From IMG/VR virus record IMGVR_UViG_3300005286_000518, positions 1 through 44,159 of that record: a stretch of 44,159 nucleotides of DNA, one strand, 5' to 3'. Positions 1-44,159 of the stretch are shown one piece after another; positions within the stretch are counted from its first letter, which is position 1; every line of letters starts with the position of its first letter. The notes beneath the pieces were generated by a model, which was not told where the DNA came from, searched no databases, and saw only the letters and a list, made by a program, of their open reading frames with translations. The translations under genes were made by a program, and so were the position numbers. Source of the DNA: a virus (Duplodnaviria > Caudoviricetes).

Positions 1-1005
1 ATGGCGATAGGTCCCTACTCCCCAACCTGGGAAGAAGCCCTCAAAGACTTCCTCCTCCATATCAAAGCCACGAAAGCCCCCAAGACGCTGCGCTTCTACG
101 ACGTGCAGCTGCGGCAACTGATCCGCTGGACCGGGCGAGAGAGCGTCGACTTTACGTCCTTCGGCAAGCGGCACCTCGACCGCTATTTGGCGGAGCGGGC
201 GGAGTCGGTCTCGCGCAACACCCTGCGCCATGACGCGATTGCCGCCAAGAGCTTCTTCAAGTGGTGCGCCAAGAATGATCTTCTTTTGAGGAATCCCTTA
301 GCGGAGTACGAGGTGCACAACGCGCCCCGTCCTGCTATGTACATGCCGACCCTGGAGGACATGCAGGCCCTGCTTACCGCGCTGGGTGATTACTGGAACC
401 CGGAGAAGAACCCCGGCATGAAAAATATCCCCCGCGCCCGCAGGCTCGTGCATAGAGAGCGAAACTACGCCCTGCTGCTGCTCCTCTTGGATAGCGCCTG
501 CCGGATCGGGGAGGTGCTGAACCTGAAGCTGGAGGACTACCGGCCCAAAGCCTTTGAGATCACGGTGCGGGAGAGCAAGGGGAAAGAGCCGCGCACCGTG
601 CCGATCAGTGCGGGAACGGTGGAGGCTATTTCTTCCTGGCTGAAGACGCGCGAGCGATTGATGAGCGGGGCCGCCCCGGAAGAAGATGAGGGCTGGTTGT
701 TCCTCTCGGAGTACGGGACCCAGATGGACTCGGGCCGATTTTTGAAGGCGATCAAGGCGGTGCTGCGCTTCGCCGGACTCTCCGAGAACATCACCCTGCA
801 CTCTCTCAGACGGCACAGCATCAATAAGCTATCCAAGATCAACGTGCTCGGCGCGCAACATATCGCGGGCCACAAGGACACCAAGACCACGCTGCTCTAC
901 ACCAAGCTCGATCCCGGCCATTTGCGGGAGACCCACGATCAGGCGGGCGTGGTGGACGCGGTGCTCTCCAACAGGAGGGTAGCCAAGCGCAAGCGCCTCA
1001 CCTGA
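1..1005 (+). CDS. int: Tyrosine recombinase/integrase
   Basis: Catalytic motifs ACRIGE (R), ESKG (K), HSLRR (HxxR), IAGH and LLYT (Y); N-terminal core-binding-like domain. Confidence 0.95.
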   Translation: MAIGPYSPTWEEALKDFLLHIKATKAPKTLRFYDVQLRQLIRWTGRESVDFTSFGKRHLDRYLAERAESVSRNTLRHDAIAAKSFFKWCAKNDLLLRNPLAEYEVHNAPRPAMYMPTLEDMQALLTALGDYWNPEKNPGMKNIPRARRLVHRERNYALLLLLLDSACRIGEVLNLKLEDYRPKAFEITVRESKGKEPRTVPISAGTVEAISSWLKTRERLMSGAAPEEDEGWLFLSEYGTQMDSGRFLKAIKAVLRFAGLSENITLHSLRRHSINKLSKINVLGAQHIAGHKDTKTTLLYTKLDPGHLRETHDQAGVVDAVLSNRRVAKRKRLT

Positions 1006-1034
1006 TTGACAACGGGTAGCTTGTTTGCTATACT
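1006..1034 (+). promoter_or_regulatory. Sigma70-type promoter
   Basis: TTGACA (1006-1011), 17-nt spacer, TGc-TATACT (1029-1034). Confidence 0.8.
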
Positions 1035-1085
1035 CGCTTAATTTCCTAATGACGGGAAACCCCTTACAAGCCCCAAGAAGACACG

Positions 1086-1223
1086 ATGAAACAAAAGTTG
1101 ATACAAATACTGCTCAAGCAGCTCCAAGCCACTCCAGCGCCCGTAGAAGCAGAATTAGACCCCTTGCCGCGCAAGGGACAGACCGCCCTCTACATCATGG
1201 GCAAGTTCGAGAAGTGGGTGTAG
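1086..1223 (+). CDS. 45-aa hypothetical protein (MKQKLIQILLKQLQ...GKFEKWV)
   Basis: Manually translated ORF between the near-consensus promoter and a terminator; below the ORF-track cutoff. Confidence 0.55.
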   Translation: MKQKLIQILLKQLQATPAPVEAELDPLPRKGQTALYIMGKFEKWV

Positions 1224-1285
1224 ACAGTCCCTAATGCCAGTGTTACACTCGGGATGCAATCTCGACCATTGCTTACTGATGTTTG

Positions 1286-1325
1286 CTAACAACCTCGCTC
1301 CCCACGGGCGGGGTTGTTGGTTTTT
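1286..1325 (+). terminator. Intrinsic terminator
   Basis: Stem AACAACCTCGCTC/GGGCGGGGTTGTT with G-U pairs followed by TTTTT. Confidence 0.6.
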
Positions 1326-1385
1326 CTGGGTCCGCAAACTGGCGGTATAGTGACTGGGAGTGTTTTTACCCTGAGAGAGCCTGCC

Positions 1386-2390
1386 TTGAAGAGCGAAGAA
1401 ACGACCCACCCGAGCAGCAACGGACACAGTGGCGAACAGTTAGTTCTGCTGGAAACGCCTGCCCTCTACACCGTGACGCCGACTCTGCCCGCCTCCCCGC
1501 GGGGCGGAAGCGTGCGCATCCTGCGCAGCGAAGAAGCCGCGCCCTGTGTGCAGAAAATGATCGCCGATCCGTCCGCCGCCTCCTGCGTTATTACGGGCGA
1601 CAGCCGCAAGGTCTTATCCGCCCTGCCGGAGGGAATCTTTCAGACCTGTGTTACTTCTCCGCCGTACTGGTCCCTGCGGAACTACAACATCGAGGGACAG
1701 ATCGGCCTGGAGCCCTCCCTGGACGATTACATCCGTGATCTGGTGATCGTATTTGAGCAGGTGCGGCGCACGCTCCGTGACGACGGCACCCTCTGGCTGA
1801 ACATCGGCGATTCCTACACGTCGGGTGGACGGAACTGGCGCGCGCCCGACAAGAAAAACCCAGGCCGTGCGATGGGCATGGGCAAGGGAATGCGTCCCCC
1901 GACTCCCGACGGACTGAAACCCAAGGACTTGATCGGTGTTCCCTGGCGTCTCGCCTTCGCGCTTCAGGAGGCGGGGTGGTACCTGCGCGCGGACATCGTC
2001 TGGAATAAGCCGAACTGTCAGCCGGAGAGCGTCAAGGATCGACCCACCCGTTCCCACGAGAGTATCTTTCTGTTTTCCAAGAACGAGAAGTACTACTACG
2101 ACCCTCAAGGCATCCGCGGCCCGAACGACCGCAACATGCGTACGGTCTGGGACATCAACACCCAAGCCAATAAAGACGCGCACTTTGCCACGTTCCCCAC
2201 CGCCGTCGTGGAACCGTGTTTGGCGCTGGGCAGTAAGCCCGGCGATATCATCCTCGATCCCTTTCTCGGATCGGGTACTACAGGAGACGTTGCGTTAACC
2301 ATGAATCGACGATTTGTCGGGGTCGAGCTGAACCCCGAATACGTGGAGATCGCCCAGAAGCGGCTGAACGGTGCGGTCGTGCATGAATAA
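1386..2390 (+). CDS. Beta-class DNA methyltransferase, probably N4-cytosine (M.XcyI/M.XmaI/M.Cfr9I-like)
   Basis: Motif IV TSPPYW precedes motif I DPFLGSGTTG; start uncertain (frame open from 1314, which overlaps a terminator). Confidence 0.9.
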   Translation: MKSEETTHPSSNGHSGEQLVLLETPALYTVTPTLPASPRGGSVRILRSEEAAPCVQKMIADPSAASCVITGDSRKVLSALPEGIFQTCVTSPPYWSLRNYNIEGQIGLEPSLDDYIRDLVIVFEQVRRTLRDDGTLWLNIGDSYTSGGRNWRAPDKKNPGRAMGMGKGMRPPTPDGLKPKDLIGVPWRLAFALQEAGWYLRADIVWNKPNCQPESVKDRPTRSHESIFLFSKNEKYYYDPQGIRGPNDRNMRTVWDINTQANKDAHFATFPTAVVEPCLALGSKPGDIILDPFLGSGTTGDVALTMNRRFVGVELNPEYVEIAQKRLNGAVVHE

Positions 2391-3372
2391 ACCTGCCCGC
2401 GCAGCACGCGCGATGACCGCTCCGAGCGCCGACCGGCAAGTTACTTTCCACACCCTTCTGGTGGCGGCGCGCAATCAATGGCTCATGGACGCGATGAGCG
2501 AAGCGCTGAAAAACGTAGAGCCGGCGACCCTGAAGGCAGAGATCGTTCGCCTCGTCCCGGCGGACGTGCAGAAGATTCTGGCGGGCGCGGGCGTGCGGGA
2601 TGAACATGTCTTTCCCACGCCCAGCGTCCTGCGGGCCGCCCCGTCGCTCGTCGGGTACTACCGTCTGCTCCTGGGTTCTCCCCAGAAGACGTTCTACGGC
2701 ACGGGAACGGGTATGGGGCAGGTGAAGAGCATGGAAACGAGCGGGACGATCAATGCGGCCCAGGAAGGGCTGCTGGAGGCGTTCTGCGAGGCCATGTGCG
2801 CTTCCCTGGCGGAGCTGGTTCGCAAGGTGTCGCCGACTATCACCGACCAGGACGTGCGCGAACTGCCGCTGCTGACACTCGGTTCCCAGTTCCAGGGTGG
2901 CAACAACAACACCATCGGAAAAGCGATCACCGATGGAGTGTTCAAGGCCATTGCCGCGGCCCTCGATGGATACGTGATCGAGCAGACCGCCAAGACGTTG
3001 GAGGTTCAGAACGACGCGGGTGAGGTGTTTGTCGTGACCCTCGCCAGCGATCCCGACGTGACGATCCAGAAGCGGACCGACAAGGACACGGAGAATCTGG
3101 TCGCCATCGAGATCAAAGGGGGGACGGACGACAGTAACGCCCACAACAGGGCAGGTGAAGCCGAGAAGTCGCACATCAAAGCGAAGAAGGACAAGGGATA
3201 CGGCGACTGCTGGACGCTCTTTCAGGTTCGGGAGCTCGATCAGGATACGCTGGCCGGGGAATCTCCAACGACGGATGCCTGGTTTGATGTGTCGGAGGTG
3301 GTCGCTCAGGAAGGTGACGCCTGGGACGAGTTCTGCGAAGAAATCAAGTCGATTATGGGCATTGACGACTGA
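2383..3372 (+). CDS. Type II restriction endonuclease, XcyI family (predicted CCCGGG)
   Basis: Overlaps the MTase end; PD-(D/E)XK motif DPDV...IEIKGG, plus HNRAGEAEKSH and YYRLLLG segments I recognise from the XcyI family. Confidence 0.82.
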   Translation: MNKPARAARAMTAPSADRQVTFHTLLVAARNQWLMDAMSEALKNVEPATLKAEIVRLVPADVQKILAGAGVRDEHVFPTPSVLRAAPSLVGYYRLLLGSPQKTFYGTGTGMGQVKSMETSGTINAAQEGLLEAFCEAMCASLAELVRKVSPTITDQDVRELPLLTLGSQFQGGNNNTIGKAITDGVFKAIAAALDGYVIEQTAKTLEVQNDAGEVFVVTLASDPDVTIQKRTDKDTENLVAIEIKGGTDDSNAHNRAGEAEKSHIKAKKDKGYGDCWTLFQVRELDQDTLAGESPTTDAWFDVSEVVAQEGDAWDEFCEEIKSIMGIDD

Positions 3373-3414
3373 CCCCTTTCCTGGCATACCGGACCTGTGA
3401 TCTCCTATTTCTCT

Positions 3415-3446
3415 GGCGTACTCTCTGTGAGTGCGCCTTCTTTTTT
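3415..3446 (+). terminator. Intrinsic terminator after the RM operon
   Basis: GGCGTACTC/GAGTGCGCC stem followed by TTCTTTTTT. Confidence 0.7.
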
Positions 3447-3564
3447 GTGATCAGGCGTACAGACCCTATTCTCACACTTGGTAGGCTGGATGCTGTAGGG
3501 CGGGGTTGAGAAGACATACATGCTGATCCCGGAAAGTCCAAGCACCTCAAGGATCACAAAGAAA

Positions 3565-3593
3565 AGCACTCAGTAGGGAGAGTGCTCTTTTTT
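3565..3593 (+). terminator. Intrinsic terminator
   Basis: AGCACTC/GAGTGCT stem followed by CTTTTTT. Confidence 0.6.
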
Positions 3594-3666
3594 GTTGCGC
3601 GTACAGTATTGACACGGAGGGCTTGGCGGGCGTGTACTAGGACCATCTCGCAATTAATGACCAACG

Positions 3667-3951
3667 ATGACTATCGTCGTGACTGACGGAGAACCCGTCG
3701 ATTTAGATGGCCGTGAGTACGTGCCCATCCGTTTTACTTCCTCCATCCCGAAAGAGACCTTTCGGGAGCTTGCGCGTGTCGTGCTGCACGGCAACGAGTG
3801 TATCTTCTCCCAGCCCCTGAAGCGCTGGTTTTGTCCGCTGGACGGCTTTCACCTGATGGCCGCCCAGACCGAAACCTTCCTCTCGGAGTACGACGTGGAA
3901 GATCCCGGCGACAAGCTGGCCCGCCTCTACGCCAAGCCCACAAAGAAATAG
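3667..3951 (+). CDS. Hypothetical protein
   Basis: 94-aa ATG ORF downstream of a TTGACA box at 3609; first gene of the replication operon. Confidence 0.7.
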   Translation: MTIVVTDGEPVDLDGREYVPIRFTSSIPKETFRELARVVLHGNECIFSQPLKRWFCPLDGFHLMAAQTETFLSEYDVEDPGDKLARLYAKPTKK

Positions 3952-3959
3952 GGGGCGAT

Positions 3960-4754
3960 ATGCGACGAATGATGAACTCCAAGATCCTCGATCTTGATTT
4001 TTTCCTGGACATGCCCGCAACCGCCCGGCTGCTCTACTACGACCTCTTAGCGCGTGCCGATGACGACGGCTTTATTACGCCGCAGCGCGTCATCCGCATG
4101 ACCGGCGCCAGTCAGGATGATCTACGCGTGCTGCACGGCAAAGGATTTGTGCACGTGTGGGACGACGGCGTACTCGTCATCCTGCATTGGCGCGAACACA
4201 ACCACGTAAAAAATGATCGCTACGTTCCGAGCGATTTTCACGCGCGCCTTCGCGATGTTAAAGGGAAATACGCTCTGGGAGCCCGCGAGACTGGATCCAA
4301 ATCGGTTCCAGAACGGATCCAGTCCGGATCCAAAATGGTTCCGCAGGATAGGATAGGAAAGGGAAGGGAAGGAGAGGTGAGTATAGAGAATATTTCCCCC
4401 CTTACCCCCCAGGCGGAAAAGCCCAAGAAAGCCAAGGAGCTGACCTTCAGTCCGGAGACCCAGCGCCTCTGGGACGCTTTCGAGGAAGCCCTCTGTCCGA
4501 TCACCACCCGGCACAAGGGCTTTGAGCGCAATGAGCTGGTGGCGTTAGTTCGCGAGTGCGGTGGCACGGAGAACTACGCCAAGCTCTTGCGTATCGCCCA
4601 GGCCGCGCACAGTGACCGCTTTGCCCCCAAGCACCTCAAAGTCTCCCGACCCTCCCAACTGCGGGAGAACCGGGGCGCACTCATCGTTTGGGCCAAGGGT
4701 AAGACCGCCCAGCACCAGAGCGAGCAGCAGGAGAGCGAAACGATCCGCATATGA
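3960..4754 (+). CDS. Phage replication initiator / replisome organizer
   Basis: N-terminus RRMMNSKILDLDFFLDMPATARLLYYDL..ADDDGF typical of phage replisome organizers; iterons in the central linker; start taken at ATG 3960. Confidence 0.85.
   Translation: MRRMMNSKILDLDFFLDMPATARLLYYDLLARADDDGFITPQRVIRMTGASQDDLRVLHGKGFVHVWDDGVLVILHWREHNHVKNDRYVPSDFHARLRDVKGKYALGARETGSKSVPERIQSGSKMVPQDRIGKGREGEVSIENISPLTPQAEKPKKAKELTFSPETQRLWDAFEEALCPITTRHKGFERNELVALVRECGGTENYAKLLRIAQAAHSDRFAPKHLKVSRPSQLRENRGALIVWAKGKTAQHQSEQQESETIRI
4291..4380. repeat. Probable replication origin: five 11-bp iterons plus a purine tract
   Basis: CTGGATCCAAA, TCGGTTCCAGA, ACGGATCCAGT, CCGGATCCAAA, ATGGTTCCGCA in tandem (4291-4345), then GGATAGGATAGGAAAGGGAAGGGAAGGAGAGG. 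Confidence 0.75.
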
Positions 4755-5071
4755 GCGCCACCCACCTCGTCATCCTCAAGGACAAGACCGAGTACCGGGT
4801 GAGCGAAAGCCAAGCGGCGAACGTCGCCCGCGCGGTGGAAGCCCGGCGTAGCTTTTATCTCAAGGACGACTACCTCTCCTGGACCCAGATTGAGAGCATC
4901 CGCCGCATCAGTGGTTCCGACCTACGCCTCACCGCTCCCCCCACCTGCGGCCGCTGTGAAAATGGCTGGCTGTTCTCCAAGAACGGCGCCTACCCCTGCA
5001 GCTGCAACCGCACCGGCAAAGAGGCGATGCTGGAGTACCGCCACTACCTGGACTCCAACGCCCCGCATTAG
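4751..5071 (+). CDS. Hypothetical protein with C-terminal CxxC..CxC zinc-binding motif
   Basis: ATGA overlap with the initiator gene; CGRC and CSC motifs. Confidence 0.75.
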   Translation: MSATHLVILKDKTEYRVSESQAANVARAVEARRSFYLKDDYLSWTQIESIRRISGSDLRLTAPPTCGRCENGWLFSKNGAYPCSCNRTGKEAMLEYRHYLDSNAPH

Positions 5072-5073
5072 TA

Positions 5074-5102
5074 TTGACTCCGCCCCTACATCCGCGTATC
5101 GT
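5074..5102 (+). promoter_or_regulatory. Putative sigma70-type promoter
   Basis: TTGACT, 17-nt spacer, TATCGT in an intergenic gap. Confidence 0.5.
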
Positions 5103-5135
5103 CGGCGTATACACCAAGTAAACTAACGACCGACC

Positions 5136-5339
5136 ATGGACCAAACCAACATGCGGATCGACCGGGAAGAGGCCAGAAGCGTTTCCCAGGCCCTCCGCTT
5201 CTACGAGAGCTGGTTACGCGAAAAGGGCATCAACCGACTTGACCCGGCCGCCATCCACTTCCTCTACCGACTTGACCGCCTGATCCAGAGCCGGGGCTGG
5301 GACGCTGATCGCTCCCAGAACCAGGAAGGGGTGCAGTGA
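5136..5339 (+). CDS. Hypothetical protein
   Basis: 67-aa ORF after the promoter, TAAC/C-rich start context. Confidence 0.65.
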   Translation: MDQTNMRIDREEARSVSQALRFYESWLREKGINRLDPAAIHFLYRLDRLIQSRGWDADRSQNQEGVQ

Positions 5340-5367
5340 GTGAGAGCGTCGACTACCTGGAGCGGCT

Positions 5368-5538
5368 ATGACCCAGAACCAAATCGATCTCCTGTTGTTC
5401 CTGGCTTGGCTTCTCATGGGCCTCTTGGTCGGCAACGTACTGAGTGGCACTTTAAGCCTCTTTGACCCAAAGGTGCAGCTCACCGGCCTGGTTCTAGGCG
5501 CTGTCTGCCTCTACGACATTCTTAACAACCGATCATGA
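5368..5538 (+). CDS. Small membrane protein (56 aa)
   Basis: Manual translation MTQNQIDLLLFLAWLLMGLLVG...; two hydrophobic segments; ATGA overlap with the next ORF. Confidence 0.55.
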   Translation: MTQNQIDLLLFLAWLLMGLLVGNVLSGTLSLFDPKVQLTGLVLGAVCLYDILNNRS

Positions 5539-5687
5539 CCCCGGAAGAACTCAAACGCCAAGGTGCTCTGGAAGCCTTAACCCGCTTACGGCGTCACATG
5601 AACAACCAGGGAGAAGGCACCACCCTGAAACGCTGTCGGGAGTGCCTGGAATGGCTTATCAACGAATACAAGATAGGAGAGAAGTGA
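5535..5687 (+). CDS. Hypothetical protein (50 aa)
   Basis: Manual translation MTPEELKRQG...YKIGEK; 4-nt overlaps at both ends. Confidence 0.55.
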   Translation: MTPEELKRQGALEALTRLRRHMNNQGEGTTLKRCRECLEWLINEYKIGEK

Positions 5688-6049
5688 AACACTTGAGTTT
5701 AGAACAATGCAAGAAGTTAAAAGAGATTGGGTTTCCACAAGGGACGACAAACACTCTTTGGTATCACCATGAGGATGAAATAGGGGATATCAGAACTGAT
5801 TTGTACACAGATAATGAGATTGAGAATCTTTACGCTGATACGCATATTGATGCTTGGGACTGCCCCACCCTTGAAGAGCTCATTGAGTGGTTGGGAGATG
5901 ATATATGGTCACTACTGAGAAAGGAGCCTGGAAGCAGTTTCGTGGCTCATAATGCTTACGGGGCCTTGAAGGGTGAGGGAGCAACCCCCCTTGAAGCCTG
6001 TTACAACCTCGCCATTGCCGTAAAGTCCCCCGATGAGAACCCTGCTTAA
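5684..6049 (+). CDS. Hypothetical phage protein
   Basis: GTG start after GGAG; 'LSLEQCKKLKEIGFPQ...PTLEELIEWL' pattern common in small phage proteins. Confidence 0.7.
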   Translation: MKHLSLEQCKKLKEIGFPQGTTNTLWYHHEDEIGDIRTDLYTDNEIENLYADTHIDAWDCPTLEELIEWLGDDIWSLLRKEPGSSFVAHNAYGALKGEGATPLEACYNLAIAVKSPDENPA

Positions 6050-6224
6050 CCTCGCCAGCCTCTTCATCTTCCTCACCGGCCTCATCATGGGCATTTTCTT
6101 AGGGGCGAATATCCCCAAGAGTGATGACCTGCTGATTACCGGCTATGAGAAGGTGAAAGAGATGCAGCATGCCAAGTTTGTGCGGGATGTAGAAGATTAT
6201 TTGAGAGAGAAAGGAGAGAGATGA
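6033..6224 (+). CDS. Small membrane protein
   Basis: N-terminal hydrophobic helix; overlaps its neighbours. Confidence 0.6.
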   Translation: MRTLLNLASLFIFLTGLIMGIFLGANIPKSDDLLITGYEKVKEMQHAKFVRDVEDYLREKGER

Positions 6225-6571
6225 ATGAGCAAGAGCTGGACGAAAAGCTAGAGACTATCTGCTCCGAACTGGGCAGAGGGAGGGTAATGGATGAACAAAC
6301 AAGGGAGAGAATGTTCAAGTTCAGGCAGGATGGAATCAGCTACCGAAAGATAGCGGAAATGTTTGGTCTGAATCATCCAAACACAGCAAGACATCATATC
6401 ATCCAGTATATGAAAGGGGTCGCAATCAGCCCCTCTAATAGAGGACTCCCCATCATTCCGATTAACAAGTTCACAAAACGTGAAATTTTGGAAGCTTTTA
6501 TCGAACTTTACGACCGTAAGAAGATGGAAAAAGATGAGCTTATAGATAACATTCTTAGAATTAAGATTTAA
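6221..6571 (+). CDS. HTH-domain protein
   Basis: QDGISYRKIAEMFGL..PNTARHH helix-turn-helix-like segment; AT-rich; flanked by 18-bp direct repeats. Confidence 0.7.
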   Translation: MNEQELDEKLETICSELGRGRVMDEQTRERMFKFRQDGISYRKIAEMFGLNHPNTARHHIIQYMKGVAISPSNRGLPIIPINKFTKREILEAFIELYDRKKMEKDELIDNILRIKI

Positions 6572-6592
6572 TATGAGAGAGAAAGGAGAGAA

Positions 6593-6865
6593 GTGACGGC
6601 AAAAGACTTTATCAAGCGTAAGTGCCTGCTTTATAACGCGCACGGTATGCACGTTCTGGCATTTGGTAGCAACGGCAAGGCTGGAAAGGTAGAGCTGCCA
6701 GACCTGTTAGACGAATATGCACATGAAAAAGTGCGAGAGGTGGGAGAAGTGATACGGGAAGCAGTGTACGAGTACGTTATGTCCGATATGGACATTGGCG
6801 CTTCAGCCACAGATGAGATTATTACTGGCATAGTCCGCAGATATACAGAGAAAGGGGAGAAGTGA
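6593..6865 (+). CDS. Hypothetical protein
   Basis: GTG start after AAAGGAG. Confidence 0.65.
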   Translation: MTAKDFIKRKCLLYNAHGMHVLAFGSNGKAGKVELPDLLDEYAHEKVREVGEVIREAVYEYVMSDMDIGASATDEIITGIVRRYTEKGEK

Positions 6866-7230
6866 AGCGGCCTCGCTATCTCACTGAGGGCGACCGCATT
6901 AAGTTCGCAGAAGAGAAACAGGCATATACGGTGCAGGCGACTTCAGATCGGTACAGCGTGTGTACTAAGCCGTTCAATCCCAAGAAGACCGTGTTGTACA
7001 GCATCGTAGATTGGGAAGAGCAGGTGCGCGGAACTGAGAACGTCATTTTTTGCAATGGAGCAGAAACCCAGGAGCAGTGCTTTCAAATGCTGGTGCGGCT
7101 GCTGGAGGGGCATTCTGAGGTGAGCTATCGGAACCGGATACCACTGGTCGTGGACTGGGTGAGAAACGCGCTCGGTGAAGATGTGCTCGCGGCAGAAGAA
7201 CAAATAGCAGCCATCCTGGACCGCCACTGA
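6862..7230 (+). CDS. Hypothetical phage protein
   Basis: GTGA overlap, 122 aa. Confidence 0.7.
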   Translation: MKRPRYLTEGDRIKFAEEKQAYTVQATSDRYSVCTKPFNPKKTVLYSIVDWEEQVRGTENVIFCNGAETQEQCFQMLVRLLEGHSEVSYRNRIPLVVDWVRNALGEDVLAAEEQIAAILDRH

Positions 7231-7279
7231 CTAAGCCACCCCTTCCTGCTATGCTTCGCCCTCGAAGGAGGGTGAGCAC

Positions 7280-7897
7280 ATGGCAGACTTCCCCCGCTAC
7301 ACCACACTTTCGCAAGAAGAAAAAGCCCGCATCGTCGGCACCACTGGACCCGGCAAGAAGCCAATCCTGAAGACCCACAGTTTTCCGGTCCCCTTTCCCG
7401 ACGGCACCGAGGGTACCTGCTCCTACGAGCGCCTAGGACCCGCGTATCACCGCTTCGACTACCGCTACGCTGATGGGGCGGCCATGCCCCGCCAGTACCA
7501 CACCCGACCACTGCCTACCATTGACGACGTAGTACAGGTCGGCCTGGAATTCAGCATCCGCGTGTTCCAGGAGGCGATGGAGGTAGAGCGGCGCGATTAC
7601 TTCGCCCGCATCAGCCCACCCACGGACGGCAGTAGAGTGCCCAACCCCAACAAATTCCGCATGGAGGCGGGAAGGGCCAAGGAGATAGGCGGCAAGTACG
7701 CTTTGTGCCTCCCGTTTCCCAGCGGCAAGCGCTATGTACGGGCCAGTGATCCGGTCAGGACTTTTGAGGAAGCTGAGGAATTATGGAGAACCCGGCGTGA
7801 TGATCGGTTCGTCATTGCCTGCTGCAACCGCATGGACCGGTGCTGGGAGCTGCTGAAGTACAACCCCCTGAAGAAGGAGGGGCACCCCGTCCGTTGA
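7280..7897 (+). CDS. Hypothetical protein (moron-like)
   Basis: Own -10 (TGc-TATGCT) and strong SD GAAGGAGG; flanked by a 13-bp direct repeat. Confidence 0.75.
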   Translation: MADFPRYTTLSQEEKARIVGTTGPGKKPILKTHSFPVPFPDGTEGTCSYERLGPAYHRFDYRYADGAAMPRQYHTRPLPTIDDVVQVGLEFSIRVFQEAMEVERRDYFARISPPTDGSRVPNPNKFRMEAGRAKEIGGKYALCLPFPSGKRYVRASDPVRTFEEAEELWRTRRDDRFVIACCNRMDRCWELLKYNPLKKEGHPVR

Positions 7898-7922
7898 CGG
7901 CCGCAGTCCTTCCTGCTATGTT
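7894..7922 (+). promoter_or_regulatory. Sigma70-type promoter with no downstream ORF
   Basis: TTGACG (7894-7899), 17-nt spacer, TGc-TATGTT (7917-7922). Confidence 0.65.
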
Positions 7923-7928
7923 GTCCCT

Positions 7929-7992
7929 GTCTTGTTCATGGGTAGGTTACTCACCCATTAAAAAAGCCCCACCATCTCGGCGGGGCTTTTTT
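7929..7992 (+). ncRNA. Candidate ~64-nt trans-acting antisense sRNA
   Basis: Promoter, ATGGGT/ACCCAT hairpin, terminator; 5' end complementary to the start-codon region of the minus-strand gene at 9277. Confidence 0.5.
7960..7992. terminator. Bidirectional intrinsic terminator
   Basis: AAAAAAGCCCC...GGGGCTTTTTT between convergent transcription units. Confidence 0.85.
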
Positions 7993-8202
7993 CTATGTTT
8001 CCTTGCGATTCAGTAGGTGCTGTACTTTCTGGGTGTGGTCAATGCCCAATGCTTTGCCAATCTCGCCTAGGGTGTGGCCGTCTGCCCGCATTTTCTTGGC
8101 GGTGGCTACTTCGTCATCCGTGTAGCGGCGGTAGGGTTTGAGGGAGCGCTTGACTTGGCCCGTGCCGTTGCAGCAGGGGCAGGTGATGAGGGTGTCAGTC
8201 AT
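7993..8202 (-). CDS. Small protein with CxxC motif and HTH-like C-terminus
   Basis: CPCCNGTG and ADGHTLGEIGKALGI. Confidence 0.7.
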   Translation of the reverse strand: MTDTLITCPCCNGTGQVKRSLKPYRRYTDDEVATAKKMRADGHTLGEIGKALGIDHTQKVQHLLNRKET

Positions 8203-8218
8203 AGAGGGGAGTTAGGGA

Positions 8219-8518
8219 TCAATCTTCGAGTTCGGATACGTGGATAGTCTCGATGTTGCCGCTAGGGAAGCGGACCCGGAGCCACTGGCCTTTGCCGTTG
8301 CTCTTGGCAGCCTCTAGTTGCATCAACGTGTCAGTCGTTCGTCGTTTCCATTCTTTCAATTCCTCAGCAGACCAACCAGGGGCCTCTAAGGGATGAAGGC
8401 GAAAATCGGCCGACAGCTGTGATACCCACGCGTCAACAGCGGGATTGGTTCCTTCTTCCAGAACGTGTATCAGGGCGCCATTCTTGTGCTTGTAGGTTGT
8501 TTTGAGTTTGTACTCCAT
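8219..8518 (-). CDS. Hypothetical protein
   Basis: 99 aa; shares a 16-bp start context with the gene at 8202. Confidence 0.7.
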   Translation of the reverse strand: MEYKLKTTYKHKNGALIHVLEEGTNPAVDAWVSQLSADFRLHPLEAPGWSAEELKEWKRRTTDTLMQLEAAKSNGKGQWLRVRFPSGNIETIHVSELED

Positions 8519-8558
8519 AGAGGGGAGTTAGTTAAAGGTTAATCTGCGGAGTCAGTCT

Positions 8559-8825
8559 TTATGGAAGACCGTTCCAATTCGCCATCTCATAACCCTTTGA
8601 ACTGTTCTTAATTTCTCCGTCTACAATGTCACTAAAGTGAGCGGCTATGTTGTAAATCCTGTATGCAGGATAGATGAACTCCCTAAGTGGGGAACCATCA
8701 CGCTCTATCGTTACTAAAGCATCACCCTTTTCGGTTTCAGTGTCTTCTAAACGCCATGCCCTGACTCTAAAACCACGATCAATGATTTCGTAGATAGGCA
8801 GTTCAGTTCTCTTTGTTCTGTTCAT
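8559..8825 (-). CDS. Hypothetical protein
   Basis: 88 aa, AT-rich, in the leftward small-gene operon. Confidence 0.7.
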   Translation of the reverse strand: MNRTKRTELPIYEIIDRGFRVRAWRLEDTETEKGDALVTIERDGSPLREFIYPAYRIYNIAAHFSDIVDGEIKNSSKGYEMANWNGLP

Positions 8826-8873
8826 AATGTGGCTTAATTAGGGGATGGGGCGGGAAACCGCCCCGGTTAGTGA

Positions 8874-9116
8874 TTATTTGAGGATGAATGTCCAGCCATC
8901 ATCTGAGATGACTTCTTCGATGTGCTCTCGTTGCTCTTCGGTGGTTTCTTCCGGCAGGGTGACGATCAGTTGGTAGGTGGTGCCAAACGGCCGGTTGGTG
9001 ACGGTGGCCTCTAAGCCGAACTGGTCCCGGATGTAAGAGCGGAGGTACTTGCGTTCGTAGGCGCGGACTTCTGCCGCGGTCTTGCCCTTGATTTTCGCTG
9101 GGTCGTATAGCTCCAT
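8874..9116 (-). CDS. Hypothetical protein
   Basis: 80 aa, in the leftward operon. Confidence 0.7.
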   Translation of the reverse strand: MELYDPAKIKGKTAAEVRAYERKYLRSYIRDQFGLEATVTNRPFGTTYQLIVTLPEETTEEQREHIEEVISDDGWTFILK

Positions 9117-9157
9117 GGTGTGTTGATTAGGTTGGTAAGGTGTCCGGCGCTCTCCCC

Positions 9158-9277
9158 CTACCAGGGGAAGAACGCCTTGAGGATGGCTCCCAGTTCCTTG
9201 AGGACTCCTTTGAGGATGCCTCGCAGTTCGCGGGTGAGGATGCTTTGGTTGATCCTCTGCCAGAGTGTCTTGCTCAT
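9158..9277 (-). CDS. 39-aa basic amphipathic peptide (MSKTLWQRINQSILTRELRGILKGVLKELGAILKAFFPW)
   Basis: Manual translation; first ORF after a promoter-like region; TAACCAATCGCCC-ATG start context. Confidence 0.55.
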   Translation of the reverse strand: MSKTLWQRINQSILTRELRGILKGVLKELGAILKAFFPW

Positions 9278-9303
9278 GGGCGATTGGTTACTTCTTAGAC
9301 ATC

Positions 9304-9335
9304 ATTATAATGCCAGAACCCTCACTTGTTGTCAA
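9304..9335 (-). promoter_or_regulatory. Putative leftward promoter
   Basis: TTGACA and TATAAT on the minus strand, but 20 nt apart (a 17-nt spacing gives CATTAT). Confidence 0.5.
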
Positions 9336-9387
9336 CAGTTGGTAATAGTGTGAAATGTGAGATTATCAGGTTCAAATCCGGCGTCAG

Positions 9388-9421
9388 AAAAAGAAAACCC
9401 CCAAGCGATGTGCTTGAGGGT
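9388..9421 (-). terminator. Intrinsic terminator ending the ATPase/relaxase operon
   Basis: ACCC-C-CAAGC/GCTTG-A-GGGT stem with an A-run on the + strand (U-tract on the minus strand). Confidence 0.6.
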
Positions 9422-9426
9422 GAGAA

Positions 9427-9708
9427 TTAATACTGGTCGCTCAGCAGCAGCGTGGTAACACTGCGGTCCCATTCGGTAATCACGTAACACTTGCGCTGGT
9501 CCGGGAGCTTATAGCAGGAGAAGATGCGCTCTCCGTCCCTGAGCGCTCGCTTATTGGCGTTCTTGTCTTCCTGGTCCAGATCCCCATCGTCGCCCAACAC
9601 ATGCCGCATGATGAGACTGGCGGGAGAAATGCCCTGGCTGATGCAGGCGGCCAAAGCTTCCGGGGTGGAAACCAGGCGGCCTAAATCAAACAGTGGCTCC
9701 GCGCCCAT
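9427..9708 (-). CDS. Conserved plasmid/ICE-associated small protein
   Basis: LFDLGRLVSTPEAL...RHVLGDDGDL..EDKNAN...ITEWDRSVTTLLL pattern seen in plasmid/ICE proteins; start taken at ATG 9708. Confidence 0.8.
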   Translation of the reverse strand: MGAEPLFDLGRLVSTPEALAACISQGISPASLIMRHVLGDDGDLDQEDKNANKRALRDGERIFSCYKLPDQRKCYVITEWDRSVTTLLLSDQY

Positions 9709-9709
9709 C

Positions 9710-10132
9710 TCAGGCCGCCTCCGCAACAAAGCGCTTGCGTTCGGGGTCGAACAGCGCACCCTCCATCGTGCCGTTCAGGTACTTCAGGTTCTTCGGGCGG
9801 GCAATGGTCGCCTCGACAAACCCAACTTCGTTATCGGCCAGAATTGCCTGCACCATCTCCCAGAGGGAATCGTGCACCTCTACCCGTTCCCTCCAGTCAG
9901 AATCAAACGGTTCGCCGTACAGCCGCTTCATGCAGGTAGCCGTAATGCGGCAGTAGCGAATCTCCGCGCCCGTGGGCTGACAGCAGAAGACGATTAACTC
10001 ATCCCAGGTCATGCCGCCCTCACCCCCGTTCGGCTCCGCCAGTTTCATGGCGTAGACCGGCTCGCTAGGCGAGAGCTGGGCAATCCATTTTTCCAAGGTG
10101 GGAAAGCCGACGTAGACCGGATAGACGTTCAT
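9710..10132 (-). CDS. Hypothetical protein
   Basis: Strong SD AAAGGAGG; 140 aa. Confidence 0.75.
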   Translation of the reverse strand: MNVYPVYVGFPTLEKWIAQLSPSEPVYAMKLAEPNGGEGGMTWDELIVFCCQPTGAEIRYCRITATCMKRLYGEPFDSDWRERVEVHDSLWEMVQAILADNEVGFVEATIARPKNLKYLNGTMEGALFDPERKRFVAEAA

Positions 10133-10169
10133 GGGTCCATCCTCCTTTCGCCGGCTTACCGTAGCAAAG

Positions 10170-10865
10170 TTACGCGGGTGGTAGAAGGGGCTTCACCTCA
10201 CCCTGATTGGTCCAGGTGATGAGGTCGGTGGTGAACCAGGCCAACTGATCCAGGACGCCGATGGAGCGCGCAATGCCCGGAATGCGGGCGGTCGATTCCA
10301 CCACGATCAAGAGGGTGGGAACGGCGCAGTCGGTGGCATCGTAGAGTCCGCTCGGCTTCCCCGCGAAAAACACGGCGTAGGCATCCGCCTTTTGTTCCCA
10401 GACGCGCAAGCCTTCCGTGTGTCTGTCGACTTCCACAATGCCGCAGAAGGGGCATTCGGGCTGGGGGATGATAACAAGAGCGTCCGGGGTGACATTCGTC
10501 CATTCTAGGCCCTTGTACGCAATCCTGGTGGCCCCGTTGGTGACGCCCCAGGCCAGCACATCCCGCACCCGGTAGTCATGGGCGAGATTATTCGGCCAGG
10601 CGGCCAGCGCTTCTTTGCGCTGTTTGCAGGTAGCCTCCGAAAGCCGCCAGAGCTTGGGGGCGCTCCCGAGACCGGAGGGGTTGATGCGGTCCACCGACAC
10701 GCGCCGACTGGTGATCCAGCCGCCCTTCTCCAGGGCCAATAAATGTCGCCGCACCGAGTATTCTGGATTGCCGGTGAGCGTCGCCAGGTGGGTTGTGGAA
10801 AGCCAGCCGTACCAGCTCAGGAGCTCGATGTACGGCTCAGTTTTGGGCTTGATCATCGGTTTCAC
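10170..10865 (-). CDS. Replication-relaxation (Replic_Relax) family protein
   Basis: N-terminal wHTH, LAHDYRVRDV, TPDALV, VEVDRHTE...KADAY motifs. Confidence 0.8.
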   Translation of the reverse strand: MKPMIKPKTEPYIELLSWYGWLSTTHLATLTGNPEYSVRRHLLALEKGGWITSRRVSVDRINPSGLGSAPKLWRLSEATCKQRKEALAAWPNNLAHDYRVRDVLAWGVTNGATRIAYKGLEWTNVTPDALVIIPQPECPFCGIVEVDRHTEGLRVWEQKADAYAVFFAGKPSGLYDATDCAVPTLLIVVESTARIPGIARSIGVLDQLAWFTTDLITWTNQGEVKPLLPPA

Positions 10866-12903
10866 CCTGATTCTTGATGATGACCAGGGGTTTGTTGCGC
10901 GCTCCTGGTTGTGGCTTTGCCGGTTCCTCCTCCGCCCGCTGTGCTTCCTCCCAGGTTTTGGCCAGGGCCGTAATCCGCGCTTCCCGAATCGGCCCGATCA
11001 CGTCCGCCACCTTGCCGGGACGCGCCCCAAAGTCCGCAAGCGTGGTAGTGGAGTCCACGACCCGCCGAATCCGAATCTCTCGGCTGGGCGCACCGTCGAT
11101 GCGAAAAATGCAGTGCCCGATAGCAAGCTTCTGGAGCCGCTGGGAGAGCGCTTCCCGCTCCGGCGCTTTAAACTCCCGATCCGGGGCAAACCAGGGAACG
11201 GTGAGGGAAAGCCGCAGACCCTTCTCCAACCGACTCACCCCATGCAGGGGGATCTGGGAGAAGGAGGGATAGGAGAGCTTGGGCATGTGCTCGCCGATGA
11301 TCTTCTTCGCCGCATCGGGATTGCTGCCCCGCACCAGGTTCTGAAGCGCGTTCATCAGTTCCCGTCCGCCCGTGGAGGAGAAGGCCCGAAACTCCTGCTT
11401 TTCATAGCGCACCTTGCCCATGCCGTTTGCATTCTGCATGATCCAGGCAAAGAGCGCATCCCCACCTTGGAGCGGCACCAGCGAAAGTAGCCGCTCCATC
11501 TCCAGTCGAATGAGGAACCCGCCCACGGTAGGTGGCCCATCTTTCCTCATCCGCTCAAAAAGCGCTATGGCCTTCTCCTGGTCGCGCACCAACGTCACGT
11601 CCAGGAACTTGATGTTGTTCTGATGCTCCTCTTTCACCAGCAGCTTGGCGTCCGTGGGCGGCTCAGCAGCGCTAGCCAGATTGGGGGCGAATCGTTTGGC
11701 GTCATCCTCGGAAAGCTTGAAAAAGGCTCTGACCCCTGCCGTGCTCATCGAATTGAGAAAGGCTTTGTTACTCACCTGCGCCTCGTTCTGCAACGCCCAC
11801 AACAGCCGCAGGTTACTGGAGCGGGCAATGGCCGCAATATCCGCCGCCACGTCCTCAATGAAGGGCAGGACAAAGCTCGCCTCATCCACCGCAAATACCA
11901 CGGGTCGGTTGCCTGATTTCCCTCGCTCGGCAAATAAGCGGCGGGTAAACAGGCCCGATAAAGCACGCACCCCAAAGGCAGACACGCGTCTGGCATCCAC
12001 GCAGACCACGATCACCTGCTGCCGATCCCAGAGGCTCGCCAGATCAAGCGTATTTTCTTCGGCGCAGACGATCTGCTTCAAAAAGGGGTTGGTTAGGAAG
12101 TGGCGCAGTTTGTTGATGAGCGGGCCAAGGGCAGACTTTACCGCGTCCACCCGCTTGCCCGCGTGCTCTTCCGTGAAGTAGCGAATCGCCTCCTGGAACG
12201 GCAGGGAATCGTGTTTGGGATCAAGCTTCAGGAGCGCGTTTCGGTAGGCGTCGTTCGTGATGCAGCGCACCATCTCCACGATGGAAAGCTCGTGCGCCAC
12301 CATGAGCGCGGTCAGCTGATTGAGCCCGTCGAGCATCGGCCCAAAGCCCATGCGACCCTCACCCACGTACCCGATCACAAATTCCACGAAGTCCTGAATC
12401 TGGTTGGTCGGCTCCTCCTGCGGCACCAAAAACGGGTTGAGTCCGGGAATGGGAAAGTGGGGATGCACGACCGTTACCGGCACGCCCTCCGGGATGATTT
12501 CCAGGGCGCTGGCAATCCCTTCTTCCTTCGCCTCCAGGATCACCGCGCTATGGCCCATCTGCAGCTGCTGGGCCAGGATCATGCGGGAGAGCACGGTCTT
12601 TCCCACGCCCGTTCCGCCCACAATCAACGCGTGGCGGGAGAACGCCTGGTGGGGAATGGTGTAGGGATCATGGTTGGGGGCAAGGTCAAAGCGCTTCAGG
12701 TTCTCCTCGCCCCAGGGAGTGGTGAGATGCGGTTTCCACTCCTTGGGAACGCGAGGCACCGGCGGCTGCAGGGCGAAGGTGCCGACCTCAAGAGACGGCC
12801 CTATCCCCGAAGACGACGATGCAGAGAGGAGACTTTGGAGATAGGGTGTCACCCCGCTATATTTGTTTGTTTCCTCAGAAATTCCTGTTTGTTCAGGAGA
12901 CAA
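10837..12903 (-). CDS. VirD4/TraD/TrwB-like (FtsK-HerA superfamily) ATPase
   Basis: RHALIVGGTGVGKT Walker A, FAVDEA Walker B, ARS..L.L.WALQ motif; no obvious N-terminal TM anchor. Confidence 0.85.
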   Translation of the reverse strand: MSPEQTGISEETNKYSGVTPYLQSLLSASSSSGIGPSLEVGTFALQPPVPRVPKEWKPHLTTPWGEENLKRFDLAPNHDPYTIPHQAFSRHALIVGGTGVGKTVLSRMILAQQLQMGHSAVILEAKEEGIASALEIIPEGVPVTVVHPHFPIPGLNPFLVPQEEPTNQIQDFVEFVIGYVGEGRMGFGPMLDGLNQLTALMVAHELSIVEMVRCITNDAYRNALLKLDPKHDSLPFQEAIRYFTEEHAGKRVDAVKSALGPLINKLRHFLTNPFLKQIVCAEENTLDLASLWDRQQVIVVCVDARRVSAFGVRALSGLFTRRLFAERGKSGNRPVVFAVDEASFVLPFIEDVAADIAAIARSSNLRLLWALQNEAQVSNKAFLNSMSTAGVRAFFKLSEDDAKRFAPNLASAAEPPTDAKLLVKEEHQNNIKFLDVTLVRDQEKAIALFERMRKDGPPTVGGFLIRLEMERLLSLVPLQGGDALFAWIMQNANGMGKVRYEKQEFRAFSSTGGRELMNALQNLVRGSNPDAAKKIIGEHMPKLSYPSFSQIPLHGVSRLEKGLRLSLTVPWFAPDREFKAPEREALSQRLQKLAIGHCIFRIDGAPSREIRIRRVVDSTTTLADFGARPGKVADVIGPIREARITALAKTWEEAQRAEEEPAKPQPGARNKPLVIIKNQGETDDQAQN

Positions 12904-12926
12904 ACCTGCGAACAGTTTCTACCCCC

Positions 12927-12955
12927 TTGACAAGCAACGCCCGGTAGGTGATGCT
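12927..12955 (+). promoter_or_regulatory. Putative promoter of the packaging operon (leaderless)
   Basis: TTGACA, 17-nt spacer, GATGCT, then 6 nt to ATG 12962. Confidence 0.5.
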
Positions 12956-12961
12956 TTCCGC

Positions 12962-13120
12962 ATGGACCATCTCTACCGATCCGGTGATCTCTGTGATTAC
13001 TCCGTGGAGTACACCGGCTACCCCATCGGTTTTGATGACGACCTCTTAGCACTAGAAACCGCCCTCAAAGATGAGCGAGACCACTGGGAAGAAGAAGACT
13101 ATCCAGAAGCGAGCTCCTAG
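12962..13120 (+). CDS. Small acidic hypothetical protein (52 aa)
   Basis: ATG 6 nt after the putative -10; overlaps the terminase small subunit gene. Confidence 0.45.
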   Translation: MDHLYRSGDLCDYSVEYTGYPIGFDDDLLALETALKDERDHWEEEDYPEASS

Positions 13121-13514
13121 GACGCTGAAAGAGCGTCGTTTTGTTAAAGCCCTCGCTACCGCCCCATCGGCCACCCAAGCCGTGATTGATGCAGGGTACG
13201 AAGTGAGCAACCGCCACGTGGCGGAACAGATTGCATATGAGAACATGAGGAAACTTGAGATGGGTCACTGGTTCCATGAAGCAGGCTTGACTCATGAGGT
13301 GATCGCCCAGAATACCGCCGTTATTGCTCTTACAGCAACCAAGCGGGATCAGTTCAGCGGTGAGATGTATGAGGATAACACAGCTCGCTTGAAGGCTATG
13401 GAATTCGCCGCCAAGCTGATGGGTCTGCTCTCTGGCAAAGACGAAGGAGGCGACACCAACATTCACGTGAACGTCGTTAATTACGGTTCGAGTGGAAATA
13501 ACCCTTCCGTATAA
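13071..13514 (+). CDS. terS: Terminase small subunit
   Basis: KERRFVKAL...ATQAVIDAGY...IAYENMRK pattern; directly precedes TerL. Confidence 0.85.
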   Translation: MSETTGKKKTIQKRAPRTLKERRFVKALATAPSATQAVIDAGYEVSNRHVAEQIAYENMRKLEMGHWFHEAGLTHEVIAQNTAVIALTATKRDQFSGEMYEDNTARLKAMEFAAKLMGLLSGKDEGGDTNIHVNVVNYGSSGNNPSV

Positions 13515-14826
13515 CTACACCCCCCGCGACTACCAACTGCCGCTCTTCCGCGCCATGGATAGCGGCTTTTTACGTGCGGTCGCTATCTGGCACCGGCGGG
13601 CCGGAAAAGATAAATCCCTGGTCAACCTGGTAGCCAAGAAGATGCAGGAGCGGGTAGGGGCGTACTACTACTTCTTCCCCACCTACCAGCAGGGAAAGAA
13701 GATCCTCTGGAATGGAATGGACCGCAACGGGCAGAAATTTATCGACCATATTCCCAAGGCCCTCCGCAAGCGTACCGACAACTCAGAGATGCTGATCGAG
13801 CTCAAGAACGGCTCCATCTTCCAGGTGATCGGCACCGACAATATCAATTCCATCGTGGGTACCAACCCGGTCGGCTGTGTCTTCTCCGAGTACTCGCTAC
13901 AAGACCCCAGTGCCTGGTACTTCATCCGTCCGATCCTGGCAGAGAACGGAGGATGGGCGGTTTTTAACTACACCCCCCGCGGCGACAACCATGGCCATGA
14001 CCTCTACAAAATGGCCGTGCGTGATCCCTCAATCTGGTTCGTCCAGAAGCTGACCGTGGACGATACCCAGGCCATTAACCCAACCATCCTGCAGCAGGAA
14101 AAAAAAGAGATGTTCGAGCAAACCGGCTCGGACGCGCTCTACATGCAGGAGTACTACTGTTCCTTTGAAGCGCCGGTGCAGGGTTCCTACTACGGCATTC
14201 AGATGACCCAGGCGGAGAAGGACGGGCGCATTACCAACGTCCCCTATGAACCGTCTGTTCCGGTGGATACGATCTGGGACTTGGGCGTAGGCGATTCCAT
14301 GGCCATCTGGTTTGTTCAGGGTGTGGGCATGGAAATGCGGGTGATTGATTACCTAGAGGGGACAGGTGAGGGGCTGCAGTACTACGCCAAGAAGCTCCAG
14401 GAAAAGCCCTACACCTACGGCCGCCACTTCGCCCCCCATGACATTGAAGTGCGCGAACTGACCAACGGAAAGACTAGGCGAGAAACCGCCAAGAGTCTGG
14501 GCATTGATTTTGTTGTGGTGCCCAACGTCTCCCTGGATGATGGGATAGACGCGGTTCGCAACATCCTGCCGAAGTGCTGGTTCGATCAGACCAAGTGCGA
14601 GAAGGGTATCTCCTGCCTCAAGAACTACCACAAGGAATGGGACGAGAAGAACAAAGTCTTTAAGGATCGACCGGCCCACGACTGGAGCAGCCATGGAGCC
14701 GATGCCTTCCGCTACTTCGCCTTGGGCTACCGACCCATCCGAGAAAAGAAAATCCCGGTTGGAATGGTAGGGGGTAACCGCTTAGGCTATGGAAAGCGCC
14801 CCGTCTACCGCAAGCGCACGCTCTAG
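13492..14826 (+). CDS. terL: Terminase large subunit
   Basis: PRDYQ, WHRRAGKD (Walker A-like), VFSEY, TPRG, WDLG, HGADAFRY motifs. Confidence 0.95.
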   Translation: MEITLPYNYTPRDYQLPLFRAMDSGFLRAVAIWHRRAGKDKSLVNLVAKKMQERVGAYYYFFPTYQQGKKILWNGMDRNGQKFIDHIPKALRKRTDNSEMLIELKNGSIFQVIGTDNINSIVGTNPVGCVFSEYSLQDPSAWYFIRPILAENGGWAVFNYTPRGDNHGHDLYKMAVRDPSIWFVQKLTVDDTQAINPTILQQEKKEMFEQTGSDALYMQEYYCSFEAPVQGSYYGIQMTQAEKDGRITNVPYEPSVPVDTIWDLGVGDSMAIWFVQGVGMEMRVIDYLEGTGEGLQYYAKKLQEKPYTYGRHFAPHDIEVRELTNGKTRRETAKSLGIDFVVVPNVSLDDGIDAVRNILPKCWFDQTKCEKGISCLKNYHKEWDEKNKVFKDRPAHDWSSHGADAFRYFALGYRPIREKKIPVGMVGGNRLGYGKRPVYRKRTL

Positions 14827-14861
14827 CGTATAGTTGAGCCAACCAGCCCTAGTTCTCTCGT

Positions 14862-16811
14862 ATGGAGTCCTACTCCCCAGAAGCCCGCCTCAAAAAACGT
14901 ATCCAGCACGCTTTAAACGCCCAGCGCCCCAAGTTCGATCTGTTCGTCTTGCTCGATGAGGTCTACCACGTTAAAGGTAAAGACCAGCAGGGAACCGCCC
15001 AGATTCACGCCCCCGATTCCTGGAGCCATGTAGAAACCGTTGCTCCTCGCATGGTGGCTAGGCGACCTACCGTTATTTATAAGCCGAGAGAAGACAGTAA
15101 CGAATCCGGCGCGGACGCCAACCAGGCCCTCTTCAATTACTGGTGGGATAAGGATAACGCCTTCACCAAAACGGTCGCTACCGTTAAGGGGGGACTCAGA
15201 CACGGAACCAAGCTCGTGCGCTGGTACTGGAAGACGGAGAAGGGCAGAGTCCGCTCCTACATTTATGGGGAGGATGGCCGCCCAGTCCTAGAAGCCCAGG
15301 TGGTGCGTGGCGAAGATGGATCAATCCAAGGCATCACCCCACTGGCGTACCTCCCGGAAGAAGCGCTCACCAATTCCAAGTTCGCTGAGCAGAGTGAAGA
15401 GGTGGTTACCCATGACGATCCCTGCATGGAGCTCATCTCTTCCTACGACTTTTTTATTGATCCCGAAGCCACCAGCATTCAGGAAGCAGCCTGGATCATC
15501 TTCCGATTCCGAAAGGGTATCCAGGAGCTCAAAAGCTACGGCAAGTACCAGAACCTGGATGAAGTGGAAGCGGCAATTAAAGAGCTGGATGAGGAAAGCT
15601 CTCATGCCGCCCAGAGCCGAAAGTACGCCGATCTTGGCACCTTAGAGGCAGACGACACCATTGACCGCATTACCTGCTGGGAGATGTGGGAGAAGGGGCC
15701 AAACGGCATCCAGAAGTGTACCGTCTCCCATGGGCTGTTAATTGAACCCGTCCAGGACAACCCTTACTGGCATGGGCGCTACCCGTTCAGCCGCTACCTG
15801 GATTCCATTGTGGATGGTGAGTTCTGGGGCAAGGGGGAATTAGAGCCCGTGTTAACCATGCAGTGGACCCTGGATACCTTGATGAGCATGGACCTGGATA
15901 ACCGCACCCTTGCACTGGACCCCAAATGGAAGGTGAGTGGGGACGTAGACGAAGCCGAGATTTTTGAAGGTAACGTGATTCACGTCGATGAGAAGATGGG
16001 ACGCGACGCCAATCCGGTAGAAGTGCCCGACTTTACCGGCAGCTCTCAGGCGGGAATTGCCGGAGTCAGAGAGACTATGCAAAAAGCCTTGGGCATCTAC
16101 GACTATGCCAAAGGCGGAACGGAAGGCCCCTCCGATACGGCGACCGGCATCAGCGCAGTTATTGAAGCCGCCAACGCCCGCTTTAACCTCAAGATTCAGC
16201 ACCTGGAGGAGTTCATCAAGGAGATGGGCTTCTTCGTCATGAGTCTCTACCAGCAGCACCTCACCGATGAAAAATTGATCCGGGTCATGGGAGAAGATGG
16301 GGTGGAGGAAGTGGTACGCCTGTCGCCCGCGGATATTGCCGGGATGTATGACATTGATGTAGAGTCCGGCTCCAGCAAGCCCGCCAACCGGGATGCAGAG
16401 CGGGAAGCAGCCCTGCAAGTCTATGGATTGGTGTCCCAGGCCATACCTGATCCCCAGTTCCAGACGGAAGCCTTGAAGTTCGTGCTTTCCAAGTTCGACG
16501 GCGTAGAAAAGATCACCGACGCCCTGGACGGCGCTATGCAGCGGGTCCAGGAGCAGCAAGCCATGATGATGCAGCAGGAGCAGGCCATGCAGCAGCAGGT
16601 GATGGATCAGGAGGGTAGAGCCCAGGAGATGCAAGCGAGAGAAGCCCAGTTTGCCGCCCAGGAAGCGCAGTTGGATCAGGAGATTCAGCGGGCCGAGCAG
16701 ATGATGCAGATGGAGCAGGACCAGCAGAACCGAGAGACGGACCGGGCCGATAAATTTGCCTTAGAAGAGATGCGCCTGAGTGCGCGTATACCCGTAACTA
16801 GTAAGAAATGA
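14862..16811 (+). CDS. Portal protein (podovirus/P22-like)
   Basis: Follows TerL; 649 aa; DFFIDP, FWGKG, TATGIS segments; Q/M-rich C-terminal coiled coil. Confidence 0.88.
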   Translation: MESYSPEARLKKRIQHALNAQRPKFDLFVLLDEVYHVKGKDQQGTAQIHAPDSWSHVETVAPRMVARRPTVIYKPREDSNESGADANQALFNYWWDKDNAFTKTVATVKGGLRHGTKLVRWYWKTEKGRVRSYIYGEDGRPVLEAQVVRGEDGSIQGITPLAYLPEEALTNSKFAEQSEEVVTHDDPCMELISSYDFFIDPEATSIQEAAWIIFRFRKGIQELKSYGKYQNLDEVEAAIKELDEESSHAAQSRKYADLGTLEADDTIDRITCWEMWEKGPNGIQKCTVSHGLLIEPVQDNPYWHGRYPFSRYLDSIVDGEFWGKGELEPVLTMQWTLDTLMSMDLDNRTLALDPKWKVSGDVDEAEIFEGNVIHVDEKMGRDANPVEVPDFTGSSQAGIAGVRETMQKALGIYDYAKGGTEGPSDTATGISAVIEAANARFNLKIQHLEEFIKEMGFFVMSLYQQHLTDEKLIRVMGEDGVEEVVRLSPADIAGMYDIDVESGSSKPANRDAEREAALQVYGLVSQAIPDPQFQTEALKFVLSKFDGVEKITDALDGAMQRVQEQQAMMMQQEQAMQQQVMDQEGRAQEMQAREAQFAAQEAQLDQEIQRAEQMMQMEQDQQNRETDRADKFALEEMRLSARIPVTSKK

Positions 16812-17074
16812 CCCTACCGGAAAGATACAACGAGGCCAAGAGCTATAAGGAGTTAGTGGAGTCAGCAGGGTGGAAGAGTGTCGAAGCCTACCTCTCTGAC
16901 CTGGTGGATCGCGCCGCCAAATGCGCGGTGACTACCAGCTTTAATTCCCAGGCCCAAGAGCACGACTCTCTCACAGAAGCTCGTGCTTTTAATTTCGTAC
17001 TTCAGCACGTCCAGCAGAAGGCAGACTCTTTTGTCGCCCTGGAGAAGCAGGCCAAGGAGCAAGGGCTGGTGTAG
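16808..17074 (+). CDS. Small head-module protein
   Basis: ATGA overlap with portal; 'LVESAGWK' pattern typical of post-portal small ORFs. Confidence 0.75.
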   Translation: MTLPERYNEAKSYKELVESAGWKSVEAYLSDLVDRAAKCAVTTSFNSQAQEHDSLTEARAFNFVLQHVQQKADSFVALEKQAKEQGLV

Positions 17075-17181
17075 CTCTTGCATTTCTTCTGTGAGTATCC
17101 TTACAATAATCGCAACACGACCAGACACGGCGTTACGGTGTCCCTGAACCGCTACCAGGATAAAAGCGTAACCACACATTC

Positions 17182-17943
17182 ATGGAGGATTTGACCTCAC
17201 CCAGCGTAGAGACGGAAGGAACCGTTACCGAGTCGCTATCGGAAGAAAACCAGGACACCCAGCCTTCGGCAGAAGAAGCCACCTCGCCCGATGCGGCGTT
17301 ACAGCAGGAAGAGGGATCGTCTGATGAGCAGCCTGTCCAGAATCGCTCCCAGGAGCGCATACGCGAAGTCATAGAGGCTCGCAAACGCGCCGAAGCGGAA
17401 GCCCAGTACTGGAAAAATCAGGCTACTCGCGCCAACCAAGCGCAGACCCGCCCTACCACCTCACCTACCGACCTATCCGACATCATCGGCGAAGACGGCA
17501 CTATAAATCCGGCTGACCTGGTGAAGAAGATGGAACGTATGGTGGAAGACCGCCTTCAACAGAATCTCCAGACCTTCCAGACGCAGCAACAGCGGCAAAT
17601 GGAAGAGATGCAGGTATCCCAGATGAAAGAGATGCAGGACCCCGTGTTTCGCCGCTATGTGGTGAATATGGCACGGGCCGAGAACATTTCCCCTCTGGAA
17701 GCCTACGAAATCGGCCTGGAAGAGATGAAGCAAGGTCAGCAGCCGAGTCAGGCCCAGCAACGGGCACGCGATGAAGCTGGAAGGTTCGTGCGGGAGTCCA
17801 CCACCACCCCCGCTACTGGACGCGGCAGCTCCTCTGTCGAACCCTCCTTCACCCGAGAACAACTCGCCTCTATGACTTCAGAAGAGTACGCGAGAAATCG
17901 GGCCAAGATCGAAGACCAGTTAGCACGGGGGCTCATTAGCTAA
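17182..17943 (+). CDS. Capsid scaffolding protein
   Basis: Acidic N-terminus, coiled coil, C-terminal 'FTREQLASMTSEEY..NRAKI'; precedes the capsid gene. Confidence 0.8.
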   Translation: MEDLTSPSVETEGTVTESLSEENQDTQPSAEEATSPDAALQQEEGSSDEQPVQNRSQERIREVIEARKRAEAEAQYWKNQATRANQAQTRPTTSPTDLSDIIGEDGTINPADLVKKMERMVEDRLQQNLQTFQTQQQRQMEEMQVSQMKEMQDPVFRRYVVNMARAENISPLEAYEIGLEEMKQGQQPSQAQQRARDEAGRFVRESTTTPATGRGSSSVEPSFTREQLASMTSEEYARNRAKIEDQLARGLIS

Positions 17944-17954
17944 ACCCCCTCCCT

Positions 17955-18812
17955 ATGGCAACCAATGCCCAAACACGTGGAACACACGAAGTATTTATTC
18001 CTGAAGTGTGGTCCAACGAGATGTTACTTGCTCGCCGCAACAAGTTAGTATTGGCCGAGCACGTTACCCGCCACGACCGTGACGTAATGAAATTCGGTGA
18101 TGTGATCCACGTACCACGTGTATCTGAGATCACCGCCAAAACTACCACTCCAGGAAGCCCTCTCGACTTCGACGCTACAACTGAAGGTGAGTTCACCATC
18201 AGCATCACCAGTTTCGTCTATAAGGCGTTCTTGGTGCCAGACATGTTGAAAGCGCAAAGTAAGTACGACAACCGCTCCATCTACGTTGAGCAATCCACCT
18301 TTGCCATTGCAAAGCAGGTAGACTCTGACCTATTCACCCTGGCCACTGCCCACACCGGCGTTACTAACGCGATTGGGTCCACGACCAATACTAGTACTCG
18401 CCTGGCCAAGACCTTCTTCACCGCTGCTAACCGTTACCTAGACATTGCCAACGCCCCTGATGAGGATCGTTACTTCTCCCTTGAAGGATACGGCTACGAG
18501 CAGTTACTCAACATTGATGACTTTGTGCGCTACGACGCATTGGGTCGCTCCAAGATCGAGAACGGCCGTGTTGGTACGCTCTACGGCTTGAACCTATTGA
18601 AGACAAACCAGGTGCCCGCTAAGACCACCAACGTTAAAAACGGTATCTTCTTCCACAAGAGCGGTATTGCGCTCGCCATGCAGGTGAAAGAGACTGTAGA
18701 GAGTCAGTACGACATTGACTACCTTGGTTGGAAGACTGCTGCATACAACCAGTACGGACACGGTATTGCCCGCACCGACCACGTTGGACACATTTACTAC
18801 GGTATCGGTTGA
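17955..18812 (+). CDS. Major capsid protein (HK97-fold)
   Basis: FIPEVWS, GDVIHVP, AIAKQVDSDL, GRVGTLYG, FFHKSGIALAMQ. Confidence 0.92.
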   Translation: MATNAQTRGTHEVFIPEVWSNEMLLARRNKLVLAEHVTRHDRDVMKFGDVIHVPRVSEITAKTTTPGSPLDFDATTEGEFTISITSFVYKAFLVPDMLKAQSKYDNRSIYVEQSTFAIAKQVDSDLFTLATAHTGVTNAIGSTTNTSTRLAKTFFTAANRYLDIANAPDEDRYFSLEGYGYEQLLNIDDFVRYDALGRSKIENGRVGTLYGLNLLKTNQVPAKTTNVKNGIFFHKSGIALAMQVKETVESQYDIDYLGWKTAAYNQYGHGIARTDHVGHIYYGIG

Positions 18813-18835
18813 TCAGATAGCTTTCTAAGCAGAGC

Positions 18836-18868
18836 AAGAGCCTCTTTACAGGGGCTCTTTTCTGTTTT
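18836..18868 (+). terminator. Intrinsic terminator after the capsid gene
   Basis: AAGAGCCTC/GGGGCTCTT stem followed by a T-rich tract. Confidence 0.7.
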
Positions 18869-18952
18869 ATGGTTGGGACAACCAACCGTCCACTATATCA
18901 ACGCGCTGCTCTTTCTTTGGACGGTTAGGGCGGCGCTTTTATGTAGGAGCCT

Positions 18953-19183
18953 ATGCGCACCAGTAGCCCCCAGTACACCGAAGAAGAGACCATCCAGGCC
19001 ATCATCGACTCTGGCAAAGAGATCGTGGTCCGGGATTGGGCCGGCAGTAACGACATTCAGATTCGCTCCCTCAAGCGGATCAACCGCACCGCCTATGACA
19101 CCCATCTCTGTGAGGTGGAGATTAATGGCGTCCGCGCCCGTGTGAACATTGAAGATCTTAAATCCGCCCTGCGTTATGTCTAA
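18953..19183 (+). CDS. Hypothetical protein
   Basis: 76 aa, overlaps the glycosyltransferase start. Confidence 0.65.
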   Translation: MRTSSPQYTEEETIQAIIDSGKEIVVRDWAGSNDIQIRSLKRINRTAYDTHLCEVEINGVRARVNIEDLKSALRYV

Positions 19184-19931
19184 AGTCCTGGTGATCCAGC
19201 CCACCCGCGGCATTCTCTACACCGCCGCTCAAGAAGCCCTGGAGCGCGAATTCACGACGCTTCAGCAGTATCCACAGGTGATGCGTACCAATGGCGTACC
19301 GCTCCCCGACTCCCGCAACCTCCTCATTGATGCCGCCCTGGAGAACGAGTGGTGGGAACAGCTCTTATTCCTCGATGATGATATTGTCTTGCCTCAAGGA
19401 GCCCTGGTCGCCATGCGCCGGGCCCTCAAAAAAGCGGACATTGCCGTGATCGACTACCCGCACCACCGGGCGGAAGGCTTGAACAGCGACCTTCCCAAGC
19501 TGGGGGTAGCGGTCTGGCAGCAGTGGCAGGACGGAGAACCGACCGAGGGAAAGAAACTAGCCTGGGCGGGCTTGGGCTGTGTGATGATCCGCCGCAAAGC
19601 CCTGGAGAAGATGGTAGCCGCTGGGTTTCGCTTCAAAGGCACCGCCTATCCCCTGTTCCGCACCAAGGACGGCACCATCAAAATGAGCACCAAGAAGGTA
19701 GTTCGGGATGATGAGCCGAGTGCAGGGGAAGACATTCATTTTTTCTTCGAGGCTAACCGCCTGGGCTTGACGACCACGGTTATTCCCGATATGGTGGCCG
19801 GTCACCAGCACATCTCGCGCTTTGTCTTTCGCCTGGCTGGTGGCCAGTATTCCACCTCCCATACCCTCACTACCGCTACTGAGATAGAAGCCCCTGGCAA
19901 CGCTCAGTACGAGATTAACCCCAACCTATGA
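19176..19931 (+). CDS. GT-A fold (GT2-like) glycosyltransferase
   Basis: LLFLDDD (DxD), GLGCVMIRR and GEDIHF motifs; start taken at ATG 19176. Confidence 0.82.
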   Translation: MSKVLVIQPTRGILYTAAQEALEREFTTLQQYPQVMRTNGVPLPDSRNLLIDAALENEWWEQLLFLDDDIVLPQGALVAMRRALKKADIAVIDYPHHRAEGLNSDLPKLGVAVWQQWQDGEPTEGKKLAWAGLGCVMIRRKALEKMVAAGFRFKGTAYPLFRTKDGTIKMSTKKVVRDDEPSAGEDIHFFFEANRLGLTTTVIPDMVAGHQHISRFVFRLAGGQYSTSHTLTTATEIEAPGNAQYEINPNL

Positions 19932-20149
19932 ACCTCACCTACATTGAAGGGGGCAACCCCAACATTCTCACCTTTAAGTTCCAAGAGTGGCTGGAAGCCC
20001 ACCCCACCGCCCGCCTGGTCCACTTCTACCCCTACGACCGCGCCAACTACTTCCTCTTCTGGGAAGAGGGGTCGGATGATACCGACGCCCTGAAGAAGGA
20101 AAACTTCAAGCTCAAGATGGAGCTCGGCAAGCTAAAGAAACAGCAATGA
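19928..20149 (+). CDS. Hypothetical protein
   Basis: ATGA overlaps on both sides. Confidence 0.7.
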   Translation: MNLTYIEGGNPNILTFKFQEWLEAHPTARLVHFYPYDRANYFLFWEEGSDDTDALKKENFKLKMELGKLKKQQ

Positions 20150-20349
20150 TCCCGGATGCCGCTTTTCTTCCCATCTACTTCCTCTGCATGGGCGCTACCC
20201 TGGTTGTGCTCTTTATTGTCTCCCTGAGCAAGGGGCTTGATCTCCTTACCGCCCTGGCCTATGCGGTCGGCTACGCCCTCTACTGGCCCCTCACCTGGAT
20301 TTACTTTGCTTTTGCCGGGATTCATCAGGTAGCACGTCGCCGGTTATGA
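20146..20349 (+). CDS. Small membrane protein (two hydrophobic segments)
   Basis: Hydrophobic; ATGA overlaps on both sides. Confidence 0.7.
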   Translation: MIPDAAFLPIYFLCMGATLVVLFIVSLSKGLDLLTALAYAVGYALYWPLTWIYFAFAGIHQVARRRL

Positions 20350-21038
20350 CCTCCTACCTGGAATACGCCGGGGTTCGCTACCCCTTTGAGCTTTTGGAGA
20401 ACTTAGAAACCGCGGACGGCCCCATGCTCGACTGGGTGAGCCACCGCCTGCACCAGACCCACACCTTTAGCGAACTGCCCGTTTTGGAGCGGGTGAAGGA
20501 GATTCACCAGCCAAAACGGGTGGTGGACATTGGGGCGAACCTGGGGCAGCACTCCCTCTTTTTTAGCGAAGCGATTGGAGCCGAGGTCACGGCCTTTGAG
20601 CCGATCCCGCACTTTGCCGAGATTGCCCAGAAGAACGCTCCCAAAGCCACGATCCATACCACCGGCCTCGCCTCGGAAGCGGGAGAGCGGGCAGCCATGC
20701 TTGGCTCCTACATGGAGAATAAAGCGGGTGAAGTGGTCATGGCCAACAGTGGTGGCGTCTTTTTAACGGCCGGAAGCGGCATTGCGGTTGCCGCCCTGGA
20801 CTCCTTCAATCTCTCCCCGGACCTCATCAAAATGGACGTGGAAGGGATGGAGGATCAGGTGCTGGGCGGAGCGCTGGAAACCATCAAAGCCCACAAGCCG
20901 GTAATCCTGGCCGAGCACCGCACTATCGAGGAGCTGGCCCGCTGCTTTGATATCTTGCGGCCCCTGGGCTACCACATCTCCTACCAGTACGCTTCTGGTG
21001 ACCTGGTGACCGAATACACCCCTAACCGCTCTGCATGA
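20346..21038 (+). CDS. FkbM-family SAM methyltransferase
   Basis: VVDIGANLG, AFEP, LIKMDVEGME..VLGGA. Confidence 0.92.
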   Translation: MTSYLEYAGVRYPFELLENLETADGPMLDWVSHRLHQTHTFSELPVLERVKEIHQPKRVVDIGANLGQHSLFFSEAIGAEVTAFEPIPHFAEIAQKNAPKATIHTTGLASEAGERAAMLGSYMENKAGEVVMANSGGVFLTAGSGIAVAALDSFNLSPDLIKMDVEGMEDQVLGGALETIKAHKPVILAEHRTIEELARCFDILRPLGYHISYQYASGDLVTEYTPNRSA

Positions 21039-22075
21039 CTATCGCGTTCTACTGTCCCCACTCCCTGGAGCCCTGGACCTCCCGCAATCTGAAATCCGGC
21101 ATTGGAGGCTCAGAAGCGGCCGTGATTCACCTTTCCCGCGAGTTCGCTACTCTCGGCCATAGTGTGCGGATCTACAACAGCGTAAAAGCGCCGGAAACCC
21201 TGGAAGGGGTGGAGTGGCTACCCGCTGATACCCCCATTGATCCCGTCGACCTATTGATTGTCTGGCGCTACCCAGCCGCCATCCAGGAAGAGCTGAAGGG
21301 GGTGCAGGCTACCAAGAAAGTGTTGTGGATGCACGACATGACCCCGGAGAAAGAGCTGTTGCCCTACATGTACCTGTATGAGCAGATCGTGGTGCAGAGT
21401 GCCTTTCACCGCGCTTTTTACCCGGCCATCCCGGATGAGCGGATCAGCATTCAGCCGTCCGGCATTGATTTGGGCCTTGTGGAGGGCACCTTCAAGCGCG
21501 ATCCCTGGAAGATCGTCTACTGCTCCAACTACGACCGCGGATTGCTCGTACTCCTGGAGAACTGGACCCAATTAAAGCTCTCCTTCCCGAGGCTTCAGCT
21601 GTACGTGCTCTACGGCTGGAATACGATGGATGCCCTGGCAGCGCGTGGAGATGCGCGGGTGCAGGCCGAGTACAAGCACTTCAAGCAGTACGTGGAGGAT
21701 TTATTTGACCAGAAGGGGATTCACCACCTGGGCCGTCGCTCCCACAAAGAACTGCTGCGCCACCTGGAAGAAGCACAGGTACTGGCCTACCCCTGCATTT
21801 ATCCCGAAACCCTGTGTTTGACCGTTCTGCAGGCTCAAGCGGCTGGAGCGGTACCCGTGGTGGTTCCTTCCGGGGCGCTCGCGGAAACGGTAAAGAGCGG
21901 GTTCATCACCAAGCCGGCCGTTTCTCAGCAGGAATATCTAGAGCTTTTGGCCCATGCCCTGCAAAACCCGGATGAAGTGGCAGCGGAACGGGAGAAGGGG
22001 GCCAAGCTGATGCGTGAGCAGTACGGATGGCCGACCATTGCCGGTCAGTGGCTTTCCCTCGTGGAGTCATTGTAA
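21035..22075 (+). CDS. GT-B fold (GT4-like) glycosyltransferase
   Basis: GIGGSE, WMHD, YPETLCLTVLQAQAAG..PVV...GALAE. Confidence 0.9.
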   Translation: MTIAFYCPHSLEPWTSRNLKSGIGGSEAAVIHLSREFATLGHSVRIYNSVKAPETLEGVEWLPADTPIDPVDLLIVWRYPAAIQEELKGVQATKKVLWMHDMTPEKELLPYMYLYEQIVVQSAFHRAFYPAIPDERISIQPSGIDLGLVEGTFKRDPWKIVYCSNYDRGLLVLLENWTQLKLSFPRLQLYVLYGWNTMDALAARGDARVQAEYKHFKQYVEDLFDQKGIHHLGRRSHKELLRHLEEAQVLAYPCIYPETLCLTVLQAQAAGAVPVVVPSGALAETVKSGFITKPAVSQQEYLELLAHALQNPDEVAAEREKGAKLMREQYGWPTIAGQWLSLVESL

Positions 22076-22138
22076 GCGGCCTTACAGCGGTTTATACTTG
22101 ATCCAAACCGTCCAGCTTGACTTCTCTAACCGTCTCCT

Positions 22139-22801
22139 ATGGCCTACACTGTCCTGCAGTTTAAGCGACAGATTGCCAACCAGCTGGGCAAAAACGATGC
22201 CGCCACCGCCAACACCAAGCGGGATGAAGCCGCCCTTGGCGCTCACCGCCAGTTTGTGCTGGAACATCCCTGGAGCTGGAACTGGGGAACCAGTGCCCTC
22301 ACCTTCTCCGGCGGCTCTATCGCGCTCCCTACCGACTACTCCGCCAAGTGGGAGCCCAAGAGCGTCTACGCCTACGACGACACTACTAAGATCGAATATA
22401 TTCGCGTTGCCCTGGAAGATCTTGCCTCCTTTGAAGAGGATGACACCAGCGCCTATCGGTACGCGCTCGACCTGGAGAACGGCCTCGTAAAGAGCAATCA
22501 CCAGGCGACCACCGTGAACCTGGTCTACCAGAAGGCCCCGCAAGATATTGCGCTCGACGGCACCGACGATGCCGACACCTTACCCTACCCGGACCTTACT
22601 CCCCCCTCCAAACTGGCCGTGGGCATGTACTGGCTGGCGACCGAACGGGATGAAACCAACTTTGATCGGTTCGTCAAAGACATTTACCAGCCGCTCCTAC
22701 AGGCAGCCTGGCACGCCGATAGCCGCTCCAGCGTTCCGTATCGCTACAAACATCCCTTGCGCCGCGCGGCAATGGGCTGGAATAACACGAGGAGTTATTG
22801 A
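22139..22801 (+). CDS. Head-tail adaptor / tail tubular protein A-like
   Basis: Position and size; HPWSW and LPTDY motifs typical of podoviral adaptors. Confidence 0.7.
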   Translation: MAYTVLQFKRQIANQLGKNDAATANTKRDEAALGAHRQFVLEHPWSWNWGTSALTFSGGSIALPTDYSAKWEPKSVYAYDDTTKIEYIRVALEDLASFEEDDTSAYRYALDLENGLVKSNHQATTVNLVYQKAPQDIALDGTDDADTLPYPDLTPPSKLAVGMYWLATERDETNFDRFVKDIYQPLLQAAWHADSRSSVPYRYKHPLRRAAMGWNNTRSY

Positions 22802-24456
22802 TGGGGAGCAAACTAAAGAATCACCGCTTAGGCGGCTTTAAAGGGGGCTACTCCTCCTTCACCGGCTCCAAGAGCAACCTCAAAGACACCGAGTTTCCCT
22901 ATGGGGTGAACGTAGTCTTAGACGACAACGGCTCGCTCACTAAAGCGCCGGGCGCTACCCGCTTCGGCAATGAGGTCACCTCTGGATCAGCTGTCCTTGC
23001 CGGGGTTCACTTCAAGAACGCCTCGGTGGATAAGCTGATCGTGCACAGCGGCACCGCTACCAAGTATAAAAACGGCTCTTCCTGGACCGCCATGACCGGG
23101 GCCACTTTCTCCGCCTCTACGCCGGTCTGGTTCTGCCAAGCCCTGGACCGCTTGTACGCGACCCAGCCGGGATTAGGGGCGCTCTACTACACCACCGATG
23201 GCCTTTCCTGGAGCAGCCAGAGCAACGGGCGGGACGGCTCCAGCATCGTCTTCTACAACCAGCGCCTGTACCTGATCGACGAGAACGACATCTGGTACTC
23301 CAACCCCTACGCTACCGCTTCCAGTCCGCCGGCTGTTTCTACCTCCAATTTCGGCTCCTTTGACACCGACCTCACCGCCACGCCGAAGAAAAACGCGGGC
23401 TTCATTCGCCTCTTTCCGGGAGCGGGGGTGGAACCGGTACGTCTCTTCCTGGATCAGGATGGGGGGACGGAAAGCCTCTTTGTCTACACCAAGCGCCACG
23501 GCTACTGGAAGATCACGCCGGTTGCCGCGGCCAATAGTGATGGTTCGATCAGCCACTCCGTTTCTCAGGCCAACTCGTATTTTGGTACGGAGGCGCCGCT
23601 CTCCGTCTTCAAGGTGGGCAATGACCAGTGGTTTTTCGACGGGGAAAACGTCAACAGCCTGGGCGAAGTGCAGCTCTACAACAACATTCGCGTCACCGTA
23701 AAGAGTGGACGGGTGCGCTCCGAGATGCGCTCGGTCAACCAGACCTACCCGACCCTCCCGACGATTGGCTTCAAGGATCAAAAAGTCTACTTCGCCTACC
23801 CCACCGGCACCTATAATGATCGGCTCCTGGTTTTCGACACCATTCTGGGCTCCTGGAGTGCTCCCCTGGAAGGGTACAACGCCGCCTTCTTCCTGGAGTA
23901 CCGGGACGGCACCCAGCGGCGCCTCCTCTACGGCTCCAGCAACCCATCGGACTCCTACGTATACGAAATTGATTCGGGAAACGAACTGGCAGGCGCGGCG
24001 ATTGAGAGCGTGTTTGAGACCAAGAGCAGCGACTGCGAACGCCCTGGTCTCATCAAGCGCTTTGCGCGGGCTAAAGTCTTCTACTCCATGGTCTACGGCA
24101 CCCTCAACTATGAGGTGATCCTGGATGAGACTACCCGGCTTTCCGGCTCCCAGCAGCTCGGCAACTCCGCCTCAAGACCGGTGGGCATCGGAAGCCAGAT
24201 GATCGGCACCTTTATGGTGGGAGCGGAGTACGCTTCGGACACCACCTTTGCCACGCTCGCCACCAACAGTGACTTTGATATTGATTGTGAGTTCGAGGCG
24301 GCCAAGAAGATCAGTATCCGTTTCTCCAACGCGAACGCGGGAGAAGACTTCAAGATTGACGACGTGGAGTTTTCCTTCATCGAAGGAAGCCCCTACGAAT
24401 CGGAAGCCAACGCTACCATCGTGGATCGCTCTGTCTCCTACGACACCTACTCGTAA
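22798..24456 (+). CDS. Tail nozzle / DNA-stabilisation protein (tail tubular B or P22 gp10-like)
   Basis: 552-aa beta-rich protein after the adaptor; FKGG...[14 protein letters not shown]-terminus. Confidence 0.72.
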
Positions 24457-24464
24457 CGCCTTCT

Positions 24465-26783
24465 ATGGCCTCTCCCTTTCCTACATCCCTGAACACCGGG
24501 GCAACCCTCCCCAACAGCCGGGTACCCGGCAATACCGGCTCTGCCGCCGACAACAACAAACAGGCCGATGCGATCATGGCTCTGGAAGCCAAGGTAGGCG
24601 TTGATAACTCTGCGGTCACCAGCAGCCTCGACTACAAGCTCACCAGTGCCTCTTCCACCGATCCTGGCCACAAACACACCACAAGCGCCATTACCGGCCT
24701 AGAGGAATATATTGAAGATACCGCGGCAGCCCTCTTAACCGGGGGAACGCATGACGGCATCTCTTTCTCCTATAACGACACCACCGGCGTGATTGACGCC
24801 ACGGTAAGTGGTGGAGGGGGAGGCGGGGCAACCAACCTGGATGCTACCCTTTCTGCCACGGAGATCGTCATTACGTCGGACACGGGCACGGACGCCACAA
24901 TTCCCGCAGTCGACGGCACAAACGCCGGACTGATGACGCCTACCCAGAAATCAAAGCTGGACGGCATTGAGGCGAGTGCGGAGGTCAACAATATATCCGA
25001 CGCCAACGTCACCGACCTGACTGATGGGGGCGACTCCACCCTGCACTACCACGCCTCTGACCGCTCCCGTGCCAACCATACCGGCACCCAGAGCGCCGAT
25101 ACGATCACGGACGGCACCACCAATAAAGCCTACACCGCAAGCGAGCAGACCAAGCTCGCCGGGATTGAGAGTGGGGCAGAGGTGAACAACATCTCCGATG
25201 CGAACGCGACCGACTTAACGGACGGCAACGATTCCACGCTCCACTACCACTCCGCTGATCGAAATAGATCGAACCACACGGGTACGCAGGATGCGGACAC
25301 CATCACCGATGGAACGACCAACAAAGCCTACACCGCCACGGAAAAGACAAAGCTGGCGGGCATTGAAACTGCCGCCGATGTAACCGATGCCACGAACGTC
25401 GCGGCGGCCGGTGCGGTAATGGAGTCGGACACCTCTACCGCTTCCATGAGCTTTGTGGTGGATGAAGACGACATGACCTCTAACTCTGCTACCAAAGTCC
25501 CCACCCAGCAAAGTGTGAAAGCCTACGCCGATGCCATAGCTTCCGACCTGGCTTCGCATGAAGCGCTCACCAACAATCCCCACAGCGTCACTTCAACGCA
25601 AGTATTGCCCTCCCAGACCGGAAATGACGGTAAGTTCCTCAAGACTGACGGCTCTACCGTTTCCTGGGACACGCCCGCCGGATCAGGCGGGGGTGATGTA
25701 TCCAGCAACACGAGCTCCAGCGTGGACAGTGAAGTCGCGCTTTTTTCCGGAACCGGCGGCAAGACCATCAAGCGAGCGACTGGCTCAGGTATTGCTAAAT
25801 TAACCTCCGGGGTGCTCTCCACCGCGACCGCTGGAACCGATTACTACAATCCCGGAGGAACGGATGTTGCGGTAGCCGATGGAGGCACCGGCGCTTCCAA
25901 CGCCTCGGATGCGCGAACTAATTTGGGCCTGGCTATCGGCTCGGATGTGCAAGCCTATGACGCAGAGCTTGCGGCAATCGCGGGACTCACCAGTGCGGCC
26001 AATAAGTTGCCTTACTTCACCGGATCGGGTACCGCCTCGCTTACCGACCTCACCGCCACGGCTCGCAACCTCCTGGACGATTCTTCTGTGGGTGATATGC
26101 GCACCACGTTAGGAGTAGCGATTGGTTCGGATGTACAGGCGTATGACGCGACCCTTGCCGCGCTTGCTTCCTTTAATACCAACGGGCTCCTCACCCAGAC
26201 CGCTGCCGACACCTTTACCGGAAGAACCCTCACCGGCACCAGCAATGAAATCACCGTAACCAACGGCAATGGCGTTTCCGGCAACCCAACCCTGTCCCTG
26301 CCCGCCACCATTGATTTAGGAGGTAAGACCTCCTTCGAGATCCCCAACGCCGCCGGGGGAGCCAGTTTAAGTGCGGATGGTCAGGTAACGGTGGACACCA
26401 CCAGCAAGACCCTCAATTACTACTCCGGGGCTGAATTCGCCCTCACGCCTACCATCTCCAAGTCCATATTGATCGAGTCTCCAGCCGCGGCGGATGATCT
26501 GCCCCTCATTCGGGTGGATGCTGCTTCGACCTTAGTAAAAGTGGTCTACGCCATCACGGGCGGCACCAACTGGGTCGGACAGCTCCAGGAGGCGGATGAC
26601 GCTCAGGGTACCAGTGCCTCGGATACCCAAGCCTCTGACTCCACCGTGACCGGCACCACCACCGTCACCAGCTTCAGCAACGCGAGCTTGGATGCGGGCG
26701 ATTATATCCGGGTGAAGACCACCAGCGTCTCCGGATCGGTGACCTGGCTGCACATCACCGTCTACTACCAGCAAAACCCATAG
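24465..26783 (+). CDS. Tail fibre protein
   Basis: T/S/G/A-rich; [30 protein letters not shown] and NKLPYFTG fibre motifs. Confidence 0.85.
24954..25367 (+). repeat. Tandem 198-bp (66-aa) repeat within the tail fibre
   Basis: KLxGIE recurs at 24954, 25152 and 25350; two near-identical 66-aa units. Confidence 0.9.
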
Positions 26784-26786
26784 TCC

Positions 26787-27386
26787 ATGCCTACCGTTAA
26801 TCTTGCCGTAAGTGCCTCGACTGACGATGCCCGTAACATCGACGGAAACGGCACCTTCTCCGCTACCGCCATCACCCAGCACCTGGGCATGTTCAACGCC
26901 ACTGACGACTACTACAACGGCTTTCGCTGGACCAATGTTGCCGTGCCGCAAGGGGCCACGATTACTAGTGCGACCGTCACCCTCTACTGCGCCGCGACCA
27001 ACGGGGGTACCACCGCCCAAACGATCTGGTGGGGAGAGGCTTCGGACAATGCCGCCACCTTCGCCAACTCAGCGGGCGGCAAGCCGGAAGGGAGAACCCC
27101 GACCACCGCTACCGTTACCAAGAGCTTTTCCATCTCCAACTGGGGATCTATCGGCTACAACACCGGCGACACTATTACGGTGACCAGCATTGTGCAGGAG
27201 ATCGTGAACCGGGCGGGCTGGGCCAGCGGCAATGCACTGGTGATCGTCGCCCACGACAACGGTTCGGCTTCCACCAACTACATCGGCCACTCCACCTACG
27301 ACCGTGATGTGAACCGGGGCGCCAAGCTGGATATTGATTACACCACGGGTGGGGGTTCCACCCGACGCATTATTGTCATAAGCTAA
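26787..27386 (+). CDS. Virion-associated beta-rich protein
   Basis: FRWTNVAVPQGATITSATVTL..IVQEIVNRAGWASGN; in the tail cluster. Confidence 0.75.
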   Translation: MPTVNLAVSASTDDARNIDGNGTFSATAITQHLGMFNATDDYYNGFRWTNVAVPQGATITSATVTLYCAATNGGTTAQTIWWGEASDNAATFANSAGGKPEGRTPTTATVTKSFSISNWGSIGYNTGDTITVTSIVQEIVNRAGWASGNALVIVAHDNGSASTNYIGHSTYDRDVNRGAKLDIDYTTGGGSTRRIIVIS

Positions 27387-27404
27387 TAGCAATAACTCCG
27401 CCCC

Positions 27405-28064
27405 ATGTACGCCCTCCAAGCCTTCAAGGAAGACACCCTTGCTTCCGACATTACCAACTCCGCCACCTCGCTCACCCTCACCACCGGCAACTTCGGCTCT
27501 CCCTCCGGGACACAGATTCTGATCCTGGACTATGACGTGTCCGCCAAGCGCGAGATCATCAAGTGCACGATCAGCGGCACCAGCATTACCAGCATCACCC
27601 GTGGCGTGGACAGTACGTCTGCAGTCGCCCACAGCACCGGCGCAAAAATCCTCATGGGCTTCACGCCCTCCCACTACGGGGACTTGGGAAAGATCGGGGC
27701 AGCGGACGCCTGGGACTCCTGGACCCCTTCCTATAGTGCTTCCGGCTCCATGACCTACACGAGCGTCACCACCAACCGGGCCAAGTACCTGCAGCTGGGC
27801 AAGCTCGTTTTCTTCACCCTCTCGGCCACCGGCACCACCGGGGGAACCGCTTCCAACGCCATCATTGCCACCCTCCCTGTCACGGCCGCCTACTCGCCGA
27901 TTATTTTTGCCGGGGGCTATGACGATGGTGGGGGAACCGCCCTCACCGGTATTGGACAAGGATCGGGCACCGGCTCCCTTGCCGTTTCCAAAGCTGACAA
28001 ATCTAACTTCGGCCTGGGTGCCGGGCGTAGCATCTACGTATCCGGCGTGTACGAGGCCGCCTAA
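27405..28064 (+). CDS. Tail-associated / receptor-binding protein
   Basis: REIIKCT..ITRGVD...AHSTGA N-terminus; WTPS...AKYLQLGKLV...LPV C-terminus typical of fibre tips. Confidence 0.72.
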   Translation: MYALQAFKEDTLASDITNSATSLTLTTGNFGSPSGTQILILDYDVSAKREIIKCTISGTSITSITRGVDSTSAVAHSTGAKILMGFTPSHYGDLGKIGAADAWDSWTPSYSASGSMTYTSVTTNRAKYLQLGKLVFFTLSATGTTGGTASNAIIATLPVTAAYSPIIFAGGYDDGGGTALTGIGQGSGTGSLAVSKADKSNFGLGAGRSIYVSGVYEAA

Positions 28065-28073
28065 CCTACCCCC

Positions 28074-29264
28074 ATGGCAGTCCCTAACTTCTTCCAACGA
28101 CTCGGTAACTCCGTTGACCAACTCGGCACCAGCGCCAGTCTGCCGGAATTCGGCATCTCCGAATTACTTGCCGGACGCAAGGCGACCAAGAATACCTTCA
28201 ACTATGGTGGTAACGCCGACTATGGAACCTTGAACGGCGTCTCGACCGCCAACCAGTACTTTCGACCCGGTGGCGTTCCCGGCTATTCTCTTCCGCTGAA
28301 CCCGCCCCAGACGCAATCACAATCGGCTGAAGCTCCCGTTGATCCCTTCACCCTGGCTCTGCAAAACTTCGCCGCTACTGCCGCTCCCGGTACAGCTGGT
28401 GGCGGTGCTACCGCCGCGGCCGCTCCCGCCAACATGACGGAGCTCAATGGCCGCCTCTACAACTTGGACAACCCGGATGAGCGGATGCGCTACTTCCAGG
28501 ATGCTAACGCCGCGAACGTGGCGAGTGCCAATGACTCCTACAACCGCTCGATGCAAGAAATCGGCACCTCCCGGTCCAACCTGGAAAGCAATGCCTCCCG
28601 CTACCTGCAGCAATTGCGCGAGCGCAAGGCCCAGCTCCAGAGCGAGAAAGAGAACTACTTCGCGGACCTGGCCGAGCAGACCGGGGAGTTTCGCCAGAAC
28701 AAGTCCCTGGGGGACGTGAAGCGGGGTATGCAGTTCTCCTCCCTATCCCCCAACGCCTTCCAGAGCTCGCAAGCAACCTCCCAAGCCTACGCCGATGAGC
28801 AGCTACGCGCCGGCGAAGAAAAGCTAAAGTCGACCGGCGAAGAGGCGAACCAGAACTTCTTCCGTGCTTCTAACGACCTGGACTATGACGAGGGCCAGAG
28901 CCGCCGCCAGTACGAGCAGGACCTTTCCACCCTGGAGCGTCAGGCATCGGACGCGGCCCGCTCCCGCGACAACTACATTAATCAGGCCCGGGGGCAGATT
29001 GTGGGCAGTTTCGCCCCCACCGATCTGAGTCAGGGGGTAGACCTGTCCCGCTACGGCCTCAAAGCCTACAATCCGGTAGCCGCTCCCCAAGCCGACCTTT
29101 CCGGCTTTTCCAAGTTCACCAACTACGAATCCCTGGCCGCTTCTCCCGAGTCGCAAGCCCGCAGTGGCGTAAAGCTCCCTACCACTCAGGAAGAAGACCC
29201 GCTGGAGCAGTACCTGGGGTACGCCGGTCCCAAAGCCAAGAAAGTCACCAACTACTTTAAATAA
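28074..29264 (+). CDS. Putative internal virion/DNA ejection protein
   Basis: A/Q/N-rich coiled-coil protein after the tail genes. Confidence 0.65.
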   Translation: MAVPNFFQRLGNSVDQLGTSASLPEFGISELLAGRKATKNTFNYGGNADYGTLNGVSTANQYFRPGGVPGYSLPLNPPQTQSQSAEAPVDPFTLALQNFAATAAPGTAGGGATAAAAPANMTELNGRLYNLDNPDERMRYFQDANAANVASANDSYNRSMQEIGTSRSNLESNASRYLQQLRERKAQLQSEKENYFADLAEQTGEFRQNKSLGDVKRGMQFSSLSPNAFQSSQATSQAYADEQLRAGEEKLKSTGEEANQNFFRASNDLDYDEGQSRRQYEQDLSTLERQASDAARSRDNYINQARGQIVGSFAPTDLSQGVDLSRYGLKAYNPVAAPQADLSGFSKFTNYESLAASPESQARSGVKLPTTQEEDPLEQYLGYAGPKAKKVTNYFK

Positions 29265-29269
29265 CCTCC

Positions 29270-32200
29270 ATGGCTCAGCGCTTCAACGAATGGCTGAACA
29301 ACGCGAAGAAGAAAAATCTGGGACAAGAGGCCAAGCTTGCCGCCCGTGACACTATCGCCTCTCTGGGACAGGGGGCGGTCAATGCCTTCCGGGATATTGG
29401 GGTGGTGGGACTGGGCGCGGCCAAAGCCGCCCGCAAAGACACCACGCTTTCTCAGGGGATTGAGCAGGCCAACCGCGCACTTCCCCGCGCGTCCTTTGGT
29501 GACCGCGCTTTGCAGGACAGCGTTTCGCGCGGCATCATCTCTCAGCCCTTCGCCGGTAACTTTCAGACTGCCGCGGATATTGCCGGAGGCATCGCCCTTC
29601 CCGGATTCGGGAAGGTGGGCGCGATTGAGAAGGTCGCCTCTCCCTTGGCCCGTCTAGGAGCCTACTCTGCCCTGCGCGGGGTAGAAGGGGCGGCCATGAA
29701 TTCGATTAGTACCCTTTCCCAGACCGCCGATCCCAAACTTGCGCTAGATTCCGCCCGGCAGGGATTTTTGTTTGGCGCGGGCGGAAACGTGCTGGGCTCG
29801 CCGCTTCTCTTGAAACGGGGCATTGAGCATGCGGGTGGTCAGGTGCGCCTGGGCAAGAGCCTGCCACTGCTCAATAAGTCCGTGGCCGGTGAAGGGGTGA
29901 TCGCCTTCAGTGGGGACCGCAATAGAGCGGGGCGCTTCTCCAAGAAGGGTCAGATGCAGACCACCGTTCCCACCGAGACTCTGGACAACGCCGCTGCCTA
30001 CAGCCGCTTGAGCGGGGTGAAAAAACTTGATCCCCGGTTCCAGGAGACGATTCCTACAGGCCAGACCCGCTTTCTGCCCTCTCCCAGTGGGGCCGGTACT
30101 GCCTCAGTAAAAATGAGTCCGCAGATGGAAGACTTTGTACGCCGCAACTCCTTCATGACGGAGCGACCAGGAGCAGCCTCCCCCGCTCCTCGTACTGCGC
30201 CCGTCGAGGTACCAACGCCCAAACCTGTCGATGATCTGAAAGTGCACAAGTACTGGGAGAATGACGATCTGAACGCCGCCTATGGGGGAGCGGCCGGTAT
30301 TGAAATGGAAAAGCAGGAAGACGGTAGCTACAAGGTCGGGTTTGATCCCGCCAAAGCCGCGGCGGGCGTTGCCGTGATGGGGGGCGTGAAGCGATTAAAA
30401 GGAAAGCAAGCGCCTACGCTCGCGAAGACCTCTGCGCTGAACAGTGAGGGGATTCCGGTCTCCGGATTGGCCAAGATCGGTAGTGCCGGGGAGTCTCCGG
30501 TGAAGAGCACCCGCCAGCGCCTGGACAAGCTCTATTCCGAAGTAATCAACCGCTACCAGCCGCTGGAGGATCTGGCCAAGAAGGGCGGCAAGGATGAGGC
30601 CATGCGCCGGGCGCTCGCCGGTCACTACGGCGCGGGATCGACCAGCACCTACCACCTAGACTTTGAACTTAGCCCGCTTTTTGATCGCGTGGACGTAGAT
30701 GATCTGAAAGCCTACACCATCGCCCAGCGGGATATGGAGCTTGCCGAGCGAGGAATCAAGGGTTCGGATGCACTGGAGGCGGAAGACGCCCTTTCCGCGC
30801 TCTCCAAGAAGTACCAGGGGGACCTCTCCAACCTGGAGGAGACCGCCCAGAAGCTCTACGCCTACCAGGACAAACTGGTGCAGGAGTACCTGGTAAAGAC
30901 CGGCGTGCTCTCCGAAGAGGCGTACACCGCCATGCGTGCCAAGAATCAACGCTACATCCCGTTCAAGCGGGTGATGGATGAGGTAGACGACATGCTTGGC
31001 GTTCCGCCTACGGGGAAAGCCGTTGCCTCCGTCGGCTCCCAGAACGTGATTCAAAAGATTAAAGGAAGTGACCGGGCGATTGTCGACCCGCTGCAATCTA
31101 TCGTGGAGAACACCCACAAGATCGTGGCGCTCGGCAAGCGAAACGCGGTTGCCCGAACCCTGGTTTCCCTCAAGGATTCTCTGCCGGAAGGGATGATCCA
31201 GAAGTTCGATGGGGAAGTCGGCAGCAAGCCGGTGATCAGCGTCCTGGAGAACGGGAAGAAGACCCAGTACCTGGTGCCGGAAGAGGTAGCCCAAGCCGCC
31301 AAAGGGATGAATGAAGACCAGGTGTCGGCCATTGTCAAAATCTTCGCCAAGCCGACTGAGTGGTTCCGCGCCACCGCCACCAGCAACAACCCGGAATTCT
31401 TACTTCCCAACGTCTTCCGCGACGCGATCAGCGCCTTCCTCAATACCGGTGCTACCCCACTGGATACCGCCCGGGGCCTCAAGCACCTGGCCAAGAAGGA
31501 TGAGGTGTACCGCGACTTCCTGAAGAGCGGAGGGCGCACCAGCCGCATTTCTTTGGACAAGAAGAGCCTGCGCGAAACGGTAGACGACGTAGCTTACGTG
31601 ACCATCATCAATAGCCCCAAGAAGCTCTGGCAGATGTTCTCCGATGCTTCTGAGCAGCCGACCCGTATCGGTATTTTTGAACGCACCCTGAACCGCGAGC
31701 TGAAGAAGGGGACCGATCCCCAGGTAGCCCGTGAACTGGCCGCCGCTGCTTCCCAGGAGGGGACAACCAACTTCGCGCGCAAGGGCTCGGCCATGACCAG
31801 CGTGAACATGATGTACGCCTTCTTGAATGCGCGGGTCCAGGGTATCGACCAGATGCGCCGCTCCTTCCAGAAAGACCCCGCCGGATTTAGCACCCGTATG
31901 GCGTTCCTGGTGGGCGCTCCTTCCATTGCGCTCTACCTGCACAACCGGCAGGACCCGGCCTACTTTGATGAGAACGTGGTGCCCCAGTACGAGAAGGATC
32001 AGAACTTCATCATCATGGCTCCCTGGCTTGGGGAAGGCCGCTACATCAAGATTCCCAAGGGCGACGTTGGTAAACTGGCCAACCCCTTAGAGGCGGCCTT
32101 TAGTCAGATGGACGGACAGGGCGGCGACGTTCAGGCCCAGCTCTTGTCCGCACTCAAAGCCTTCTCCCCGGTGGACAACATGGGTGACGTGATCCCCACC

Positions 32201-33259
32201 GCCTTGCGCCCCATCGTGGAGAACGCCGCCAATAAGAATTTCTTCACCAACCGGGACATTGTGCCGGACTACAAGCAGGACTATCCCGCCCGCAAGCAGG
32301 ACACCAAGAACACCGCTCCCCTCTACCGCATGATCGGCGACACGGTGAATCAATCGCCCGCCCGGATCGAAAACCTGGCCCGTGGCTATTTAACGGGTGC
32401 CGCCCGCCTAGGTGAGATGGCTACCGCCCCTTCGCTCAAGGAGTACAGTACCGAGGCCAACGAGCAGGGTGATCCGATCAACCGCACCCCGATTGTGCGC
32501 CGCTTTGTGGGTGGCGCGAAGAAGAGTGAAGAAGAAGCCGCCCTTGCTTCCGAGAAACAGGCCAAGAGTATTCAGTTTCGGGTGAACGATATTAAGTCCG
32601 GGGTACGCCGCGGTGAACTGACCCCGGAAGAAGGGGCGTACCAGATCGATCAGTTGATGGGCGAGCAACCAACTGCTTCCGCTCCCAAAGGTGGCCTTTC
32701 TGCCAGCGCTTCTGCAGGCTCTGATCTGGAGCTTTCCCGCGCCAAATTTGATGTGCAGAACGGCCGGGCGGAACGGGTGCAGGTGGGTGACACGGTGATC
32801 CTGGCCGATCCTTCCAAGGAATCCGGGTACCGCACCGTCGATTTGAAAAAATTGGCCGAGCAGGTAGACACCAAGAAACGATCCATGGACCTTGCCGCCG
32901 CGAAAGAGACCGGAGACTACCCGACGTGGGAGAACCTGCAGAAGGACCGCTACAACGCCCTAGAGGAAGAAAAGAAAAGCCTGCATCCCGAGTTCGACAT
33001 ACTGCGCCTCCTGGAGATCGAAGAGACGCAAGGGACCATTGTGGGACAGGTGCAGAAGTACCGCTCCTACGGCGGTGCCTTCAAGAAGCCCAAGGCTCCT
33101 AAAAAGCTGAAGGTGCCCAAGGTTCCTAAAGCTTCCTCCCCGCGCCTGGGTTCTGTGGGATCAACGGCGACCAAGCGGATTCGCCTCTCTACCAATACGG
33201 CGCGTTCCGCGGGCAAGCCCCGTGCCCCGCGCATTAAAAACCTAAGTCACGGACGATGA
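29270..33259 (+). CDS. Large internal virion/ejection protein with LPD38-like region
   Basis: 1329 aa; YIPFKR, NPEFLLPNVFRD, TNFARKG, FLNARVQG, YIKIPKG, ENAANKNFFTNRDIVP, SPARIENLARGYL. Confidence 0.75.
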   Translation: MAQRFNEWLNNAKKKNLGQEAKLAARDTIASLGQGAVNAFRDIGVVGLGAAKAARKDTTLSQGIEQANRALPRASFGDRALQDSVSRGIISQPFAGNFQTAADIAGGIALPGFGKVGAIEKVASPLARLGAYSALRGVEGAAMNSISTLSQTADPKLALDSARQGFLFGAGGNVLGSPLLLKRGIEHAGGQVRLGKSLPLLNKSVAGEGVIAFSGDRNRAGRFSKKGQMQTTVPTETLDNAAAYSRLSGVKKLDPRFQETIPTGQTRFLPSPSGAGTASVKMSPQMEDFVRRNSFMTERPGAASPAPRTAPVEVPTPKPVDDLKVHKYWENDDLNAAYGGAAGIEMEKQEDGSYKVGFDPAKAAAGVAVMGGVKRLKGKQAPTLAKTSALNSEGIPVSGLAKIGSAGESPVKSTRQRLDKLYSEVINRYQPLEDLAKKGGKDEAMRRALAGHYGAGSTSTYHLDFELSPLFDRVDVDDLKAYTIAQRDMELAERGIKGSDALEAEDALSALSKKYQGDLSNLEETAQKLYAYQDKLVQEYLVKTGVLSEEAYTAMRAKNQRYIPFKRVMDEVDDMLGVPPTGKAVASVGSQNVIQKIKGSDRAIVDPLQSIVENTHKIVALGKRNAVARTLVSLKDSLPEGMIQKFDGEVGSKPVISVLENGKKTQYLVPEEVAQAAKGMNEDQVSAIVKIFAKPTEWFRATATSNNPEFLLPNVFRDAISAFLNTGATPLDTARGLKHLAKKDEVYRDFLKSGGRTSRISLDKKSLRETVDDVAYVTIINSPKKLWQMFSDASEQPTRIGIFERTLNRELKKGTDPQVARELAAAASQEGTTNFARKGSAMTSVNMMYAFLNARVQGIDQMRRSFQKDPAGFSTRMAFLVGAPSIALYLHNRQDPAYFDENVVPQYEKDQNFIIMAPWLGEGRYIKIPKGDVGKLANPLEAAFSQMDGQGGDVQAQLLSALKAFSPVDNMGDVIPTALRPIVENAANKNFFTNRDIVPDYKQDYPARKQDTKNTAPLYRMIGDTVNQSPARIENLARGYLTGAARLGEMATAPSLKEYSTEANEQGDPINRTPIVRRFVGGAKKSEEEAALASEKQAKSIQFRVNDIKSGVRRGELTPEEGAYQIDQLMGEQPTASAPKGGLSASASAGSDLELSRAKFDVQNGRAERVQVGDTVILADPSKESGYRTVDLKKLAEQVDTKKRSMDLAAAKETGDYPTWENLQKDRYNALEEEKKSLHPEFDILRLLEIEETQGTIVGQVQKYRSYGGAFKKPKAPKKLKVPKVPKASSPRLGSVGSTATKRIRLSTNTARSAGKPRAPRIKNLSHGR

Positions 33260-33423
33260 AGGAAGAGAAGACAGAAGAGGCGGTGAGCGAGTTCACCTAC
33301 GAGGAGCGGGCGAACACGGGCAAGTGCCGCCACGAGTACGTACCCACCGTTGCAAACGATGGGTGGAAGACCTACCTGTGCATCAAGTGCGGGCACGGCT
33401 ACGGGGAGAAGCAGGAGCAGTAG
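33256..33423 (+). CDS. Small Cys/His protein (55 aa)
   Basis: Manual translation with CRH..CIKC; ATGA overlap. Confidence 0.55.
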   Translation: MKEEKTEEAVSEFTYEERANTGKCRHEYVPTVANDGWKTYLCIKCGHGYGEKQEQ

Positions 33424-33480
33424 TTGTTTCCCCTGAGCTCATCGGTGTACCATAACCTTACTAACCCCTAAGCCACCCCC

Positions 33481-33726
33481 ATGGCCCTCATAGACAGCAT
33501 CCGCGCCGAAGTCGATAGCGAGATATTGGCCCAGCGCAACGAATTAACCCTCCGCAAGGTAGACTCTGCGCTCCAGAGCCTGAATGATCGCTTGACCAAC
33601 CCTCAAGAGAGATTGCAGCAATTGACTGATCGTTTCTGGCAGGAGATTGAAGCGCTCCAGGCCGAGCAAAACGAGCTGAATAACTTCCGCGCTTCCTTGG
33701 TCCCTTCTGAAGAAGTCCAGGGCTAA
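33481..33726 (+). CDS. Coiled-coil hypothetical protein
   Basis: 81 aa; C-rich start context. Confidence 0.7.
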   Translation: MALIDSIRAEVDSEILAQRNELTLRKVDSALQSLNDRLTNPQERLQQLTDRFWQEIEALQAEQNELNNFRASLVPSEEVQG

Positions 33727-33728
33727 AT

Positions 33729-34727
33729 GTGGAGCTCTCGCCCGATCTGCTCATTGACGCACTCCTGAAAGGCGCGGGCAGTCACCCCAAGGTGATCGCC
33801 TCGCCCGTTTTCCGCACCATGCTCACGATTGGTGGACTCCTCTGGGGCTCCTACAAATACGGACAGGTACGGGGGCGACAAGCCAAGACGGAGGAGCACG
33901 ACCGTGAGCAAGACCGGCGACTCGCCCTCTTAGAAGGTAAACCCCTCCCCATGTTCCCCCTCACTCACCGTAAAGTAAGTGGCTACAAGTTCGGAAAGCC
34001 CACCTGGTACACCCTGCGCCACCTGGGGACCGACTACGCTGCCACCTACGAACCCCTCTTTGCTCCCTTCGATGGGGAGATTCTGTGGCAGGGCTCTGGA
34101 CCCCAGGGCGGAAAGATGCTTTACTTCAGGCCGGATCACGACAACGTGATTATGCGCTTCTTGCACCTGTCCCAGTTCTCCGCTCCCAAAGGGCGCGTTG
34201 CCAAGGGACAGCAGATCGCCGTCACCGGCAACACCGGCTCCCTTACCACGGGTCCGCACCTGCACCTGGATATCAATGTGAACCCCAAAGCCTTGCTGCG
34301 CGGGGATCTCTCCTTCAAGAACTTCGTCGATCCAGAGAAGTACAACTGGGCCGGACCTACCGTGTTCATCCCGGTACGGGCCGATGAAGTCCTGGTGAAG
34401 CGCTACGACCCCTTCGATACCAACCTCAACTACCTGTCTAATAACATCCTTGATGCAAAAGGCAAGGTGATTGGGGAGCAGCCACTCCCCGAAGTGCAGC
34501 GCCTACAATCCTACCTAATCGAGAAGGGCTACATGAAACGTAGTGACCTCGACTGGAGAGGGCAGATCGGTGCGGGCTCTGGCTGGTACGGCATGAAGAC
34601 AAGTGAAGCGGTAGACCGTCTCCAAAAAGACAGTGATCCCGGACCTGTTATCAAAGCCTCAGACAGCTACTTCGGCTGGTTCTGGGATAAAACCCGTGAA
34701 AAAGCAAACAACCAACTAACCGTGTAA
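33729..34727 (+). CDS. M23 metallopeptidase endolysin with N-terminal membrane segment; probable internal start at 33951
   Basis: HLGTD, FLHLS, TGNTG..TTGPHLH; C-terminal EVQRLQSYL...YGMKT..AV..LQ peptidoglycan-binding-like region. Confidence 0.9.
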   Translation: MELSPDLLIDALLKGAGSHPKVIASPVFRTMLTIGGLLWGSYKYGQVRGRQAKTEEHDREQDRRLALLEGKPLPMFPLTHRKVSGYKFGKPTWYTLRHLGTDYAATYEPLFAPFDGEILWQGSGPQGGKMLYFRPDHDNVIMRFLHLSQFSAPKGRVAKGQQIAVTGNTGSLTTGPHLHLDINVNPKALLRGDLSFKNFVDPEKYNWAGPTVFIPVRADEVLVKRYDPFDTNLNYLSNNILDAKGKVIGEQPLPEVQRLQSYLIEKGYMKRSDLDWRGQIGAGSGWYGMKTSEAVDRLQKDSDPGPVIKASDSYFGWFWDKTREKANNQLTV

Positions 34728-34736
34728 CCATCCATC

Positions 34737-35069
34737 ATGGAACTCATCGACCTACAAACCCTCGTTCCGGAGATTCCTACAACACTACTTGTCACCTTCC
34801 TCCTGTATGCCATCGGACTCGCTCAGACCGCCCGTGAAATCATCAAGGCGAAGCGGAAGGGAGATTGGACCGTACCCTTCGTTATTGCTGTCTGTGTAGT
34901 CGGCATGGTAAGCGTCGCCGCCATTACTCCCGGCTTTAGCATCCTGTTCTCGATTGTCGTTGGTTTTGCAGCCGCCGGCGTCGTAAAGCTCACGAACTTT
35001 AAAAGTGGAAGTGACCAGAGCGACACCTCGGTTCCCGTACTCACGGATGCGCCTGTTATCGAGGGCTAA
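34737..35069 (+). CDS. Putative holin
   Basis: 110 aa with about three hydrophobic segments, directly after the endolysin. Confidence 0.65.
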   Translation: MELIDLQTLVPEIPTTLLVTFLLYAIGLAQTAREIIKAKRKGDWTVPFVIAVCVVGMVSVAAITPGFSILFSIVVGFAAAGVVKLTNFKSGSDQSDTSVPVLTDAPVIEG

Positions 35070-35579
35070 ATGACCGGCAAGACGCATGCCATCGGAGGGC
35101 TCACCACCCTCTGGCTGCTGCCCCTGGCCGCCGTAGATTCCTTTGGAGTCGCGGCGGCTTTTGCCGTATTAGGCGCACTGCTTCCCGACCTGGACGCGCC
35201 GATCAGCGAGCTTTCGGCCACAAGAATACTGGGGGTTCGCCCTTTGGTGCCCGTAGCCATCGTGGTCAATCGGCTCTTGGGACATAGAGGCGTGCTCCAT
35301 GCGCTACCGGGCTTATTCGTCTGCACACTCGTATGCTGGTGGCTGGTATTTATCGGCTGGTACATTCCGGCCGCCGCCATGCTGCTGGGCTTCATGAGCC
35401 ACCTTGCTCTCGACGCCTGCACGATCAGCGGCATCCCGTTTCTCTACCCGTTCAAAAAATCACGGCACCTACTGCCCGCCTACATGCGGGTGCGCACGGG
35501 GAGTGGGGCGGAGGACGTGGTGTTCTTGCTGCTCGCATTTATCGTGGTGATCCGCCTTATTGACTTTCTCTTTGTCTGA
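35070..35579 (+). CDS. YdjM-like membrane metal-dependent hydrolase
   Basis: MTGKTH, GALLPDLD, GHRGVLH, SHLALDACT..GIPFLYP. Confidence 0.9.
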   Translation: MTGKTHAIGGLTTLWLLPLAAVDSFGVAAAFAVLGALLPDLDAPISELSATRILGVRPLVPVAIVVNRLLGHRGVLHALPGLFVCTLVCWWLVFIGWYIPAAAMLLGFMSHLALDACTISGIPFLYPFKKSRHLLPAYMRVRTGSGAEDVVFLLLAFIVVIRLIDFLFV

Positions 35580-35986
35580 GCCCATACTGGCTGTGAATCA
35601 CCAAACAAATCATTCCCGTCAAGGCACTTCGGAGCTAAGGCCATGCGACGATACGCCACGACAGGGCCCAGGGAGTGAGGCGCGACGTGAATCATCGCTC
35701 TCGCAAAAGAGCCTAAGCGATCCCAGAAATGGGGTCGTTTTTGTTACTCTTTGCACTCCCCCACCGGTAAAAAAGCCCCTCTTCGACCCCTTTTCGGCCA
35801 TTACGTCTTACAATATTCTGAACCTGTAAAAAGGCAGTAGGGGGTGTCCCCCACCCCACCGAGAGGGCATTTTCGGGATGTGCTCTACCTGATGATGTGT
35901 CATCCAGGGCGAAGAGGGGGTAGGGGTGCCTTCTAGCCCTCTACGCGTGTGACCCCTTGTATAATGGTGCGAGTAGGAGGATCACG

Positions 35987-36574
35987 ATGCAGGTGCAGTA
36001 CAATTGGCCAATCGGCGCAGTCATCCTCGTTTTTGTCCTTGCTCTTTTCGGCTTCTTGTCGATTGCCTATCTAGTCATGGGCTGGTTCCTCGACAATGAG
36101 GGAACGCGCCGGGAATTTCGCCGGGGAGGTCGAGCATTCGGGGAATGGTTCCAAGACCGCTCCCGCCTCCGAAAAGGCCCGCCCACCATCATGGAGCAGC
36201 TGGATATCAAAACCAAGGATGATCTTCTCGACTTCACTAAGAAGATGGAATCGCAGGACATGGCCGAGGGCAGTATCTCCCAGGGCGTGACGGAATTTAT
36301 GTTCCGGGATGAGCACGGCAACTTCATCAAGCGCACTGTGAAGGACGTGGCGCACCAGGGCAACACCGAGCCGATCCGCGAAACCGCCGCCCGCGCCAAG
36401 GCCGCAGAAATCGCCCAGGAACAAAAGCGGGCGGTGCATGAGGCGACCCAAGCTCCGGTGCAGCAGGCGGTGGATACCGTGGAGCTCGCCCACAACATCA
36501 CCACCGAACTCTTGGACGCCAACGGCAACACGATTGCCCCGAATGCCGGTGCATACAAAAAGGAGCCCTCGTAG
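35987..36574 (+). CDS. Membrane-anchored hypothetical protein
   Basis: TATAAT at 35960, SD AGGAGG, N-terminal TM helix; start taken at ATG 35987. Confidence 0.75.
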   Translation: MQVQYNWPIGAVILVFVLALFGFLSIAYLVMGWFLDNEGTRREFRRGGRAFGEWFQDRSRLRKGPPTIMEQLDIKTKDDLLDFTKKMESQDMAEGSISQGVTEFMFRDEHGNFIKRTVKDVAHQGNTEPIRETAARAKAAEIAQEQKRAVHEATQAPVQQAVDTVELAHNITTELLDANGNTIAPNAGAYKKEPS

Positions 36575-36588
36575 GCTCCTTGCTTTTT
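36557..36588. terminator. Bidirectional terminator
   Basis: AAGGAGCC/GGCTCCTT stem with flanking A and T runs between convergent genes. Confidence 0.65.
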
Positions 36589-36937
36589 ACGCTTCCTCTT
36601 CGTAGTCCCAGCTCCCCAGGATCTTTGTCTCTCCATCATCACCACCCATTTGCAGGTGGACGATCTCGGCATACTCAGAATTGCGTGCCGACTCAATGAA
36701 CTGCTCACGCACCTTGTCGCCTTCATCGCTCTGCGGCCAGCCTTCCTTACTGCCATCCGGTCCGAAAAAGTAAGTGATGTTGTCGCCGTTGACCGGGGTA
36801 TGGAGCGGCCCGGCAATGAGTGAGTCGGCAAACTCGCTACTCATGCGAAGTTTCTCAATCATCTCTATGGCATAGCCTCTCCCTTTCCCGTATCTGGGTA
36901 TATGGGCGATGACGTACTCATTCTTGATGTATCCCAT
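36587..36937 (-). CDS. Hypothetical phage protein
   Basis: 116 aa with PDGSKEGW..SDEGD motif. Confidence 0.75.
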   Translation of the reverse strand: MGYIKNEYVIAHIPRYGKGRGYAIEMIEKLRMSSEFADSLIAGPLHTPVNGDNITYFFGPDGSKEGWPQSDEGDKVREQFIESARNSEYAEIVHLQMGGDDGETKILGSWDYEEEA

Positions 36938-36954
36938 CGTTTTTCATTAACTCA

Positions 36955-37314
36955 TTAATTGTGGATTTCGATTGCTCCCTCTCGCGCCCAGACCTTGCGC
37001 ATGGGACCGTACTCGGCGATGTGCGAATCCTCGGTCACCAGCGCGTCCTTAAAGGCTTTGACTAAGTTATCGAGGTCCGGCTTGCTCCGATGCGGCTGCC
37101 CGTTCATGGCGGCCTTTTTCTTTTGGCTCCAACTGGCGGGCATGGGCAGGTGGAAGGTGAGGGAGAGCGGTTCGGCGAGCGTGTAGGTAGCTGCCTTAGC
37201 CTCGGCGCGCAAGTGATCGCGGAAGGCCCGGTAGCGCACCACGCAGTCGCGGGGACGCCAGGCGTCGGATCGGGTCTGGCGCACCGCCCCCATGGGGTTA
37301 ACGGGGAGAAGCAT
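36955..37314 (-). CDS. rusA: RusA-family Holliday junction resolvase
   Basis: PMPASWS..KK, KPDLDNLVKAFKDAL..EDSHI. Confidence 0.9.
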   Translation of the reverse strand: MLLPVNPMGAVRQTRSDAWRPRDCVVRYRAFRDHLRAEAKAATYTLAEPLSLTFHLPMPASWSQKKKAAMNGQPHRSKPDLDNLVKAFKDALVTEDSHIAEYGPMRKVWAREGAIEIHN

Positions 37315-37441
37315 AGGGTCCGGCTAGTTTGAAATGGATACTGGGGTATTGATCGGCCTTGTCGCCCACGGTCTCCACCCAGAGGAAGAGGCCAAGGAGC
37401 AAGAGAAATGCCGCCGCGATGCAGAGGATCAGGCGTTTCAT
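37298..37441 (-). CDS. Small membrane protein (47 aa)
   Basis: Manual translation MKRLILCIAAAFLLLLGLFLWVE...; fills an operon gap. Confidence 0.5.
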   Translation of the reverse strand: MKRLILCIAAAFLLLLGLFLWVETVGDKADQYPSIHFKLAGPYASPR

Positions 37442-37767
37442 GGCTCGGCGGGGTGACTGGCAATTTCTTCGGGGTCGGGCAGCTGAGGAAAGCGCATGCG
37501 GTAGACCGGCGGGCTCATCAATTCCGCGCCCCTCGGCATAGCAACTCTCAGCATCCCGGATTCCTTGCGCTCCAAGATTGTGCCGGGCGTATGTTCACTG
37601 GCCGGCGTCTCATTACTCCAGGAAGGGCGGGGAGCGGTACTGTTGGTCACGAACTTGCGGTTGCCACCCTCCTGCTGGGCGAGCAGATAGGCGTAGAGCT
37701 GCTGCAAATATTCGTTGAGGTAGGTGCCGTCCTTTCTATCGGGATCGGGCGGGGGCGGTAGCTTCAT
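37438..37767 (-). CDS. Hypothetical protein
   Basis: 109 aa; C-rich start context. Confidence 0.6.
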   Translation of the reverse strand: MKLPPPPDPDRKDGTYLNEYLQQLYAYLLAQQEGGNRKFVTNSTAPRPSWSNETPASEHTPGTILERKESGMLRVAMPRGAELMSPPVYRMRFPQLPDPEEIASHPAEP

Positions 37768-37777
37768 GGGGAGATGA

Positions 37778-38011
37778 TTAGGCGGCTATAAACACGAGGG
37801 TAAGGGCCAAGACCAGGACGGCGACGCCGAGCCACGGGGGGACTTTGAAACTGCCGGGGATCTCGTACCAGTGCTGCACCACCCACAAGAGAAACATCCC
37901 GATCACCACCGCCACGACCAGCACCCCCTCCAGGACGGCTTTCAGGACTGTTACAAGGGGGTGTGGGGGCTGGGGACGGTAGTAGCGGTGAGTTGGGCGG
38001 CGGCGCTGCAC
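37778..38011 (-). CDS. Small membrane protein
   Basis: Two hydrophobic segments. Confidence 0.6.
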   Translation of the reverse strand: MQRRRPTHRYYRPQPPHPLVTVLKAVLEGVLVVAVVIGMFLLWVVQHWYEIPGSFKVPPWLGVAVLVLALTLVFIAA

Positions 38012-38039
38012 AAAAGGGCTTAGGGGGCTTGCAGACGCA

Positions 38040-38195
38040 TCATAGCACTACATCGAGGAATATCCCGGTAATGATGATTCCAAGCAGGAACGCTTCAAAG
38101 CGGGTTTCCTCCTGTTCCAGGAACAGCGGGCCTTCCTGCATGGCCCGTCGGATGATGTGCAAAAAGGAGCAGGCAAGAAGGCTGAGGGTAATCAT
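38040..38195 (-). CDS. Small hydrophobic protein (51 aa)
   Basis: Manual translation MITLSLLACSFLHII...GIFLDVVL. Confidence 0.45.
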   Translation of the reverse strand: MITLSLLACSFLHIIRRAMQEGPLFLEQEETRFEAFLLGIIITGIFLDVVL

Positions 38196-38204
38196 GGCCG
38201 TGCG

Positions 38205-38345
38205 TTAAGCGGATTTCATTTTAGCCAGTTGGCGGCGACAGGTTTCACAGTGTTGCTTGCCCTCGGTTTTAGGGCGGCCACACCGATCACAACGGTGGAC
38301 CGGAAAATAGCGGGCAAGGTAGCGGGCACGCTCTTCTTTGTTCAT
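38205..38345 (-). CDS. Small CxxC-CxxC zinc-finger protein (46 aa)
   Basis: Manual translation with CDRC and CETC. Confidence 0.6.
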   Translation of the reverse strand: MNKEERARYLARYFPVHRCDRCGRPKTEGKQHCETCRRQLAKMKSA

Positions 38346-38347
38346 GG

Positions 38348-38704
38348 CTAGTTCTTAGGGGTAATGCCGCGCTCTTCCATCAAGCGGGTGATGGTGGAGA
38401 ACTGGTCTGGGGTGAGGTCCAGGCGGGCTTCTATCTCGTTCATCAGCTCGCGCAGTTCTTTGACGGCCAGACTCTTAGCCGGGCCTTGCTTCATGGACTT
38501 GAGGTTGCTCATAGGGGTGGGGTTAGAAATATCCTGCCAGAATTCGCAGTTGGTAGCGAGCTCCTGGATGGGGGTGGAGAGGAGGCGCCGGATGTAGTCA
38601 GCATCCACCGGCGTCTCTTCATGGTTTTGGGGGATGGGTGCGGATTGGTGCCAGATGATCCGGGCATTGTCCGCGATCACCCGTAGGCGAAGAAGGGTGT
38701 TCAT
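38348..38704 (-). CDS. Hypothetical protein
   Basis: 118 aa in the leftward early operon. Confidence 0.7.
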   Translation of the reverse strand: MNTLLRLRVIADNARIIWHQSAPIPQNHEETPVDADYIRRLLSTPIQELATNCEFWQDISNPTPMSNLKSMKQGPAKSLAVKELRELMNEIEARLDLTPDQFSTITRLMEERGITPKN

Positions 38705-38988
38705 GGCAGGTTGTTACCGAGATATTGGATGGGGTCTTCGGCGAGTACCATCTGTTGTAGGTGGCATTGCCAGGCCTGTTGTGGATAATCCGCAGTGGCT
38801 CCGTCCACGGTCCCAATAAACCTGTGGACTTGTAGCATCTCTTCGCCCCACAGCGCCTTAGCGAAATCGTGTTCAAAAATAAATAGCTTCCATTCGTGGA
38901 TCTTGTAACGGCGGTATCCGTAAGAATTAACCCAGCCGTTCGCTACAGCCTTCTCAATCGCTTGGGTGAGTATTTCTTGGGTGTTCAT
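38701..38988 (-). CDS. Hypothetical phage protein
   Basis: IEKAVANGW..FEHDFAKALWGE..WQCHLQQMVL pattern; ATGA overlap. Confidence 0.75.
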   Translation of the reverse strand: MNTQEILTQAIEKAVANGWVNSYGYRRYKIHEWKLFIFEHDFAKALWGEEMLQVHRFIGTVDGATADYPQQAWQCHLQQMVLAEDPIQYLGNNLP

Positions 38989-39158
38989 ACCGCCGCTAAC
39001 TTACGGCGCAATAAATCGTAGTCTCCCGCTGTGATGGTGCGAAACCGCATCTGGTAGCACCATTTCTTATACAAACTCCCTTTGGGGAACTGATGGGCGG
39101 CCTTGTTTGCTTTCCGGCGTACAGAATCAAACTCCGCCTGAAATCGGGTGTAGGTCAT
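38985..39158 (-). CDS. Hypothetical protein (57 aa)
   Basis: Manual translation MTYTRFQAEF...RKLAAV; overlaps both neighbours. Confidence 0.55.
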   Translation of the reverse strand: MTYTRFQAEFDSVRRKANKAAHQFPKGSLYKKWCYQMRFRTITAGDYDLLRRKLAAV

Positions 39159-39619
39159 TATTCAAGGTTAAATGCTCTTCCGTACTTCTCTCCCCACGCT
39201 ATGGCTTCTTCTTCCGTCTCGTGGACGTTGCCAATGAAGAGTATGAAATAATCAAAATCACAGTGATTCCAGGATGTTTTGAGGGACATTTCAAAGGTCA
39301 TACTCCAGTACCAGTATTCCTTACCAACCTCAGGCTCTTTCTTCTCCCGAATCACTGCCTGACAGCGGAGTGCGCCTCGTTCTGCCTCTTTTAGGGTTTT
39401 GAAGCAGTTGCCTGCTTCAAAGGTAGCCTTAGTAGTAGATCCCATTAATTGAAGGGGCCTATCGTTGCTCCATCGTAAGTGCCATGGACGCAAATCAGCC
39501 CCTACTGTCCAGAATCCTTCTTCTGGGTTTGGCCTCCACTCTTCTTTCTCTCCCTCCAGGTCTGCAATGCGCTCTTTTAAGCGTGCTACCTCGGCTTCTA
39601 ACTCTTTCATCGTGCTCAT
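39158..39619 (-). CDS. Hypothetical phage protein
   Basis: 153 aa with two similar halves (GNCFKTLKEA / GNVHETEEEA). Confidence 0.75.
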   Translation of the reverse strand: MSTMKELEAEVARLKERIADLEGEKEEWRPNPEEGFWTVGADLRPWHLRWSNDRPLQLMGSTTKATFEAGNCFKTLKEAERGALRCQAVIREKKEPEVGKEYWYWSMTFEMSLKTSWNHCDFDYFILFIGNVHETEEEAIAWGEKYGRAFNLE

Positions 39620-39996
39620 TTCTTGTACTTACGGCTGGTAATGTAGTCCCGCACCAGGCGCTCGTAGTCGTCCAGGCAGTCGAAGAACCGCCTTGGATCA
39701 ACGCGTGAGGTGCCGGTGTAGAAGGTGTGCATCAGCTCCTGGCAGCGGGTGGGATCGTCAAAGACGTAGTAGAGGGTTTGTCCTCGCACGAAGAAGCGAC
39801 TTCTGCCGTGTACCAGGTCGAGGAAGACAGCGATCTGCTTTTTATTAATCACCACCTCCCCATTCTCCAGGGGAAGCTCCGGCAGCTGCTCTTTGCGAGG
39901 CGAGGCCAGGTGCGCCACTTCCGGCCGCTCCATCCCCTCTTGCTCCTTCCAGTGCTCCTGGAGTCTCTTATTCAGTTCGTGGCGGCTACTCATCAT
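39616..39996 (-). CDS. Hypothetical protein
   Basis: 126 aa; ATGA overlap. Confidence 0.7.
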   Translation of the reverse strand: MMSSRHELNKRLQEHWKEQEGMERPEVAHLASPRKEQLPELPLENGEVVINKKQIAVFLDLVHGRSRFFVRGQTLYYVFDDPTRCQELMHTFYTGTSRVDPRRFFDCLDDYERLVRDYITSRKYKK

Positions 39997-40132
39997 CGTG
40001 GATTTTCTTATGGATTCTGTTCATGTGGTCGAGGGTTCTCCCCAAGACCACGGCGATTGCGATGGTGGCAATACAGGCAGCCAGGATGATGAAGCCCACG
40101 ATGATGAGGAACCAGAGAATAAATTCAGTCAT
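39986..40132 (-). CDS. Small single-TM protein (48 aa)
   Basis: Manual translation MTEFILWFLIIVGFIILAACIATIAIAVVLG... Confidence 0.55.
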   Translation of the reverse strand: MTEFILWFLIIVGFIILAACIATIAIAVVLGRTLDHMNRIHKKIHDDE

Positions 40133-40317
40133 GTCTGCTTGGTTAGGGATTTGTAGGGATGGCGCTGGGTTTCCATGGCGGCGGCGATTAAGGTCTGGGT
40201 GATCTCATTCATGGAATCCGTGTCGTAGCGCTCGAAGATCACCGTTTCGGTTTCCTTGTCGTAGACTTCCAGCCAGAGCTCAAAGCGCCCCGGCTTGGGG
40301 AGGGTGAGAGGAATCAT
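40129..40317 (-). CDS. Hypothetical protein
   Basis: 62 aa directly after ERF. Confidence 0.6.
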   Translation of the reverse strand: MIPLTLPKPGRFELWLEVYDKETETVIFERYDTDSMNEITQTLIAAAMETQRHPYKSLTKQT

Positions 40318-40319
40318 GG

Positions 40320-41018
40320 TTAAAAGGCTATGTCGTCAATATTGATCTCGCCGGTCTCTACGCCGGTAATGTTGCGGTAGGTCTTGTCTCCGCTCTGGCG
40401 GGTGTGGATGCTCACCTTGAGGCGCGCCCCGTCCGTGAAGTAGTCAAACAGGTCCTTGTTAAAGAGCATCAGGCCGCCCTCGGCGGTGTGGATCAGTTTG
40501 TACTCCCCGTTCTTCCCCTGCTTGCTCTCCACGCTCTCCACCAGGATTTCCTGGACGCTATCCCCTTCGGGAGCGGTACTCATGGCGCGGGGAGCGGCGG
40601 GAGCGGGTTTACTGGCCGGAAGGGAGGCACTGGCGGTTGCCCCATCGTCATCCTTATCAATGTCCAGGCAGAGGAGGGCTCCCATGGCGTACCGGCGCTG
40701 GTAGGTGATGGCCGACCCGATAGCCTGCGGCTTGGTGTCGGTGGGCGTCATGGGGTAGCTCGCCCGCATCCACTGACCGGACGTGTGGTTGAGCTGGGTC
40801 ATGAGCTCATTGGGGCCGGAGGGCAGCTGCACGATAGAAAGGCCGTTCTCGGTGAGGGGTTCTTTGATGGCCTCCAGGATCGAGGAGAGGGAGGCGTACT
40901 GGTAGGTGTAGGTGCCAACCTTGGCAACCTCACTCTTGCCGATCTTGCCGACTTTTTTCTGGAAGGCGACCAGGGCCTGCGCCAGTTTGTCGATCTCGGC
41001 GGATTGTTCAAATGTCAT
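40320..41018 (-). CDS. erf: ERF-family single-strand annealing protein
   Basis: YQYASL..I, LSIVQ, HTSGQWM, PQAIGSAITYQRRYAM..L.....DDDG; acidic SSB-like tail DDIAF. Confidence 0.92.
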   Translation of the reverse strand: MTFEQSAEIDKLAQALVAFQKKVGKIGKSEVAKVGTYTYQYASLSSILEAIKEPLTENGLSIVQLPSGPNELMTQLNHTSGQWMRASYPMTPTDTKPQAIGSAITYQRRYAMGALLCLDIDKDDDGATASASLPASKPAPAAPRAMSTAPEGDSVQEILVESVESKQGKNGEYKLIHTAEGGLMLFNKDLFDYFTDGARLKVSIHTRQSGDKTYRNITGVETGEINIDDIAF

Positions 41019-41042
41019 AGAGGGGTGATTAATGCATAGATA

Positions 41043-41288
41043 TTAGTCCGCGTAGTCGCGGGTGCGGTCCGGCTGGTGGTAGACGCCGTACATGTCGGCT
41101 CGGGAGTAGATCTGGTGCGGTCCGGAAGGGGTAAAGGGAATATCCACGAGAGCGTCCCTGTCTGAAGAGTACATGTCCCGAGAGGGAAGGCTACGCAGCG
41201 CTTCTTCCGCGTCTTCATCCCCTTGCGCTATCGCCTCCAGGATTTCGGGCTGGGTCTCTACCCAGTCGACGGAGTGGGTGTCGTTCAT
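41043..41288 (-). CDS. Acidic hypothetical protein
   Basis: 81 aa upstream of ERF. Confidence 0.65.
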   Translation of the reverse strand: MNDTHSVDWVETQPEILEAIAQGDEDAEEALRSLPSRDMYSSDRDALVDIPFTPSGPHQIYSRADMYGVYHQPDRTRDYAD

Positions 41289-41293
41289 GGCGG

Positions 41294-41434
41294 TTATTTA
41301 CAGGTCATCTGTTGGGCGCTACAGCGGTTACTGTAGTAGGTGTCCGTACTGGTGAAGAAGATCGCCTTGGTAAAGCCGACCACCAGATACGCAAAGAGCA
41401 GGGCATAGAGCCCGTTCTTGAGTGCGGTACGCAT
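41294..41434 (-). CDS. Small membrane protein (46 aa)
   Basis: Manual translation MRTALKNGLYALLFAYLVVGF...QMTCK; stop lies 5 nt before the next start. Confidence 0.5.
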   Translation of the reverse strand: MRTALKNGLYALLFAYLVVGFTKAIFFTSTDTYYSNRCSAQQMTCK

Positions 41435-41642
41435 AGATCACTAGATATTAGGTATAAGCTCGCATTACCCGACCATCCATGATCCAAAGGAGGGGCAAAG
41501 ATCATGGACCAGAGGAACGATTCTGGTGATCGGGCAATGTGAGCCTATTGAAAGGCCGAATTGTCAATCTCGGGAGGGTGCCCGTCGTCTCGTCTGCATC
41601 CACGTTGACAGATCCTTTTCCCCCCGTCAATGCTTAACCCCC

Positions 41643-41825
41643 TTAAGAAGAGGGGGTTAGTTCGGTTCGTAGCTCCTGCAGGCGCTTTTCCGCGCGTTTG
41701 CGGCGCATCATGGCCATGTGTTCCTTGATATCCGTGGTCTTAGCGCGTTCGGCAACGCTCTTCTTGCCGCCCCGTGAGCCGGTCTGCTGAAAAAATTCTT
41801 TGGTGAAGGGTTCTGGCTGTGTCAT
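41643..41825 (-). CDS. Small basic protein with KGG-like motif, possible regulator
   Basis: FFQQTGSRGGKKS; leaderless promoter geometry. Confidence 0.65.
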   Translation of the reverse strand: MTQPEPFTKEFFQQTGSRGGKKSVAERAKTTDIKEHMAMMRRKRAEKRLQELRTELTPSS

Positions 41826-41831
41826 ACCCTG

Positions 41832-41879
41832 ACCCTAGCACTTAAGGGACTTATATACAAGCGCCCTTCTTGCTAGTCT
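41832..41879. promoter_or_regulatory. Overlapping divergent promoters, both leaderless
   Basis: Minus: TTGTAT-17-TGcTAGGGT-6-ATG(41825). Plus: TTATAT-17-TGcTAGTCT-6-ATG(41886). Confidence 0.6.
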
Positions 41880-41885
41880 GGGCTG

Positions 41886-42347
41886 ATGGATTACTATTTT
41901 GCCACCATCCCCGGCAAACAGGAGACGCGCTGCGCCGTATCTCCCCGCTTCCAGGAGCAGCTGGGCGCCCTCACGCCCGAGGCCGCCCTCGTTTTATTGG
42001 TGCTCCTGACCTACTGCGACGGGGCGACCCTTCCCACGATCAGTTCCCACCTGGCGATCGGGGAGGAGGCGGTAACGATTGCCCTGGACTGGCTCATTAA
42101 ATTGGAGCTGGTGCAGCAGGAGCGCTACCTATCCAGGGGCAAGTACTCCCTCGTTTCCCTGAACATCACGCCCGCCGTTTCCTTGGCCATGCAGCTGGAG
42201 CAGGCGGGCCTTAGTGTGAGCGACACCGAGTACTTTTTGGCCAACTGGCCCGAAGAGAAGCTGAAAGCCGCCCTTCCCATCTTGATCGCCCGCAAGCCCG
42301 ACAAGCCACGGGCCTACTTCGAGGCGATTCTCAAGAGCCACGGATAG
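41886..42347 (+). CDS. Putative winged-helix DNA-binding protein
   Basis: ATLPTISSHLAIGEEAVTIALDWLIKLELV wHTH-like segment. Confidence 0.65.
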   Translation: MDYYFATIPGKQETRCAVSPRFQEQLGALTPEAALVLLVLLTYCDGATLPTISSHLAIGEEAVTIALDWLIKLELVQQERYLSRGKYSLVSLNITPAVSLAMQLEQAGLSVSDTEYFLANWPEEKLKAALPILIARKPDKPRAYFEAILKSHG

Positions 42348-42439
42348 TTTGCCCTTCTGTTCGCTGGTAAATCGGCGGGGCGGCGATACAGTAGGGATTG
42401 CTACTATCGCCATCTTTCGTCGCGGGAAAGGAGCAGGGT

Positions 42440-42874
42440 GTGAAGAACAACTATGTCACCTGGGAGGGCTGGCCCGGAGATGGCCCGGACCAGGTGAAGA
42501 TTCAGTACCGGGGAAACGTGGAGGAGCTGCACGCCATTGCCACCAAGCTCCTCATCGAGTGGAAATATAGAGGGGTAGAGTACGACCCGACCGAAGACCG
42601 GACGTTGGAGGGGACGCTGCCGGTACTAGAAAAGCGCTGGAAGTACGCGCGTCTTCCCTGGTGGCGGGTACGACTGGTGTGGCTGAAGAAGGAGATCGAC
42701 CTGGAGATCAGTTGTCAGAAGGATCTGTGGTCCGATATCTGGGAGGGCATCTGTACCTGGGCTCCGCGCGTGGCCATCGTCTTTTTGGTGTGGTTTTTCT
42801 TCATGGTGCCCATCCTCTACTACGTGATCTTTGTGGATCAGTCCAGCCCCTACCGCATCCAGAAAGTGCGCTAA
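42440..42874 (+). CDS. Hypothetical protein with C-terminal TM helix
   Basis: GTG start after AAAGGAG; hydrophobic C-terminal segment. Confidence 0.7.
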   Translation: MKNNYVTWEGWPGDGPDQVKIQYRGNVEELHAIATKLLIEWKYRGVEYDPTEDRTLEGTLPVLEKRWKYARLPWWRVRLVWLKKEIDLEISCQKDLWSDIWEGICTWAPRVAIVFLVWFFFMVPILYYVIFVDQSSPYRIQKVR

Positions 42875-42978
42875 GCGAAACAGCAGGGGAGATAGCGCAC
42901 AATTAGCAGGCGTTAGGTCGAAAAAACGGGGTATAATGCGAGTACAACAGAGTAATCTGGCCAAACTTAAGCACTAAC

Positions 42979-43022
42979 GACTCTTAATCAGCGGGTCATA
43001 GGTTCGAGTCCTATACGACCCA
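42979..43022 (+). repeat. 3' half of tRNA-Lys(CTT): att core (attR-like), not an intact tRNA
   Basis: GA-CTCTTAA-TCAGC anticodon loop, ATAGG-TTCGAGT-CCTAT T-arm, acceptor 3' strand; no D-arm or matching 5' stem upstream. Confidence 0.88.
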
Positions 43023-43026
43023 TCCC

Positions 43027-43067
43027 AATGCCGGTTCCTATCATCAACAGGTAGGAACCGGCATTTT
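43027..43067 (+). terminator. Terminator hairpin after the tRNA fragment
   Basis: Perfect 14-bp inverted repeat AATGCCGGTTCCTA/TAGGAACCGGCATT. Confidence 0.8.
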
Positions 43068-43148
43068 CGTTAAATCCCTGCGAAGGGGTCTGGCATTCCC
43101 TGCCATTTCTTGCTAACCTGGTGACACCTACCCGTAAGGACGGCTCAG

Positions 43149-44159
43149 ATGGTCACAGGTTCCACCCCCTCCAACCAGGCAGACTGGACCGAGGCGCTCC
43201 AGGACTTCCTCCTCCACGTCGAGGCGACGCTCGCCCCCAAGACCCACCGCTTCTACGCCACCCAGCTGCGCCAGCTCGCCCTTTGGGCGGACGAGAACCA
43301 TGTGCCGCTCGCTGGCTTCGGCAAGCGGCACATGGACCGCTACCTGGTGTTTCGCCACCAGGGCGGCGTCTCCCCCTCGACGCTGCAGCACGACGCCGTG
43401 AGCGCCAAGAAGTTCTTCCGCTGGTGCGCCCGGGAAGGAATACTCGAGCGCTCCCCGATGGCGGAGTACCAGGTGAGAAACGCCCCGGCGCCGGCTCGCC
43501 CCATGCCCTCGGAAGCCGAGATCCAGGCGCTGCTGGATTCCCTGCGCCGCTACTGGGACCCGCAGGAGCACCCCTCCATCCGCAACGTGCCGCACGCCCG
43601 GCGGCTGTTCTTCTCCCAGCGCAACCACGCCCTGGTCCTGGGGCTGCTGGACACCGCCTGCCGCATCGGGGAGATGCTGGACCTGAAGGTTTCCGACGTA
43701 CGCCTCCCGGAGCGCCAGCTGCTGGTGCGGGTCGCCAAGGGCCGCCAGCCCCGGACCCTGCCGCTGTCGGAGCCATTCGCCCGGGTGCTCGGGGAGTGGC
43801 TGAAGGCCCGGAACCGCATCATGAAGGCCGCCCCGGAAGACGAGGGGTACGTCTTCATCAGCGAATCCGGCGGGCGGATGGACGCCTCGATGTTCCTGAA
43901 GTCCCTGCGCCGGGCCGCCGCGTTCGGCGGGGCGGGCGGGGAGATCACCCTGCACTCCCTGCGGCGCTTCTCGCTCAACCGCCTGGCCAAGAACAACCTG
44001 CTCGGGGCGCAGCAGATCGCCGGCCACAAGAACCCGGCCACGACGCTCCTCTACACGAAGCTGGACCCGGAGTTCGTGCGGGATGTCCATGAGGACACGG
44101 GCGTCGTCCGCTCCATCCTGGGGACCCGCCGGGAGTACAGGAAGAAGCGCCTGATCTAA
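43149..44159 (+). CDS. int: Tyrosine recombinase/integrase of a second element
   Basis: ACRIGE, VAKG, HSLRR, IAGH, LLYT; homologous along its full length to the integrase at 1..1005. Confidence 0.95.
   Translation: MVTGSTPSNQADWTEALQDFLLHVEATLAPKTHRFYATQLRQLALWADENHVPLAGFGKRHMDRYLVFRHQGGVSPSTLQHDAVSAKKFFRWCAREGILERSPMAEYQVRNAPAPARPMPSEAEIQALLDSLRRYWDPQEHPSIRNVPHARRLFFSQRNHALVLGLLDTACRIGEMLDLKVSDVRLPERQLLVRVAKGRQPRTLPLSEPFARVLGEWLKARNRIMKAAPEDEGYVFISESGGRMDASMFLKSLRRAAAFGGAGGEITLHSLRRFSLNRLAKNNLLGAQQIAGHKNPATTLLYTKLDPEFVRDVHEDTGVVRSILGTRREYRKKRLI

Follow-up and report, generated by a model that had tools for sequence, protein, structure and literature searches.

A candidate par/Fst-type antisense module with genes between its partners in a prophage of a high-GC diderm host

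Our analysis of a 44,159-nt stretch of viral DNA (the window), which is a prophage, identified a predicted 64-nt RNA complementary to the start region of a gene for a 39-aa cationic peptide. The RNA unit and the operon headed by this gene face each other (Table 1). The predicted RNA quite probably regulates the 39-aa gene, and we lean towards a par/Fst-type antisense module in which the RNA would be the antitoxin of the peptide. More tentatively, we propose that the direct-repeat logic of par evolved independently, or was transferred well beyond Firmicutes, here joined to an amphipathic toxin of unrelated kind in a stretched five-gene cassette where a 64-nt RNA made at the operon's far end would gate the first gene over 1.3 kb and the cargo would be co-controlled. 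The facing promoter consensus, the shared terminator, both repeats, the operon order and the size and charge of the peptide are facts of the sequence. The finding rests on one sequence: the collections searched gave no homologue of the RNA or of the peptide from which covariation could be drawn, which counts against the preferred reading.

Table 1. Coordinates of the features discussed, in window positions
Feature	Position	Strand	Description
Integrase	1-1005		
Twin promoter-like site	7227-7254	+	13 bases identical to the small-RNA promoter; ahead of 205-aa ORF 7280-7897
Small-RNA promoter consensus, sigma-70 type	7894-7922	+	TTGACG-17-TATGTT with TG, 9/12
Direct repeat a, RNA copy	7928-7943	+	16 nt
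Predicted 64-nt RNA	7929-7992	+	Predicted fold: 5' tail of 9 nt left unpaired, hairpin at 7938-7958, terminator hairpin
Direct repeat b, RNA copy	7945-7951	+	7 nt, passes through the first-hairpin loop
Bidirectional intrinsic terminator	7960-7992	both	A6-GC stem-T6; common to RNA and leftward operon
Operon gene 5, 69 aa	7993-8202	-	CxxC-type motif, weak helix-turn-helix
Operon gene 4, 99 aa	8219-8518	-	No family; marginal viral matches only
Operon gene 3, 88 aa	8559-8825	-	Mobile phage small gene, with relatives
Operon gene 2, 80 aa	8874-9116	-	Function unassigned; protein search returned itself only
mRNA hairpin, 14 bp	9146-9176	-	Peptide stop codon at apex; no U tract
39-aa cationic amphipathic peptide ORF	9158-9277	-	Operon gene 1, candidate toxin
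Direct repeat a, target copy	9266-9281	+	mRNA −4 to +12, spanning AUG
Direct repeat b, target copy	9286-9292	+	mRNA −15 to −9
Operon promoter consensus, sigma-70 type	9335-9307	-	TTGACA-17-CATTAT, TG; 10/12
Terminator-like site	9397-9421	-	Insulates the operon from leftward genes upstream

Two predicted transcription units converge on one terminator

The original prediction described a good promoter and a strong terminator with no plausible open reading frame between them, and our analysis bears this out. The promoter consensus is present, the terminator folds on both strands in predictions (−19.4 on the plus strand and −23.5 on the minus strand), and no ORF of at least 20 aa lies inside the unit, which is crossed by a 58-aa GTG frame (7840-8016) whose register differs from that of the gene upstream. 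The −35 box includes the stop codon of that gene, ORF 7280-7897, whose relatives occur in 9 of 31 same-family genomes; inspection downstream of these relatives found no comparable RNA. Taken alone the promoter consensus is weak, since 6 promoter-like sites occur between 5000 and 13000 against 3.7±1.7 in shuffles. The +1 of the RNA was inferred from the −10 box (7 nt downstream) and is hence predicted. The 3' arm of the first RNA hairpin exceeds random sequence only modestly (157/4000; 41/420 permutations), a point against the preferred reading. Rfam returned 0 matches above the gathering threshold in the window, a result that extends to C4 and Fst antitoxin RNAs if Rfam includes them, and most of its 17 sub-threshold matches fall on the terminator.

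Facing this unit is a leftward operon with the best promoter consensus of the region. Its genes encode, in order, 39, 80, 88, 99 and 69 aa on a predicted mRNA of ~1340 nt; the last gene ends one base from the RNA terminator, and four genes (1.1 kb) separate the 39-aa gene from it. A simple terminator scanner, which did not list the site at 7960-7992, listed no other minus-strand terminator between 9300 and 7993. The RNA unit and the operon converge on one terminator, and the repeats described below are crossed in opposite directions. The RNA and the 39-aa gene are thus not an unlinked pair, as had been suggested: the type I antitoxin option is supported, but the two units end at the same terminator in a par/Fst layout.

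Relatives of the 88-aa gene (55% identical, in two unrelated viral contigs) lie in ordinary gene runs from which this layout is absent, and neither the 69- nor the 99-aa gene was found in 70 genomes of the class. The 69-aa gene matches HTH_38 with an E value of 0.005, below the cut-off. At the operon promoter, a palindrome that is unique in the window (9327-9337) overlies the −35 box; it is a candidate operator, perhaps for this HTH gene. A GC hairpin without a U tract (8845-8870) is found between the 80- and 88-aa genes.

The predicted RNA is complementary to the start region of the 39-aa gene

The repeat shared by the RNA and the 39-aa gene start consists of two blocks, a (16 nt) and b (7 nt), which confirms and lengthens the match originally claimed. 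The two copies of repeat a are identical at 14 of 16 positions; both differences are T for C and would therefore form U·G pairs in the duplex. Repeat b (GGTTACT) is identical in both copies, and the spacer between the blocks is 1 nt in the RNA copy and 4 nt in the target copy. Comparison of the 15-mer at 7928-7942 with 9266-9280 gives one mismatch, wobble-compatible as had been proposed, and with as many as three mismatches allowed the window contains no further match. Complementarity begins at the predicted +1 and stops short of the promoter. In predicted folds the seed tail is free in the RNA and the target is mostly unpaired in the mRNA.

When pairing was computed against phage starts, a check proposed with the original prediction, the 39-aa start was the strongest of 65 regions, with a duplex of −35.3 kcal/mol (next −23.9). 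This value was reached by none of 300 dinucleotide shuffles and by none of 1000 in which the anti-start core was kept constant (closest −34.6). A 16-mer filter across 11.4 million genome positions passed three sites, the RNA itself, the 39-aa target and one host site, and all 16 bases are paired at the 39-aa target alone. The host site pairs at 15 of 16 positions. A site at G000:C19:7550-7564, with 15 perfectly paired bases across an ATG and a duplex of −27.3, is the best host candidate target, yet its BLAST E value of 0.70 is within chance. Among 8822 window tiles, the runner-up duplex reached −34.5, 0.8 kcal/mol weaker, but is interrupted. Duplex energy alone is not decisive.

Two chance controls illustrate what single repeats can look like. 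At one locus (L176) a repeat matches at 16 of 18 positions over a CAT; it lies inside a coding end, has no promoter and was rejected as chance. Elsewhere an 18-nt wobble run on the non-coding strand reached −32.6. A scan of 82 terminator sides (3085 tests), covering ~400 kb of related elements and this locus and allowing one stem mismatch in terminators, looked for a long first block accompanied by a second block, a promoter or both. Only this locus was returned, with all three present, and it also ranked first in 897 tests at 109 terminator sides from the genome and earlier loci. The scan criteria were drawn from the locus itself, and the scans therefore calibrate the finding and do not prove it. 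It is the conjunction of features, not energy, that singles out the locus. The remaining promoter-terminator units of the prophage yielded no start-codon target.

These controls bear on the possibility that the repeats are a scar without regulation, left when the five-gene cassette was inserted by duplicating the 5' end of a gene, with the promoter arising incidentally as ORF 7280 was inserted. Single 16-18-nt repeats did arise by chance in controls, the left copy reads MNKTGTT-stop, the repeats bracket the cassette as insertion repeats do, the small-RNA promoter has its 13-nt twin at 7241, and the region is mosaic. TAA, a C-rich spacer and ATG are moreover usual here, the same pattern being found at ordinary starts in many unrelated records. 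However, a scar gives no reason for a match that starts at the predicted +1, for differences that are solely wobble-compatible, or for the loss of 3 nt between two intact blocks. It would also leave the left copy 20 nt behind a terminator and without a promoter. Even if ORF 7280 was inserted as presumed, the unit has a promoter directly ahead of it. We regard a scar as rather unlikely, though a real rival. The alternative offered with the original prediction, a decayed gene start, may also apply.

A cationic peptide and its message

The 39-aa peptide falls below the 60 aa used for small type I toxins and has a charge of +5 and a C-terminal FFPW. A single-sequence model predicts a single helix (residues 6-36, mean pLDDT 85). 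Its hydrophobic moment lies above that of shuffles at 22-26 residues (59 and 50 of 5000 shuffles) and is not significant at 11, 18 and 30 residues (329, 269 and 228 of 5000). A hydrophobic transmembrane helix is typical of type I toxins, according to the parts of PMC8309996 available to us; the peptide has no hydrophobic transmembrane stretch (best 19-mer Kyte-Doolittle 1.03). It lacks the Fst/Ldr signature (a hydrophobic helix carrying P/D/S/TxxxG, conserved Trp, charged C-terminal tail) and has no Pfam match, and a genome search with PF13955 at E 1 came back empty. Because of the charge, the single predicted helix and the moment at 22-26 residues, the modelled peptide fits a surface-seeking membrane peptide rather than a type I transmembrane helix. 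Under the preferred reading it would probably be toxic and likely membrane-active.

The mRNA leader of the 39-aa gene is ~20 nt long, with no Shine-Dalgarno sequence and no self-masking stem. The gene shares the usual start context of the prophage, a stop-like TAA followed by a C-rich spacer and ATG, in which most phage genes start without a Shine-Dalgarno sequence. A purine-rich start repeat, AGAGAAAGG, is common to three genes at 6199-6865. The hairpin on the peptide stop codon folds at −27.8 on the mRNA strand against −21.1 on the opposite strand, and 0 of 1000 shuffles were as strong. Concerning the upstream helix that shields the 5' end of the par mRNA, fold prediction gives here a 5-bp pairing between the mRNA 5' end and bases past this hairpin; a comparison of the mRNA 5' end with the operon 3' end found nothing convincing.

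In the par/Fst-type module that we prefer, the RNA unit and the operon would both be transcribed in the lysogen. The unpaired 5' tail of the RNA would nucleate on codons 1-4 of the 39-aa gene, and pairing would then open the first RNA hairpin and grow to ~22 bp with a 4-nt mRNA bulge; the predicted cofold gain with a 185-nt stretch of the mRNA leader is 20.5 kcal/mol. On the full-length mRNA, a kissing contact between the terminator loops, which are complementary, could contribute further. The duplex would cover −15 to +12 and block ribosome loading, because a message with such a short leader and neither a Shine-Dalgarno sequence nor a self-masking stem would depend on the covered region. The stop-codon hairpin would leave a stable ~160-nt peptide message, and this stable short message could give the asymmetry that an addiction module needs. 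Once the prophage is lost or the RNA decays, the peptide would be freed, as addiction or as an abortive response. Genes 2-5 may in addition undergo Rho polarity as a side effect.

Alternatively, the RNA may be real and the peptide a harmless leader, the block in translation shutting genes 2-5 through the stop hairpin or Rho polarity as a C4-like lysogeny switch. The RNA target does head a five-gene operon, the hairpin on the stop codon is strong and strand-biased, the host has Rho, and the last operon gene carries a weak HTH. The hairpin nevertheless ends ~30 nt ahead of the next start, leaving that start unmasked, and genes 2-5 contain no antirepressor family. The 80 nt past the hairpin are C-rich (27 C vs 17 G), but a similar skew of C over G runs throughout the operon. 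In P1, c4-icd-ant is fully repressed only when C4 is present (PMC8198154, in the text available); C4, however, is encoded within the operon under its control and is not convergent with it. We consider such a switch quite improbable.

Much the weakest proposal, and in our view a very remote one, is that one RNA silences many leftward early genes starting CCAUGAAC and so replaces a CI repressor: the best four secondary starts (38704, 38345, 41288 and 10132) do all begin with CCAUGAAC, U at 7935 is able to pair with both AUGAGC and AUGAAC, and the host encodes Hfq, but their duplexes are −18.5 to −20.8 against −34.5 at the main site in this comparison, their cofold gains −1.6 to −10.6 against −22.9, 40 of 300 core-fixed shuffles equal the four, and the target genes are internal to their own operons. 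The weaker sites originally named at 38345 and 38704 thus exist but are not special, the best four secondary starts being within the null (40/300), and with secondary sites at null level the idea of a general silencer of leftward early genes is not supported. A substitute for an absent CI is likewise unsupported; weak HTH matches in two ORFs, at 6221 and 7993, make a protein repressor possible.

Comparison with known antisense systems

The par(pAD1) family is defined by convergent promoters, a bidirectional terminator and pairing through the repeats DRa and DRb that sequesters the initiation site (Weaver, PMC7472228), a layout on which PMC4147584 agrees; the direct-repeat sequences are poorly conserved between par systems (PMC7472228). 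Both sources were available in part, and the comparison holds for those parts. Convergent promoters, here as consensus sites, are shared with par(pAD1) RNA I/RNA II and with Fst loci including SprA1/SprA1AS (PMC7472228; PMC4147584). Also shared with par(pAD1) are the bidirectional intrinsic terminator, with U tracts on both strands here, and two oppositely read direct repeats over the initiation site of a small peptide. Par-like loci have a short antitoxin RNA and lie on mobile elements including phages, as does our predicted RNA.

Several features differ. RNA I of par is ~230 nt and monocistronic, whereas the message here carries four more genes and is ~1340 nt (PMC7472228; PMC4147584). A 5' stem-loop masks the Shine-Dalgarno sequence in par; here there is neither, and the start is mostly unpaired. 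The par toxin mRNA has a YUNR U-turn in its terminator loop, a feature that is not universal, while the loop here is GAGAU with no YUNR. Unlike the par toxin with its Fst/Ldr signature, the 39-aa peptide lacks PxxxG. Par-like regulation is placed in low-GC Firmicutes in the available parts of PMC7472228, in contrast to a 68% GC diderm here.

The nearest polycistronic prophage case is yonT-yoyJ/SR6 of SPβ, in which the toxin is also the first gene of a polycistronic mRNA; SR6, however, is a cis-overlapping antisense RNA in the operon that acts via the 3' UTR and RNase III, whereas here pairing would run through distant repeats at the start codon (PMC5848175, in part). Limited complementarity between a non-overlapping small RNA and a toxin mRNA is likewise found in TisB/IstR-1, ShoB/OhsC and Zor/Orz as well as in DinQ/AgrB, but these pairs are divergent and pair in a long 5' UTR far from the start, not convergently at a ~20-nt leader (PMC4147584). 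RalR/RalA has comparably limited complementarity (16 nt for RalA), yet RalR is a DNase (PMC4041452, in the portions available). P1 C4 similarly silences an operon led by a small inhibitory gene and is needed in lysogeny; it lies in the same operon as its icd-ant target, whereas the present units are convergent, with no antirepressor found and no Rfam match (PMC8198154). In the literature listings covered, which take in few subscription journals, no par-type locus came up in which other genes separate the toxin from the terminator. The locus is likely a variation on the par layout with a non-Fst peptide and genes between the partners.

Searches for type I toxin-antitoxin systems look for homologous toxins and for RNAs lying next to the toxin gene or overlapping it. 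If our preferred reading is true, a high-GC diderm host would carry a par/Fst layout whose peptide is not Fst and whose partners are separated by inserted genes, a class invisible to homology- or adjacency-based type I searches. Its members could be found by scanning for a repeat over a start codon together with a shared terminator and a facing promoter. Under the more tentative proposal, cargo genes would ride inside an addiction module and be co-controlled by it. The 39-aa peptide is a new candidate membrane-active peptide, and the whole unit spans 1.5 kb.

Searches for relatives of the RNA and the peptide

A blastn search of 60 related genomes found no homologue of the RNA, its matches being mostly terminator stems. 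A single-sequence covariance model gave weak matches in 27 of the 60; the 14 that were fetched are ordinary terminators without a start-codon repeat longer than 12 nt. The two-block pattern matched 0 viral contigs, 37 genome stretches, none with two copies, and 47 metagenome stretches, among which a single contig has the two copies, its sequence matching the window at 100% identity. Annotated phages returned three short chance matches for the DNA and none for the peptide. The 39-aa peptide had no relative beyond E 0.7 in the 60 genomes and no Atlas look-alike, and one protein search returned only itself; another returned itself and an 807-aa repeat protein, the latter judged a chance hit.

Prophage setting and other short units

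The prophage, in which 70 ORFs were scanned, sits in contig C265 of a genome (G000) of 68% GC. The host is a diderm: its genome encodes Omp85/BamA, as well as Hfq, RNase III and Rho, the last three in keeping with the preferred reading. Alongside the integrase, the prophage carries an XcyI-type restriction-modification pair, a DnaD-like replication gene, terminase, portal, capsid and tail genes, an M23 peptidase, RusA and Erf; its capsid relatives are just 24-32% identical. The candidate RNA and operon lie within a mosaic block, with replication genes on one side and packaging genes on the other. Three DNA sequencing runs of one sample, which may be the source, contain the whole stretch unbroken and without variants, and no RNA run was listed as holding it.

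A 44-46-nt segment (42979-43024) is repeated at three contig ends, with a poorer copy ~170 bases ahead of the window. C265 carries it at either end, C160 and C223 have it at ends as well, and related integrases accompany it. Judged by eye, we read it as a tRNA 3' half acting as an attachment site; ARAGORN reported no tRNA gene on the contig. This would make a tandem array of elements at one tRNA-like attachment site.

Leftward plasmid- or ICE-like genes occupy 9427-12903 within the prophage. Among them are a Replic_Relax-like ORF and an ATPase that resembles coupling proteins, with relatives on contig C14 and in the neighbouring element. Relatives of ORF 7280 and ORF 9427 are found together at another locus (L016). 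At 1005, 1224, 7230 and 7897, the −35 box of a promoter-like site overlaps or adjoins the stop codon of the gene before it, which suggests cassette-wise assembly.

Two further short units were observed. After the integrase (1006-1330), a promoter (TTGACA-17-TATACT) precedes a 45-aa ORF (1087-1224), and a second promoter follows whose −35 box contains the stop codon of that ORF. The short transcript from this second promoter ends in a 16-bp terminator just ahead of the methylase gene, and a start-codon target for it was not found. After the XcyI endonuclease gene (3361-3447), a promoter-like site and a terminator delimit a predicted transcript of ~50 nt, whose pyrimidine-rich 5' part resembles a unit at G000:C1:23427 and forms a weak predicted duplex (−22) with the start at 6862, which is purine-rich.
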